Shown here in pieces: positions 1-64,000 of a stretch of 64,000 bases of DNA. This stretch comes from Tetramitus jugosus. Lineage: Eukaryota > Protista > Heterolobosea. The stretch spans positions 372,001-436,000 of the forward strand of contig OW569346.1 in NCBI GenBank assembly GCA_937625935.1, read 5' to 3'. Each line of letters starts with the position of its first letter. The first letter of the stretch is position 1. The position numbers and the translations under genes are program-made. The notes under the pieces are model-generated. The model searched no databases. It saw nothing but the letters and a program-made list of their open reading frames with translations, and was not told the origin of the DNA.

Positions 1-1
1 C

Positions 2-433
2 AATGGGTCAAATGCTCAGCGTAATCGTGAGACAATCAACCTAGGAAAGAACAAGGTGTTTTCTGAGCGATTGTATAGGAGACATTGCACACGTGTGGAG
101 CCCATGTTTTGCTTGGAAATGTTCCAATCGACATGTGTAGTCAAGGACTTGAATCGATTGGGCAGAGATTTGAACAAGACTGTCATTATCGATAACTCAC
201 CTTCGGCTTACAAGTGGCACACACGGAATGCCATGCCTGTTTCAACATGGTCTCACACGGATCTCGATTCGACGACTGATGAAGAGTTGAATCAATTGTT
301 GCCATACCTGTATCAAATGTTCATTTCCAATGAGATTGATCAATCACTAGGGCAGTACAAGTCACAGTTTAGACGCAACGACTTTTATGAAGACGAATGC
401 GGTGATAATCAGGGCTCATGTCGCATTTCATAA
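2..433 (+). CDS. FCP1/SCP (NLI-interacting factor)-like CTD phosphatase, 3' part; gene runs off the window start
   Basis: RLYRRHC...VKDLNRLGRDLNKTVIIDNSP motif; frame open to the window edge. Confidence 0.85.
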   Translation, partial: NGSNAQRNRETINLGKNKVFSERLYRRHCTRVEPMFCLEMFQSTCVVKDLNRLGRDLNKTVIIDNSPSAYKWHTRNAMPVSTWSHTDLDSTTDEELNQLLPYLYQMFISNEIDQSLGQYKSQFRRNDFYEDECGDNQGSCRIS

Positions 434-635
434 ATTCATTCACAACGTCCTCGATCCCCCAGAAACATAACCCTTCATCTTTCTCCTGTAGGCCTCGACC
501 TACCTAGTTTTTTCCTTCATTGTATTCTCAAATATCGGACCTTTTCAGGATCGCATTTTGCTTTTTCAGAGCACCAAAAAAAAACAAACAAACCACACAT
601 CAACAATTCAAACAAAATATTGGATCAAGAAGAAA

Positions 636-2159
636 ATGTCCAGCACGATCCCACCACATTTGCCAGAAGTGATTGAAACATCTCAACTACCATCAAACGC
701 CACCATTCTCTTCAACTACATTGACGGAGAATTTAAAGACTCCGACAGTGGAAAATACATTGTAAACAGAAATCCAGCAAACAACCAAATCAATAATTAT
801 GTAACGTACTCGACCAAGAGTGATGTGGAAAGAGCAGTCGAATCTGCTGAGAAAGCTTTTCACTCTGCTGAGTGGAAGAATTTCTCCGTCAATGATCGAG
901 CGGCCATACTCCACAAAATCGCCGACGAACTACAGAAAAATCAAGCAGAGCTGGCTCGATTGGAGAGCTTGGACACGGGAAAAACAGTGAGCTCAGCTTT
1001 CCATGTGGACATTGATCGTGCCATATCAAACTTTAGATTCTATGCCAGTGAGATTCTCCAGTCTCCTACACTGTGTCATCCAATGGAAAAGCCAGTTCAA
1101 GCCATCAACTATACTCTGAGACAACCAGTTGGTGTTTGTGGTTTGATTGCGCCATGGAACTTGCCCTTGTATCTACTGTCATGGAAGATTGCACCTGCAC
1201 TGGCCTGTGGAAACACCATTGTCGCAAAGACATCAGAGTTCACTCCACAGACAACACAGTACTTGGCACAAATCATTCACAAGATAGGATTACCAAAGGG
1301 CGTGTTCAACTTGGTTCACGGACTAGGGGCAGAGTGCGGGAGTGCCATTGTGGGTCACCCTAGTGTTCAACTCATTTCGTTCACTGGTGGAACACAAACA
1401 GGAAAGGTTGTGGGCAGTGTTGCGAGCAGTATGCTGAAGAAGGTGAGTCTAGAGTGCGGTGGAAAGAATGCTTTGCTAATTTTTGAGGATGCTGATCTGG
1501 ATAAGGCTGCTGACATTGCCAAGAGAGCATCGTTTGCCAATACTGGTCAAGTGTGTCTCTGTCCATCGAGAATTTTGGTTCACGAGTCGATTCACGATGC
1601 ATTTGTCTCACGTTTTGTTCAATTGGTCAAAACAATCAAGGTGGGTGATCCAAACGATAAGGAAACAACCATGGGATCATTGATCTCATTGCCTCACAGG
1701 GCCAAAGTGGAATATTATATTGAATTGGCAAAGCAGGAGGGAGGAACAGTGGAATGTGGCGGTAAGAGACCTGATAACTTGCCTGAGGAGTTCAAGGAGG
1801 GTGCCTTCTTGGAACCAACAGTCATCACTGGCCTTTCTATTCATTCTAGAACTGCCATGGAAGAGATTTTTGGATGTGTTGTCACAGTTCACACATTCAA
1901 GGATGAAGCTGAGGCAATTCAAATGGCAAACACATCAAACTATGGTCTATGCGCCTCCGTTATTACTACAAATGTCAGCAGAGCTCATCGTGTTGCTTCC
2001 AAGTTGGATGTTGGTATGGTGTGGGTCAATGGCTGGTTGGTCAGAGATTTGAGAGTGCCTTTTGGTGGTGTGAAGCAATCTGGTGTCGGACGAGAGGGTG
2101 GCCATTACAGTTTGGAGTTTTACAGTCATGATAAGAATGTCTGTATTATTATCGAATAA
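636..2159 (+). CDS. Aldehyde dehydrogenase, 2-aminomuconate semialdehyde dehydrogenase (ALDH8A1)-like
   Basis: PWNLPL, FTGG, catalytic LECGGKN and GQVCLC, EEIFG, and WLVRDLRVPFGG typical of ALDH8/XylG; first ATG at 636. Confidence 0.9.
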   Translation: MSSTIPPHLPEVIETSQLPSNATILFNYIDGEFKDSDSGKYIVNRNPANNQINNYVTYSTKSDVERAVESAEKAFHSAEWKNFSVNDRAAILHKIADELQKNQAELARLESLDTGKTVSSAFHVDIDRAISNFRFYASEILQSPTLCHPMEKPVQAINYTLRQPVGVCGLIAPWNLPLYLLSWKIAPALACGNTIVAKTSEFTPQTTQYLAQIIHKIGLPKGVFNLVHGLGAECGSAIVGHPSVQLISFTGGTQTGKVVGSVASSMLKKVSLECGGKNALLIFEDADLDKAADIAKRASFANTGQVCLCPSRILVHESIHDAFVSRFVQLVKTIKVGDPNDKETTMGSLISLPHRAKVEYYIELAKQEGGTVECGGKRPDNLPEEFKEGAFLEPTVITGLSIHSRTAMEEIFGCVVTVHTFKDEAEAIQMANTSNYGLCASVITTNVSRAHRVASKLDVGMVWVNGWLVRDLRVPFGGVKQSGVGREGGHYSLEFYSHDKNVCIIIE

Positions 2160-2217
2160 AACTCATCTGATACAGCAAAACTGAATACAATAATGATGCG
2201 CTAATATCAAAAATTGT

Positions 2218-3332
2218 TCATTTCTGAAGCTTTTCTAAATTGAAAAATCTTCTAGATGTATCATAAACCGTGAACCCTATACAATGACTTGGAACAGTCT
2301 TAATTAAACTAGGCAGGAAGCCCTTATAAAAACCCTTGATGCCCTCATTTTTAAGTGTCTTGACAAACACGTCCGTGATTCCACCGTAGGCTTGTGTGCT
2401 GGAGCCACAGGCACTCACTTGACCACTCATAATCATCCTAGACTTGACAGTCTTAATTGGGTACACAATACATTGAGACACAAAAGAACCTGTACCACCA
2501 GCAATGGACAATCCAAGCAAACCAATCAATGAACCAGCAGGTGCGTCCACAGGCACCAAGCTATACTTTACTTGTTCATATACCATCTTTCAAAAATAAA
2601 GCATGATGATGATTAGCATTCATTGATTACAACTCCTTGACAAAGATTACAACATTTTAAAAACACACAATAAAAAGAGGTTGCCCAAAAAAACAATCAA
2701 ACACAACACACAACAAACACCCATACCAATGAAATACCAGAGCTCATCAAAGCACTACCCAACGAAGCAGTCAATCCCCTGTACAAACTAAACACACCTT
2801 CCTGCTGCGTCATCTTCAACACACAATCCGTGATACCGACATAGGTTCCCATCGCAGTCGCACTCAATCTCGTTCGAATGACATCCAACGGATACACACA
2901 CGTGTGACTCAACAGTCCAGCTGCTGAACCAGAGACAAACAATTGACTCGCAGTCAATTGATGATCCGTCTCTGCAAACAACCGCTTACAATGTTCAAAT
3001 AAATAGAGCTTTAATGAGGCACTGGGTGCTGATTTTAAACAATTGGCAAGGTTTCCACGGAAGAGGCCTTTGAAACCACCGTCTTTCCACATGATGGCAA
3101 ACCCTTGTTTCCAAGTGGGTGGAGTGTGGTTGGACGTTTGAACTTGATAGATTGTTTTGAGACGTTCAAGTGGTGCGACACATGTCTTGCTGCTGATACC
3201 TGCCATGGCGCCACATGAGAATTGAAGGAGTTGATGTTGGAGAGTGGACTGGGAGGAAGAAGGAGGAGAAGTTGTCAAGGTTGTTTCACCTGCATTGTTG
3301 TTGTTGTTGGTTGTGGTTGTGGTGGTGGACAT
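2218..3332 (-). CDS. Mitochondrial carrier (SLC25; ATP-Mg/Pi or CoA carrier-like), 2 exons, intron 2587-2726
   Basis: Three PxD/ExxK/R repeats (APLERLK, YPLDVIR, YPIKTVK); GT-AG intron joins the two track ORFs in frame. Confidence 0.9.
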
Positions 3333-3482
3333 ACCCAAACAAAAATCGATTGGAGCGAAAAAGCTAAAGCTTTTAAAGAGAGAGACGGTTTTTTGTGTGT
3401 TGGTGTGTGGATGACATGCAAAATTTTTGCATGCTTTGAACGGGCGAAATCTGATGGACTCAGAAAATGAATTTGGCGCCAA

Positions 3483-6400
3483 ATGGAGAATATCTTGAAT
3501 TTACAGACACTGATGAACATGTCAAGAAACAATAGTCCTGCGACACCAAAGCATAGAATCAAGAGGGCCAATTCTTCAAAGCAAGCATTGTTTTTGGCGC
3601 ACAACTTGCAGAAAAAGGATGAAGCTTATGTGAGGAGTGCCACAGAGAAGGCCAAAGCTATTGCGATGGCTTTCGCCGAGAGAGATTTGCAAACAGAGGA
3701 CTCATTGGTTAAGATATCTGAGGAAATATCCAGTATTGTGAAACAGAATACATTGATACACTCTCAATTGATCACAATGAGCCATGAACAAGTGGATGAC
3801 GCTCAAGCGGCTGTGGCAAAGATCAATGAATCGAGTCAAATTCTCGCTGATATCCAGGGAAAGTAAGTTTCTTAGATTTTCATTTTGTATTCGAGACAAC
3901 CTCATATCAACAACTACAAGCCAGTTTTGAAGTGATCAATAGTAAGTCTGTGGAGTGTCAAAACTTTATCACAAACTATGACACGATAAGAACTGTTCAA
4001 AATGTGTTGACAAATGTTACTTTGGCGAGAGAGTGGCTAGCAAGAGTTTTACGATTGACAAAAGAGATTCGAGAATTGAAGAAGATTTTAAGAGCCGAGA
4101 GAAGATACTTTGAGGAGGACGAGACGAGTGAGGATGAGGATGAGGACGAAACAGAAGAAAACGAAGATGATTTTGATGCTGCTGAGTATGGGCTAGAAGA
4201 GATTCTAGTGTATGATCCAGAGAATGAAGGAAGTATGTTGCTCGAGGTGCACGAAAGAATTCAAGAATTGGAGATGTTTCGGTCAGTTGTATTTGCAGAG
4301 GTAATGTAGCAGAGAGTTGAATAGAAGCTGCTCTTGTAGTTCTTTGATGTTAATAATCCCTTTGTAATCGTAGGCCGAAGAAAAACCAGCTTTTCTAGAT
4401 ACATTCTCTTCATATCTGTCTGTTATCGACGAAGTGTCCGAACAGTTCATGTACATTATAGACAAACACCTGGAGAAAGTAGTTCAACTTGCAGATGAAG
4501 ATCCAAGTCGGCTAGTAAGAATTGCGAGAATAATCGAAAGAGAAGAGAAGGCCACCAAAGAATTTGAAGAGCGAGCAAGAGCAAACCCCGGCACTATTTC
4601 TCTCAAGAAACAACCCAAAAACTTAAAAAGTTACTTCTCTGAAAAACTAAGAAGTGGAATTAGACAATACTTTAAAGATAATTTAGATGACTGTTCGGAT
4701 ATCGAGTCAAAGTTAGAGAGAATACAAGAATTATGTAGTGGGGACTTGATTCATGTTGAGAGAAGAATAGTTCCATGCTTTCCCTCTCCATACAATATTT
4801 TGAGTTTATTCGTGAGTGAGTATGAGAATCAACTGAGAGAGTTTGTCAATACCATCGCTCAAGAAAAAGTGAGTAACTCTGATCGAGTCATCATGATAGT
4901 GTGGCTCAATGAAAATTCAGATATTTTCGAAGAGTATAAGCATTATCTTCGATGTGATAATTTCGATCAAGAACTAAATCTATTGAAAGGCGACTACCTT
5001 ACTGACTTTAACTTAAAGCTTCAAGAATGGAGTGAAAAAGTGATCGTTCATTCAATTAAACCTGATACAAAGTTGCAAGAAGAGGATGGTTGTGTGTACA
5101 CCTACGCTCCAACTGATTTCTTCACCTTCTTGAATCAAACTATTACTGCAGTGGGAGCCACCAAACAGAGAGAACTCATTGAAAAGATAGCATTTGCTGT
5201 CAGAAATACTCTGTTCATATTCAAAGATCAACTGTTGAGCAATCTGGTCCATAGGATGGACGAGTTCTCAACAGAGAAAATTTGTGCTCACATTAACGAC
5301 TGTTCTCGATGTGTTCAATTTACTGTTGAATTAGAAGAAGCACTAGTCGAAATACTACCAAAAGCACGGAAAGAAGTATTCGAAATGGATGAAGTGACAG
5401 ACGGGTTTGAAAGTGTGGCCAAACAAATATTAAAGAGAGTGGCCAACAGGTTGTTCTCTCAACTTGGTCACTACTTTGATGATCAATTTGGAAAAATGTG
5501 GTACAATAAGAACAAAGTTTCAACAATCATGATGGCATTCAGAGAACTGACAAAGGAATTCGAGGGGACATACCTTGAATTTCTCGAATATAAATATATT
5601 GGTGTCCTTGCAGAGAATCTCCTCAATCAACTTATCAAGAAGTATATTGATGGCTGGATAGTGAAGTCGTTCTCACTGAAACCAGAAGAAATTGACATAG
5701 TCAAGGCAGAAATTGGTGCTTTTAAGAAGTTTTGCGGTAATGAACCATGGTCCTTCGAATTGTTAAAACCATTAGATTTCCTTAAGGATTTTCTCTCTAT
5801 CATTGATATTGAGGATGTGTCTGCTGCAATTGGAGATGCCCTCTCACCCAAAAACTTTCCAGACATGCCCATCTTTATTCCTGAAACAATCATCCGCAAA
5901 TGTGGCAAGTATAAGAAGAAGGAACAAGATGAACTCATTGCTTCCATTACCAAGTTCTACGAAGGATGGGAGGAAATGAATCATAACAAGGAAAGAAAGA
6001 AAACCATCTTCTCATTGTATAGGAAGGACGAGAAAATTAAGAAGGGCTTCTTCGGGCGTAAAAAGAAAACAGTGATTACCGGAGTACAGGAAGAGAAGAA
6101 GCCAGAGGTGAACATACCACTGCCCAACAGTATGATCAAGAATGCTTCCCAGGCCACCCCGTCAAAGAACCAAGCGGAGGAACCAACTGAAGGCGATATC
6201 ATGGACCTGGATGCCTTTTTGAACGACGATACAGCAGTGACAACGTCCGCCCAGGACAAGAGGGAAGAGAGTGATGACGAAGAGGAGAGTGAAGAAATCG
6301 CAACTAATGCAGACGACAATAACAACAGGCACAAACTGGATCGAACAACACGATCAGACAGCCCTGCTTCTTCAAGGAGCGATGAAGAGGATTCTGCATC

Positions 6401-6539
6401 AGAAACAAACAAGCCCAACAACAGAAGCACCACAACCAAAACAGATCAATCATCATCCAACAGTAGTGAACATGACGACTCGTCAGACAAAAGTGAATCA
6501 TCAGATTCATCAGATAACGATTCATCCGATAGCGACTAG
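3483..6539 (+). CDS. SEC6: Exocyst component Sec6/EXOC3-like; introns ~3862-3920 and ~4302-4372; acidic/Ser-rich tail
   Basis: LVRIARIIEREE and PCFPSPYNILSLFVSEY motifs; three consecutive ORFs joined by GT-AG introns. Confidence 0.75.
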
Positions 6540-6845
6540 CCGCGACCATTCACACAATGTGAATCACAAATCCAAAAAATAAAAAAATCCGAATGCATTT
6601 CACTATTTGACATCCAACATCATTGGACAAAACTCCACTTTCAAAAAGAGTGATGACGACACTTTGCTCGTTTGTTGTTTCCATATAAGTCATCATTGAT
6701 GATTATCGTTTAATCGATTAAAATAGTAATAATAGCCCAATCATATTCAATCATACAAAAATGACATGCTTTTCAAAGCTTTACAACAAGATGATTTCAT
6801 ACACCTCTCCTACTAAAAAAATGGGTTGCCAATACTACAGGGTTT

Positions 6846-7149
6846 TTACTTCAAAAGTGCGAACAATTTTGGAGCAGCCTAAAACATAAAAAAACAAGAG
6901 TTAAAACTCACAATTGAGACCAAACAAACAAGAAACAACAACAAATATGACATACGCAGTGATCAAGGCAAGTCTTTGCTTCAAAATACCATGGGGAGCA
7001 ATCCTTTCCAGACTTTCCTTCAATTCTCTGAGCACAGTCATCGACAAGTTTGACTTGATGTGCACAAACAGTCTTGGCACATTGTTCAACAAGAGCAGGC
7101 TTTGGGTCAACAGCTTCTTCCTCTTCTTCTTCTTCCTCTTCCTCCTCTG

Positions 7150-7180
<31 letters not shown>

Positions 7181-7219
7181 AAAGATCTTTTGTTCTTCTT
7201 CTTCTCTTCTTAGTCCCAT
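6846..7219 (-). CDS. QCR6: Cytochrome bc1 hinge subunit; intron 6879-6955
   Basis: Poly-Glu N-terminus, VDPK..L.E.C, conserved Cys pattern; spliced C-terminus CLDHC|AAPKLFALLK*. Confidence 0.9.
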
Positions 7220-7395
7220 TTTGTGTTCTGTTGGTTGATGCAAATTTTTTGTTCGTGAGATTGCGTGGTTTCGAGAAGGGCATTTGTTTTCACGCCGCGG
7301 CGGGTGAATCGAAAGTCAACCAAAATTGTCGGCTAAATAGAGTCCCGCCTAGTCGGAGATCTACAAATAAACGTTACAGTTTTCAACTTCGAACA

Positions 7396-9484
7396 ATGGA
7401 TGCCAAAAGACGAGGTTAAGATTGTCTTCCGAGAGGAAACGAAAGAAAATCATAATTGCCAATGCTGGTAGACTTACGTTCTGCAACAGAATTCATCAAG
7501 GACCGTCTGTATCTCTGGCAAACGAGGAGTACTTTGGGTTTCAACTCGAGTTCTAACAGTAACGAATTGTACTGCATTAATGTAGATGAGAAGCATAGAT
7601 ACGAACCCTTTTATCGTGATTTTGGTCCCTATCATCTGGGCCATACTGTATTGTTCTGTAGAAATCTCCACAAAGTGATGAATGTATGTTTTATGTTATG
7701 CTGTCGAACTATGCATGAAACGCATCTGGATGTTAACTCAGATGTTCTATGAACAACTGTACGAATAGGAAATCTCTTTATTAAGTAAGAAGATTGTTGT
7801 GGTTACTTCTTTCGATAGTGAGAAGCGAGCCAACGCGGCATACTTGATCTGTGCCTATTTGGTATGTGGTACTAGTTGAGGGAGAATGGTTTTGGCAAAA
7901 TTGAGATCTAACATGTTTTGTTTTGTTGAACAGTTAATATGCCAAGGATTGTCTCCTGAAGAAGCATACCGTCCTTTTGACAACGTTTATCCTCCTTTTT
8001 TGCCCTTCCGAGATGCTTCTCAATGTATGTTCTTTACACAACGTTCTACTCCATTTCTCAGTTCTAACATGCTCTTTTCAGCATTATCTACTTTCAATCT
8101 TACAATCCTTGATTGTTTGAAGGGAATAAATCGTGCAATGATGCATGGTTTCTTCGATATAGACAAGTTCAATGTTGAAGAATACTTCCACTATGAAAGA
8201 GTTGAGAATGGTGATTTGAATTGGATAATCCCTGGAAAGTTTCTGGCTTTTAGTTCTCCAGCCAGTCGAAGAATCACACCTGATGGAATGATTCATTTTA
8301 CCCCGGAGGATTACATCGCAATGTTCAGGAAGTGGACCGTCACAGCGGTCATAAGATTGAACAAGAAGATGTATGAAGCGCGTTCTTTCACAAGACAAGG
8401 ATTTTATCACGAGGAGCTCTTTTACCCTGACGGTGGGCTTCCTCCAGAGGATGTCTTAAGGAAATTCTTGAATCTGGTCGATGAATGGTTCTTAGGATCG
8501 AACAGTAAGGGCGCCTTTGCTGTGCATTGCAAAGCAGGATTAGGTCGAACAGGAACCTTGATAGGCCTCTTTATGATGAAATACTACCGATTCACAGCAA
8601 CGGAGGCGATAGCATGGCTTAGAATATGTAGACCTGGAAGTGTCATTGGGATTCAGCAGCATTATCTGAAGGAAATGCAATTGAGGATGTGGAAAGAGGG
8701 AGAGAAAATATGGAAGGCGAACTATGCACGCATATCAGCATCAATTCCAGTAGATGGCTCGGAGAACAGTTCATCCCTACTGCGGTCATCGCCATTCAAC
8801 ACCCTCTCTAGTAGTTTAAGCAGTAGAGAATCAAATACTGTAGAGATACAAGCCCGAACTACGGATCAATCTCCTGAAAGAAAAAGTCGAGTAGGGCCAT
8901 CTACACCTAAACGATCAATCGTAGAAACCTCTGTAAATACATCAATTAGTTCACCAGCCAGGGCTGAGTCTGTTGGATCAAGGTCAACAAGATTAGGACT
9001 CAGATCTCCCATGTCACAGACAATGTCAACCCCACCGAGACAATCACTGTCTTCTCACAATTCAATAACCCCAGGACCTAGGTCAAATCCGCTCTCCACA
9101 GGGAAAATTGAATCATCCCGACTATTATCCTCCTCACATCGATCTCCCCTCTTCACCAGTACTCATCGTACCTCCACCACAGCTTCTCATGACCCTTCAT
9201 CATCCATCAGTTCCTTGCAAAGTAGTCTTGCCAATCTACGAATGGGCAGACAAGCACCAATCAAGAGAGAACATCACTTGGCAACGTACAACTCAGAAGT
9301 CAAGAAGGATGATTTCCTTCTGAAGCATACGAATCGGTTATCCGTTGCTGAACAATTCTCCCCCTCTGTAAGTTGTTCCAATAACCCTGCACTGCCTTCT
9401 CACGCCCTCTCAGCATCTTCCGGATCAGCTTCTCACTCTCATGGACGTTCTCACTCCTTTGGAAGAGATTGGATTGCACCGTGA
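7396..9484 (+). CDS. CDC14: Cdc14 dual-specificity phosphatase; introns ~7415-7470, 7684-7769, 7862-7933, 8025-8081
   Basis: YEPFYRDFGP, PFRDAS, YERVENGDLNWI, VHCKAGLGRTG, LRICRPGSVIG.QQ. Confidence 0.95.
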
Positions 9485-9816
9485 GATGATTCATGACATA
9501 ATAACGGGAAAACCCCCAACTAAAATGGGACCAAAGTTCCGAGCCTTTTCACACGGCATTGAAAAACGCGCGAACAATCTTCATTTTGCGGGACCAAAAG
9601 CTTTCGCAAAATAGGTCCCAAACCAAGACGAGTTTTTTTTCGTTGCAATAAAAAACGAACATCATTATTTTGCGCATGAGCCATCATCAAGCATCAATAA
9701 CTTTATGCTGCTCACCACTACGCATTGAGACAACAACACTGGGTGCTTCCAGGCATCAGCAATCACTCCCACGATCATCACCATTCCAACAACTTCATCA
9801 TCAGTCACCATTTTTA

Positions 9817-12800
9817 ATGAGGCTGAGTCAAATGATGGTGATGGTCCTGTTTATGATTGTGATTTGTGTCTCATTGTGCTGTTGTGCAGCAAATAGCGAA
9901 CAAGCACCAACCGCCATTAGCAACAACAACAACAATAATAATCACAACAATAATCATAATAATAATATTAAACATTATAATAACAACAACAACAACAACA
10001 ACAACAAGAACGATAACAACAATCATGAGCATCATAAATCGTTTCATCAATACTCTAATCATGACAAAACGGATCATCAAGACGAACAACAACAAATTTT
10101 TTCACTGAATCAATATCGAATGGGACTTCAATTGCAACAACAAGTGCATCAGTTGGCCTATGACTCCATTTCATCTCCCACCCTCAAATGGATACCTCTC
10201 AATGTTCACTTTACTGACGAAAGTCAATTGAAGGATGCAACTGCAGGTTCAAAAACAGCAACAACAACAGTTGCTCATGAGAAGAGTGAAAAGAGCGACG
10301 GAGAAGAGGATGAACATGATGATGAGTGGTCCGATTTGAATTCAATGATTGATTTGGATAGAGATAAAAAAGAGTTTCATTTCAAAGAATGGGAGCAGCA
10401 TGTTGAACAGAACAGTGAGAGAAACGAGTGGAATTGGACACAATTGGAAAGAATGCAAGTGGTTGCAACAAAGATTGCAAACAATAGTGACCAAGAATCG
10501 TTCAAAAACAAGGATGCGAATCATGTCATGTACGTTTTTCGGTGTGTTTTTTTTACCATTTACGTGTTTTGATTGCTATTGGTTGTTGTTCTTGTTGTTT
10601 GTGATTCATGGTGCCCGATTCGTGCATTTTTTCGTGGTGCGTCGAACGTCATATGCTAACGACATGCATTTTTTTTATTGTTGTTGGTTCATCATGATAG
10701 ATATCAATGTGTGGATTATTATTATGGCTTAGTAACTTTTCTGAACCCAACACCAAACACGCTGTACTTGACGGAACAAATCACGGCCAAGAATGGTAAG
10801 AATGGTAATGACCAAACTGAATCATCGTTGCCTTCTCACTCTGTTTTATCGCGTGTCTCATGTGAAGGATACAGTGATGATGTAGTGATCGAAACATGGT
10901 TTACTCCTCGTCAATGGGTATGTTCATTATTGTTGGATTTTCTTGTTGTTGTTTTTTTCACACATGTGACTTGTTTTTCATTGAGTTGTCCTCGTGTCTG
11001 ACCAAACAAAATTTCGTGTGCTGTTGCAGAAGTTGGAAACGGAACAGAAAATGCAAGTGGAGGTATCATTCAGAATCATTTATATATCAGACAAGGTTCT
11101 CTCTCAGAGTCGAAAACTTCAATGTGAGAATAAGTGGTTTTCATTTGAGTTTGATTTGAACAGGGTATCAACGAATCCAATGCGTCAACTACGTTCTCAC
11201 CAAAAAACTCAGTCCCTCATTGTTCACCCAACAATGGCAAAACCATTACTGTCATATCCGATTGAAAATTTAGAAAAACGTAGGAATAACTTGGCTGTCA
11301 TTTATAGACAATTACTCGCAGTCAAAAATCCAACAAATGCAACTATTTATATTACGAAGCTATGGGCTACACAGAGTGAAGATGAATTTGACTTATCTGT
11401 GAGATTATTAGCCAATAAGCGAGATATTGTCCTACCTGTTGTTGAGAAGACATTGGTAGGAGTATGGACACTTCAACCATTTGAAGAGAAGCAAATTGCG
11501 ATGATTCAAATCAGAAGACGATTTGACTTTCAGCACAACTTGGAGCAGTCAGTGAAAGGAAAAAAGAAGGGCGACACAGACTCATTGAGAAATATTGGAT
11601 TTGTTCATGTTAGTACATCGTCTCCTGATCCTCTCTTGAACTCTCTGACCGTGCCTATATATTTGAACATAACCGATGCTGCATCTGTGGTGGTCCCTCC
11701 AGCTGTTGTTACTGCGCACTCGCGACAGTATTTGGATTTCGGTACGTTTGTGTACCCGTCTACCTACTTGACAAACCCTTCTATGAATGATAATACTGTC
11801 CTTCAACGAAGATCTAGAGAAATTTATTTACTCATTGACTCAAGAACAAGTCTGATGGAGAACGATATATCATTGGGTTTCGAAGACAATAGTGCCGATT
11901 CTCTTGTGTCTGTCAACTCTATGCAAGTAACTGTGTTCAATTCTCAGAGACGTGAGCAGTTATTTAATGAGAGATGTGAGCCACAGGTTGATTCATCCAT
12001 AGAATACCCCTCAACCAAAACAAAGGAAGATTGCTTGAACTCATTTCCCTCTGCTGGTATAGTGGCGGTTGCTACCTTTACAGCTCTCAACTCATTTGGT
12101 GATCACCCAGTGCTGAAGAATGAGAATGGAAAGGATGAGGTTTTGATTAATGGAAAGTTCCGCTTGTACGTCAAGAAGAACAAGGCATCAACTGAACCCT
12201 CTTCTGCCATTGAAATATTCTACAAAGCTAAAATTTTATTTGGCGGTGTCGGCTATCCGTATGAACACAACACATATCACCTAATGTCGTCAGGATTCAT
12301 GGACAGTCCAACAAACACTCAACATCTCAAAGATGTATATATTACTAACCAGTTCCGACAGCCATTACAAATCCATGATGTATCGGTGGTTATTCCTCCA
12401 GTGCCTATTGGCAATATGAACTCGGAACCGACAGTTTTGTCTGCCTTGTTGAGATCTGTACAGGTAGAACTCCTTGGGTTTGTTCCCGGTTTAATTCTTA
12501 GACCTGAAGCGAAGAGAAGCATTGGCAAAATTAATTTACGATTCATCAAAGATAACTCGAACATCATTCAACATGACAAGGTGACAAAGCTCATGACTAC
12601 CTTAACTCTCTATACAAATGCGTCAAGAATTATACTTCCAGTACAGATTGTAGCACATCCGGCAAATCAGTATAATCTATCATATGCCGCTTTGGATGCA
12701 GTTTCAAATCCAAGCTTATACGGTACTCATATTTCAAAGCGAGATGTTCACTTTGGAGCGATGAAACCTGGCGAAACAAAGACTCAGGTTCTATCACTCA

Positions 12801-15800
12801 TTAACGAGCATAAGAACTTTATTATCGATATTGTTGACTACCAATATTCTGGTGAGGAACATATCGATAACGTTTCAATCTCCATATTTGCGGTAGATCA
12901 GAACGGTAACTCAAACGAAGTTCCCCCTGAGATTAAGAAAGAAAAGTTAACATTACCAGTGAGACTTCAAGCAGGTGAGCGAGCATTGGTAAGAATATTT
13001 ATTGGAGCCAATCAAGAGATTCATCATGCATATAATGGATCTCTCCTGTTCAGTTATAATCTTATGCCCACTGCAGAATATTTGAACCATTTTGGCTCCA
13101 CCCCTGATAAGGAGGACCTGCAAGCTCTAAAATTCCAACAAGTGCTGAAAGTACCGCTCCAATATTACGTATTAGATGGTACTATCACTTTCAAGAGTTC
13201 AGAGTTTTATTTGGGAAAAACATTCAGAGGTTCTGCAGGTCCTCTCTTGAAACAGAGTGTGGTGGTAGCTGAAAATACGTTCAACTCTAACGATTCTATG
13301 TGCATTAATATTACACGAGCCTCGAGTACTGATTCAAGATTTTCTGTTGAACTTAACCGAGGTTGCATCAAATCTGCTTCTTCGATTGGATCATTGATAT
13401 TGGATCCCAGAAAGAGAAATATGAGAGACTACAGTACTATTCACTACAATGAAGATCCATACGACTATATGATTCTAAGTACTACAACAACGAAGTCGTT
13501 GGCAGAGGTACCTAGTGTGAGTGCTACGATGCGTACTGCGAAGGTATCTGTAGCTCGACCTTCCAACTATGATGATATGATGTCCATAATGGATGACGAT
13601 GAGTTAGTTTATATGGACGAGTATCCGTCACACCATTCTCCAGAAGAATTAGATAGCTTGTTATCTGAGGATGACGAGAATGAAGATTTAATCTTGGCTC
13701 TATTTAAACGATGTAAGCGTTCAAAGAAGTATACAGACTTGCCAACCGAACAAAAGAAGATTGAGTCTACTATCACATTTGAAACTAGTGTTTCTCGCAA
13801 GTTCTCTATTGTCGCTCGAGCTGATTTGGGGCTTCCTAAATTGCAATTCTTCACCAAAAAGCCAACCAAAAACCAGCAAGGCGAGAATTCGATCAGAGTC
13901 AGCATGACTCGATTGGGATCATCACGCGAGTTCTATATTCATGTGAAAAATCCTGGATCGAAACCCTTGCGAATTTGGAAGATATTGATTGGTGATCATT
14001 CACTTGTCGATTTACTCTCTATACATGAGCAGAATACATCGGCTCCTTTGGATGAAGTCAAAATTCGCGATAAGTGGGGCGAACTCCGACAAAATACCAC
14101 TGTCAGAGGATCAAAGGAATCAATGTTCAAACTGAGAGACTTTACACTCTCCAAGAGACGTCTTGGATCTGGTGTAGTTATTCCTGGTGAGGGAGATTGG
14201 ATGATGGGCCCATTTTTCTACTCGCCAAAGTATATTCTAAGGAGTGATGCTGTGATATATGTGATGAATAACTTGACATATTGTGATTGGATCTTTGTCA
14301 GTGGTGTAGGTGCAGGCGGAAGATTATCATTCAGTGCTCCCAACGAATCAGCCAACAATACTCTCACTGAGAAATCCTCGGAGAGTGACTCATCTGCTCA
14401 ATATCTGCGAGTCGATAGCCTACGATGGATAATACCGGAGGATATGTTGGGTCGATGGGAGGATGGTCACTTTATTCCACACTTGGAGAATCAGCCATTT
14501 AGCTTTACAACCAAATTTGGTGTGTCAAACTCTGGTAATTTGAAAGTGATTATTTGGGATGTAGGTATCAACGGAAGAGGGTGTGAGGCTTATGGATTGC
14601 GCATTCACAACTGTAAGGAATCCCTGGGCAAAAATGTTCAAAGTAGCACAAAGATTCGCAGTTTGCATCCTGGTCAAAGATCCGTAATGAAGATATCTTT
14701 CACACCTGACTTCACATCCAGTGAAGTGAATCTCACATTGCGTTTCACGACCCAATCGATAATGAATCAAAACCCAGGAAGCAAGAAGGCCCATGATCCT
14801 ATCGACTACATCGATCTACCATTGTCCATTGCCATTCCGAGAAAGTCATTATCCTTCCTGTACCAATATCAGAGACTGTCCTCCAAGGCCAATCCTGCTC
14901 AATCGGAAGGACAGGAAGTACACATATCCTCGCTATTAAGCGTAATTGTTTCTAATGCAGTGTGGATCATGAGATGCTCTATCACGGCAACAGTGATTAT
15001 TGCTGCGGTGTATGTGATTAATGTGACTGTCAGAGAATGGAGCGTGATTGACTTTGGTAACTGGAAGCAAGTAAGCCAAGAAGAATCAAAGGGACAACAG
15101 TTATCGATCGTAACGAAGACTAACGAAAGTAATCGTAACAAAAATATAGCTGGAAGTACAGATGTGACTGATACTGATAGTCACACCAATGAACTAAGTA
15201 TTGGCGAGGTCACAAGCAGCAATGATGACAACGGCAAACCTCAAATGCAAATTATTGTCATTAAGGAACCTGAGAAATTGCAGCCAGCGCCTAAAGAATC
15301 ACCGAAATCACCAAAATCGCCTGCAAAGGCCGCTCCTGAAATTGAAGTTGAATTGCCATCCCCTGAACCAACGATTACTCCAACTTATGAAGAGCCAGTA
15401 TCGTCGTCTCCTGTACCAACCATACAGCCCAATGTTGAGCCTGTTGTGGAAGAACCAGTTCAGAAGGATGAACCTGTTGCTGCACCTGAACCAGTTTCTG
15501 TCCCCAAGGTTGAGCCTCCAAAGCACTCGCGCTCTCGATCAAACTCTGATGGCGCTACGTACAAACCCCATGGAAATAAGACAAAGAAGACCGCATCGAA
15601 TGCAGACACCAAGCAATCAAAGAAGCACAAGAATCAACAGCAGCATCATGCAACAGATACTACTGCATCGCGATCTGATCAACATTTGCAAACAAAGCCG
15701 TCCACAAAGGCAACCGAGAAGCATTCCCCTCAGTCGCAACAACAACCTGTTGCTGTAGTTACTCCTGCGGTTCAACATCAACAGCCATCACTGGACACAA

Positions 15801-16906
15801 AACGAAACACTCAACCTCAGGTTCTCTCTATCCTGAAGAGGAAAACTTTTGTCAAGAGTAATCCTTCTCACCCATTCTCATCGTCTTCTGGTTATCAGAA
15901 TCCAACATATGTGAAAGTGAATGAAAGAACTGTGCTGTCTCGTCCGAGTCATGAGAAGGACCAACAACATCAGCAACAAACAACTACAGTCAAACCGAAG
16001 CCATTGAAGAGAGGACCAAAACTCTCGCACTCATCTGAAGAAACACTTTCCAAGATTGATTCACTCATTGGTATGAATGGTCACACTGTACCTCCAACTG
16101 CAAGGAACACTGTTGTTGAGAATACTCATCATCATACTGGTAACGTGCCACATGATGCTTGGACAAATGGTAAGCATGCTCCTCAGCAAACTGCCTCTAA
16201 CAATAGGCATACAGAGTTTGGATCTCAACTGAATAGTCGTCAGTTTATGAAGCCGTATGCTGAGTTGAATGATGAAACATTTGGTATTCCAACACATGAC
16301 CTACCCGTCACGCCAGTGAGTAGCGACGTTGATGACTCTTGGTTGTCCTCTGTTCCAAGAAGAACCAGAAGTGTGAGTCCCACAAAGTCTAACTCTCTTG
16401 ATCAGACCATGGCCATTCAGCAACCTCAGAATCATCATCATCATCACTTGCAACAACACCATCAGCAGCGACATCAAGAGGACCGCATCTTCCAAAGACT
16501 GACCCAGGCTTTCCAACCTAGTCAACAAGATTCTGGTTACTTTTCCTTGTTCAGTGGTCCTGAACAAAATTCATTCAGTGGATATAATCCAATGTTTGGA
16601 GGCAATCCTGCGCCCTTGGATCACATGTTCAGTGGATCTGGACTCAACTATGGATGGAATAGCTTTGGATCTGAAAGAAGCTTTGTGTCTGCCAATCCAA
16701 CGCCACACCCAGCAGAAGAGATCAGACCGCCAACAGGCAGCAGCTTGTTCACAGGCAACTCTAGTTCCTTCTTTTCATCATCGCCTAGTCGTTTCTCCTT
16801 TATTCGCGTGCCTCGCGAGCTAGATGAGGAACTAGGTCATGACTTTGAACTTGAAAGACCTAGCAGCAGCGCCAGCAACACAAGCGATTCACATGAAAGC
16901 ATTTGA
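9817..16906 (+). CDS. TMEM131-like large membrane protein (signal peptide, Ig-like domains, TM region, disordered tail); introns near 10530-10732 and 10918-11029
   Basis: NSGNLKV..GCEAYGLRIHNC...ISFTPDFTSSEV is the TMEM131 conserved block; hydrophobic N-terminus; exon boundaries approximate. Confidence 0.75.
9921..10023 (+). repeat. (AAC/AAT)n trinucleotide tract encoding poly-Asn
   Basis: Direct reading of the sequence. Confidence 0.9.
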
Positions 16907-17028
16907 GTGAAAGCAAATAAAAGCAAAGTGTCGAATTTGTGGTCAAACAGGTTTTATGTTACAGTCGAGATACACAACACGCGAGGTCATCCATCGCAGA
17001 TATGTATGATTAGGCTCACATATAATAT

Positions 17029-18111
17029 TTACTCCCATTCTTCCTCTTCCTGTCTCTTAATCTCCTCTGCTTCCTTTGTGGCTCCTGCTCTGTACTCCTT
17101 CTTCAGTTCGTACTTGCCCTTGTTTGGTTCTCGCTTGTTATAGTCACAAATCTCGGCCAAGATCTCATCCTTGAGATAACCAGCTGGTTGACTCGTCTTC
17201 TCTGACAACTCTGTCAATCCCCAATAAGGTTGATGAGCAAACAAGTCCCAAATCTCCTTCATCAACTCCTCCTTTGGCTTCTTAAACTTCTTATCCTTGA
17301 CCACTTCCTTCTTCTTGATCATGACTGGCATCGTTTGCTTGAGCATTGGCAAACTAGACACTGGATAGTCAGGAATCTCACGCATTCGATCTTCCTTCTT
17401 ATTCATTTGATCACTAAACTGTTTGACAAGACTCAAATTTCTAGAGTCCAATCTCGGAACCATGTTAAACATTTGATCAACGACGCCATGAACATGAATG
17501 CACGGTGTAGATATGATTGCTCTCGACTCGTTGATTGCTTCTTCATCTTCATCATCAAATGGTGGTGGTGGTGCAATGCTTGCTTGATCAGCATCACCAC
17601 CATTCTCCTGTTTTTGTTGTCTTTGTTGTTGTTGTTGAGTTCGTTCGGCCATCCTTCTCACTTCGTCCTTGTACCTTGTCTGTTGTGCCGTGTCAATTTT
17701 CATGACATAGAGATGAGGTGCCTTGACTGGATTAAACACGCCCAGTGTTTCATCTTGTAAATGAAAGGTGATTTTGGGTGGGATGGGAACTGATTTTCTC
17801 TGTTGTTGTTGTACTGATGATGATGAGTAATTGGGTCTTGATGTTTGTTGTTGTTGTTGATGTTCAATTTTGAGTGATCCGAGTAGGGCACCTGATTTTT
17901 TGTCTTGCCATTTTTTGAGAATGAGAGAGGGTACTTTGACGAGCCAGAGCTTTGTGTTGGAAGCGGTAGCAGTGTCGACAAAGCCTTCTAATGGAGGTCC
18001 AAAACGAAATTTTTTACTTGCATGATCAATGGCAGGAGCAGTTGTTGTTGTTGTTGTTGAGGGATTGCCATTGCTTGATGATGATGAAGCTTGTGTGTAT
18101 GTTCGCTTCAT
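17029..18111 (-). CDS. GTF2F2: TFIIF beta subunit (RAP30)
   Basis: KLWLVKVP; winged helix LFAHQPYWGLTELSEKTSQPAGYLK...YELKKEY. Confidence 0.9.
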   Translation of the reverse strand: MKRTYTQASSSSSNGNPSTTTTTTAPAIDHASKKFRFGPPLEGFVDTATASNTKLWLVKVPSLILKKWQDKKSGALLGSLKIEHQQQQQTSRPNYSSSSVQQQQRKSVPIPPKITFHLQDETLGVFNPVKAPHLYVMKIDTAQQTRYKDEVRRMAERTQQQQQRQQKQENGGDADQASIAPPPPFDDEDEEAINESRAIISTPCIHVHGVVDQMFNMVPRLDSRNLSLVKQFSDQMNKKEDRMREIPDYPVSSLPMLKQTMPVMIKKKEVVKDKKFKKPKEELMKEIWDLFAHQPYWGLTELSEKTSQPAGYLKDEILAEICDYNKREPNKGKYELKKEYRAGATKEAEEIKRQEEEEWE

Positions 18112-18277
18112 TTTTTTGGTTGTTGTCCTTTGATTTTGGTGGTGAGCTTTTTTTTTAGGTTTTTTATCCAATGGATTTTGTAATTTTTGGCGCCAAAGAT
18201 TCTTGTATGGCGAATACAAGATGCAGAGAAAAGGGAGCAAGTGTCTACAAAGTTTAGATGCTAATAAGTTAATTGGT

Positions 18278-19960
18278 TTATTTGTTGTTTGTCTTAGATT
18301 CTTGTTGTTGTTGTTTCAACTTTTTCAAAAAGTTTTGAGCGTGAGATGATGTCTGCCTCCTGTCTCTCGTCTTGACATAGTGCTCAGCAATGAGCTTCCA
18401 CTGACATCCACACTCTTCGTATCCCTTGAGGAAACGAGCATGTTCATCATCTGTCCAGTCACCCTTGTTGTATTTTTTGCTATTTGAGTTCTTTGACCTA
18501 GAAGAACTTTGTCTGTTGTTGCTTCTCACAATTGGAGTAGTCTCCATTGCTACATCATCGTCTGAAACCGAAGAAGGTGATGATGGAGTAGAAGGACAAG
18601 ATGTGGAGCAATTTGGAGAAGGGGAACGTGAGGATGGCTGACTGTTGACATGGACAGGTGGTGGCAATTGTTTCCGTCTCTTGCTGCTCACGTTCATCAT
18701 CATATGACTCTCCGTGCTAATTGGAGGACAGTATGGACTGCTGTGATGATGATGATGAGGGCTTGATGGCACTTGAATGTTGCTTCCAGGCATACAGCAA
18801 TTAAAGAAATGGGGGCGAGTCATGGCTTGATGGTGGTCATATTCATGGTGATGATGATACCTGTTGTTGAATGGATAATGGTGATCGAAACGGTGATCAT
18901 GGGACATTGGATAAGAACTCTTACTTCCACTGTGATATGGAGCACATTGGTGATAAGAGGATGACGTTTGAGGAGCAGTGTGACGATGACTATTGTAATG
19001 GGAGTGATAGTCATGGCAATGGCTCCTACTGTTGCTACTGGTGGTCATTTGGTGGGCATGGTGGTGATGATAGTGATGGCGGTGAGCTCCACTACCATTG
19101 CTGCTCCTGGTGGATGGTTCATCGATCCATGACTCTGCTGGATTGCTGCTGGGAGCACACGGACATGGAGAAGAGCAGCAGGCCTTACTGTTCTCCTCTT
19201 CGGACGAAGTATCGTCGTGGTGTTGTTGTGTGGAAAGCCTTCTGTATGGATGATACTTCCTGAATGAGGAGGAGGAAGAAGAGACTACCTTCGTTGACAT
19301 TCTAGAACCAGTTGTCAAGGAAGAGGATTCACATTCACAACGATGTTGTTCCGTCGTAGATGATCTGATAATGTCCTCTTGAGGAGACGGGAGATTTTTA
19401 ACGATCCCCCTTGTGGAAGACGGGTGAGTAGTGGCAAAATATTCTCCTAATTTTCCATTGTCCCTTTTGTAAATTGAGTTAGAAACATGATGCAGGGAAA
19501 GCTTTTCTTCGCATTCTTCCAATGTCTCATCAAATCCCTTTTGCTTTCTCGATGACGACTCTCTCGCATGTTCTGTGGAAGGTGAGAGATGGATTGGTGA
19601 AGCTACTGGGCTTGTGGCACCTGAGTCATCCTCATCTTCTGAGGTAATGTTTGACATGGTTGTCTCTTGTTCTTCCTCTTGTTCTCGTTGGAGAAGCTCT
19701 TGAAGCTTTTCTAGCCTTTGTGGTTTTTGGGAGGTAATAATAATGGGCAGAACAAGTGTCTCTTCATGGTGGTGTTGTTTGCTCTCTTTCCTTTGTGTTG
19801 TAGACCATTGCTCAAATCTGCTCTTGTTGTGGGGCAGCGTGCTAGTCACAGCTCTCTTGTTAAACAGTGTGAAGCAGTCGTTCACAGAGTTGATCAATGG
19901 CGTTATGTGTACCATTGGTTCCATCATGGTGTCTACATCCATTGCGATTGACGATGACAT
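18278..19960 (-). CDS. SHAQKYF-class single Myb transcription factor, His/Ser-rich
   Basis: GDWTDDEHARFLKG...WKLIAEHYVKTRDRRQTSSHAQNF. Confidence 0.9.
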   Translation of the reverse strand: MSSSIAMDVDTMMEPMVHITPLINSVNDCFTLFNKRAVTSTLPHNKSRFEQWSTTQRKESKQHHHEETLVLPIIITSQKPQRLEKLQELLQREQEEEQETTMSNITSEDEDDSGATSPVASPIHLSPSTEHARESSSRKQKGFDETLEECEEKLSLHHVSNSIYKRDNGKLGEYFATTHPSSTRGIVKNLPSPQEDIIRSSTTEQHRCECESSSLTTGSRMSTKVVSSSSSSFRKYHPYRRLSTQQHHDDTSSEEENSKACCSSPCPCAPSSNPAESWIDEPSTRSSNGSGAHRHHYHHHHAHQMTTSSNSRSHCHDYHSHYNSHRHTAPQTSSSYHQCAPYHSGSKSSYPMSHDHRFDHHYPFNNRYHHHHEYDHHQAMTRPHFFNCCMPGSNIQVPSSPHHHHHSSPYCPPISTESHMMMNVSSKRRKQLPPPVHVNSQPSSRSPSPNCSTSCPSTPSSPSSVSDDDVAMETTPIVRSNNRQSSSRSKNSNSKKYNKGDWTDDEHARFLKGYEECGCQWKLIAEHYVKTRDRRQTSSHAQNFLKKLKQQQQESKTNNK

Positions 19961-20904
19961 TTTCGCTTAGTTATTATGGTTATTGGAGTGTTGTTTGTAC
20001 GGGATAGGCACGTGTTGTTTGAGTTCTTTGGTTTTTAGATGGTGTGGGGGTCTAAGCACCGTATGTCGATCAATATCAGTTCCAGTTGGATTGTGTGTGG
20101 TGTTGTTCGCATAACCGGGACAGCAGTCAATTTGCAAAGATGCGGGCAGCATCACCCCAGAGTACCCTCGCGAGCAGCACACTCAATGACTCGAAATTTT
20201 CCTTGGGCGGGGTGTGTGAAACAAGTGTTTTTTTTGATGGATGATGTGAGCAGCACAATGTTTTGGGGGCATCCGACCCCATATGTTAGATTTTTTTCCG
20301 CTAATCTAATGCCAACTCTGGTTTCGGTTCCAACACAAAACTGCCAGCAGCGCAAGGCAGCTACTTTCGATTCGTTTGCGCACCGTCAATCCCTTTGGAA
20401 AATTCTGGGTGCGACCTTTGTAAGGGCTCTACTTTGACCACCTTCAGTAATTTTGGATAGATTTGGTCTTATTTCTTTGCGACATTAACTGAATCACTAA
20501 ATCATCATCTGTCTTGACAGTCAGTTCACACTCATTTCATGTGTTGTTGCATGACAGGTGTGGAATGATTGGGCCAGTTCCACTCTGTCTGAGATATTTC
20601 AAATGTTCCAGATTTGCTTGGTCTAACTTCTGTCACGGTCACTGTACAGGAACTGGTGCAGAGAGCCAGCAAAGTGACTACAGAGACGAGAAACACCACA
20701 ACGCACTTGCATTTAGGTTTCTCCCTATTTTCTCACCGATTTTGAAGCTCGAAAAACACTCTTTTCACACCAATGCTTTCTCAAAAACAACACATTTCTA
20801 AATTTTTGTTGTGCACTCGACGAATCCATAGAACCAGTGCACGCTTTGTTCTCACCTCCTCTTTGACTCAAGAGTTACATTTCTACAGCACAACCATCTC
20901 ATCA

Positions 20905-22663
20905 ATGAACAACATTAACATGAACAACCCCAGTCATGATGACACTCCACTACCACCAACAACAACAACAAAGATCAATGACACCAACAAGTCATCATCA
21001 TCAACAATAGTTAATGATTATCATCATCCAATGGACACTGAACAATTTAGAAAGCATGGTCACGACATGATTGATTTCATTTGTGATTATATGAACAGTG
21101 GTACCAACAAACAATTGCCACAACAACAGCAACAACACATCTTCTTCTTCTTCTTCGTATCCTGTTTTGTCCCAGCAGAAACCAGGTTACTTGCACGAAC
21201 AGTTACCGAGTCGGCCTCCATTGGAACCAACTGATTTTTCTCATATTATGAATGATGTTCATCGTTTGATTATGCCAGGTGTGACTCATTGGCAACACCC
21301 GAATTATTTTGCCTATTTTTCTGCGAATACGAGTTTTCCCAGTATTTTGGGTGACATGTTGTCCAGTACGTTGAATGTGATTGGATTCAATTGGATGGCT
21401 TCACCGGCCGCAACAGAGTTGGAAACTGTGGTCATGGATTGGTTGGCACATGCACTTGAGTTGCCTTCATTTTATTATTCTGTAGGAAAGGGTGGTGGAT
21501 GTATTCAGGGCAGTGCCTCGGAAGCTGTGATTGTGTGTATGCTTGCTGCAAAAGCTCGTGCAACGCAACAGTATTTGATGCATCATATGGCGACAACTGT
21601 TGTGAGTGAAGAAGTGAAGAGTAGTAGCAGTGGAGATGGTGCTGATCAAACAAGCTTGAAAACACAGCAACAAAAACAACAATTGTTAAATGAGCTCCAG
21701 GGCAAAATGACAGTTTATATGAGTGATCAGACTCATAGCTCTGTGAAGAAGGCATGCATGGTGATTGGTATTTCTGATGATCGAGTCAGAGTCATTGAAT
21801 CAAATAGTTTGTATGAGATGGATGCCGAGAAGCTGAGAGAGACGATCAAAAGTGACATCAAACAGGGATTGATACCTATATTTGTAGCTGCGACCAAAGG
21901 AACAACATCGAGCACTGCGTTTGATGATTTGACAAAGATTGGACCTATTTGTGAAGAGTTGAGTGTGGATGATGTCAAGATTTGGTTGCATGTGGATGCT
22001 GCCTTCGCTGGTAGCTCGTTCATCTGTCCCGAATACAGAGAAATGTACATGAAGGGTATCGAACACACTCACTCCTTCAATTTTAATCCGCACAAGTGGA
22101 TGTTAACAAACTTTGATTGCTCTGCACTATGGGTTCACGACAGAAAGCATCTCATTGATGCTCTCTCCGTTACTCCAGAATACTTGAGAAATAAGGCTAG
22201 CGAATCTGGTCTTGTGATTGATTATAGAGATTGGCAAGTACCGCTCGGAAGAAGGTTCAGATCATTGAAGCTCTGGTTTGTCATTCGCAGTTATGGTATC
22301 ACTGGACTGCAAAACTATGTGAGGCATCACATTCAACTGGCAGAACTGTTTGAACAATGGGTTTCGAACAGTGATCTGTTTGAAATGCTTGTCCCCAGGA
22401 CAATATCCCTCATTTGCTTCCGCATCAAGCCTTCCGTCATTGCAGCAAGGATTCAAAACAAGAAGACTCCAAACGAAGTCAACACCATGCTACTCGAACG
22501 TGTCAACGAAACAGGAAAAATATTTATTACCCATACAATGCTGCGAAAAGATTATGCGTTGAGGTTGGCCATCTGTGGTTACAACACCCAGGAGAGGAAC
22601 ATTCAGATTGCATGGCAAGTTCTGAACGAACAAGCAGAAGAATTGCTAAATGAACTCGCATAA
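20905..22663 (+). CDS. Aromatic L-amino acid decarboxylase (PLP group II), with an apparent +1 frameshift near 21105-21112
   Basis: MDTEQFRKHGHDMIDFICDY in one frame; PGVTHWQHP, SPAATELE, HVDAAFAG, NPHKW and DWQVPLGRRFRSLKLW in the next. Confidence 0.9.
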
Positions 22664-22891
22664 ACATTTGTTCATCCTCATCACATTCTGAACACACAAG
22701 GAAGAACCAACATTCTTCCTCCATGCGTTTGCTTATTCTCCTGGCCGTGCACAATGTGACGCTGCGGGTTAACCGCTGAAAGCGCGCAACTCTCCTCCAA
22801 CTCTCTCTCTTAAAATCACATAATCTCCTGGTGTGAAGCCAATCAAAAAAAAATAATCAACAACCCCCAAACCAATTATCCTGATCAAAAT

Positions 22892-23305
22892 ATGTCAAGC
22901 TTTGTCTCTGAATATCCATTAACCACACTTGCTGCTTTGACCACCATTGCTCAATACAACGGCTTCCTTCTCAAGGCTGGTAGAGTCCGTTCTCAAGAGA
23001 ACTTCCCTGCTCCAAAGGTCATTGGTAACGAAGAATTTGAGAAGGCTTACCGTGTTCAAATGAACTCGTTGGAGAGTCTTCCCATTCACCTCACAAGCTT
23101 GTTCTTGTTTGCTCAATTGACCGGTAAGGATAAGGTTGCTGCTGGATTCGGTGCTGCTTATATTTTGGGCAGAGTGCTGTATGCTCTCGGATATTACAAG
23201 AACCCAAAGAACCGTTTGGTAGGATTCTTGGTGTCCCTCTTGTCTCAAACTGCATTGCTCGGTGGTTCCCTCTTCTTTGCTGGTAAGCAATTGCTAAGAA
23301 AGTAA
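22892..23305 (+). CDS. MAPEG family (microsomal glutathione S-transferase-like)
   Basis: FEKAYRVQMNSLESLP, GRVLYALGY. Confidence 0.9.
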   Translation: MSSFVSEYPLTTLAALTTIAQYNGFLLKAGRVRSQENFPAPKVIGNEEFEKAYRVQMNSLESLPIHLTSLFLFAQLTGKDKVAAGFGAAYILGRVLYALGYYKNPKNRLVGFLVSLLSQTALLGGSLFFAGKQLLRK

Positions 23306-23613
23306 AAAAGCTATGTTTTACAAAACATTATTCTGCAGGAATTGTTGTTGAAAGAACGCACATGTGAGGATGTCAGCCCTCATTTTCCATTTACAACAAT
23401 GAATTCTCCGCAGCGCCTCGAATTCTGACCATGACTCTCTCTTGGGCAGGGAGCTCCCTATTTCCCCAGTTGTTTTCAAAAAAAAACGTTGTTCGCTCAT
23501 CATCTGCCAACTATCCAACTCATTTTTCACATTATTGTTTGAGAGTCTCTCTTGCCATCATCAAGTCTCACTCAACACAATAATCTCAACATTTTATTCT
23601 CGTCATCATCATC

Positions 23614-25062
23614 ATGTCAGCATCATACGCATTGACCAGACAAGATGACTATGAGGACGACGCCGATGACTATGGTGGTCATCCTGACACTTCACTCGGT
23701 GTAACCGAAGAAGAAGAAGAAGAAGATGAACAACAACATGTCAATCGATCATTATTGAGTCACAAGAGTCATCATGACCAACAAATGAAGGAACAATATG
23801 AGAGTGAGCTAATGAGCAACATGAGTTATTGCCCATTTGGTTTCAGTGCCATTTGTCTCTGTATCACGATGACTATTGCCTGTTTGATTCTATTGGGTGT
23901 TGGTCTCGTCATTCTCATTATTCAAAAGAGAAAATCTGGTCAGACAAATAATGACATTGTCGTGTTGGTCAACATGAATGGTATGAACTTGGAAAGTGTG
24001 AACAAGAACAATGATTCCATATTGTACAAGTTGACCAAGGACAAGGATGCGTATTTTGCTAAATTGATTCCCGTGTTTCCAACGTTGGACATGCCGAATC
24101 GTTATTCGATATTGACTGGAAAGTCACCTGTTGATCATGGTATTGTTGGTGATTACATGTTTGTGGAGGGAAAGATTGTGGATGTGCGCAATAATGAATC
24201 CGTGTTTGAAAAGCTTCGAGAACCAGATGTGAAAACCATTTTGTCACTGGCCGAAGAGTACAATATGACAACGTTGAGTGTTTCATGGTTGGGTTCTTCC
24301 ACTTCAGATAACAAGAAGCGAACTGTGAAGCATGGTAAGACGAACAAGGATCGAGTAAAGATTGTGCTTGATGATCTTGAGAAGCCACAGCGACACAGAT
24401 TAATTGTAGTGAATTTGGACGATACTGGCAATGTGGCAAAGAAGAAGGGATATGAAACCGTACGAAAAGATATTAGCGATGCAGTTGAAAGTTTGGTGAG
24501 TGGAATTAAGGCCAAGTTGAGTTGGAGACCAAATGTTCAAGTGATATTGGTGTCGGATCATGGATGGTATTCTAACTTGAGCAATGATTTGAATGATGTC
24601 CTCGTGGATGTTAAGGAGCCATACACTATTGTGTCTTACAACACTAGTTTTGTTCATCTTGTTTTTGAGAGTGCTACAGCTGCATTGGATGTATGTAGTA
24701 CTCTGAGAAGCGAGCCCCAACAGAAAGAACTTTTTTATGTTTGCTCGCCTCAGGCTGTCTCGGGTTGTTCGTGTGAAAGTACTGACGATTGGAAATTCAA
24801 TCCCAAATCATTTCCAGCTAATTCACTTGTTATGGTGGCCGATTCTGAATACGTTTTCTATGATGGAGAACTACCAAAGGTTGCCAGTGGATATCTGCCA
24901 TCAGACAAAGCTATGAAGGGTGTATTTTATGCAAAGGGTTCACGAATCAACGATGATGCGCCACCTCAAGAAGAAATTGCTAACTCTGATATTTATAACA
25001 TCATTGGCGCCATTCTCAAGCTTGGTACAATCGATGACACAGGCATTGCAAAGAGTGACTAA
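23614..25062 (+). CDS. Type II membrane ENPP/alkaline phosphodiesterase-fold protein, probably inactive
   Basis: Single TM; PVFPTLDMPNRYSILTG..HGIV; VSDHG; M.GVFYA.G; N.DIYN. Confidence 0.8.
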   Translation: MSASYALTRQDDYEDDADDYGGHPDTSLGVTEEEEEEDEQQHVNRSLLSHKSHHDQQMKEQYESELMSNMSYCPFGFSAICLCITMTIACLILLGVGLVILIIQKRKSGQTNNDIVVLVNMNGMNLESVNKNNDSILYKLTKDKDAYFAKLIPVFPTLDMPNRYSILTGKSPVDHGIVGDYMFVEGKIVDVRNNESVFEKLREPDVKTILSLAEEYNMTTLSVSWLGSSTSDNKKRTVKHGKTNKDRVKIVLDDLEKPQRHRLIVVNLDDTGNVAKKKGYETVRKDISDAVESLVSGIKAKLSWRPNVQVILVSDHGWYSNLSNDLNDVLVDVKEPYTIVSYNTSFVHLVFESATAALDVCSTLRSEPQQKELFYVCSPQAVSGCSCESTDDWKFNPKSFPANSLVMVADSEYVFYDGELPKVASGYLPSDKAMKGVFYAKGSRINDDAPPQEEIANSDIYNIIGAILKLGTIDDTGIAKSD

Positions 25063-25221
25063 CTTCGAAGCTTCGCAATTAGAGCAAGTATAAATAAAAC
25101 AAATTGAAAGTGAATTTGTTCCGGCAAAAGGAAAACACGAAATCCGAACACAGGAACACAAAAAAAATCCAAGAAGAAAACAAAACAAAACACAACATCA
25201 TCACATTATCTACTTTAATTC

Positions 25222-26027
25222 ATGGGTGTCCTTACTGTTAAGCTCTTGTCCGCATCCAACTTGAAAAGAAAGGATTTTCTCAGCAAGAGTGACCCATTTT
25301 GTGAATTGACACTCGCTGGTCAGACTCAACGCAGCAGAACTGTTCACAACAATCAGAATCCATTCTGGGGAGATGTTTTCAGTTTTTCTGTCTCTAATCC
25401 ATTGTCTGAATCATTGGTCATTCATGTGTATGACAAGGATGTAAGTAGTTTGTTGTTGTTGTAGTTTGTCAAAGTTTTTTTTTCTCCATGGAAGCTTGAA
25501 AGCTTTTTTGTTCTCCTTAAGGAAAGCTAACACTAAAACCTCTCATGTTTTTGTTGTTGTTTTAGTATTTTACTCGAAATGACTCTCTGGGCTACTGCAT
25601 CATTCCATTGAACACTTTGATGCGAGGTCAACCCATGTCTCGAACCTATCAACTCCTAGGTGCCTCCAAGGGCTGTCTCACCGTTGAATTGACCGCTCAA
25701 GATTTTGGCGGAGGAATGCCAATGGCCGCCACAACTGTATACACAACTACGACTTATGCTCCTCCACCAATGGCCTATGGATATGTAGCTCCACCACCAC
25801 CACAGCCACAACCAGTGTATTATCCACCTGCTCAAACAACTTATTATCCTCCTCCTGCGCAATCCGTGTATTATCCACCAGCGAGTCAAGTTGCTTATGC
25901 ACCACAGCACGTTCACCAACAACAAGTGCAACCTCAAAATATTTATACGGGATTGCCACCTCAGGAATATGGCTTTGCTCCTCCACCTCTTGGTGGCATG
26001 CCACCACCTGGCCCAGGTTACTATTAA
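25222..26027 (+). CDS. C2-domain protein with Pro/Tyr/Gln-rich tail; intron 25441-25565
   Basis: SKSDPF, NPFWGDVF, VYDKD|YFTRNDSLG after splicing. Confidence 0.9.
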
Positions 26028-26379
26028 GTTATTACGTATTGAGTTGCAGTGAACTATTCGCGCTTTCGCAATAAATACTTTTGTACAAATACATGGCACT
26101 GTTCTTGGAAGAATAAGTTCTTTTGTAATGTTCAGAGAGAACAACAATTCATTATGGAAGAAGAGGAATGACACCTGGTGAAAAATAGTTGAAAATTTTG
26201 CTTTTTATGGCTTTTGTTAAATACAGTATGGAGTACGCACAAAAATGTGGTCATTGGAGAAGGGGTGGAATGAGAGGTGTGGGGGTGGTACATGGGTGGG
26301 AGTAGAAGTAGAATATGGATAATAACAGGAAGCAATATTCGGCTATTGTTGTTGTCTGTGCACACCAAAAGTCGATACA

Positions 26380-27047
26380 CTACACTGTCACTGTGCTCCT
26401 TGTAGGAGTACGATTACCATTACTCATGACTGTTGGTGATGATGATGATGATGATGACGATGACGACGATAGCGCTGTTGGTCCTGTTGTCGTCACTGCT
26501 GTACTTGTTGTTGATGGCGGTGATACTCCTCTCATGGGTGAAGACACTGGATTTCTCCTATAAATAATCTCGTCGGAAATGTGTTTTTGATTGACGACTT
26601 TTCTCACTGTGACCGAACCGGGATTCACCCAACAAACCACTTCTCGTGGCAGTGAAACATTGAAACACACCATGTCAATTCCCACTGATTTGGCACATTT
26701 GACAAGAATGGGATCTGTTTGAACATAGTCTGCAATAATGGCACGGTACGCTGAACCACGCACCGGATCTTCTTCGTACCAATGACTCGCATACCTCTCA
26801 TTCAACTCATTTTCCAACTGTTTTTTGAATTGTTGTATTTGATCGAGTGGAACAAATTCGTACAAGTGGTCACTCTATTGTTATTGAATGATGATGATGA
26901 CAAAATGATGATGATGTGAGCAAAGGATTTCATTTGTTGTACAGCAGCAGCAGTAGCAGAGAAGAGAGAAGGCGCGTGAAAAAAAAATCGAAAACAACAT
27001 ACCCAATAGGAAGCTGCAGCTTTAATTTCTTTGAGCATGTTGATCAT
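26380..27047 (-). CDS. BTG/Tob anti-proliferative family protein; intron 26875-27002
   Basis: MLKEIKAAA N-terminus; box A YASHWYEEDPVRGSAYRAI; box B LPREVVCWVNPGSV. Confidence 0.9.
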
Positions 27048-27261
27048 GTGTGTATGTGTGTTGTGATGTGATTTGCGTTGCAAAGGAGCGTAAGCTTTTC
27101 TGGGGTGGTTTTTTTGGGTTTTTTCGCTTCTGCGTTGGTCGGTTTGTTGGGTTGTTGAGCTCGGAAGTGAAAGTTCATGTTCTCTGTCTAACAATAGGCG
27201 AACCAGCAAAAAGTGGATTCCGTAGCGGAGTATTGTTGTCGTTTATGAACATTCTTCTGAA

Positions 27262-28428
27262 TTAGTCAGACGAGCAGGACAATAAAAGTTCTTGTTCCTC
27301 TCCAAGTGCCAGTGTAATGCATTTTACACCTTGATTGTTCTGTTCTCTATTCAACAGGACCTTGAGTTTCATATCATTCAAGCTTTCTTCTTCACGACCA
27401 TTGTTTGCTTCATCGCCTTCTTCTTCATCGTCGTCATCCATCATGACATCATACTTTTTGACAATCAAGTACAGATCTATTTCAACAGGAAGCCACACAG
27501 CTTGTTTTTCACTTGTGTTGCTCTGTTCGTCTGTGCTGTCGCTGCTATCAGTCATGTAGCACATGAACTTTGTTAATTGATCAGTCAGCTTCACTTTTTG
27601 AGCATCAGAACTCGCGGATGCATCATTACTTGTTTCTTGTTTCTCCTGCTTGTCAACAACAAGGAATGAAACACTGAATGGAGTTGCATTTTCACCTTGG
27701 TTCAGTGCAAAGTGCTTGATGAGAGAACGGTGCAGCTCAAACTGAACCAATCGATAATTTCTAGATTCGACTTGTTGCCTGTTCCATTCTTGGATCGATT
27801 TTTCAATTTGGACAAAATTGTCCAACTGTTTTGTGCTATCCAAGGTTTTTTGATCCGAATTTTTAATCTCCCGTCTAAGCGGCGTTATCGTAGTTGTCGT
27901 CGCCGCCTGTCGCGATGACGCAGATTTTGACTGACTCCTATTTCTACTACCACCACTCTTACTACTATTATCATTACTATTGAAAGAGCATGAAAGCAAG
28001 AGTGTCGAACCTGCATCTGAACCACTCGTATTCAACGTTTTCTTATTCTTGTTTTTCATCTCTAGGAACGAATACTTGTTCAGTATTGACTCTACAAACG
28101 AATCATAAAATGAGGGTTGTTCTTGTGAACCATCATCGAGTATTGGATATTGTGCCATGGTTTTGAATCGTCCATTCTCAATCGTGTGTTGAACACTTTG
28201 ATTTTTTCGATTTTTGTTGTTATCGTTATTGTTGTTGTTGTTGGTGGGAGAGAAACGAATGTGAATGATTTCTCTGTTGCCAATCGTTAGCTCTGCATTG
28301 CTCTTGACAATAATGTACGTGAATTCGAATTTGTGTTCAAGCACAGAAGCTGGAATGTTGTTTTGGTTGTGGGAAGTAGCGACAGCGGTGTTGTTGCTAT
28401 GGTTGTTTGTTGATTTTTGGTTGCCCAT
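27262..28428 (-). CDS. Hypothetical protein with possible N-myristoylation (MGNQKS)
   Basis: 388-aa ORF, no recognised domain. Confidence 0.6.
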   Translation of the reverse strand: MGNQKSTNNHSNNTAVATSHNQNNIPASVLEHKFEFTYIIVKSNAELTIGNREIIHIRFSPTNNNNNNDNNKNRKNQSVQHTIENGRFKTMAQYPILDDGSQEQPSFYDSFVESILNKYSFLEMKNKNKKTLNTSGSDAGSTLLLSCSFNSNDNSSKSGGSRNRSQSKSASSRQAATTTTITPLRREIKNSDQKTLDSTKQLDNFVQIEKSIQEWNRQQVESRNYRLVQFELHRSLIKHFALNQGENATPFSVSFLVVDKQEKQETSNDASASSDAQKVKLTDQLTKFMCYMTDSSDSTDEQSNTSEKQAVWLPVEIDLYLIVKKYDVMMDDDDEEEGDEANNGREEESLNDMKLKVLLNREQNNQGVKCITLALGEEQELLLSCSSD

Positions 28429-28499
28429 TTGTTATGTATGTACTTGTTATGTATGTGTTTGATGTCTCGTTCGTGCGGGTGATGCTTCGTTTCCCGGAC

Positions 28500-28990
28500 A
28501 AATGGTTCCTAGGATTGAGGAAGTTCCATATGCCTCAATGAACAACTCACATATCTGATCTCGGAGAAATGGCTCAATACCCATAAGTGGTGAGCACTAG
28601 GAAATGCACACATTTCAAGTACATTTTACGGGAGATCTCGTTAAGACTGCGAGTTCAATATGATACATGTACTTCCCTTCTCAGTGAGCTGTCCATCTGG
28701 AAGGTATTTGATGTGTTGAAAGGTTGCATTGTATACCAAGTCTTTCCAGATTCTGTTTAAGATCTGTCACTACCTTGTCATGAGAGTCGAATATTTCATA
28801 GATCTCTTCAAAACTAACCAGTTTCCAGAGCTCTGATTTCCATTCTTCTCTGGGAACTTATTGATACCAACATCAAACAATGTTGAGACCGACCACTCAT
28901 CAATATCCACTTTTGCAGAAACTACAAGTGTTGGGAGCCCTTGAAATATATCAGCTTTTGTTGAACGTTCATTGAATCAATTCCAGAATT
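28500..28990 (-). pseudogene. Possible frameshifted gene relic of unknown family
   Basis: Protein-like segments in successive minus frames (VPREEWKSELWKLVSFEEIYEIFD; WKDLVYNATFQHIKYLPDG) interrupted by stops. Confidence 0.3.
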
Positions 28991-29066
28991 GAGAGAGGTT
29001 TAGTTTGTGAAAACGTTTCTGGAATCCAGTCCGAAAGAGTTTTAATTTGTAAAACAAAAAGTTAAA

Positions 29067-30521
29067 ATGCTTTGGTGGTTCTGTGTATTGTTGATAACAA
29101 TTGTGGTGTGTGTATTGATTCATCACTTGGTTTTTAAATCAAACAACAACGACAAGACAAAAGGCACACACATCCATGGTGTTCCTTTGGCTCCTATTGA
29201 AAAATTCTACCTGAAGGACTATTCTAGTGCCCGTGGTAAATTCAATCTTGTTACACCTGTCGAGATATCATTCATAGTGAAAGACTTTGACCATGATGTA
29301 TTTGTCAGTAATTTGAAGCATGTGTTGAATGCAGCGCAACGCAAACATCCATTACTTCAAGCATCTGTAATTTGTGACAATGATACGATGAATGTGATCA
29401 AAGACAGCTGGTACTTTAGTTGGGCTCACAAGAATGCAATTCCTTTGAAGACAATGGAAACGGATGACTATGAACAAGTAGTAAGACATGAAATACATAC
29501 AAATTTCCCATTGCAAGGACCTATGCTCCGTGCTACACTGTGTAGAGGCGAGAAATACTATCTGGTATTGACTGCATTCCATTTAATTATTGATGGTGCT
29601 TCATTCTTGAATTTAGTGAATGAGATTATCAAGATGCTTGGTCGGATGGATCACAGAGATGCTGTTTCGAAGAAGAATCAAGATCAGATTGCATTGATGG
29701 AGAAGATCGAGACAAGACCTCTACCCAAATCTCTTATGGAACAACTAGATCCCAAATATCATGCTGGCATCCTTGGTAATTGGATCTTCTTCTTCAAGTT
29801 TCTTCTCATGGAGATAAGAAATCTTGGATTCAAAGGCATTACATTCCCTCTTTCAACTGGAGTCAAGGAGCAAAAATCAGATTGTATCACATTTGAAGTG
29901 GATCAAGATACGACGAGACAAATAATTAGGAAATCGAAGGAACACAAAGTATCTGTTACAAGTACTTTTAGTGCTGCTTGTGCATTTGTTGCATCAAAGT
30001 ACATCCAATTTGGCAGCCCAAATCAACCTATACCTGTTCCACTTCCTGTTGATCTAAGAAAACGCGTCCCCTCGGTCTCTAATACTACAGAAGATGTCCG
30101 TGCATTGTCAACAGGTATTTATACGTATCTGAAGGTACAGGACAATATCTGGGATATGGCCCAATCAAGTCAACAACAGATATCACAAATGATCAAATCT
30201 GACTTTGCTATTCGATCCTTCCAGTTGTATGAGATCTTACCAAAGATTGTTAAAGGTGGAGACGACCAAAGGTGCTTGCTCGTTTCAAGCTTTGCACCAC
30301 TACAGAAGATGGATTCAGGAGATCAGTTCCGTTCTAAGATTCGTGGATTTTATATGAGCACACATAATACGACAAATATGATATATGTATACCTGTTAAC
30401 AGTTGAAGACAAGTTCATAGTTAATATTTGGTTCAACTCCTCAGTTCAGACTGAACCTGTTCTTCAATACGCCAAGAGTCTGGAGCAGTATTTGCGTGAG
30501 TTGGGCAGTGATGCTCACTGA
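29067..30521 (+). CDS. Alcohol acetyltransferase/condensation-domain acyltransferase with N-terminal TM
   Basis: KHPLLQA, GPMLRATL, HLIIDG (HxxxDG), PVDLRKR. Confidence 0.8.
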   Translation: MLWWFCVLLITIVVCVLIHHLVFKSNNNDKTKGTHIHGVPLAPIEKFYLKDYSSARGKFNLVTPVEISFIVKDFDHDVFVSNLKHVLNAAQRKHPLLQASVICDNDTMNVIKDSWYFSWAHKNAIPLKTMETDDYEQVVRHEIHTNFPLQGPMLRATLCRGEKYYLVLTAFHLIIDGASFLNLVNEIIKMLGRMDHRDAVSKKNQDQIALMEKIETRPLPKSLMEQLDPKYHAGILGNWIFFFKFLLMEIRNLGFKGITFPLSTGVKEQKSDCITFEVDQDTTRQIIRKSKEHKVSVTSTFSAACAFVASKYIQFGSPNQPIPVPLPVDLRKRVPSVSNTTEDVRALSTGIYTYLKVQDNIWDMAQSSQQQISQMIKSDFAIRSFQLYEILPKIVKGGDDQRCLLVSSFAPLQKMDSGDQFRSKIRGFYMSTHNTTNMIYVYLLTVEDKFIVNIWFNSSVQTEPVLQYAKSLEQYLRELGSDAH

Positions 30522-30712
30522 TTATTAAACGATACACCTCATCAATAAAATAATAAAACAGATGACTCAATATGAATGAAGTATTGTTCTCATCTCGTGG
30601 TTGGGGGAAGAATTTTGTTGTCACATCGCACTTCTCAAAGAAGTGGTGTCACCAAAAGCTTGTGAAAAAATCGGATCGAAACACAGAAAGGAAGAAAGAA
30701 CTAGCAAAGAAC

Positions 30713-31681
30713 ATGATTGAAAGTTTGCCAGATGATGTTGTGCTCATCATTTTTTACTTTTTGAGTGTGAGTGACTGGCACAATGTTCGACTCGTGAACA
30801 AATCATGGAGTTTGTTTCGATTGACGAGTCACAATCATCTCTGGTCGTCTTTATTTGCTTCGGCAGTCTCACGTCCTCGCTATGAACCAATAAAATCAAG
30901 TTTCTTGGAACAAGTGATCAATGTGAGCATGGATAGAGAAAAACTGTTGATATTGAAGCGCCTGTACGAAACGTATCGAGCAGAGTTGTTGAAGCAACGA
31001 CAGGAAGCCATTTCATCTATTCCACCAGGATTGGATCACAAGAATCATCGATACTTTGGTTCGAATGAATTGGACCAATTTCTAGCTCGCTATCGATCAA
31101 AGAGTGTGTATGAACATGTGAAGGCTGTAGTCGTGGGTGATTCATCGATCGGCAAGACTTGTTTGCAGATCAGATTGGGATGGGGTACATTTCCTGACTT
31201 GTATATTCCAACAATCATGGAGAATCATGAGGTAGTGTCTAATTGGGGTAACTGTACGAGGAACATTGAGTTTTGGGATACAGCTGGAGCAAGCGATTAT
31301 GACATATTGAGACCATTGGTCTATCCAAACACCGATATCTTTTTGATATGTTTTTCAGTGAGTGACCGTCAAAGCTTTGAAAACATTTGGCTCAAATGGA
31401 TGCCAGAAATAATGAAGCACTGGTCAGATGCCATCTTCATCTTAGTAGGAACCAAGGTTGATTTGAGGGAAACACTCCAAAAGTCGGATGCTGTCCTTGA
31501 TTCTGTTGATCCTGAGGAAGCTGAATTTATGGCCAAGTACCATGGTTTTGCTCTTTACATCGAAACGAGTGCCCTCACTGGCCACAATTTAGGAGCAGAG
31601 TTCACTGACACAATTGCCAAATGTTCTCACCTTGCACAAGTTCAAAAGGCAAAACCAAAGAACAAATGTGTCATGTGTTGA
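30713..31681 (+). CDS. F-box - Rho/Rac GTPase fusion with CaaX end
   Basis: LPDDVVLIIFYFL..VRLVNKSW F-box; GDSSIGKT, YIPTI, WDTAG, LRPLVYP, GTKVDL, ETSA; ends CVMC. Confidence 0.88.
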   Translation: MIESLPDDVVLIIFYFLSVSDWHNVRLVNKSWSLFRLTSHNHLWSSLFASAVSRPRYEPIKSSFLEQVINVSMDREKLLILKRLYETYRAELLKQRQEAISSIPPGLDHKNHRYFGSNELDQFLARYRSKSVYEHVKAVVVGDSSIGKTCLQIRLGWGTFPDLYIPTIMENHEVVSNWGNCTRNIEFWDTAGASDYDILRPLVYPNTDIFLICFSVSDRQSFENIWLKWMPEIMKHWSDAIFILVGTKVDLRETLQKSDAVLDSVDPEEAEFMAKYHGFALYIETSALTGHNLGAEFTDTIAKCSHLAQVQKAKPKNKCVMC

Positions 31682-31902
31682 GTCTGCATTTTGTATTGGC
31701 CAACACAAAATTGTCAACTGTAAATCATTCACCTGAAGGCACATGACATTTAACACTTCAAGTTGTTGATCGATCATCCGACTTCCAGTTCGCGGAAAAA
31801 AAAGCTACACAGCAAACCAAACGAAAAAACAAACAAAAACCAACTGTACAACAAACAACAACAATTGTGATCAACAACACAATTTTTTTTATTTAACATA
31901 AG

Positions 31903-32925
31903 ATGGCACTCGCAGTCGTACGAATCCCAGAAGAAGTTTCCAACGCCTTTGCAGAAGCAAGAACCGGTGATCATGTTCGTTTTCTCCGCCTCTCCATTGA
32001 CATTACAACGGACGAAAATACTCCGACTCTTGTTTTGGAGCACACTCAAAATGGTACACAGAGCTTTTCCACTGATTTTGACTCATTGGCCAACCAGATC
32101 CAAGATGCCAACAAGCCCTATTTTTTCACCGTAAGATTGGAAGATCCAAGTGAATGGGTGCTCGTATGGTACGTTCCTGACTCTTCCAAAGTCAGACAAA
32201 AAATGCTCTTCTCCAGTGCGGTCAATCACTTGAAGAACTCTCTGGGTAATCAATACCTCATTAGTGATTATCACACGACTGCTGTGAGTGAGTTGAGTCA
32301 TCGTGAATTTTTGCGTGGTTGGACTCATCCTAGCAAGAGAAGTGAAGTGAATCCTGATTTGATGACAGAGAAGGAGAAGATTGATGCAGAGGAGAGATCC
32401 AGTGGTCATGTTCACTTTAGTGGACCTACCAAGGTTGGTGTCCATGGATTGGATTTGCCTGCTACGGAGCAAGCACAGAATCGATTGCAACAGTTTGCGA
32501 ATGGATCAGTTTCTCATGTCGGTTTGACAATTGACAGTGAGAGAGAATTGATTTCGTTGATTACTGAGCAGGATGCAACCACTGTTGATGAGTTGAAGAA
32601 TTTTGTGTCGGCAACAGAGCCTAGCTATCACTTGTTCTCATTCCAGAAGCAAGTGTTCTTTGTGTACGCATGTCCAACTCAGTCAAAGGTCAAGCAAAGA
32701 ATGATCTACTCTGCCACAAAGAGTTCCATTGTTGGTTATGTGGCCAGTTTGGGCATCAATGTCGACAGAAGTGTCGAAGTGTCTGATCCAGAGGATTTGA
32801 CTGAGGATACCTTGTTGCCTCAAGATACCTCTGCTCTCAATCAGATCCAAAAGGTGACAAAGCCAAAGAGACCTGGTCGTGGTGCTGCCAGAGTCAGCAA
32901 AGCAACTGATTCAAACGACAATTAA
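31903..32925 (+). CDS. TWF: Twinfilin (two ADF-H domains)
   Basis: YVPDSSKVRQKMLFSS, CPTQSKVKQRMIYSATK, C-terminal KPKRPGR tail. Confidence 0.92.
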   Translation: MALAVVRIPEEVSNAFAEARTGDHVRFLRLSIDITTDENTPTLVLEHTQNGTQSFSTDFDSLANQIQDANKPYFFTVRLEDPSEWVLVWYVPDSSKVRQKMLFSSAVNHLKNSLGNQYLISDYHTTAVSELSHREFLRGWTHPSKRSEVNPDLMTEKEKIDAEERSSGHVHFSGPTKVGVHGLDLPATEQAQNRLQQFANGSVSHVGLTIDSERELISLITEQDATTVDELKNFVSATEPSYHLFSFQKQVFFVYACPTQSKVKQRMIYSATKSSIVGYVASLGINVDRSVEVSDPEDLTEDTLLPQDTSALNQIQKVTKPKRPGRGAARVSKATDSNDN

Positions 32926-33198
32926 GTTATTCTCAATATTTTGTACGAAAAGCGCACAATACACTGCTTTGTATTTTATATTCAAAGTGTTTTCTCTTGT
33001 TGTGTGTTTGTATTGGTAATACACTCTCAAGTGTGTCCATTGCTGTTGTTGTGTGGTCACAACTGTTTGCACAAACACTTTCCCGTCCTACTCGAGCTGT
33101 TGAACATTTCTGAGTTTCGTTGGCCAAGTCTCACACAGACATAGTCATATCTCGGTTTTGCAATTGTTTGATCCATTGCTCACACATCAGCATGTGAT

Positions 33199-34323
33199 TC
33201 AATCATCTTCTTCTTCCTCATTTCCACTCATCCGTTTCACCAGTTCATACAGAGCAATGTGCAATCCAGAAACAGGAGCCATGTACAAAATCTTTGCAAA
33301 CATGCCATTCGTAAATGCTCCCATACCCTCTTGTCTCGGAATCATACGCAATGCGTGAAAGAAGTTTCGATACCGGTACGTACTCTTCGAATTCTGAACC
33401 TGTAATCGCGTTTTCACAACATCCAACGGATTACAGAACGTGGCTGTCAGTCCACCTGCCACTGTTCCTGCTGCCAAATGAATAAGGAACGATCCTTGTT
33501 TCGATGTTTGTTCGACCCATGATTCTGGCTGTGACAGGTACAATTGTTTCTTCACATTCATATAAATGATCCACCAAATGGCCGATTCAGGTGCATGAGT
33601 CAACAAAGAGGCTCCAAAACCCTTGAAAAATCCACGTAGTCCCTCAGCCTGATAAATTTGTCTCACGGCATCGAATCCTCCCTTGTATGAGAAACCAGTC
33701 TTTCCCAACTCTTGAATCATCAATCTTTGGGCCACAATATCGAACGGTATGGCAATAGTTTCGCAAGAAGCCTCTGAAATGACACCAGAGAATGATTCCT
33801 TGATCAAATCATTGCGAATAATGCAAGCCTCTCGTTCTTCCTCACTATCAAACGTTCCATTTGCAATGGAATCATTGAAATGATTGTGTAGCTTTTGACG
33901 AGTGTTCTCATAAGCAGCATAGTACACCCATTCGACCAAGCAGTTACCTATGGCAGCAGTCCAAAATCCTCTAAAGAGTCCTTTTGCTCCATTCGATGCA
34001 TAAATTTGCTTCAACAATGGAAATAAACGACCATTGTTCGCGTTTTGCTGTGCGATTGCAATACGAGCAGCCGCCGTAGTGGTCGCAGAAAATTTTTCAT
34101 GGGGCAGAGCGGGAGAACTCTGATATTGTTCCGATTGAAGTCTCGTTTTTGCAAGTTCGAACGGGAAAAAAGTGGCCATTGTCGCGATCGAGAAACAACT
34201 ACCAATGAGCGCTAGTTTGGGTTTGTTGAGATCATCCCAATTCCGTTCAAATACACTTCGATTGTTCTTTGTAGTCGCCTCTGTTTTCGTTGACAGTAGT
34301 TGTTGCTGTAATTCTGTCGACAT
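33199..34323 (-). CDS. Mitochondrial carrier, SLC25A44-like
   Basis: WDDLNK, FPFELAKTRLQ, IPFDIVAQRLM, PESAIWW, NPLDVVKTRLQ. Confidence 0.88.
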   Translation of the reverse strand: MSTELQQQLLSTKTEATTKNNRSVFERNWDDLNKPKLALIGSCFSIATMATFFPFELAKTRLQSEQYQSSPALPHEKFSATTTAAARIAIAQQNANNGRLFPLLKQIYASNGAKGLFRGFWTAAIGNCLVEWVYYAAYENTRQKLHNHFNDSIANGTFDSEEEREACIIRNDLIKESFSGVISEASCETIAIPFDIVAQRLMIQELGKTGFSYKGGFDAVRQIYQAEGLRGFFKGFGASLLTHAPESAIWWIIYMNVKKQLYLSQPESWVEQTSKQGSFLIHLAAGTVAGGLTATFCNPLDVVKTRLQVQNSKSTYRYRNFFHALRMIPRQEGMGAFTNGMFAKILYMAPVSGLHIALYELVKRMSGNEEEEDD

Positions 34324-35027
34324 TGGAAGCTTCGTTGTTGGTAATTGCTTGTTGTTGATGTTGTCGTGTTTTGTTGAACAAAACAATTTTTTTGGTCCAA
34401 ACAGAGAATATTTGTTTGTGGATTAGTTGTTGTTTGCGTGTTTGCGGAAAAGAACTGTGTGAAACGGAATAATTGGTGGCTCTTGAATTCTTCCGAAATC
34501 GGGCCGATTGAAGAGTTTATCAACGCAACCTCCAAGTTGAACAGCTTCCAACAACAGCATTGATCGAAGAGTCAAGAAAGCGACCCATCCAAACTTGTTT
34601 GTACACTTTGCAGTAGGTTTCACACATGAGATGTTGGATGATTTTTCTCCAACCACTGGATGGCAGTGCTTTCTTCTTCTTTAGGGGTGAAAAGTGGTTT
34701 GGCCGTCAAGGACAAATTCGATTGACGAAAAAAAAATCATGTCTACTTTTGGTAGAAGTACTCGACATCTTTGATAGATCACGTCAAAAATATTTTCTTA
34801 AAACTGACAAACAGTTGATGGTACCTCTCAGATGTCAACCGGCTAAGTATAAAATAGGGCGGACACCCAACGACAGCTGGTAATATCGGCAAGCATTGAC
34901 GTTCGAGTCCAGGAAGAACAAGCGTTCCACTAATCCACAGCAAACACCAAACAAAAAATAGAATTCTATCCCTCACCAAAACAACAATCCAAAACCAACC
35001 CAAACCCTAACCTAACTCACATACCCA

Positions 35028-36845
35028 ATGGGTAATAATCAAAATAAAGCTCGCTCCCCCAGAGGTGCTCTGACAAAGCTCATTGCCAACCTGCATGTAA
35101 GAAACGATCGTACTGAAAACGATCTGACTTCTACATCCTCATCATCTTCTTCGAGTTCCTCTGGTTCTCCACCGAACCACGCATCGAATGACAATCGGAA
35201 AAAGAGAGTCATTCTGCTTGGTACTGGATCTGTTGGCAAGACTACCCTGTTCAAGATATTTGATCACCTGTTGGAGATTGACATGTTGATGCCAGCTGCC
35301 TACAATGACTCATCTAGTTCCTTTGCTCAAGGAATGCCTCTCGAGTCCAAAATGTCTCACCAGGTCACAACAACAACAGCAGCAACAACAGCAACAACGG
35401 CTATTACTCCTGCTAGCACATCAAAGACAAGGTCTCTGGAAGAACAATTGAACAAGCAAGTGAATCATCGAAGCAGTAGCAACAACAAGCAAGGAATAAG
35501 CAAGGAGTGGCATCAGCCAATCAAGTACTGCTTGGAAACAAGGGCCTCCTACCGAGAAATCTGTATGGGAAATGTCATGACATTGCTCATTCCTCTGTGT
35601 ACACAAGCTCTCTCTAGCATCAATTTTGAACATGAAGATTCTAGAGAAACTGCATTGATTGTGGCCAATATGAGTCTCTATTCAGTGACAAGAGTGTGTG
35701 GCATGGAGGACTTTGAGGATTTGATTCAACGGATTTATAAAATGTGGACAACTGAACCCGAGTTCAGGACACTGTTAATTGAAGGACAGTACACTTCGAG
35801 GTTGCTGTCTGATCTCATCAATGAAAATGTTTATTTTCTGGACAGGCTGACTCAATTGTTAGATCTCAATCATATCACAGAGGATGTGGGTATGCGGTTA
35901 AAGATCAAGACAACTGGACTGCCATCTTGCGAGGGCACATGGAATGGAATGGGTGTCGAAGTGTTCGATACTGGAGGTCAGAGAAATGAGAGAAAGAAGT
36001 GGAGAGCCGTGGTTCCTACTACACAAGCTGTTGTGATCCCTATATCACTCAAGGAGTATTACATGGTGTGTTATGAGGACAACACAACCAATAGGACAGA
36101 AGAGGCAATGCAATTGGTTCAAGCACTGATGGAGAGCTCCCGTGCACCATCTCTCAACTTCTTCTTTGTGTTTACTCATTTTGATTTGTTCAAGAAGCAC
36201 TTGTCAGTCAAGGATATGAGTGATGCGTTTGATGATTTGCCAGAAGAGTTGCGTCAGACAGAGAGCAATCGCTATTCATGCTTGCACATGTCTATGTTGC
36301 CTTTTGATCCTGTAGATGAATCAAGTGCAGCTCAAGAGAAACCAAAGACACCTGTGTTCGATCTTACTGGCTTGAGTGATGACCTGCTAGTTCACATTTG
36401 TACATTCCTCCATCCAAGACACTTGATACCTTTCAGTCTTGCCAATTTCCACTTTTACAAGGTGGCAAACAGCGATCGAGTGTGGTCTTCTTATTGCAAG
36501 AAACTTCATCCTGACCTCACAGACCAACAAGTGGACTATGTGCTAAATAACAGTGAAGTCTTGAGAAAGAGTTTTATTGCTCCAATTGGTGAGCTGCGTT
36601 CTCCAGCCAGAGCCCAGAACTACAAGTATTACTTCAAGACTGGTGGATATATGGCTGTCAAAAATCTGGAGTTTATGATGCAAAAGTATCTGAGTTTGGC
36701 TCCTGCCAAGGTAGCTCAATCCACCTATGTTGTGAATGCTATCAATGTGTACGAGACTCGTTATCTCTGCATCAAAATTTTGGATTTCTTAGAGACCACA
36801 ACAACCTCAACCACACCTTCTCCACGTTCATCCAAAACACGGTAG
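35028..36845 (+). CDS. Divergent heterotrimeric G-alpha-like protein with an inserted F-box
   Basis: MGN myristoylation; LLGTGSVGKTT; KTTG; FDTGGQRNERKKW; CYEDNTTNRTEEA; F-box LSDDLLVHICTFL...VANSDRVW. Confidence 0.85.
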   Translation: MGNNQNKARSPRGALTKLIANLHVRNDRTENDLTSTSSSSSSSSSGSPPNHASNDNRKKRVILLGTGSVGKTTLFKIFDHLLEIDMLMPAAYNDSSSSFAQGMPLESKMSHQVTTTTAATTATTAITPASTSKTRSLEEQLNKQVNHRSSSNNKQGISKEWHQPIKYCLETRASYREICMGNVMTLLIPLCTQALSSINFEHEDSRETALIVANMSLYSVTRVCGMEDFEDLIQRIYKMWTTEPEFRTLLIEGQYTSRLLSDLINENVYFLDRLTQLLDLNHITEDVGMRLKIKTTGLPSCEGTWNGMGVEVFDTGGQRNERKKWRAVVPTTQAVVIPISLKEYYMVCYEDNTTNRTEEAMQLVQALMESSRAPSLNFFFVFTHFDLFKKHLSVKDMSDAFDDLPEELRQTESNRYSCLHMSMLPFDPVDESSAAQEKPKTPVFDLTGLSDDLLVHICTFLHPRHLIPFSLANFHFYKVANSDRVWSSYCKKLHPDLTDQQVDYVLNNSEVLRKSFIAPIGELRSPARAQNYKYYFKTGGYMAVKNLEFMMQKYLSLAPAKVAQSTYVVNAINVYETRYLCIKILDFLETTTTSTTPSPRSSKTR

Positions 36846-37010
36846 TTCCCCTCGAAAGACGACGACCATAAATAATTTTGATTTTCTTTGACACAAGTAG
36901 TGAATTATTCTGTTGTATCATGACATTTGCTGTATCGTTTTAAAAGAGGGCAAGGAAAAAGAATGGACTTACAATGATTGTATTGTAGTTACTGCTATCT
37001 TCGGGACCAC

Positions 37011-38009
37011 TTTTTTTTTAATACAACCATTGCAGTTGCGCTTTTTATTGTCTTTCGTTTGCATTATCTGTACATTATTTCCCAATGAGGCTCGTAGAGC
37101 GTCATTGCTTCTGTTTCTCCTTGGTTGACGTGAACAGTTGATGGAGGGTCGTAAGACATCTCCGCTTCACACTGTTCACAAATGTTTTTGCTTTCTTGGC
37201 AGCCATTGACTTCTTCATTCCGTTAAGTACCAAGCCATCTTTTATCTGTTCGTTGGCATCTACTTCGATGCCCATCATTCCTTGCAGGTATTCTTTTCTG
37301 GTTTTTCTTATCGGTCTTCCATCAACCGCAAGTTGTCAAACCATATGTCGATGTGACTTTGTCGAGCCACCCCTAACTCCATTAACTCATCTCCTACTGT
37401 CTTCGCAAGTAATCTTCTGGCTTGGAAATTCCAGCTTTCGATCTACAACATGAGGGTACTTCAAGAAACCAAAGTCGGCTCCACTGTTATTTGCCTGCTT
37501 CTGTAACCACCATAGTTCGCGTGCATCCACTCTCACTATCCTCTCTTGATCGAGCAACGATTGTAGATGCTTTCCTTTGTGGAGCACGGGTTCAGTTTCA
37601 TCTACAGTCTTGATTTTGGAGGAGCATTAACAGTTCCTCATGGCCTAAATCATTATCAATAGCAGTTCATGTGATCTTGGTCATTCTGCACTTCGGAAAT
37701 ACACTTTTGGATTCTTTGAGACAAAAGGGTTTATCGTCAACCATCAATTGTTCGCGACTCGTGATGCCTGCCTTAAACAGCTTTTTGAGCAGGCTGGAGG
37801 GTACATACCTAGCTAAACAGCACTCATCACACTGTTGCTGTTGGGAATTGACTACAACCCTGATATGGAATTTGTGCAATCTGCTGGCGCCACTTGTGAA
37901 ATGATCCTTTGACTGCCTCTAGCCTGTTCCTTGACTTATATACATTCTCATATTGGAATGTTTGATTGTGCTTGATGTCCTCAAGCGTATCAAGGAACAG
38001 CTTTCTTGC
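37011..38009 (-). mobile_element. Older, decayed 5'-truncated non-LTR retrotransposon (copy B)
   Basis: Frameshifted homologue of the C-terminus of the 38158 ORF (EARKLFLDTLEDIKH; KYPHVVDRKLE; CLTTLHQLFTSTKEKQKQ*); poly(A) as T-run 37011-37019; CCHC region deleted; degenerate TSD TTCGGGACCAC at 37000-37010. Confidence 0.92.
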
Positions 38010-38024
38010 TTCCGGGTGGACCGC

Positions 38025-40727
38025 TTTTTTTTTTTTTTTTTTTTTAATACAACCATTTCGGTTGCTCACTTTATTCTCAATACATTTTCATCAGCCATCG
38101 CTCTTTGAGCGATGGCTCTTGGTCGTCTGATTAATTCCCAATGACGCTCGCAGAGCGTCATTGCTGTTGTTTCGCTTTTGTTGCGGTGAAGAGGTGAAGG
38201 AGAGTCGTGAGACATCTCCGTTTCACCCCATTCACAAAGGTTCTTGCTTTCTTACCGGCTTCTGTTGTTTTGATCCCAGTCGCTACCAGTCCGTTGGTGA
38301 CCTCTTCGGTGGCGTTTGTTTCTATGCCCATCATACCCTTCAGAAATTCTCTACTCGTCCGTCGCAAAGGACGCCTTTCCATCTTGCCATCCTTCAGTCG
38401 CACATTATCGAACCATATGTCGATACAGGACACACCCATGCTGGTAAGCTCCTTACTGACTGTCAAGGCTAGACATCTTCTTGCATACACAGCCCTTGAG
38501 CATCGAATAAGGCAGTGCAGCACACTTTCGGGTTCTTTGTTACACCAGACACACATCGAGGGCTCGGTGCCAGTGTTATAAAGACACCGAACAACTTCCT
38601 CCGTGTGGAGAGTACCACTTCTGACTTGAAGCTGGAACCATTCCAGCCTTCTGTCAACAACGTGTGGGTACTTGAGAAAGCTGAAGTCTGCGCCGCTGTA
38701 GTTGGCATCTTTTTGAATCCACCAACGCTCGCTCGTCTCTACACGTGCATTTCTCTCCTGATCAAACAGGGACTGCAGGTGTTCTCTACTCTCGACTCTG
38801 AGGTTACCCTTGTACAGAGCAGGTTCATTTTTAGTGGAGTTTTGGCTTATGGGACACTGACAGGTCCTCATTTGCGCCATCAAAATGTTCAGTATTTGGT
38901 GCGATTTTGCACCTATCCTACATTTTGGGAATAGTTTCTTGAATTCTTTGAAACAGATGGGATGTTCCTCTACAAGCAGTTGATTGCGGCTGACTATACC
39001 TGAGAGGTAGAGTTTTTTGAGGATGGTGGATGGTACGTACCTTGCCAATCTACACTCATCACACTGCGTAGTTGTACCTACAGTTAATCTGATCCCATGT
39101 GCATGCATCCTGATGGCACACCACTTGTGGTAAGTTGACACGACATACTCGAGTCTGTTGCTTGACTGAAATACATTCTCTTGTTGGAATGTTTGGTGGA
39201 GCTTGATGTCCTCAAGCGTGTCAAGGAACAGCCTACGAGCTTCAGTGTCTCTCTTACCGTTGATCATTGAGAACACAAACCATCCAGTCTGCGTCGCAAT
39301 TGTCTCTTCAATGTCCTTTAGTCCTACTGACCCGAGCTCAAAGCCGATGGACAGCAGCTCAGTCGGGAACCTCTTCATTGCCTTCGACCCGAACTTCACT
39401 AATGATCTTCCCAGTGCATTAACTTTGTTCAACCACTCAGCTGTCCAGTCAGTAAACTCTGATGCATAAGCGAATATAGGATGGATGCACGTGTTCACCA
39501 CCCGACTCACTTGTCTTGCGGTGAGTCTCATTACTTTGAGCCGAACAACCACCCTCTGTGCCTTTTGCCACGCTTGTTCTCTCTGTTTCTGGGTTGCACC
39601 CTTGAGATTCGTGTACAGACCCAGCGCACGAAACACCTGCCTGTTGTTTCTCCCCACCACCTTTGTGCCATCCACAGTAATGTCGTTCGATGACTTATTG
39701 TCCACTTTTCTGACGTAAAGTTCCAACTTGTCAGGATGCATTGTCATTCGGAGCCAACCCAAAGCGGTAGACATTGCTTTGGCGGCAATTTCAATGTCCT
39801 CCCTGGATTCAGCAAACAGATTACAGTCATCCACGTACGCAGCATTCCAGAGTCTCTGAGTCATCGCGCCAAATCCTTTCACTTGACTTTTCACATACAA
39901 CAAAACCACTTGGTGCACCAGTATGTAGGTAGTGGGTGATAGTGAATCACCCTGTCTCGTACCCTTTCCTATTCTAAACCTTCTCGAAAGCGAAGAGGTC
40001 AAGACTCGCGCATGATTGTCACGCACCATACCACTGACAAGTTTCACTATTCCCTCAGGAAAACCAAAGAATCTATATACAGCTTCTATAGCGTTGTGCG
40101 GGACCGAGTCGAAAGCCTTGGTAATGTCCGTCAACAAAAGGTACAATTGCTTGTCATGACGGTTGGCACAGTCAATGACACCCCTTATCAAGGACAGTTT
40201 CTCCCTGATATCTCGAAATTTTCGTCCTCCCCCTTGAACATTCGTAAACACACCTCCTTCCTCTGCCGCCTTCGAGATGCGTTGATTCAAAAGCTTAGTG
40301 TAAAGCTTAGACAACGAACTAAGAAGGCAAATAGGACGATAGTTCTCTGGTCGTGTGACGTCCCCTTTCTTGTAGGCAGGGATGATCACACACTCCTTCC
40401 ACGCTCTCGGGAACTTGCCGGTAGTAGTGATGTTGTTGAAGAAGTTGCAGAGAGTCTCTGCCAATTCCCACCTGAAGTCTCTTTTCTTGGTGCGAGGGAG
40501 TTTGACCATCTCGTTATGAACACCGTCAGCACCTGGGCACTTTCTGTTCCTTAACCATCTGATTGCTTCCGCGACTTCCTCTGTCTTGAAAGGTTGGATA
40601 GCTGTCCTCAGTTTGTGTTTATCGCTTCGACTATCCATCAGTGCAAGGAAGCCCATGCTAGCTTTATCCTTCTTGAATGCCTCTTCGTAATAGTCAGCTG
40701 CTACTTCACCAACTATATGAGGATCTG
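38025..40727 (-). mobile_element. Young 5'-truncated non-LTR retrotransposon, L1/Tx1-like (copy A)
   Basis: Poly(A) as 21-T run 38025-38045; perfect 15-bp TSD TTCCGGGTGGACCGC at 38010-38024 and 40728-40742; uninterrupted RT ORF. Confidence 0.97.
38158..40727 (-). CDS. Retrotransposon ORF2 fragment: reverse transcriptase plus C-terminal CCHC zinc knuckle; no N-terminal endonuclease present (5' truncation)
   Basis: KCPGADG, NYRPICLL, DITKAFDSV, GTRQGDSLSP, AYVDD, FRALG; CVWCNKEPESVLHCLIRC. Confidence 0.95.
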
Positions 40728-40781
40728 TTCCGGGTGGACCGCTTGCGCGGCAGACGTCCAATTTTGTTGATTTTACAAGGA

Positions 40782-40827
40782 GCATTGATGGTGTAGAGGC
40801 AGCATCTCAGCCTTCCTGGGCGGATGC
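40782..40827 (+). pseudogene. tRNA-Gly(TCC)-like remnant with internal deletion
   Basis: GCATTGA-TG-GTGTAGAGGCAGCAT-C-TCAGC-CTTCC gives acceptor 5' strand, D-arm with A box, and anticodon TCC; followed by TGGGCGGATGC resembling a T-stem/acceptor 3' strand; B box absent. Confidence 0.7.
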
Positions 40828-40854
40828 TTATTGTATCAAGTTTGGCAAACGGAT

Positions 40855-42064
40855 TTATTCATTGCCCTCGAGCATTCTGCACATTTTGTATGCCATTTCG
40901 TATGCATAAAAGGTCACCGCATTCACAGGGAACGCTCTGAGAACAGTTGGAGTGAATCCTCTGTACAAGTCTCGCACGGTATAAGTCTTGAACATTTTTC
41001 TCAAATTCAAGTTTCGATCATTACGAACAATGCTCTGTGCACAGTCGGTCGGATACACCAATGCCCACGCACCTGTACCAGCGATTCCACCTGCCATCAA
41101 CAGAGAGAGAGCATCCTGTTCATATGATCTTCCCAATCGATTCACATAAAAGTCAGCAAACTGTCTCTTTGACATTTCATAAATGTAAAAGTATGCAGCA
41201 TAGAATGTGAGCTGATGGGAGAGACAAGCAGCATAGCCATGAAAAAATCCATTGGTCTTCCACAAGTGCTTCACACAGTTGCTAAAGCTTTGCTTGGAAA
41301 CCATCGTCTCATTGCCCGTTGCTGTCTGTAACTGAATTTTAATCATGTCAGCAGGAGCTACGACCAAGCTAATGGCCAATCCAGCAAACGCACCAGACAA
41401 ACCAATGACAAGGGACTCCTTCCTGGCAGAATAGTTTTCTCCCATGACTTTTTGAGAGTAGCTGTTCATCCATTCCTTGCAAACACCAAAGCTTCCAAAC
41501 AAGACAAAGTTGGATGCCAATTCACCCAGTAGGGGAGCGAGCATTCCCTTGTACAGACCTCTAAAATACTCTGTTCTTGTGGTGAATGTTGAATTGAATT
41601 GAGCAGTGTTGCCTTGCAATGTTTGAATTCTTGTCTTGATTGTATCAATTGGGTAGCCAAGGGTGATTCCCGCCAGACCGCCTGCTGATCCACTGTAAAT
41701 GAACAAGAAAGAGAGTTAGAGATCACCGCGGTGGAGGGGAGCACAGAGCGAACAGCAACTTTCCAATTCGTCGGAAACTGTAATACCGATCGGAGTAATT
41801 GAAAGACAGTCTGCATCACTCACAAGCTCAAACAACAACAAGAGAAAGGAGTGAAGAACGGTACCTGATAAATTCTGAGAAAACACTAAAGTTTGACCGA
41901 TGATTGTCACTGTCTAAAGTTGCATTATTGTTGTCATGGTTGTTGTGTTGATCCTTTGCTTGTTGTTGGGCACTCGGTATTGCGTTCGTCTTGCTCATGA
42001 GTTGGTGTTGTGATTGGTGATGATGATGGGCTGTGGTGGTGGTTGTGTAGTTGCTGTTGGACAT
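40855..42064 (-). CDS. Mitochondrial carrier (carnitine/basic amino acid, SLC25A20/29/45-like); intron 41693-41864
   Basis: YPIDTIKTRIQ, GLYKGMLAPL, APADMIKIQLQ, LRAFPVNAVTF; spliced EFIS|GSAGG. Confidence 0.9.
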
Positions 42065-42414
42065 TATTTTCGGTGTGGTGATCGTGTTGTTGTTTTCTCT
42101 TGGACAATAATTTATCAGAGATAGAATATTTGTGTGTGAAAGGTGGGCAGAAGAACCACGGATGAGAGAATCTTTGTTCTTCGATTGCCAATTCCACCAT
42201 CGTCTCTTGGTATAATTGGAAAATTCTTCGCCACACAATGTCTCCTGCTTGACATTGGTTGACTTTCCGCGAAAGAAAAAGCGCTTCGATGCGGGAAGGG
42301 GTTTCCAGCAAAGATTTCCCACAAAAAATGGTGATATCTTTTCTTTTGTTGCTTCTGCACCCAAATTGTTTTACAAAAAATAGTGTCGAACAGCTTAAAA
42401 CCGTTGTTGTCCGA

Positions 42415-42628
42415 CGACACTGGTCGTGTTACAATTTGTCTGATGTCTGGGGGCGTTATGCCCTCAGCATTCTATTACCCCCAGTGTCTCACTCGTTGAA
42501 CTTCACCTGGTCAGGAGGTAGTGAATGAATCGGACATGTCGCATGAAGCATGTGACACAATAGCGAAGCTTGCTTCAAAGAACTGTGCTTGTATGAATGT
42601 TCTATTCAGACAAATTGGCACAGTGTCG
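42415..42628. ncRNA. Candidate structured non-coding RNA or inverted-repeat element, identity unknown
   Basis: CGACACTG/CAGTGTCG and CAATTTGTCTGA/TCAGACAAATTG close a region containing several hairpins. Confidence 0.4.
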
Positions 42629-42648
42629 AAGGGCAACCATATTATTTA

Positions 42649-44676
42649 TTATAAGCCACTGTGAAGGAAGGGCTGAACATCAAAACTTGTAATCTGAGGA
42701 TCACTCATTATATCCTTGAGTGTATGTTCACTCGATAGATGTTGGAGACGAATGTAGCTCGTTTCATCGAGTGGAACAATTGGAACACCAGAGTTGAGAA
42801 GATTCAGCTCTTCCTGAAGTTTCATTAATAACTCTGTGTTCCCTTGAGATTGTTCTTCTCTCAGTTGATTGATATGCAGGAAGAGAGCTTTCACATACAG
42901 GGTGGGATCGTTGTCTCTAACATGCTTCTTTAGAAGTGATATCCATAGGCGCCATATAAAAGAGGAATTGCCTTGAGAGAGCAAGGATTTGTACAAGTGA
43001 TACACTGCCCTCCGCCACAGTGTAGAATTCCTTTTTGTCATGCCAGATAATCGAATGCCAACGATAGCGTGACATTCAAACCTTATCTGACTGGTTGTTG
43101 CGATGAACAAATAAACTGACGGATTAAATGTACCCCTGTTTTTCATCGCTTGAATCTGATTCAGCTGACGCAATACTGTTAGATAGAGTGATATTGGTGT
43201 GCTCTGCTGCAAATTGCATGACACATGTGACCTTTTTGCACCCAAAAGGGCATTGTCAAATTCATTTACCTGAGGAGCGGATGGTAAAATTGTGGAGAAC
43301 TCGACATTTCCAATTTCACCTAACACTGATGATGTAATCTCAAATAAAGCTGGATATTGTTGATGAAATAGAGCCATGCAGTGATAAAACTGAGCGCTAG
43401 GATCAATTGTGGGACAAAATTGCAAAACAAGAGATGAGTACTCGAGTAATCGCTCCCACTGTTTTGATCTGGCAGACACATTTATCCCCACTGATCTTAA
43501 TTCGTTTAAAGAGAAGTGTCTGACACCGTTCTTACGTTGGTAGTAATCGTAAAATCGGTCAGATATATCATTAATATCGAGTGATTCCTCATCTCCATTT
43601 GTATTATCAAATATAGCTTGCCCCTTCCGTATAGATAAGTATGTGAAGAGCAATAGGCGATCATAAGCCAATATCTTCGAAAATCCAGCATTGTTATCAT
43701 CTCGCATCAAGTTTATGAGCGACAATTTGGAAGTCAGTTTCCTCATCTTCATTCTGCTGTATTGTACAGTGTGACTATTTGCGTTCGTTAACATAAACTG
43801 TTGCATTGCAATCACAATATTCCACTTGGCATATTCCAAATTTTCTCTTTCCTCTTGTTTGAATAGATGTTGTTCAAACTTGCGATTCAAAACAACAGTG
43901 ACAACATAAAATTCACACATCTTGCTCCACACTCGCCAAACTGATTGTTGATCACTCAGATGAAAGCATTGTGAGATACACAGATTGAACTGCTCGACAA
44001 CATTGCACGCCATCTGTCCATCATCACCATTTTCACTCTGGGTATCATTTAACAACACAACATCATCACCGCCAGTATAAAACTCAAAATTGATCTTTGC
44101 CATCAAATACCACAACTTGCTCTCTAACACTACAAATAAATCATCATGTTCATCACCATCACGTTTCTGATCCAAGCGACTAATCTCTCGTAAAATCGAT
44201 TTACAAAGCAGGAAACACTGCACGTACTCTCTCACTTTCCACAGTAACTTTGCCATGCCATACTGCAGCATCATTGATTGATAGACGATTGAAAATAGGT
44301 CACTACTGCTCTCAAAAGCAATTTTGGCGTCATCATCGCGAGTCGACTCATGATTTCTTCTTGATGCTTGCGACTGTTTCTGTTGTTGAATCGATGCGAG
44401 TAGCTTGGACTGAATATGAGAGAACAGTTGAGCTACGGTCGATGATCGGTTAATGTGACAAGCACTCGAAACAAACAAGTCAATCAATGGCAAATGAAAC
44501 GCTTCATGCACTTCAAACTGTTCTAATAAGCGATCAAACACAATGTCGTACTGGTTGTTGGACGAGTAGGGAACAAGAACATCCAAGTACAACAAGTCTA
44601 ATTCTTCCTTTGAAAAGTGTCGTTTGTTGAGGTCATGCTGCTTGACTTGTTGTTCCTGCTGCTTTTGTCGAAACAT
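42649..44676 (-). CDS. Hypothetical alpha-helical (TPR-like?) protein
   Basis: ~675-aa ORF, no confident motif. Confidence 0.65.
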   Translation of the reverse strand: MFRQKQQEQQVKQHDLNKRHFSKEELDLLYLDVLVPYSSNNQYDIVFDRLLEQFEVHEAFHLPLIDLFVSSACHINRSSTVAQLFSHIQSKLLASIQQQKQSQASRRNHESTRDDDAKIAFESSSDLFSIVYQSMMLQYGMAKLLWKVREYVQCFLLCKSILREISRLDQKRDGDEHDDLFVVLESKLWYLMAKINFEFYTGGDDVVLLNDTQSENGDDGQMACNVVEQFNLCISQCFHLSDQQSVWRVWSKMCEFYVVTVVLNRKFEQHLFKQEERENLEYAKWNIVIAMQQFMLTNANSHTVQYSRMKMRKLTSKLSLINLMRDDNNAGFSKILAYDRLLLFTYLSIRKGQAIFDNTNGDEESLDINDISDRFYDYYQRKNGVRHFSLNELRSVGINVSARSKQWERLLEYSSLVLQFCPTIDPSAQFYHCMALFHQQYPALFEITSSVLGEIGNVEFSTILPSAPQVNEFDNALLGAKRSHVSCNLQQSTPISLYLTVLRQLNQIQAMKNRGTFNPSVYLFIATTSQIRFECHAIVGIRLSGMTKRNSTLWRRAVYHLYKSLLSQGNSSFIWRLWISLLKKHVRDNDPTLYVKALFLHINQLREEQSQGNTELLMKLQEELNLLNSGVPIVPLDETSYIRLQHLSSEHTLKDIMSDPQITSFDVQPFLHSGL

Positions 44677-45054
44677 GTTATTTCCCAGCCGAAAAGTCCG
44701 AAGTTTTTCGCGCCACAATTTGACTCGCCCAGTTGTAAATCAGAATAAAAATTGATTGTAATCGAATTGTCTCTTTCGGAACTTTGCACACGTCACACAC
44801 AAAAAGCTCTTTGTTTGTTTTCGAAGAAATTTGATCAACACATTTTACGTACATCTATTCCCATACACACATATTATCTGTATCATCTCTATATACGCAC
44901 GCACACATATTGATATTGTAAATATACCCATACATCAATATCATCATCATATCCATCCAAACAAAACATTATCTATATATCTAAAAAAGTTATTATAGCT
45001 CAATTCGACAACAACTGTACATATATACAAACAACACAATACTAGAAGAAGAAA

Positions 45055-46224
45055 ATGCAAAGAAAAAGAACTCGTTCCCACCCACAAAAGTACAAGAAGC
45101 ACAAGACCAACACTGTTGACTTTTTTGTCTTGAGAGAAGCATTGAGAGATCAAGAGCAGCCTGCTGCATTTGAAAAGCCACTGGTTTCTGTCGACTTGGA
45201 CAAGTTGGTCAAGCCAGACGACAAGTTTGGCAAAGATGTTTTTGATCAATTGATGGACATGGCAAGGAGTGGAAAAAAGTTTGTTGATTTTAGCAATACA
45301 CTGAATCTGAGCGAAAGAATGCGTGTTCATGCAATTGCAGAGCAATTTGGTGTCGAGCATTTCTCAAGAGGAAGCAATCCGTTTAGGTACATTTGTGCTC
45401 TGCCAAGAAGTGGACCACGTGACAACAATTTCCAATACTTTGGATACATTGGACTGTTTGGAAACATTGTTGACACAATTGCAAACAAGTACATTTCTGA
45501 TGCTGTTCCACAGGAGCACAGACTGAAGCGTATTAAGCGTGATGGTCCACCACATCACATTACATTGATGACAAGACCTGAGATTCAAACTGCATTGAAG
45601 AGCATGGAAGAAAAGTTCCCAGAATTGATGAAGCAGTCTGTTCCACAGGATGAAGGCGTAAGACCAAAGGAAGACGAGAGTGGACTAAAGACTGATTTGC
45701 AAAAGTTGCTCAAGCTTGTTTCAGAGCATGTCAAGGGCGATTTGGAGCCATTGGGACTGGGCAAGATTGAAGGAGCTGACGAAGATGCTGACAATGAGTG
45801 CTTCTTTGTGGTGTTGAACTGGCCAAGTGCCAGCAAGTTTAGAAACTTGTTGGGATTGGAGCCATACGACTTCCACATTACATTGGCATTCAAGAGTGGA
45901 GACATTCACAACAGCAGCCAGAGAAAGAACAAGAGTGCTTTGATGGACCCTCAGCAGGCGCCATTGGAAAAGCCACTCTACGTCGAAGAATTGGCCAAGA
46001 TGAGTCACTTTTTGTCTCATTTGAACGTTGACCCAAAACATGCTCATAGTTTTGTGAGCTTGGGTTGGGTGTGCCCTCAAGTGTTGGTCAAGAGTGAGTT
46101 GACCGCGTTGGACATGGGAGATGTTGGTCTGAGTGAGAACGACAAGCTCATCATTTCCAACTGGATGAAAGACGGAACAAACAACTTGAAAACTTGGCAA
46201 GAGTCATATGCTCAAGGCAAGTAA
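45055..46224 (+). CDS. R3H domain + 2H phosphoesterase, possible C-terminal SAM-like domain
   Basis: ERMRVHAIAEQFGVEHFSRG (R3H); two HxT motifs HHITL and DFHITLAF. Confidence 0.82.
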   Translation: MQRKRTRSHPQKYKKHKTNTVDFFVLREALRDQEQPAAFEKPLVSVDLDKLVKPDDKFGKDVFDQLMDMARSGKKFVDFSNTLNLSERMRVHAIAEQFGVEHFSRGSNPFRYICALPRSGPRDNNFQYFGYIGLFGNIVDTIANKYISDAVPQEHRLKRIKRDGPPHHITLMTRPEIQTALKSMEEKFPELMKQSVPQDEGVRPKEDESGLKTDLQKLLKLVSEHVKGDLEPLGLGKIEGADEDADNECFFVVLNWPSASKFRNLLGLEPYDFHITLAFKSGDIHNSSQRKNKSALMDPQQAPLEKPLYVEELAKMSHFLSHLNVDPKHAHSFVSLGWVCPQVLVKSELTALDMGDVGLSENDKLIISNWMKDGTNNLKTWQESYAQGK

Positions 46225-46559
46225 TTGGTCGCAAGAATGATTACTTGACTCATGGCTATCCTCAGCCCTATTTGTGAAATATATAATAACAAAAATAAAA
46301 AAAATGTGTGTAAACTCTGGTTGCTGTTGTTCTTGTCATTGGATACAGGGTGGAGATTTTGCTTCATTTTCTTGATGTCAAGCGTGTGTGTTGAATGACT
46401 TTTATTGTAGATTCCTCATGAGCTCAAAACCAGTTTCGATTCTTATTTCACGCCAGAAACGCAGTGTCCCATGAGCGCAGGTTCCGCAGTGGTGTTGATG
46501 AAGTCTCGTGCGAGAATTGAAGTGTGTCTTGGAAAACAAGCAAGCTAACCAACACGAAT

Positions 46560-47789
46560 ATGACTGCTCAGCCACCACAATTATACGTTGTCACAGGAGG
46601 AAATGGATTTCTTGGCTCTCATGTCGTGAATCAAATTTTGAACGCTGAGAAAAGACCCGCCAAAATTGCCATCTTTGATCTACAGGCCGACAATGTGTTT
46701 CTCAACTCAGCAGAAGATGATGGATCTGCAGGGTCGTTATGGAAGCAAAGAGAATCTAGCATTCAATTTTACAAGACAGATGTGACCAATCGAACTGAGT
46801 TGATGAACAACTTAAAGTCGTTCCTTGGTTCGGGCAATGCAACCGACCAACCAGAGCTAACAGTGTTTCACACGGCCAGTCTTGTGAGCTTATGGATCGA
46901 TTATCATGTGATCCATAGAGTCAACGTCACAGGAACAGAGATTTTAGTGGACAGCTTGTGCGAGTTATTGGACTCCAAGCTTGTAAACAAAGTAAAATTC
47001 ATCTACACGAGCTCCAACACGGTACAAATGGAGTTTGGTAGCTTCGAGAAGAGCCCAACTAGTGGTCATAGGGAAAGTTTTATCGATAGTGAAGATGGTT
47101 CAAGACAGTACACTTATCCTGAAAGTGCCTCATCGTCCTACATTGCTACAAAGAGGTTAGCTGAGAAGTACATTTTAAGCAAGAATGGATCTTGTCAAGG
47201 AAAGCTATTGACTTGCTCTGTAAGACCATCTGGTGTCATTTATGGGCCCGACTCCACAGTTCACAAGCAAATGGTTCTCTCGTACAAGAAGAATCATGTG
47301 AAAGTGGGTGGTGCTACAGATGATTTCAACATTTCTTATGTTGAGAATGTTGCTTATGCTCATGTCTTGTGCAGCCAGCATATGAACGATTCAAGTGACA
47401 AACCATGCGGTCGTGCATACTTTGTGGGAGACTCCAAGGGTCATTACTATAATTTCTTTGTGCCTCTTTATGAGAGTATTGGACTTAAGAATCCAAGTTT
47501 GTTGGATTATCGCATTTTGTTAATCTTAGGTTACATTGCATGTTTCGTTTGCATGTTAGTGAATCTTGTGCTGCCAAAGAAAATGGCATGGAGGCCATTT
47601 ACTGTACCTATTGAGATTGAAATGATCATCTACCCATTTTATTGTTCTCATCAGAGTGCCACAGAGGATTTCGGTTACAAGCCAATTGTCAGTGAAAAGG
47701 AAGCAATTCAAAGAACGGTTCAAAACTTTATTGCATGGAACAAGAAGTTAGAATCTGGTGTCGATACTAAGGATCGGAAAATACTTTGA
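46560..47789 (+). CDS. 3-beta-hydroxysteroid dehydrogenase/NSDHL-like extended SDR
   Basis: TGGNGFLG, VFHTAS, VNVTGT, YTSS, YIATK, YVENVAYAH. Confidence 0.88.
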   Translation: MTAQPPQLYVVTGGNGFLGSHVVNQILNAEKRPAKIAIFDLQADNVFLNSAEDDGSAGSLWKQRESSIQFYKTDVTNRTELMNNLKSFLGSGNATDQPELTVFHTASLVSLWIDYHVIHRVNVTGTEILVDSLCELLDSKLVNKVKFIYTSSNTVQMEFGSFEKSPTSGHRESFIDSEDGSRQYTYPESASSSYIATKRLAEKYILSKNGSCQGKLLTCSVRPSGVIYGPDSTVHKQMVLSYKKNHVKVGGATDDFNISYVENVAYAHVLCSQHMNDSSDKPCGRAYFVGDSKGHYYNFFVPLYESIGLKNPSLLDYRILLILGYIACFVCMLVNLVLPKKMAWRPFTVPIEIEMIIYPFYCSHQSATEDFGYKPIVSEKEAIQRTVQNFIAWNKKLESGVDTKDRKIL

Positions 47790-48045
47790 GAAGCTCCAAC
47801 TGTCCTTTCGATGAATGCCCAACTGAGTACGCGAGTACCCTTCAAATAAAATAATACTTTCCCTGATTTCTTGACTTCATCGTAGCGAGTGTGCTGTCTA
47901 GATCCGATGTTGTGGTGTTGTCACACTGTGGTTCGTCTGAACTATCCCCGAACAACCAGCCGCTACTTGACACCTGTCAAAAAAATCTGGCTGAAAAATC
48001 AAAAGAAGCCACCAACACAACAAAACAAAAAACACGCGAACAGAT

Positions 48046-50247
48046 ATGAGCTCAGATTTACCATCCATGTTGCCATCTCCCAATGAGCAACTCTACTTGG
48101 ATCTAATGAGAATGTACACCAAGAGTATCATGAGTGACGTTACGCTTATTGTTCACAATAGTAACAATTTCGATCATGCTGACACCAATAACAACAATAA
48201 TCCACAACAGCAGCAACAGCAGCAGGCAGAGTCATCATCTGTTTCTTTTGCTTGTCATCGTTGTGTTTTGAGTGCGCGATGTGATTTTTTCTGTAAAATG
48301 TTCAATGGCGAAAATGAAAATGGCGCCAATTGGGCGGAGAGCGAGAGCGCTGTGGTTCACTTGACTGATATCGAGCCAGAGGACTTTAGAGTGTTGATCG
48401 AGTATTTCTATTCGGCAAAGATTAATGTGGATGCGAGCAATGCGTTTGGTGTGCTAAAGTTGGCAGATGAGTTTGGTGTTGAGCTCGTGAAACAGTATTG
48501 TGTACAATATGTGAAGAACTTGGTGACTCATGAGAATGTGTTTGATGTGCTAGAGCAGTCCATGTATCATAATTTTGAAGAATTGTATCAATTTTGTCTT
48601 TCGCATGTCGCTGTCCATGCAAAGCAGTTGTTCATGGATGGAGATCCTTCTCATTTTTGTCGCATGGACAAGATGGCAATGATGGAGGTGCTCAGGGATG
48701 ATCGTATCATGGCGCCAGAGATTGTATTGTTCTTGTCTGTGATCCAATGGGGAAAGTATCAAGTCAAATTGGCCAACAATAATCGAATTACGATGGGAGA
48801 CAACTATCAGAACAACAGGAAGAAGAAACAAGAGCTTTCAAAGAGATTAGTGCTAAGAAAGAAGCAAAGACCAACGCAGGAGATATCGATGGATTCATTG
48901 AGCGGCATGCCAACAATTTCCACATCTTCACCATGGACAGAAGGTTCAGGCTCAGTGTCTATTGGTGTAGATCGTGCGCAATATCGAGATGTAGCCCAAT
49001 TACCAATTGTGAGGAGGAGTGAATATGAGCCAATAGCGAACGGTGATTTCGACAATAGAAATGATAATAGTAACGGTAGGAGCAATCAACAGTTTGCTGA
49101 TGCAAGTAGCGGAGGGAGACAATCTCAAACTGCATCTTCAAGTCATGGAACATCGCAAATGGAGAGAGCATTGTCACCATCTGAGTTACATGTGACAACT
49201 ATTTTGAGTCGTTCACCAGCCAGCAATTCTAGATCCTCTAAGAAATCACGACGTAGGGCTCAGAGCGACATTAATGATCCTCATATACTGAGTATATCAG
49301 AGGCGAGTGAGTTTGACCACACAGCATCTGAGATGACAGACTTGAGCATCTATGATGAAGAAGAAGGAGACTTATCACCGCGAGATTCATTAACCACTGA
49401 AGATAACGGAGGTTGGGCGCCAGTGGACAGCGCTTGTCCGAGACATCTATCTAATCTACTGAACTTGACGATCATGAGTTCCTCCAGTATTATTGAGCCA
49501 TTGTCTCACTCATCTTTGCCGACAGCGTTCCATCCACCTGATATGTCACAAATCAAGAAAACATATAGTCAAATCATCGATTATGTTCAAGACAAATCAT
49601 TTGTCAAGCAATTGAGTGTAGTGGTGGCTGACTTGATGGATCTTGTTCGGTTCCCTACATTGGATCCGCATGAACTCTATGAATATGTTGAACCTAGTCT
49701 TGTTGTGCCTAAGATGATGCTTCTAGAAGCATACAGAGCTCATGCACTCTCCAATCGAATACACTCTCCTAGCAAGTCTCCCAGAGCAAAGGTGAGAGAT
49801 GGAAGTCTATTTTATAGGCCTGGTGTCCTAGAAAACGTACCAATCAAAATACTCAAGGGTTGGACCTGTATTTATCAACAGCCATATTCTCATGCCACCA
49901 CTGCTTCCATCTTTGAGCCTGCTACGAGTGGAACCAGAATAATGCTGGCAGCAAGACACAAGAATAGTAGTAGATTGGCACTTTGCGCAATGGGAAGGGT
50001 CTCTGTGGTACTGAGAGAAACGAAGGAGAATGAAACTACATATGAGAATGGTGTTTACTTTTACAATTGGAAGGGTCGTTCAGTCGGTTTCAGTGCTGAC
50101 AGTAACATTAATCTGGGAACAGCAGATTTGTCGAGCGGCTTGGAAAAGCTATCGTGGCATTTGACAGGACGTGGAGGTTACAGATGTGGAGAGTTGACCA
50201 AGTTGAACGACAGCACAGAATGGGAGAAGCTCGTGTTCTTCAGCTAA
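48046..50247 (+). CDS. BTB/BACK protein with an uncharacterised aromatic C-terminal domain
   Basis: SDVTL...CHRCVLSARCDFF; EIVLFLSVIQW; LVRFPTL; C-terminal SWHL..GGYRCG. Confidence 0.85.
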   Translation: MSSDLPSMLPSPNEQLYLDLMRMYTKSIMSDVTLIVHNSNNFDHADTNNNNNPQQQQQQQAESSSVSFACHRCVLSARCDFFCKMFNGENENGANWAESESAVVHLTDIEPEDFRVLIEYFYSAKINVDASNAFGVLKLADEFGVELVKQYCVQYVKNLVTHENVFDVLEQSMYHNFEELYQFCLSHVAVHAKQLFMDGDPSHFCRMDKMAMMEVLRDDRIMAPEIVLFLSVIQWGKYQVKLANNNRITMGDNYQNNRKKKQELSKRLVLRKKQRPTQEISMDSLSGMPTISTSSPWTEGSGSVSIGVDRAQYRDVAQLPIVRRSEYEPIANGDFDNRNDNSNGRSNQQFADASSGGRQSQTASSSHGTSQMERALSPSELHVTTILSRSPASNSRSSKKSRRRAQSDINDPHILSISEASEFDHTASEMTDLSIYDEEEGDLSPRDSLTTEDNGGWAPVDSACPRHLSNLLNLTIMSSSSIIEPLSHSSLPTAFHPPDMSQIKKTYSQIIDYVQDKSFVKQLSVVVADLMDLVRFPTLDPHELYEYVEPSLVVPKMMLLEAYRAHALSNRIHSPSKSPRAKVRDGSLFYRPGVLENVPIKILKGWTCIYQQPYSHATTASIFEPATSGTRIMLAARHKNSSRLALCAMGRVSVVLRETKENETTYENGVYFYNWKGRSVGFSADSNINLGTADLSSGLEKLSWHLTGRGGYRCGELTKLNDSTEWEKLVFFS

Positions 50248-50263
50248 ACGGTTTTGCAATAAA

Positions 50264-50336
50264 AGGCTCCTACGAGACTCGAACTCGTGACCTCTGTCTT
50301 ACTAGGACAGCGCACTGCCACCTGTGCTAAGGAGCC
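50264..50336 (-). tRNA. tRNA-Thr(AGT)
   Basis: GGCTCCTTAGCACAGGTGGCAGTGCGCTGTCCTAGTAAGACAGAGGTCACGAGTTCGAGTCTCGTAGGAGCCT folds as a cloverleaf, followed by a T-run. Confidence 0.97.
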
Positions 50337-50391
50337 GTTGTATTCAGTTTCTCCTTATATTTTCCTAAAGTCAATCTAAAAAATTTCGTTT

Positions 50392-50714
50392 CAATAAGCG
50401 GAGGAAAACAAGCAAGGAATACATGCTTGGCATGTTGGGTATTGAAACAAGGGCGCTGAAACAAGTGATCAAAGGACTGACGAAGAGTGGGATGGAGAAG
50501 AAGAAGGCAATTGTGAAGGCCCAACAATTTGTCGATCATACAAAGAGGAGGTGTGGAGGTGATGCGACGCCTCTTCACGAGTTCAAAGGAGATTGCTGGT
50601 TGCTAATGCTCTACGAGCATTTGCAACTACTTAAATCAATAGTGACGGCATTCTGCCGTCACGAAACTGATACAGAGAATCAACAAAGAAGTAAAATACA
50701 ACCAAAAAAAAAAA
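50392..50714 (+). mobile_element. Short 3' fragment of a related non-LTR retrotransposon (copy C)
   Basis: KTSKEYMLGMLGIETRALKQVIKGLTKSG..AQQFVDHTKRRC aligns with copy A RTSREFLKGMMGIETNATEEVTNGLVATG..ARTFVNGVKRRC; poly(A) 50704-50714; TSD TA(A/C)AAAATTTCGTTT at 50377-50391 and 50715-50729. Confidence 0.9.
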
Positions 50715-50889
50715 TACAAAATTTCGTTTGATTGTATTCAAGTTTCGATGGTTGAGTATTTCGTGGATTTGCTCTTTCGATTCTTCGCTGCACGGTTAAC
50801 TCATGTCAAGTGTGAAACACAACCAATTTCCTGCTGGCGAACAAACAAACAAACAAAAAAAAACAAACAAACAAACAACATTTCACATC

Positions 50890-52353
50890 ATGATGATGAT
50901 GACGACACTGTCTCCTGCTGTCTGGATCGGTCTCAGTATCGCACTGGCCATCACCAACCTCGCTACCCTTGCTTACTACAATAAGAACAGTCATCCAACC
51001 AATGACGTCATTCACTCTCACACCAACCATTCCGACAATCATATGAATACTACGACAAATACTACGACAACGACAACAACGACAACAAATACTAATACAA
51101 ACAATGATGATGATTCAGACAAAAAGCAAAAACACCAAAAGAACAACACTAGCCATGATGATAATGAAAATGCAATGAAAAAGGATTACGTTCCTCAATG
51201 GATGATCACTCGGAAGGACAACAACAAGAATGCGAGTGACTCGTTTCGCATCAAGTACACATTTGATGAACAAGTGTCTTTGCAATGCAAATTTCAAGTC
51301 ATTTGTCAAGATGCCATCCAATGGCTTCAACAATGTGTGACGACTCCTACTACTATTACTCCTACTACCTCTCATACTGATACTAGTCCTGATACGACTA
51401 CTACTACTACGACGTATACGAATGATGCAGTTGATAATGGTGATGAGAGTAATACTAATAATAGTAGTGACGATGATCGTATGATTTGGAAGGAGGGTTC
51501 ATTTGTGGTGACATCATTGCCCGATTACAGTGAAATTGGAATGAATGTGGAAGAGTGGAAAATTTGGTTCACGAATGCTGTGTCTCTCATTTTGGAGAAA
51601 CTTCCCGAGGGCTCCTGCGCCATCTTTTACCAAACAGATGTAAAGTTGTTGACTAAAAAGGTTTTCATGGAGGAAAAGACTTGGAAGAAGCAAAAGAAGA
51701 ACAATACCGACAACAGGAAAGGTAGTGATGAGTTGGGCTCGCAAGAGACACGAGGAGAGAATTCAAATGCGTCGTTAACTACACGAACGGAAGAAGAAGG
51801 AGAAGCAGGTAGTGTCGATGCAAACGTTGGAAACAACAAGGAAAAGTCTTATCAAAAACCAGTGACTCGATCCCTTTGTACAGAGTGGATCGATAAGAGT
51901 CGGTTGTGTTTCTTGGGTGCAGAAAAGGTGCCCAACGTGAAGGTGCTTTGGCATAAGATGATGCTTCGTGCTCCAGTGGGAACTGTTCTTATGGGACATC
52001 CTGGATACAGTCATATGATTTGCTTTGGAAAAGGCAACAATGTTTCTGATAATATTAGCCGAAGGCCATTGCCTGATATTTTGGATCGTGGTGATATGCT
52101 ATACCCGAAGGCGATGGGTATCAATGCTTGTATGCTTGCAATGATATTTTGTAAAGAAGCTGGAGCGACGACGATTATTGATCCGTTCTGTGGTAAGGGA
52201 TCTGTGCTATTGGCTGCGAATTATGTTGGGTTGGATGCGATTGGTGTCGATATTAGTGCCACTCGGTGTCGCAATGCAAAGAGTATGAGACACAACAGCA
52301 TGAAGGATTTTGTGAAGTGTGTTCAGACACGTTCATTTATGCGTCTTCAATGA
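50890..52353 (+). CDS. SAM-dependent methyltransferase resembling the N4/N6 DNA methylase fold, with an N-terminal TM anchor
   Basis: CQDAIQWL, VVTSLPDYSE, C-terminal IIDPFCGKGSVL...AIGVDIS. Confidence 0.72.
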   Translation: MMMMTTLSPAVWIGLSIALAITNLATLAYYNKNSHPTNDVIHSHTNHSDNHMNTTTNTTTTTTTTTNTNTNNDDDSDKKQKHQKNNTSHDDNENAMKKDYVPQWMITRKDNNKNASDSFRIKYTFDEQVSLQCKFQVICQDAIQWLQQCVTTPTTITPTTSHTDTSPDTTTTTTTYTNDAVDNGDESNTNNSSDDDRMIWKEGSFVVTSLPDYSEIGMNVEEWKIWFTNAVSLILEKLPEGSCAIFYQTDVKLLTKKVFMEEKTWKKQKKNNTDNRKGSDELGSQETRGENSNASLTTRTEEEGEAGSVDANVGNNKEKSYQKPVTRSLCTEWIDKSRLCFLGAEKVPNVKVLWHKMMLRAPVGTVLMGHPGYSHMICFGKGNNVSDNISRRPLPDILDRGDMLYPKAMGINACMLAMIFCKEAGATTIIDPFCGKGSVLLAANYVGLDAIGVDISATRCRNAKSMRHNSMKDFVKCVQTRSFMRLQ

Positions 52354-52384
52354 AAACTTGATTTTGATACACTGAACCTTGCAT

Positions 52385-53998
52385 TTAATTCGCTAATTGT
52401 TCGCTCAATGCCCGATGATACTTCTCTAGTAGTTCTAATCGTTTCACTTCTCGTTGAGCTCCATAATTATCAGGATGTAGGTTCTTGAAGGGAGTGGGAA
52501 TAGTGTATTTCAGTTTTGGATCAGGCCGAGTTATCCTGGGTCGAAACACTTTCTCTTCCCGGTCTTTCTTTTCCTCCTCTATTTTCTTTGCTCTCTCACT
52601 CCTCTCCAAATGTTTGCTCAAGCCTCTTATAACTATGGGCCCTGATTTCGTAGGGGTCGCTCTCCTGGAGGATTTGTTCGTGGTTGGATTAAATGTACAT
52701 TCCTTCAATTCCTTCTCTTGTAACTCTTTCTTCACAATTTCCAATTTTTGTTCACGCTTCTCGTGATACTTTTCAATGTTATCTGTTGTAATTTCGGGAC
52801 TCGTTGGGTCTATGAGCTTATACTTGCGAGATTGTTCGATTGAATTCGCGACTAATGTAGGCTTAAATGTATGCTCCTTATGCCAAGCTCGCTCGCATAC
52901 ATCTGTTACATACTGTTTAACTACTTTGTTCCGGTCGTTCTTTACCAGCTCCTCTGGATCTGTCGCTTGTCCTATTTGCTTCGAGATGGGATTCAACTGC
53001 GGCTGAAATACAAATTGTTCATAGTATTCATCTCTGACAATTTGTTGCTTCTTCTCTCTCTTCTCTGAATCAACCCGGGATAAACGCTCAAATCTCTCTT
53101 CCTCTGTCTCTGCTCCCCGAAATATTGTATGAAGAACTTCAGATGTTTTGTTTATCCTTGGTTGGAACAATGTGTTCAAGTATCTGTTTTCTTTATCATG
53201 CATCTGCTGCTTATCATTTTGCTCCTTGATTTTGAAGAGCTTTTGTCTCTCAAAGAATGATGCCGCTATTAAGTCAGAATTCAACAAAATTTTCTCAGTA
53301 TTCGGATTGACATGAGGTTGGAAGGTGCATTCTTCGAACTTATCATGTAGCTGATTCTCTGTTTGTCGTTTCAGTCGTTTTTGGTTCTCCGAATACCTCG
53401 CTCTCTCATAAATATTGAACTTATCTTTCTGGTTCTTTGCAATTCTCTGGGATTCCTCCGATATTTGAGGATGGAAGGTGAGATCGACATCTAATTCTTG
53501 ATGTTTCTTCTCCAACTGTTTCAATCTCTCTTGTTTTTCCTTCAATAGGAGCATTGCTTTCTCTTCAGGTTTTAAATACTTGTCCTCATTGATAAAACGT
53601 GATGCTCTCGTCTTCGGAACAAAAGCGTACTTCGATTTCTCTTCTTCCTCTTTCTTCCTTCTTTTTGCTTCTCGTCGCTTCTCCCTTTCGACAGCTTCCA
53701 GTGCTAACCGTTCAAACAGCTCATTAGATATCTCAGACTCCGGAGATGAAGAATTTTTCTGACGGGTCGATGGATGAAACGAACATGCTTTAATTTCTTC
53801 TCTCTCTTTCCTCAACTTTTCCTGTTCTCTTCTGTTATACTCTTTCCTCTTGTTCCTAGCTAACTCTGTCAACCGATGCTCCTTATGATAATCCGAACTG
53901 CAAGCACTTCTCGTAGCTGGGGTAGTTGTGATCGTAGCTCTAATCGTAGCTCTCGGATGATATCTCCCTAATTCATTCTCCAACAAGTCGCTATTCAT
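52385..53998 (-). CDS. Coiled-coil protein with repeated (C/L)TF.P motifs, possibly cytoskeletal or flagellar
   Basis: ACSFHP, LTFHPQI, ECTFQPHVN, FVFQPQLN, HTFKP, ECTFNP repeats. Confidence 0.65.
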   Translation of the reverse strand: MNSDLLENELGRYHPRATIRATITTTPATRSACSSDYHKEHRLTELARNKRKEYNRREQEKLRKEREEIKACSFHPSTRQKNSSSPESEISNELFERLALEAVEREKRREAKRRKKEEEEKSKYAFVPKTRASRFINEDKYLKPEEKAMLLLKEKQERLKQLEKKHQELDVDLTFHPQISEESQRIAKNQKDKFNIYERARYSENQKRLKRQTENQLHDKFEECTFQPHVNPNTEKILLNSDLIAASFFERQKLFKIKEQNDKQQMHDKENRYLNTLFQPRINKTSEVLHTIFRGAETEEERFERLSRVDSEKREKKQQIVRDEYYEQFVFQPQLNPISKQIGQATDPEELVKNDRNKVVKQYVTDVCERAWHKEHTFKPTLVANSIEQSRKYKLIDPTSPEITTDNIEKYHEKREQKLEIVKKELQEKELKECTFNPTTNKSSRRATPTKSGPIVIRGLSKHLERSERAKKIEEEKKDREEKVFRPRITRPDPKLKYTIPTPFKNLHPDNYGAQREVKRLELLEKYHRALSEQLAN

Positions 53999-54177
53999 TG
54001 TGAAATAACTCGTGTAAGTTCTGTTCAGCTTTTGGAGGGAAATTATGGCGCGAAGTGGAAAGTCAAAAGCAGCGGGATGAAACAAAAGTGAAGATTAGTC
54101 CGGTTTGAGGCACTAAATTGTTCTATAAGAGACAGTGAGAGTCATTTTGTCCATTGAAGCAACACCAACTTGTTGAT

Positions 54178-54876
54178 TCACGAAGGAACAACCTTCAATT
54201 GATTGATAGTTATAATACAGTTACCCTTGATAAACATTTGTCGCACGAATTTTGTTCTAGGGACGTAGACCTTCACAGATCTTTTCCTATTCCTGAATTT
54301 GTGTTCTGCTTTGTCTGATATGTGTTTCTGTTTTCTGTACTGGATTTCCAACTCGGAATACTCGTGGGTCACATCTTTGAGCATGACGTTCAGGTGCTTA
54401 TCAAATGCTATTAACTCACCCGTACAGATGTCTCTTGGAGCTCCGTTTTCAATTTGCTTTTGGGTACTAGTCATCCATACTCGTATCCGGCGTGCATCGT
54501 CACCACACGGCAACGCCATGCATTGGGACAAAAGCTGGAGGGGTCCCTTGCCATATTTCTGCTTGAGTCGATTCTCATATTCAATTCTCATGACTTCTCG
54601 TTCTCTAGCTGATTCATCTTCTCTGTTTGCTACCTGCTGTGCCGCGGTTGTAGTTGGCCGGTCAACCGAGCGCTTCTCCGCTTTGCTCCTTGTTTTTTTC
54701 TTTTTCTGGCTTCTTGAAAGCGAAGGCAACACAGCAGCGGGATCATTCAACAAGATTTCACAATGGATCAGTGAATCAAGTGGCTGTGCATTCTTGACCG
54801 GTGGTGTGCACGATGGATCGTTCAAAGCTTTGCTGGGACTGAAGAACTGGCCAGAGAAATCCAATTCGTTATTCAT
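54178..54876 (-). CDS. LSM11: LSM11-like Sm-fold protein
   Basis: N-terminal LDFSGQFFSPSKAL, GPLQLL, Sm1 GELIAFDKHLNVMLKDV, long insert, Sm2 RQMFIKGNCII. Confidence 0.7.
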   Translation of the reverse strand: MNNELDFSGQFFSPSKALNDPSCTPPVKNAQPLDSLIHCEILLNDPAAVLPSLSRSQKKKKTRSKAEKRSVDRPTTTAAQQVANREDESAREREVMRIEYENRLKQKYGKGPLQLLSQCMALPCGDDARRIRVWMTSTQKQIENGAPRDICTGELIAFDKHLNVMLKDVTHEYSELEIQYRKQKHISDKAEHKFRNRKRSVKVYVPRTKFVRQMFIKGNCIITINQLKVVPS

Positions 54877-54951
54877 CTTCAACAAATGTTGTTTTTTAGG
54901 TTCCAAGGCGGCACAATTCTTTTGATTGTCGTTTTTTTACAGAAACACAAC

Positions 54952-56505
54952 ATGGAAGAGGAACTGAACATTGAAACGAGTGGCGAGAAGAAAAATGATT
55001 TTACGGGTGAATCCCATGCGTTTGAAGCTGTTCCGAAAGTAGTCTTCGTAGAGTATGATACTCTTGATAGGACCTACAAGCGTCATGTGAAGCTTGTGAA
55101 TCGGTCAAGGAAGCCCCAGAGACTTCATTTAGTGACTCCCAAATGTTCCAATTGGCAAGTTTCTTATGTCAAGAGTGGGATGATCGCTGTGGGAATGCAT
55201 GAAGATGTTCTCATTGAGTTCAAGCCGCGCAAGCTGAAGATTTATCAGCAAGAGTTTACAGTGTTGAGTGAAACCGATTCCTTTGTCGTACAAATGATTG
55301 CTAATCCAGTTGGTGATGAACCTCATACGATTACTACTGTCAAGGATATGAAGAGTAGAGCTAGACCATCGACGATAAACAACATAGAGGGAATTGTGAC
55401 AAAACTACCGAATAGAATCGATTTCGGTACCTGCCTATTGAACAGTGAATCAATTAAGCGAATTAGATTTGGCATGAACTTGCCTATTGATTACAAATTT
55501 AGGATTGAAATACACAAGCAGAATATGAACTTTATGATTGAGCCGATGAGTGGAATAATCCCCTCCAAAGGCTTTATTGATATCCATGTGACTTTCAAAC
55601 CAATATCGCTCCATACGAGTTTTATGGAGTTTCACTTGGTGGTGGAGAAAGAGTATTCTCCTGTCCAGAGTTGTTCTGTTGTGGGTTCAGTTACTGAGTT
55701 CGATTCTTCTCAGTTGACGAACCGTGTCATACAGCAGAATTTGGATCTTACTATAAGAACTCGGAGAGATTTAAGAATTCATGACGAGTTAGTTGGGGTA
55801 AAACGGAAGAAAGAATTGAAAAAGCATCTGGATGCGCTGGATGAACCAACAACCATTCAGACAACCCATAGATTTAGAAGTGGATCAGCAGGTTCTCTTT
55901 CATCTTCAAGAACGAAAATATCTCATCTGGGGCTGAGAAGCAAAAAGTGGGGAACAACATTAAACGAAGAACAACAGAGAAAGATACGAGATAGGAGGGA
56001 AAAGGAGTCGGATTTAAAACTGAGTGCTGCAAGGTATTCAGAGGATCAGAAAAGAAAAGAAACAAAATGGCAAGAATGTTTGGGAGAAACTCTATTAACT
56101 CAGGAGTACATGAATGAGCTGATTTCTGAAAGGGAGGGTCAAATTTCAAGAGATTTCCTGTTGAAAAGAGAAGTGGCAAGGGAAAGAAAGATCACCGAGG
56201 CAAATCCGAACGACAAGGTACTGATAGATGTCGGTCAGAGAAAGGAAATATTGAACCAGATGCTGTCTAAAGACTTGATCTTCCAAATTGACTCTCCCTC
56301 TGTCATGGACATCGGACCCGCTATGTCATTAAGACACGAAGGATCCACAACAAAGGAACCAGAGAAGGAGGCGATCAATTGGACTGCCCTTTTAAAGCAA
56401 GTTAGTGATAAGGTTTCTCCCTTTGCTGAGATACCAATAAGAAAAAGAATCTGGGGAAGCCACCGGGACAAATTTTCGATGGATCTTTGGAATTCATCAC
56501 AATAG
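54952..56505 (+). CDS. CFAP221/PCDP1-like ciliary protein with ASH/PapD-like domains
   Basis: KLVNRSRKPQRLH, GMIAVGM..IEFKP, LPNRIDFG, PMSGIIP..VTFKP. Confidence 0.7.
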   Translation: MEEELNIETSGEKKNDFTGESHAFEAVPKVVFVEYDTLDRTYKRHVKLVNRSRKPQRLHLVTPKCSNWQVSYVKSGMIAVGMHEDVLIEFKPRKLKIYQQEFTVLSETDSFVVQMIANPVGDEPHTITTVKDMKSRARPSTINNIEGIVTKLPNRIDFGTCLLNSESIKRIRFGMNLPIDYKFRIEIHKQNMNFMIEPMSGIIPSKGFIDIHVTFKPISLHTSFMEFHLVVEKEYSPVQSCSVVGSVTEFDSSQLTNRVIQQNLDLTIRTRRDLRIHDELVGVKRKKELKKHLDALDEPTTIQTTHRFRSGSAGSLSSSRTKISHLGLRSKKWGTTLNEEQQRKIRDRREKESDLKLSAARYSEDQKRKETKWQECLGETLLTQEYMNELISEREGQISRDFLLKREVARERKITEANPNDKVLIDVGQRKEILNQMLSKDLIFQIDSPSVMDIGPAMSLRHEGSTTKEPEKEAINWTALLKQVSDKVSPFAEIPIRKRIWGSHRDKFSMDLWNSSQ

Positions 56506-56677
56506 TGAGATAAATCATGATGAGTTTGCAGAATTGAATCTTTGGAGACTCAATTTCGAGATAATTGGTTTTTCATGGCCTTTTACCGACTCTCGATGCA
56601 CGATGTGGAGATTGTAAAGCAAGTTGTATTGTTATTTTCACTTAACTGAAGGGGAGAACGGCACTTCAATTGTGTTG

Positions 56678-57739
56678 TTATTCTAATAATCCGTTGTCCT
56701 TCAATGACTGAATTGTGTCCAACAATGACTGTTCAACAGAAATCCAACCATCAAATGCGGGTAATGTCTTCTCCAAGTTTTCTGTCGAGTAACACGCTAA
56801 CTCTTTGTAACCTTCTTCGATATCTCCTTCAATTTCATTAGGCATCGTGTCCTTGTATTCTGGGAAATGTTCAGCAAACACTGGAATCAGTTTGGCCCAT
56901 GTGTTCTTTCCTGCAACGGACACGAATCGACTTCCACCGGCTCCTGGTGTCTCCATGACTAGTCTGTGAATCTTGGCAACATCTCTCACATCAATAAATG
57001 TCCATCCTTCATTTGCCTTGATCTTGTTTCCATTTTCAGAGTTCAACTTTTGCTTCAAAACAATGTTTCTAACAATTGCACAGCTCGTGTTCAACTCCTT
57101 CACACCATACTGTTTCAATCTCTCTGACTGCAACAATGGTCCAGTGACAAGTGTCGGATTCACAACACTCAAATCAAACAACTCTCCCTCTTCAGTGGCA
57201 TACTTTTGCTTCATGTCGTCCCACATCTTCCAAGCCTCTCTCTCCGCTAGAGTCTTACTGTACGCATATGGAGAATTGGTCAACGAGCTCTTCTCATTCC
57301 AATCCTTCTCCGTGTACACTCTTCCAATTTCCTTTTCAGCAACAGACAAGATTGCCGCAGTAGAGCTCGTTACAATGACACGCTTCACAGAGTGTCTCTG
57401 TTTTTCAACAGCATTCAACACGTTTCTTGTTCCTTGCAGAGCAGGCTCAATCAACACCTTTTGTGGGTCGAGATCAGCCGATGGAATAAAGAATGGACTG
57501 GCAGTGTGCATGACGATTTGACAACCAATGACATGCTCATCAAAACTGCCTTCCTTGAGCAAATCAGCTTCGACAATCTCCAATGACTGTGCAGCATTCT
57601 CAAAAGCGTTCAAATGACTGTACTTGGATGTGTCCTGTAGAGATCGAACCGTTCCTCTGACTTTGTAACCATGTTTCAACAAATCTTGGACAATGAATGA
57701 GGCAATGTAGCCATTGGCACCGGTAACGAGAACTTTCAT
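56678..57739 (-). CDS. NAD(P)-dependent aldehyde reductase/dihydroflavonol reductase-like SDR
   Basis: VTGANGYIA, HTASPF, TSSTAA, YAYSKTLAEREAW, IDVRDVA. Confidence 0.92.
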   Translation of the reverse strand: MKVLVTGANGYIASFIVQDLLKHGYKVRGTVRSLQDTSKYSHLNAFENAAQSLEIVEADLLKEGSFDEHVIGCQIVMHTASPFFIPSADLDPQKVLIEPALQGTRNVLNAVEKQRHSVKRVIVTSSTAAILSVAEKEIGRVYTEKDWNEKSSLTNSPYAYSKTLAEREAWKMWDDMKQKYATEEGELFDLSVVNPTLVTGPLLQSERLKQYGVKELNTSCAIVRNIVLKQKLNSENGNKIKANEGWTFIDVRDVAKIHRLVMETPGAGGSRFVSVAGKNTWAKLIPVFAEHFPEYKDTMPNEIEGDIEEGYKELACYSTENLEKTLPAFDGWISVEQSLLDTIQSLKDNGLLE

Positions 57740-57908
57740 GATTGTGTAGCTCCGAGTAATTGTGGCTCTGTGTGTAGTCTTTGTGTGTTTTTTACTTTTT
57801 CATGATCACCATAGTGAGCTTAAATGGAGGATAACAGCATGCGGACCAGGACAGATTGTGCGCAAAGAATTCTTCCAATTTGGAAGCAAAACAAATGCGC
57901 GAGCAAAA

Positions 57909-57979
57909 TGCATCTGCCGGGATTCGAACCCGGGTCGCAGCGATGGCAACGCTGCATGATACCCCTACACTACAGATGC
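57909..57979 (-). tRNA. tRNA-Gly(GCC)
   Basis: GCATCTGTAGTGTAGGGGTATCATGCAGCGTTGCCATCGCTGCGACCCGGGTTCGAATCCCGGCAGATGCA followed by TTTT. Confidence 0.97.
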
Positions 57980-58114
57980 TCTTATATTACAATTCTGAAG
58001 AGAATTTGAAATTTGTCCTCTCTCTTGCGAAAATTGTTTGTCTTGTCCTGAAAGATTTCGTTATTCAATTTTGAGCTCGTGGTTGAATTAAAGGACCATA
58101 TTACTTTCGAATAT

Positions 58115-59635
58115 TTACAATTTTGTGTCAGAATTAGGTGAAATTCCAATTTGAATAGACAGAGCCCACAGGAAGAGTATGCCATATCCGAGCGTCAACA
58201 GAATACATCCAAACAGTAAAACCCAGAATAAGTTTGCTAAACCGAACACATGTGTCACCAGAACTGGTACTGTCATTTCAGCAGATGCGGACATCAATAC
58301 CATCACACTGGACATAAAACCTGTCACACGTATGTTGTTCATTGATGTTGTTGGGAAAGAGAATGTTGTTGGAAATTGACTCGACACTCCGAGACCCATT
58401 AGCACAATAGCCAGCCACAGAATGCTTCGATGCGGTAACACAATGTTCGAAATTAATAAAAAGATGCCAACAGACGTGTAGCATAGCACGACATTTGAAG
58501 TCAGAATCAGGAATGGTTTGATTTTCAAACTGGAGAGTAGAGATGCGCAGAGACGACCAATGGTTAATGACATCCAAAACACTGAAGTCATCATCGAGTT
58601 CTCTCTCTTGGTTGTTGCGAGCCTCTTCTCTGCGACATACGAATACAGCAATCCACCGAAGCATGACTCAAAAATCACAGAACCAAAGAGAGCAAATCCC
58701 ACAGCAATTGCTAATCGAAAATCTCTTGATTGTTCATACAGTATTCTACAGTTTAGTCTCCAGTCATTTGATAGTTGAAACTTTGTTTCAACAGGCACCA
58801 ACTCTTCGCCTTCACTCTTGTCTGCAAGATCATCAGAATTGTTCGTTAAAAGTGCTTCAGCATCATCACTCTTCTTCTCAACATCAATTTCCTCCTTGAT
58901 ACAAAAAGTACCCGTCTGACCTAGGACGAGCATAATACCTGACAATGCCGATATCATTGCTCCGATCCAATAAACAAACTTTACGTCCATCTCTGTAGCA
59001 ACAATAGCCGGTCCCACAAAATTACCAACACCAGCAATGCATGACATGCCCAAAATAATAGGTGCAACCTTGTCTCCCCATGTCCACATGCACAGAATAT
59101 TGGTACCCATCGTAACAAAACCGACAGCCGCACCAAAAACTGCAAAAACAACCATTAACAGAAACAGATTGGGTATCAATGGCATAAGGGCCATCATTCC
59201 ACCCATCATAAACACATGAAACGCCAAAAAGTAATTCGTAGCACGAAAGGATCTCGCTGAAAACCAATCAAACATTTTGCCGCCTACAAGTCCTCCCAGC
59301 ACTCCACCAATGCCCTTGCACGTAAAAAGCCAACCGAGTTCTGCTTCAGAAGAGTGACTCGTACGAGCCAGATCTTTCAACGTTGGTCCCATCAGTGAAA
59401 CAGCAATGCCAAAGCACGCAAACACAAAATAATACGTGACAGTTTGAATAATCTTTTGAATGAGTACACTTTGTCGATGTTTGGTTGTACTCTTGTGGTT
59501 ATCTCGCCGCACCGACAACAACAGACTCTGTGTTTCATCTTGGATGACACGCATGTCTCCACCACCACCACCACTCCCATCGTTATCCTCACTAAATTTG
59601 TGTCGTTGAAGAATTTCTTGTTCTGGCATTTTCAT
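58115..59635 (-). CDS. MFS transporter, MFSD4/FucP-like
   Basis: ~12 TM segments; GPTLKDLA; FWMSLTIGR. Confidence 0.88.
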   Translation of the reverse strand: MKMPEQEILQRHKFSEDNDGSGGGGGDMRVIQDETQSLLLSVRRDNHKSTTKHRQSVLIQKIIQTVTYYFVFACFGIAVSLMGPTLKDLARTSHSSEAELGWLFTCKGIGGVLGGLVGGKMFDWFSARSFRATNYFLAFHVFMMGGMMALMPLIPNLFLLMVVFAVFGAAVGFVTMGTNILCMWTWGDKVAPIILGMSCIAGVGNFVGPAIVATEMDVKFVYWIGAMISALSGIMLVLGQTGTFCIKEEIDVEKKSDDAEALLTNNSDDLADKSEGEELVPVETKFQLSNDWRLNCRILYEQSRDFRLAIAVGFALFGSVIFESCFGGLLYSYVAEKRLATTKRENSMMTSVFWMSLTIGRLCASLLSSLKIKPFLILTSNVVLCYTSVGIFLLISNIVLPHRSILWLAIVLMGLGVSSQFPTTFSFPTTSMNNIRVTGFMSSVMVLMSASAEMTVPVLVTHVFGLANLFWVLLFGCILLTLGYGILFLWALSIQIGISPNSDTKL

Positions 59636-59885
59636 CAACACACACTGAAAAAGATTGATCAATAGGTATAGGCTTGTTGTTGCTTGCTTTGATAATGCAA
59701 CCGGAGGGAATCAATAATACGTATTTTGTTTCTTTTTGCTTGGCCAGCTTGCTGTCGTCATGTTTCGGCTACCCATTTCTTTTTAGGCAGTCAGCCGCTC
59801 AAGAACAAGCCCAATTCGATAGCGGGCAATTATGTCAATTTCACATGAGTTATGGTGATACAATAGCAGAAAATTTGCTTTCTTT

Positions 59886-61541
59886 TTATTGCTTGTCATT
59901 AATGTCAGTAGGATTTTCTTGTTGCAATTGCAATTGCTGAGCTGCCATTCTTTCCTTCTGTTTTTGAAGCTGAATTTGATTCTTGAGCCACTTGTCCTCC
60001 TCGAATCCATCAATCGAGAACATGAGGTCACATAAAATCTCTCCATTCTCTTTCGAATTCTTTCTCATCAGCTTGAACCATTTGTTCTTCACTTGAATTC
60101 GCTTCTTCTTACTCATATCGACTTCAATGGCAACATCGCCAATGAAATCATCTGATCCAATTCGATCCCAGTCCCATACCTCGATTCTGAGAGTGTACAC
60201 TTTGCGAATGTTGGTTCCTTTGGACTGATGAGTGATCTCTCCTTCCCATTTTGGATTCAATGTTTTCTTAACAATTTCAGACTGGTATGATAGCTCTCCA
60301 TCGAGATACACCTTGTAGTATGGATCAGAGAATCCATTCAAATCCATCGCTGGCAAGTTTCTAGCCTCTCGAATTCCAATAGTAACAGTTAGTAACAGCT
60401 GTTTCTCTAAACTCTTTGCAGTTTCTGTCAAGAATAACTCTCTTGATCGAGACTGGTCCTCTTCAAACATTGATACCACTTTCCATCCAGACTTCAGCTT
60501 GATAATTTTACAAACGGTTAGATACTTTTCCTTTTTGATCGCCTTTGGGGTAAAAGAGTACTTTTTGATCTCCAATGCTTTCGATTGATTGTACAGTGTC
60601 AGTGAGATATCTTCTTTCGCTTCATTAGATCCGTTCCTCATGATCACAATTGCATAGGAAACTTCCTTCATTCTCCGTACGGTGGACAAATGGATATGTC
60701 CGGTAACAGCTTCCTTATTCGTATCTCTAGAGTAACCGACCATATTTCGCTGATCGTCATCTGGGACGAGAGAGTTATCAGCAGAGAAGAAACATGCAGC
60801 CACGGCACATCCTTTATGCGACACTGTGGCAGCAATTGTTCTCACTTCGTCTCCCAGCAAAATAGATTCTCCCTTGTCGATATCAAAAGTCCTTGTACAT
60901 CCTATTCTCTTCATTTCTTCGATCAACCTTCTATCGCTCGTTACCTTGTACCTCACAAATATGTCGTGGATGAACGGAACTGCTTGCACAAAGTCCGGAA
61001 CGTTCGGTATGGGTTGATTAAGGGGTATCATTTTCCAATCTTCAGATTTATCTACATCACTTCGAAACATAATGGCTAGAAGTAGCAACTTCTCCTTTGG
61101 ATACTCCACATTTGTATAGTTCATATCAACGACATATTCGAGTTCGTTCGTGATATCTGACACACCCATCGATAAATCTGTGATGTTTGAAAGGGTGAAA
61201 CCAGTGTTTGCGCTCAGAACAAATGCCAACACTTTGTATTTCATATCTAGCTTCAAAAGACTGACATCAACTGCTTCATTATAGCCCAGTATTGGTACAT
61301 GCGAGTGTTTAGGATGTAGATACCTCACAGCTTGATTATCAGCTCTGATATGATTGAAGAATGCAGCCTCTGAAAGAGCCAGTTGATGGTTAAACATGAG
61401 GCAATTCATGATGAGAACATCTGGATCAGGAGGAGATTTTGCATTGGACTTCCATTTGCTATGAAATAAAATATTGCTTGGTCTCTTCTCGAGAATGAAC
61501 TCGTTGTCAATCTGGGCAGTGATGATGTTCTCTTGGTTCAT
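59886..61541 (-). CDS. Degenerate TerD-like region(s) + C2 domain protein
   Basis: C2: EARNLPAMDLNGFSDPY, KTLNPKW, VWDWDRIGSDDFIG; N-terminal W...D.D..CLMF...NEAVDVSL..LAFVLS resembles TerD. Confidence 0.75.
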   Translation of the reverse strand: MNQENIITAQIDNEFILEKRPSNILFHSKWKSNAKSPPDPDVLIMNCLMFNHQLALSEAAFFNHIRADNQAVRYLHPKHSHVPILGYNEAVDVSLLKLDMKYKVLAFVLSANTGFTLSNITDLSMGVSDITNELEYVVDMNYTNVEYPKEKLLLLAIMFRSDVDKSEDWKMIPLNQPIPNVPDFVQAVPFIHDIFVRYKVTSDRRLIEEMKRIGCTRTFDIDKGESILLGDEVRTIAATVSHKGCAVAACFFSADNSLVPDDDQRNMVGYSRDTNKEAVTGHIHLSTVRRMKEVSYAIVIMRNGSNEAKEDISLTLYNQSKALEIKKYSFTPKAIKKEKYLTVCKIIKLKSGWKVVSMFEEDQSRSRELFLTETAKSLEKQLLLTVTIGIREARNLPAMDLNGFSDPYYKVYLDGELSYQSEIVKKTLNPKWEGEITHQSKGTNIRKVYTLRIEVWDWDRIGSDDFIGDVAIEVDMSKKKRIQVKNKWFKLMRKNSKENGEILCDLMFSIDGFEEDKWLKNQIQLQKQKERMAAQQLQLQQENPTDINDKQ

Positions 61542-61696
61542 TGAGATTGATATCTTTCTTACACAAAAATGAGGAAACTGTGTGGTTTTCCAACAATCAA
61601 CAGCTTTAATCCTCCGCTGTAGATGTAATCGGCAGAGAAAATTAGAGGGAAAATTGCATTGAGAGAGTTATGATGTATTTTACTCAGCCAAGTAGA

Positions 61697-63138
61697 TTAG
61701 GAAGAAGGAGCGTCTTCTTGTCCACCAGTGGTATGAGCACTATCGACCACTGGCATAGAAGGTAGAGAACCAGTGTATTTTTTCTGCTTCAAGTCTTCCT
61801 TGGATGGAATACCACCACTCCAATCCTCGACATCAAGAACTGTAGCGACACTATTTTCATCATCAATCGAAACAAAGACGTTAAACACATCGACACACAT
61901 GCCAAACACTTCTGGACCAAATTTGTTTCTGCGATAGGTTGATCGAGGGTCTAACCGAATCGATTGGGAAATCACTTCCTTCAAAGCCTCCAAATTCTCC
62001 TTTCCATTCTTGTAAAATTCGCTCTTGTTCTGAAATTGTTCCAATCGTTCGAGTGCCAAGTCCAAAAACACGACACGATCAATTGAAAACTGTTTCCGCA
62101 TCTCTCCCATCCAAGCTGGCATCGTAACATGATGAGCAGGCTCCTGTAAAATATCATACTCTGGAATATATGGCTTAATATCAATAATCGGTGTTCCATC
62201 AACCAAATCGACACCAGACAAGTGCAAAATGGTCTCTTGCGTTTCTTCCACTAGTTCGATCCGATCCAATTTCACAACAGACATGCCCAATGGATTCGGC
62301 CTATACGGAGAACGACATGCAAGTGCACCCACTTTTTTACCAGCCAATCGAGGAGGCTTGACCTTGGCCTTGTTCAATAAACTGGCAGCAGTGAGACTTT
62401 GATTATTCTTGGTGGTAGCTTCCACATTTTCATCAGTCGTGTGTTCACCACTCTCACCACTGTTGTTATTCTCAGCACTCAATTGCTGAACATGAAAATT
62501 TTGATGAAAGATCCAAAAGAGCCAAATGTGACTAAATTCTTCCAATCCTTCAACAAAGTGATACGTGTTGGCTCTTTGTGGCAAATCCTTGGCTCCCAAG
62601 TGAGACTTGTATCGATGCTTTTGTTCATAGGTGGAGGACATGGTGAGTCGAAGCTTACCACGTGCGTTGGGAATAATCATGGATTGCCTATACATCCATA
62701 CATCAAAATAATCCATATTAGTCTCTTGTTTCTTCATAATTGATATTGTTGTTGTTGCTGTGTGTGAAAAAAAAATGGCGATGCATACCTTGGAGTGCCT
62801 TGCTTTTGCTTCCAGCATGTCTCCATGTGACCAATTGGTTCTAGCACAAATCTTTGCATTGTTGTTTCGGTTTTATTCTTCTTCTTGTTTTGTGTTGTGG
62901 TGTTGTTGGTGCTTTGAGTGAAAATTTTTGCCACAATTTTTGTCGTTGCTTCTGTTTCTGTTGTTGTTGGTTGTGGATTGACGATGGTTGTTTGATGAGA
63001 GCTTGGTGGAGTGTTGCTGCCAACGATGTTGTTTGATGTTGGAGTATCCGGCGAATAGGTGCGCTGGTGAAATGCATGTGTCGAGAAGAAGCGACAAGGT
63101 CTGAGAATTGGCTTGGCCAACAATAGGCGGGACTGCAT
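61697..63138 (-). CDS. TRMO: tRNA m6t6A37 methyltransferase TrmO/TsaA with a possible mitochondrial presequence; intron 62688-62788
   Basis: PIGH..KQGTPR|Q, FSHIWLFWIFH, KVKPPRL, RSPYRPNPLGMS, GVDLVDGTPIIDIKPY. Confidence 0.93.
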
Positions 63139-64000
63139 GAGATTGAGATTGTTTCTAATTTTTTGGTGCTATTCTGAGAGTTGTCCACAAGTCGAGCTGG
63201 AGCAATAATCATTATTGCACCGTTTAGAGGAATTTGCGCCTCTTATGAACAATTAGAAAGAAGAGGCATGTTGAATTATCAAGTGAATATCTGAAAGAAT
63301 GGGTCAACCTCTTCCTGTTCGACCGAGGATTGGACGAACATTATCATAGATTTCTTTCATTTGTTCCATGTTATCAATCCGTACGTCTTGACTGAGTATT
63401 GCAGCCGTTGCTTCCTTGGGTCATTGGATCATAAGTTCTGAGCATCGAGTCATTCAAGTTCAATCGCCGACTTATGCTGCTATGTGTTGTATTGATAGGA
63501 TTTCCCATCAAAATTAATCGTGAGACGAGCTACACTTCGGAGTTGACTGAAGGGTTTATTGATCAGTTGATGACATCCAATTTTTGTTGTGATGATGGAG
63601 TGAATATGGAACTCATTGTTGTGGTGTTCTTGAAGGTTCGTTGTGTCCCTAGAGATTTTAAATCTAGCAACACAACTTAATTAGCAACCTAGTTAGGATA
63701 CAATAAGTTGGAACAGTAGAATCCAGTATCGTTGAGAAGATGAAGCAGTACAAAGTCCAGAACCACTCTGGTAATTCCACTTTAAGGTACCCAATCTGTT
63801 CTTTGCAATTGATGAGCAATAGTCCAAGATAGTACTGGCTTCAATCTGTTCTTGATTCTATTAGAGTTAAACTACTCCTACCTCTAAATCCACCATAGCT
63901 CCCGTCAGAAATCAATTCACAATCGAGTAGAGAACTGGACGGTCCGTAATTCCGGGACGGATTCGCGGGGTGGTCCAAAACACCAACAACCAAAAATCTC

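Follow-up and report, generated by a model that had tools for sequence, protein, structure and literature searches.

TRE5 retrotransposons insert 44-54 bp upstream of tRNA genes in the opposite orientation, also hit 5S genes, and encode an ORF1 protein (ORF1p) that binds TFIIIB (PMC5911963). No TRE-like elements were found in Physarum, Acanthamoeba or Protostelium, and the origins of the TRE ancestor and of LINE targeting upstream of Pol III genes were described as open (Spaller et al., 2016; PMC5006619). LINEs integrating upstream of Pol III genes at a constant distance have previously been known only from dictyostelid social amoebae. Here, we describe a large LINE family from a free-living protist that is apparently unrelated to Dictyostelium. 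Its copies lie head-to-head with tRNA and 5S rRNA genes, starting from three copies in a 64-kb stretch of DNA (the window) and extending to the genome.

Two of these copies lie on the minus strand, upstream of a tRNA-Gly sequence. Copy A (38025-40727, 5' end 54 bp from 40782) was placed exactly, in coordinates and distance, by a first-pass annotation of the window, and consists of a poly(A) tail (38025-38046, poly(T) in plus-strand orientation) and a 5'-truncated body (38047-40727; RVT_1 E 1.9e-26; 98-99.9% DNA identity to other copies). The body comprises a 3' UTR (38047-38157) containing two hairpins and an AATAAA, and an ORF2 remnant (38158-40727) with the RT and C-terminal domains. ORF1 and the endonuclease are missing, and other copies extend past the point matching 40728, the 5' edge of copy A. 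Its 15-bp target-site duplications, distal at 38010-38024 and tRNA-proximal at 40728-40742, are identical, and a 39-bp spacer separates the proximal one from the tRNA-like start at 40782. Copy B (37012-38009, minus; delimited by tblastn layout, the 3'-terminal hairpin and flank comparison) directly abuts the back (3') side of copy A. It is also 5'-truncated, retains the ORF2 C-terminus (~aa 909-1274) and 3' UTR with a poly(T) at 37012-37020, and belongs to a sister subfamily. Flank comparison gives a nick position common to both copies, and copy B is the older insertion, moved outward by the arrival of copy A. In contigs of four runs searched over 37000-41500 there was no empty-site allele for copy A, and as only contigs were available this is not evidence of absence.

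The gene facing these copies was initially read as tRNA-Gly-like; a tRNA-Gly(UCC) does start at 40782, on the plus strand, but only a 35-nt remnant is present, cut after the anticodon. Over 40782-40816 the sequence is identical to the 5'-most 35 nt of a tRNA-Gly(UCC) family, with nine genomic copies including this one, and neither ARAGORN nor Rfam called a tRNA gene at 40782. Because the match ends at 35 nt, the sequence beyond the anticodon is unique to the window, and a metagenome contig runs on from 40816 with a canonical T-arm half, the window copy is a 3'-truncated tRNA remnant. This remnant, the 5' half of the tRNA up to the anticodon, is the Pol III gene targeted by copies B and A.

Copy C (50392-50714, plus) is heavily 5'-truncated and faces a tRNA-Thr(AGU) gene (50264-50336, minus; ARAGORN, Rfam 61.2 bits). 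Its previously reported geometry is likewise exact: the 5' end lies 55 bp from the tRNA-Thr +1 at 50336, and 40 bp separate +1 from the proximal duplication (50377-50391), so that the claimed 39-40 bp distance of the tRNA-proximal duplication edge holds for both A and C. The distal duplication (50715-50729) differs from the proximal one at a single position of 15. The body (50392-50703) carries the last ~75 ORF2 codons and the 3' UTR, followed by poly(A) at 50704-50714; it is homologous to the C-terminus of copy A, by alignment, and has 99% DNA identity to the 3' end of a different subfamily (L017; 95% to L058). Elsewhere in the window, the upstream site of a tRNA-Gly(GCC) gene (57909-57979, minus; ARAGORN, Rfam) is unoccupied, and the remaining intergenic spaces of the 64 kb hold no family copies.

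Across the 26.35 Mb genome, which is gene-dense, an RT search scored 57 matches of 508 RT candidates, which merged to ~48 elements; 63 tRNAs were scored, and upstream DNA was examined for 39 of the elements. A Pol III gene lies on the 5' side of 34 of the 39, head-to-head in all 34. The other five sit in stacks that extend past the examined sequence, and their targets are unseen, not absent. The genes hit are tRNAs of ~20 anticodon types and two 5S rRNA genes, which are adjacent in locus L022 and have a head-to-head copy upstream of each, one with a duplication at offsets 35-50. Target-site duplications, 9-19 bp in length, were found at 27 insertions, and run from offsets of 38-45 to 49-57 from the first base of the gene in most clades and from 28-33 to 43-47 in clade IV. 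Correspondingly, the distance from +1 to the element 5' end is 49-57 bp, or 43-47 bp in clade IV. The distance between the end of the RT match and the gene is 34-55 bp for 5'-truncated copies and 2333-2696 bp for full-length copies, the latter equal to the element's own 5' part. Chance is excluded as the cause of this pattern, because all 34 copies are head-to-head and the 27 duplications fall within a window 15-20 bp wide. From two copies, the first-pass annotation had proposed Pol III-guided insertion at a set position and in a fixed orientation upstream of tRNA genes. The core of that proposal, insertion into unrelated sequence with both position and orientation fixed relative to Pol III genes, is borne out across the genome. 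Repeated insertion has built co-oriented stacks of up to 12 kb, with at least seven copies upstream of one tRNA-Phe. Target genes are intact, except for the truncated remnant behind copy A. That the tRNA might be part of the element was considered and rejected, as the duplications leave the tRNA out and ~20 anticodon types plus 5S are involved.

Full-length elements of ~5.2 kb, carrying the ORF1 and endonuclease that the truncated window copies lack, were recovered from the genome. ORF1 encodes two RRMs, a coiled coil and a variable disordered tail, and its structural model (pLDDT 82) shows the tandem RRM followed by a long helix; it has no Pfam match and no atlas relative. The ORF1 ATG lies ~10 nt from the element 5' end, after a variable A run, leaving practically no 5' UTR. 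ORF2, in the -1 frame with a 7-nt overlap with ORF1, encodes an AP endonuclease (Exo_endo_phos) nearest to L1-EN among solved structures, an RT (RVT_1), a CCHC motif and a conserved, family-specific C-terminal domain of ~120 aa (pLDDT >90). The model of this domain has no PDB match and no RNase H fold, and a search of four ORFs for RNase_H, to E 0.1, found none. The 3' UTR (95-175 nt) forms two hairpins before the poly(A) tail, with compensatory changes at 8 base pairs and an invariant terminal hairpin. An AP endonuclease at the N-terminus, an RT, a poly(A) tail, target-site duplications and 5' truncation to varying extents identify the family as an APE-type LINE. Recent activity is indicated by several ORF pairs that remain intact, by terminal branches of 0.001-0.02 and by copies sharing 98-99.9% identity.

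In the RT tree all copies fall in one well-supported, isolated clade with a stem of 0.87. The best matches outside the family among 1.84 billion representatives are 23-31% identical, and the few named ones are arthropod or fish elements; none of the 20 outside matches looked up is dictyostelid. No tRNA occurs on contigs carrying the nearest outside relatives or, in a metagenome, diverged members of the family; these contigs are short or lie wholly within elements. The host carries CFAP65/CFAP74-type flagellar genes and therefore is not a dictyostelid, as had been suspected, and the literature searched holds no description of a LINE family of this kind outside Dictyostelia, in line with the suggestion that the family is undescribed. 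A true but distant kinship with the dictyostelid TRE5/TRE3 lineage, through ancient common ancestry or horizontal transfer, is a possible though somewhat doubtful origin. The insertion geometry, duplication size and 5S targeting are common to both, as are a two-ORF layout whose ORF2 is in the -1 frame and the order of APE, RT and zinc motif, and the origin of the TRE ancestor is itself stated to be unknown (PMC5006619). The isolation of the clade, the low identity of the outside matches and the arthropod or fish origin of the few named ones, the lack of A/B/C-type UTR modules and of practically any 5' UTR, and the flagellar genes of the host argue against it, and targeting at -50 has already arisen more than once within Dictyostelia (TRE5, NLTR-B).

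Equally tentative is an independent origin of Pol III-guided integration at about -50, in a LINE of a non-amoebozoan protist, with three traits undescribed for TRE5. Firstly, the nicks of sister clades lie ~10 bp, or one helical turn, apart (-30 vs -40), which provides natural variants with which to map the molecular ruler. Secondly, the elements almost lack a 5' UTR, and the weak W-rich position near -25/-26, a putative TBP site, could act as a borrowed divergent promoter; it would lie ~25 bp before the first base of the element in most clades and ~20 bp in clade IV. Thirdly, the family-specific ORF2 C-terminal domain may serve as a tether, instead of or alongside ORF1p.

Whatever its origin, this is with good confidence a diverse, recently active APE-type LINE family whose integration, through target-primed reverse transcription, is positioned by distance from Pol III-transcribed genes. 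The first-strand nick falls ~40 bp ahead of the start of the mature tRNA or 5S RNA (~30 bp for one clade) and the second nick 11-19 bp further outward, irrespective of local target sequence. The element 5' end always faces the Pol III gene, and newcomers insert in front of older copies to form co-oriented stacks. An element protein would be tethered to the upstream Pol III pre-initiation complex (TFIIIB-like TBP/Brf1/Bdp1, or Pol III), by analogy with ORF1p of TRE5-A, and contact with TFIIIB is suggested by that same analogy. Candidate tethers are ORF1p, with its tandem RRM, coiled coil and disordered tail, and the ~120-aa ORF2 C-terminal domain. The tether would hold the ORF2 endonuclease in one orientation and at a constant distance. 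The RT probably recognizes the hairpins of the element's own 3' UTR. The result is safe-harbor insertion within a gene-dense genome. That 5S rRNA genes receive insertions just as tRNA genes do suggests that the elements read the shared Pol III machinery rather than tRNA sequence.

Alternatively, the endonuclease or RNP could read a feature of the DNA, such as a motif, a bend or the edge of a nucleosome-free region, and need no contact with TFIIIB or Pol III. Regions upstream of tRNAs share a weak W-rich position (-25/-26) and an A (-1), and many duplications start with A residues, as an L1-like nick preference predicts. We consider this explanation unlikely, as there is no conserved motif at or beside the nick sites, with an information content of at most 0.34 bit at every position from -40 to -60. 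The target DNA ranges from GC-rich to AT-rich and includes the 5' ends of older copies, 5S genes have a different upstream sequence yet the same insertion distance, and fixed polarity with few-bp precision better matches a positioned protein complex. Random insertion followed by selection that spared only copies near tRNA genes is extremely improbable, since strong selection against genic insertions is to be expected in a gene-dense genome but cannot yield a single orientation in 34/34, a 15-bp landing window or clade-specific offsets, leaves the reuse of the same nick in two events unexplained, and is at odds with the copy-free remaining intergenic spaces of the window.

The family would be of use in several ways. 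As a LINE family of a second host lineage, it offers many intact young subfamilies with the same geometry, 5S targeting and a clade-specific 10-bp shift, and would allow direct comparison of how a target-primed reverse transcription RNP reads the Pol III pre-initiation complex. It would also test whether genome compaction predictably yields safe-harbor targeting, and provide new protein modules that could insert DNA at a set position irrespective of sequence. The family is relevant to genome annotation as well, because most tRNA loci appear to be flanked by stacks of its copies.

Among known systems, the closest is TRE5 (TRE5-A/B/C of Dictyostelium discoideum and other dictyostelids), which likewise inserts ~50 bp upstream of tRNA genes in the opposite orientation, targets 5S genes, clusters at tRNA genes and ends in a poly(A) tail. 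Its duplications (~12-16 bp) are similar to those of the present family, as is its coding layout of ORF1 and a -1 frame ORF2 with APE, RT and zinc motif; the likeness is one of geometry and layout. The two differ in their UTRs, which are modular in TRE5 (A+B modules 5', B+C modules 3') and not in the present family, where the ORF1 ATG lies close to the 5' end; in the one clade that inserts ~10 bp nearer the gene; and in the host, a non-dictyostelid with flagellar genes. NLTR-B of Polysphondylium (Heterostelium) pallidum is also a non-LTR element, inserted 39-64 bp upstream of tRNA genes, and shows that a tRNA-upstream preference can arise outside the TRE lineage; it has three ORFs and an RNase H after the RT, whereas the present family has a CCHC motif and no detected RNase H. 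Ty3 and Ty1 of Saccharomyces cerevisiae and DGLT-A of Dictyostelium likewise take the Pol III machinery (TFIIIB or the AC40 subunit) as their guide to safe-harbor sites upstream of tRNA genes, but are LTR retrotransposons that use an integrase and not target-primed reverse transcription; Ty3 inserts at the transcription start site and Ty1 up to ~1 kb away. R1, R2, Utopia and Tx1-type elements, the last including Keno and Mutsu, which cut inside multicopy RNA genes, are LINEs that also take repeated RNA genes as safe targets. These recognize a fixed DNA sequence and disrupt the gene, whereas insertions of the present family fall in unrelated sequences, at a constant distance from the gene, and do not disrupt it.

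A search of the host genome (26.35 Mb in 56 contigs; the window is G000:C3:372001-436000, on contig C3 of host assembly G000) with the ORF of copy A yielded 57 matches out of 508 first-look candidates, which were merged to ~48 elements, and Pol III genes in their flanks were called with ARAGORN and Rfam. A Pol III gene lies on the 5' side of 34 elements and is head-to-head with the element in 34/34; the targets are a 5S rRNA gene, a tRNA remnant, a tRNA gene with an intron and 31 further tRNA genes, with ~20 anticodon types among the targeted tRNAs. The RT match ends 34-55 bp from the gene in 5'-truncated copies and 2333-2696 bp from it in full-length copies, the latter distance being the element's own 5' part. 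Target-site duplications (TSDs) of 9-19 bp were found in 27 insertions, and in most clades these start 38-45 bp and end 49-57 bp upstream of +1, the first base of the mature RNA. The five elements that show no Pol III gene are all in stacks extending past the examined flanks. The first-pass annotation had proposed, from two copies, position-specific insertion upstream of tRNA genes into targets unrelated in sequence; the head-to-head orientation and narrow TSD offsets extend the first claim genome-wide, and the second agrees with the upstream sequences, in which no common motif is seen and no position from -40 to -60 exceeds 0.34 bit. In 35 tRNA upstream regions, -1 is an A in 27 cases and -25/-26 is weakly W-rich; both are possible upstream promoter features of the host.

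Two co-oriented 5S rRNA genes separated by 1.2 kb (99-218 and 1333-1452 of fetched locus L022, contig C46) each carry a head-to-head family copy upstream, one with its TSD at offsets 35-50, so that genomic 5S genes are repeated targets. Upstream of one tRNA-Phe gene, at least seven co-oriented copies of different subfamilies are stacked over 12 kb, and comparable co-oriented stacks, the product of repeated hits, are found in seven other loci.

The 104-nt intron-bearing tRNA (834-937 of fetched locus L052, contig C35) was called by Rfam and missed by ARAGORN, which also assigned unusual anticodons of four bases to two long tRNAs (C20:74199 and C45:337703); ARAGORN-only tRNA counts are therefore too low in this genome. 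Contigs C54 and C56 have identical tRNA positions and scores, and look like one tRNA-rich organelle-like sequence assembled twice.

In the window, copy A (minus strand; body 38047-40727, poly(A) tail 38025-38046) is 5'-truncated, and its 875-codon frame, with an RVT_1 domain (E 1.9e-26), begins within ORF2, so ORF1 and the endonuclease are missing. Its reported strand, 15-bp TSDs (38010-38024 and 40728-40742, identical) and 39-bp spacer between the proximal TSD and 40782 were all confirmed. The tRNA-Gly-like gene described at 40782 is correctly placed but is not a complete gene: neither ARAGORN nor Rfam (included at E up to 10) calls it, 40782-40816 (plus strand) matches eight other places in the genome exactly while the bases beyond 40816 are unique to the window, and a metagenome contig matching as far as 40816 then runs into a canonical tRNA 3' half. 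From these matches, 40782-40816 is identified as what is left of a tRNA-Gly(UCC) gene, its 5' half, after loss of the 3' half. Copy B (37012-38009, minus strand), a 5'-truncated member of a third subfamily, lies directly behind copy A, and the flank preceding its poly(T) ends in nearly the same bases as the TSD of copy A, which suggests two separate events in which the same bond was nicked, 39 bp from the tRNA. Copy C (50392-50714, plus strand; poly(A) at 50704-50714) shares 99% identity with another subfamily's 3' end; as first described, 55 bp separate it from the first base of its target, tRNA-Thr(AGU) (50264-50336, minus strand), with 15-bp TSDs (50377-50391 and 50715-50729), here found to match at 14/15 positions. 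Its poly(A) starts within the conserved terminal hairpin, the 3' half of which is absent (50690-50714); the hairpin is complete in other members of that subfamily. The site upstream of tRNA-Gly(GCC) (57909-57979) is empty.

Full-length copies, whose recovery the first-pass annotation had proposed, are ~5.2 kb long and encode ORF1 and an ORF2 with an AP endonuclease. They begin with an A run that varies from 7 to 30 nt; the ORF1 start codon lies only a few bases beyond it (218-230 of fetched locus L058, and in the full-length copies), so there is practically no 5' UTR. ORF1 (345-463 aa) has no Pfam match and no atlas relative; its first ~220 residues are conserved and predicted (pLDDT 82) to form two RRM folds and then a long helix, with tandem-RRM proteins as best structural matches, and the rest is variable, basic and probably disordered. 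ORF2 (1274-1317 aa) is in the -1 frame and opens with an ATG of its own, 7 nt ahead of the stop codon of ORF1. It carries the AP endonuclease (closest solved structure, L1-EN), an RT, a CX2C pair and a CX2CX8HX4C motif, and ends in a conserved tail of ~120 aa, the predicted model of which (pLDDT above 90) has no PDB match. In the 3' UTR, a first hairpin, in which eight pairs vary on both sides between subfamilies, precedes AATAAA; a terminal hairpin that is invariant comes next, ahead of the poly(A) tail.

An RT tree unites 23 copies in a single clade (SH-aLRT 100; stem length 0.87) that contains at least five subclades and none of the 31 nearest outside sequences. Recent activity is indicated by short terminal branches (0.001-0.02), by several ORF1-ORF2 pairs that are intact and by identities of 98-99.9% between copies. 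TSDs of clade IV (copies C14, C10b, C6, C26 and C35) lie at offsets 28-33 to 43-47, disjoint from the ranges of all other clades except for the intermediate copy C29 (clade V; 33-47). The distance measured from the gene thus shifts by roughly one turn of the helix from one sister lineage to another.

The poly(A) end of the element adjoins the distal TSD, so the primer strand was nicked close to -40, at the edge nearer the gene, and the other strand 11-19 bp farther out. Irrelevance of local sequence, fixed polarity, like treatment of tRNA and 5S genes and reuse of a bond argue for a protein rather than a DNA motif as landmark. TFIIIB with Pol III is common to the region upstream of +1 in both gene types. 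In TRE5-A of Dictyostelium, ORF1p binds TBP, Brf1 and Bdp1, and targeting is lost when the B box is mutated (PMC5911963); by analogy, we infer that a similar tether to TFIIIB may act in the host family.

A profile of six ORF2s was searched against 1.84 billion representatives. Close matches were short fragments only (47-97% identical), and those whose source was traced belong to a single ENA metagenome assembly and a single, fragmented NCBI assembly. Diverged members, 47-73% identical to the nearest host subfamily (loci L063-L065 from ENA ERZ23579034 and L062 from GCA_037189345.1), suggest that related hosts carry the family. The next matches were 23-31% identical, the few named being from arthropods and a fish. 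Metagenomes from groundwater, soil and freshwater also contain the window stretch.

Flagellar proteins of the CFAP65/CFAP74 type are encoded in the window; given these, a GC content of ~42% and long ORFs without interruption, the host is not a dictyostelid, in agreement with the first-pass annotation, to which it did not look like one. In the literature searched, such LINEs are described in Dictyostelia only; Physarum, Acanthamoeba and Protostelium are stated to have yielded none, and the origin of these elements to be unknown (PMC5006619). Searches on Naegleria or Heterolobosea with retrotransposons and tRNA returned nothing relevant. While the modular UTRs of TRE5 are absent in the host family, the two have in common distance, orientation, 5S targeting, stacking at targets and ORF layout; by geometry, targets and ORF layout, the family works like TRE5.
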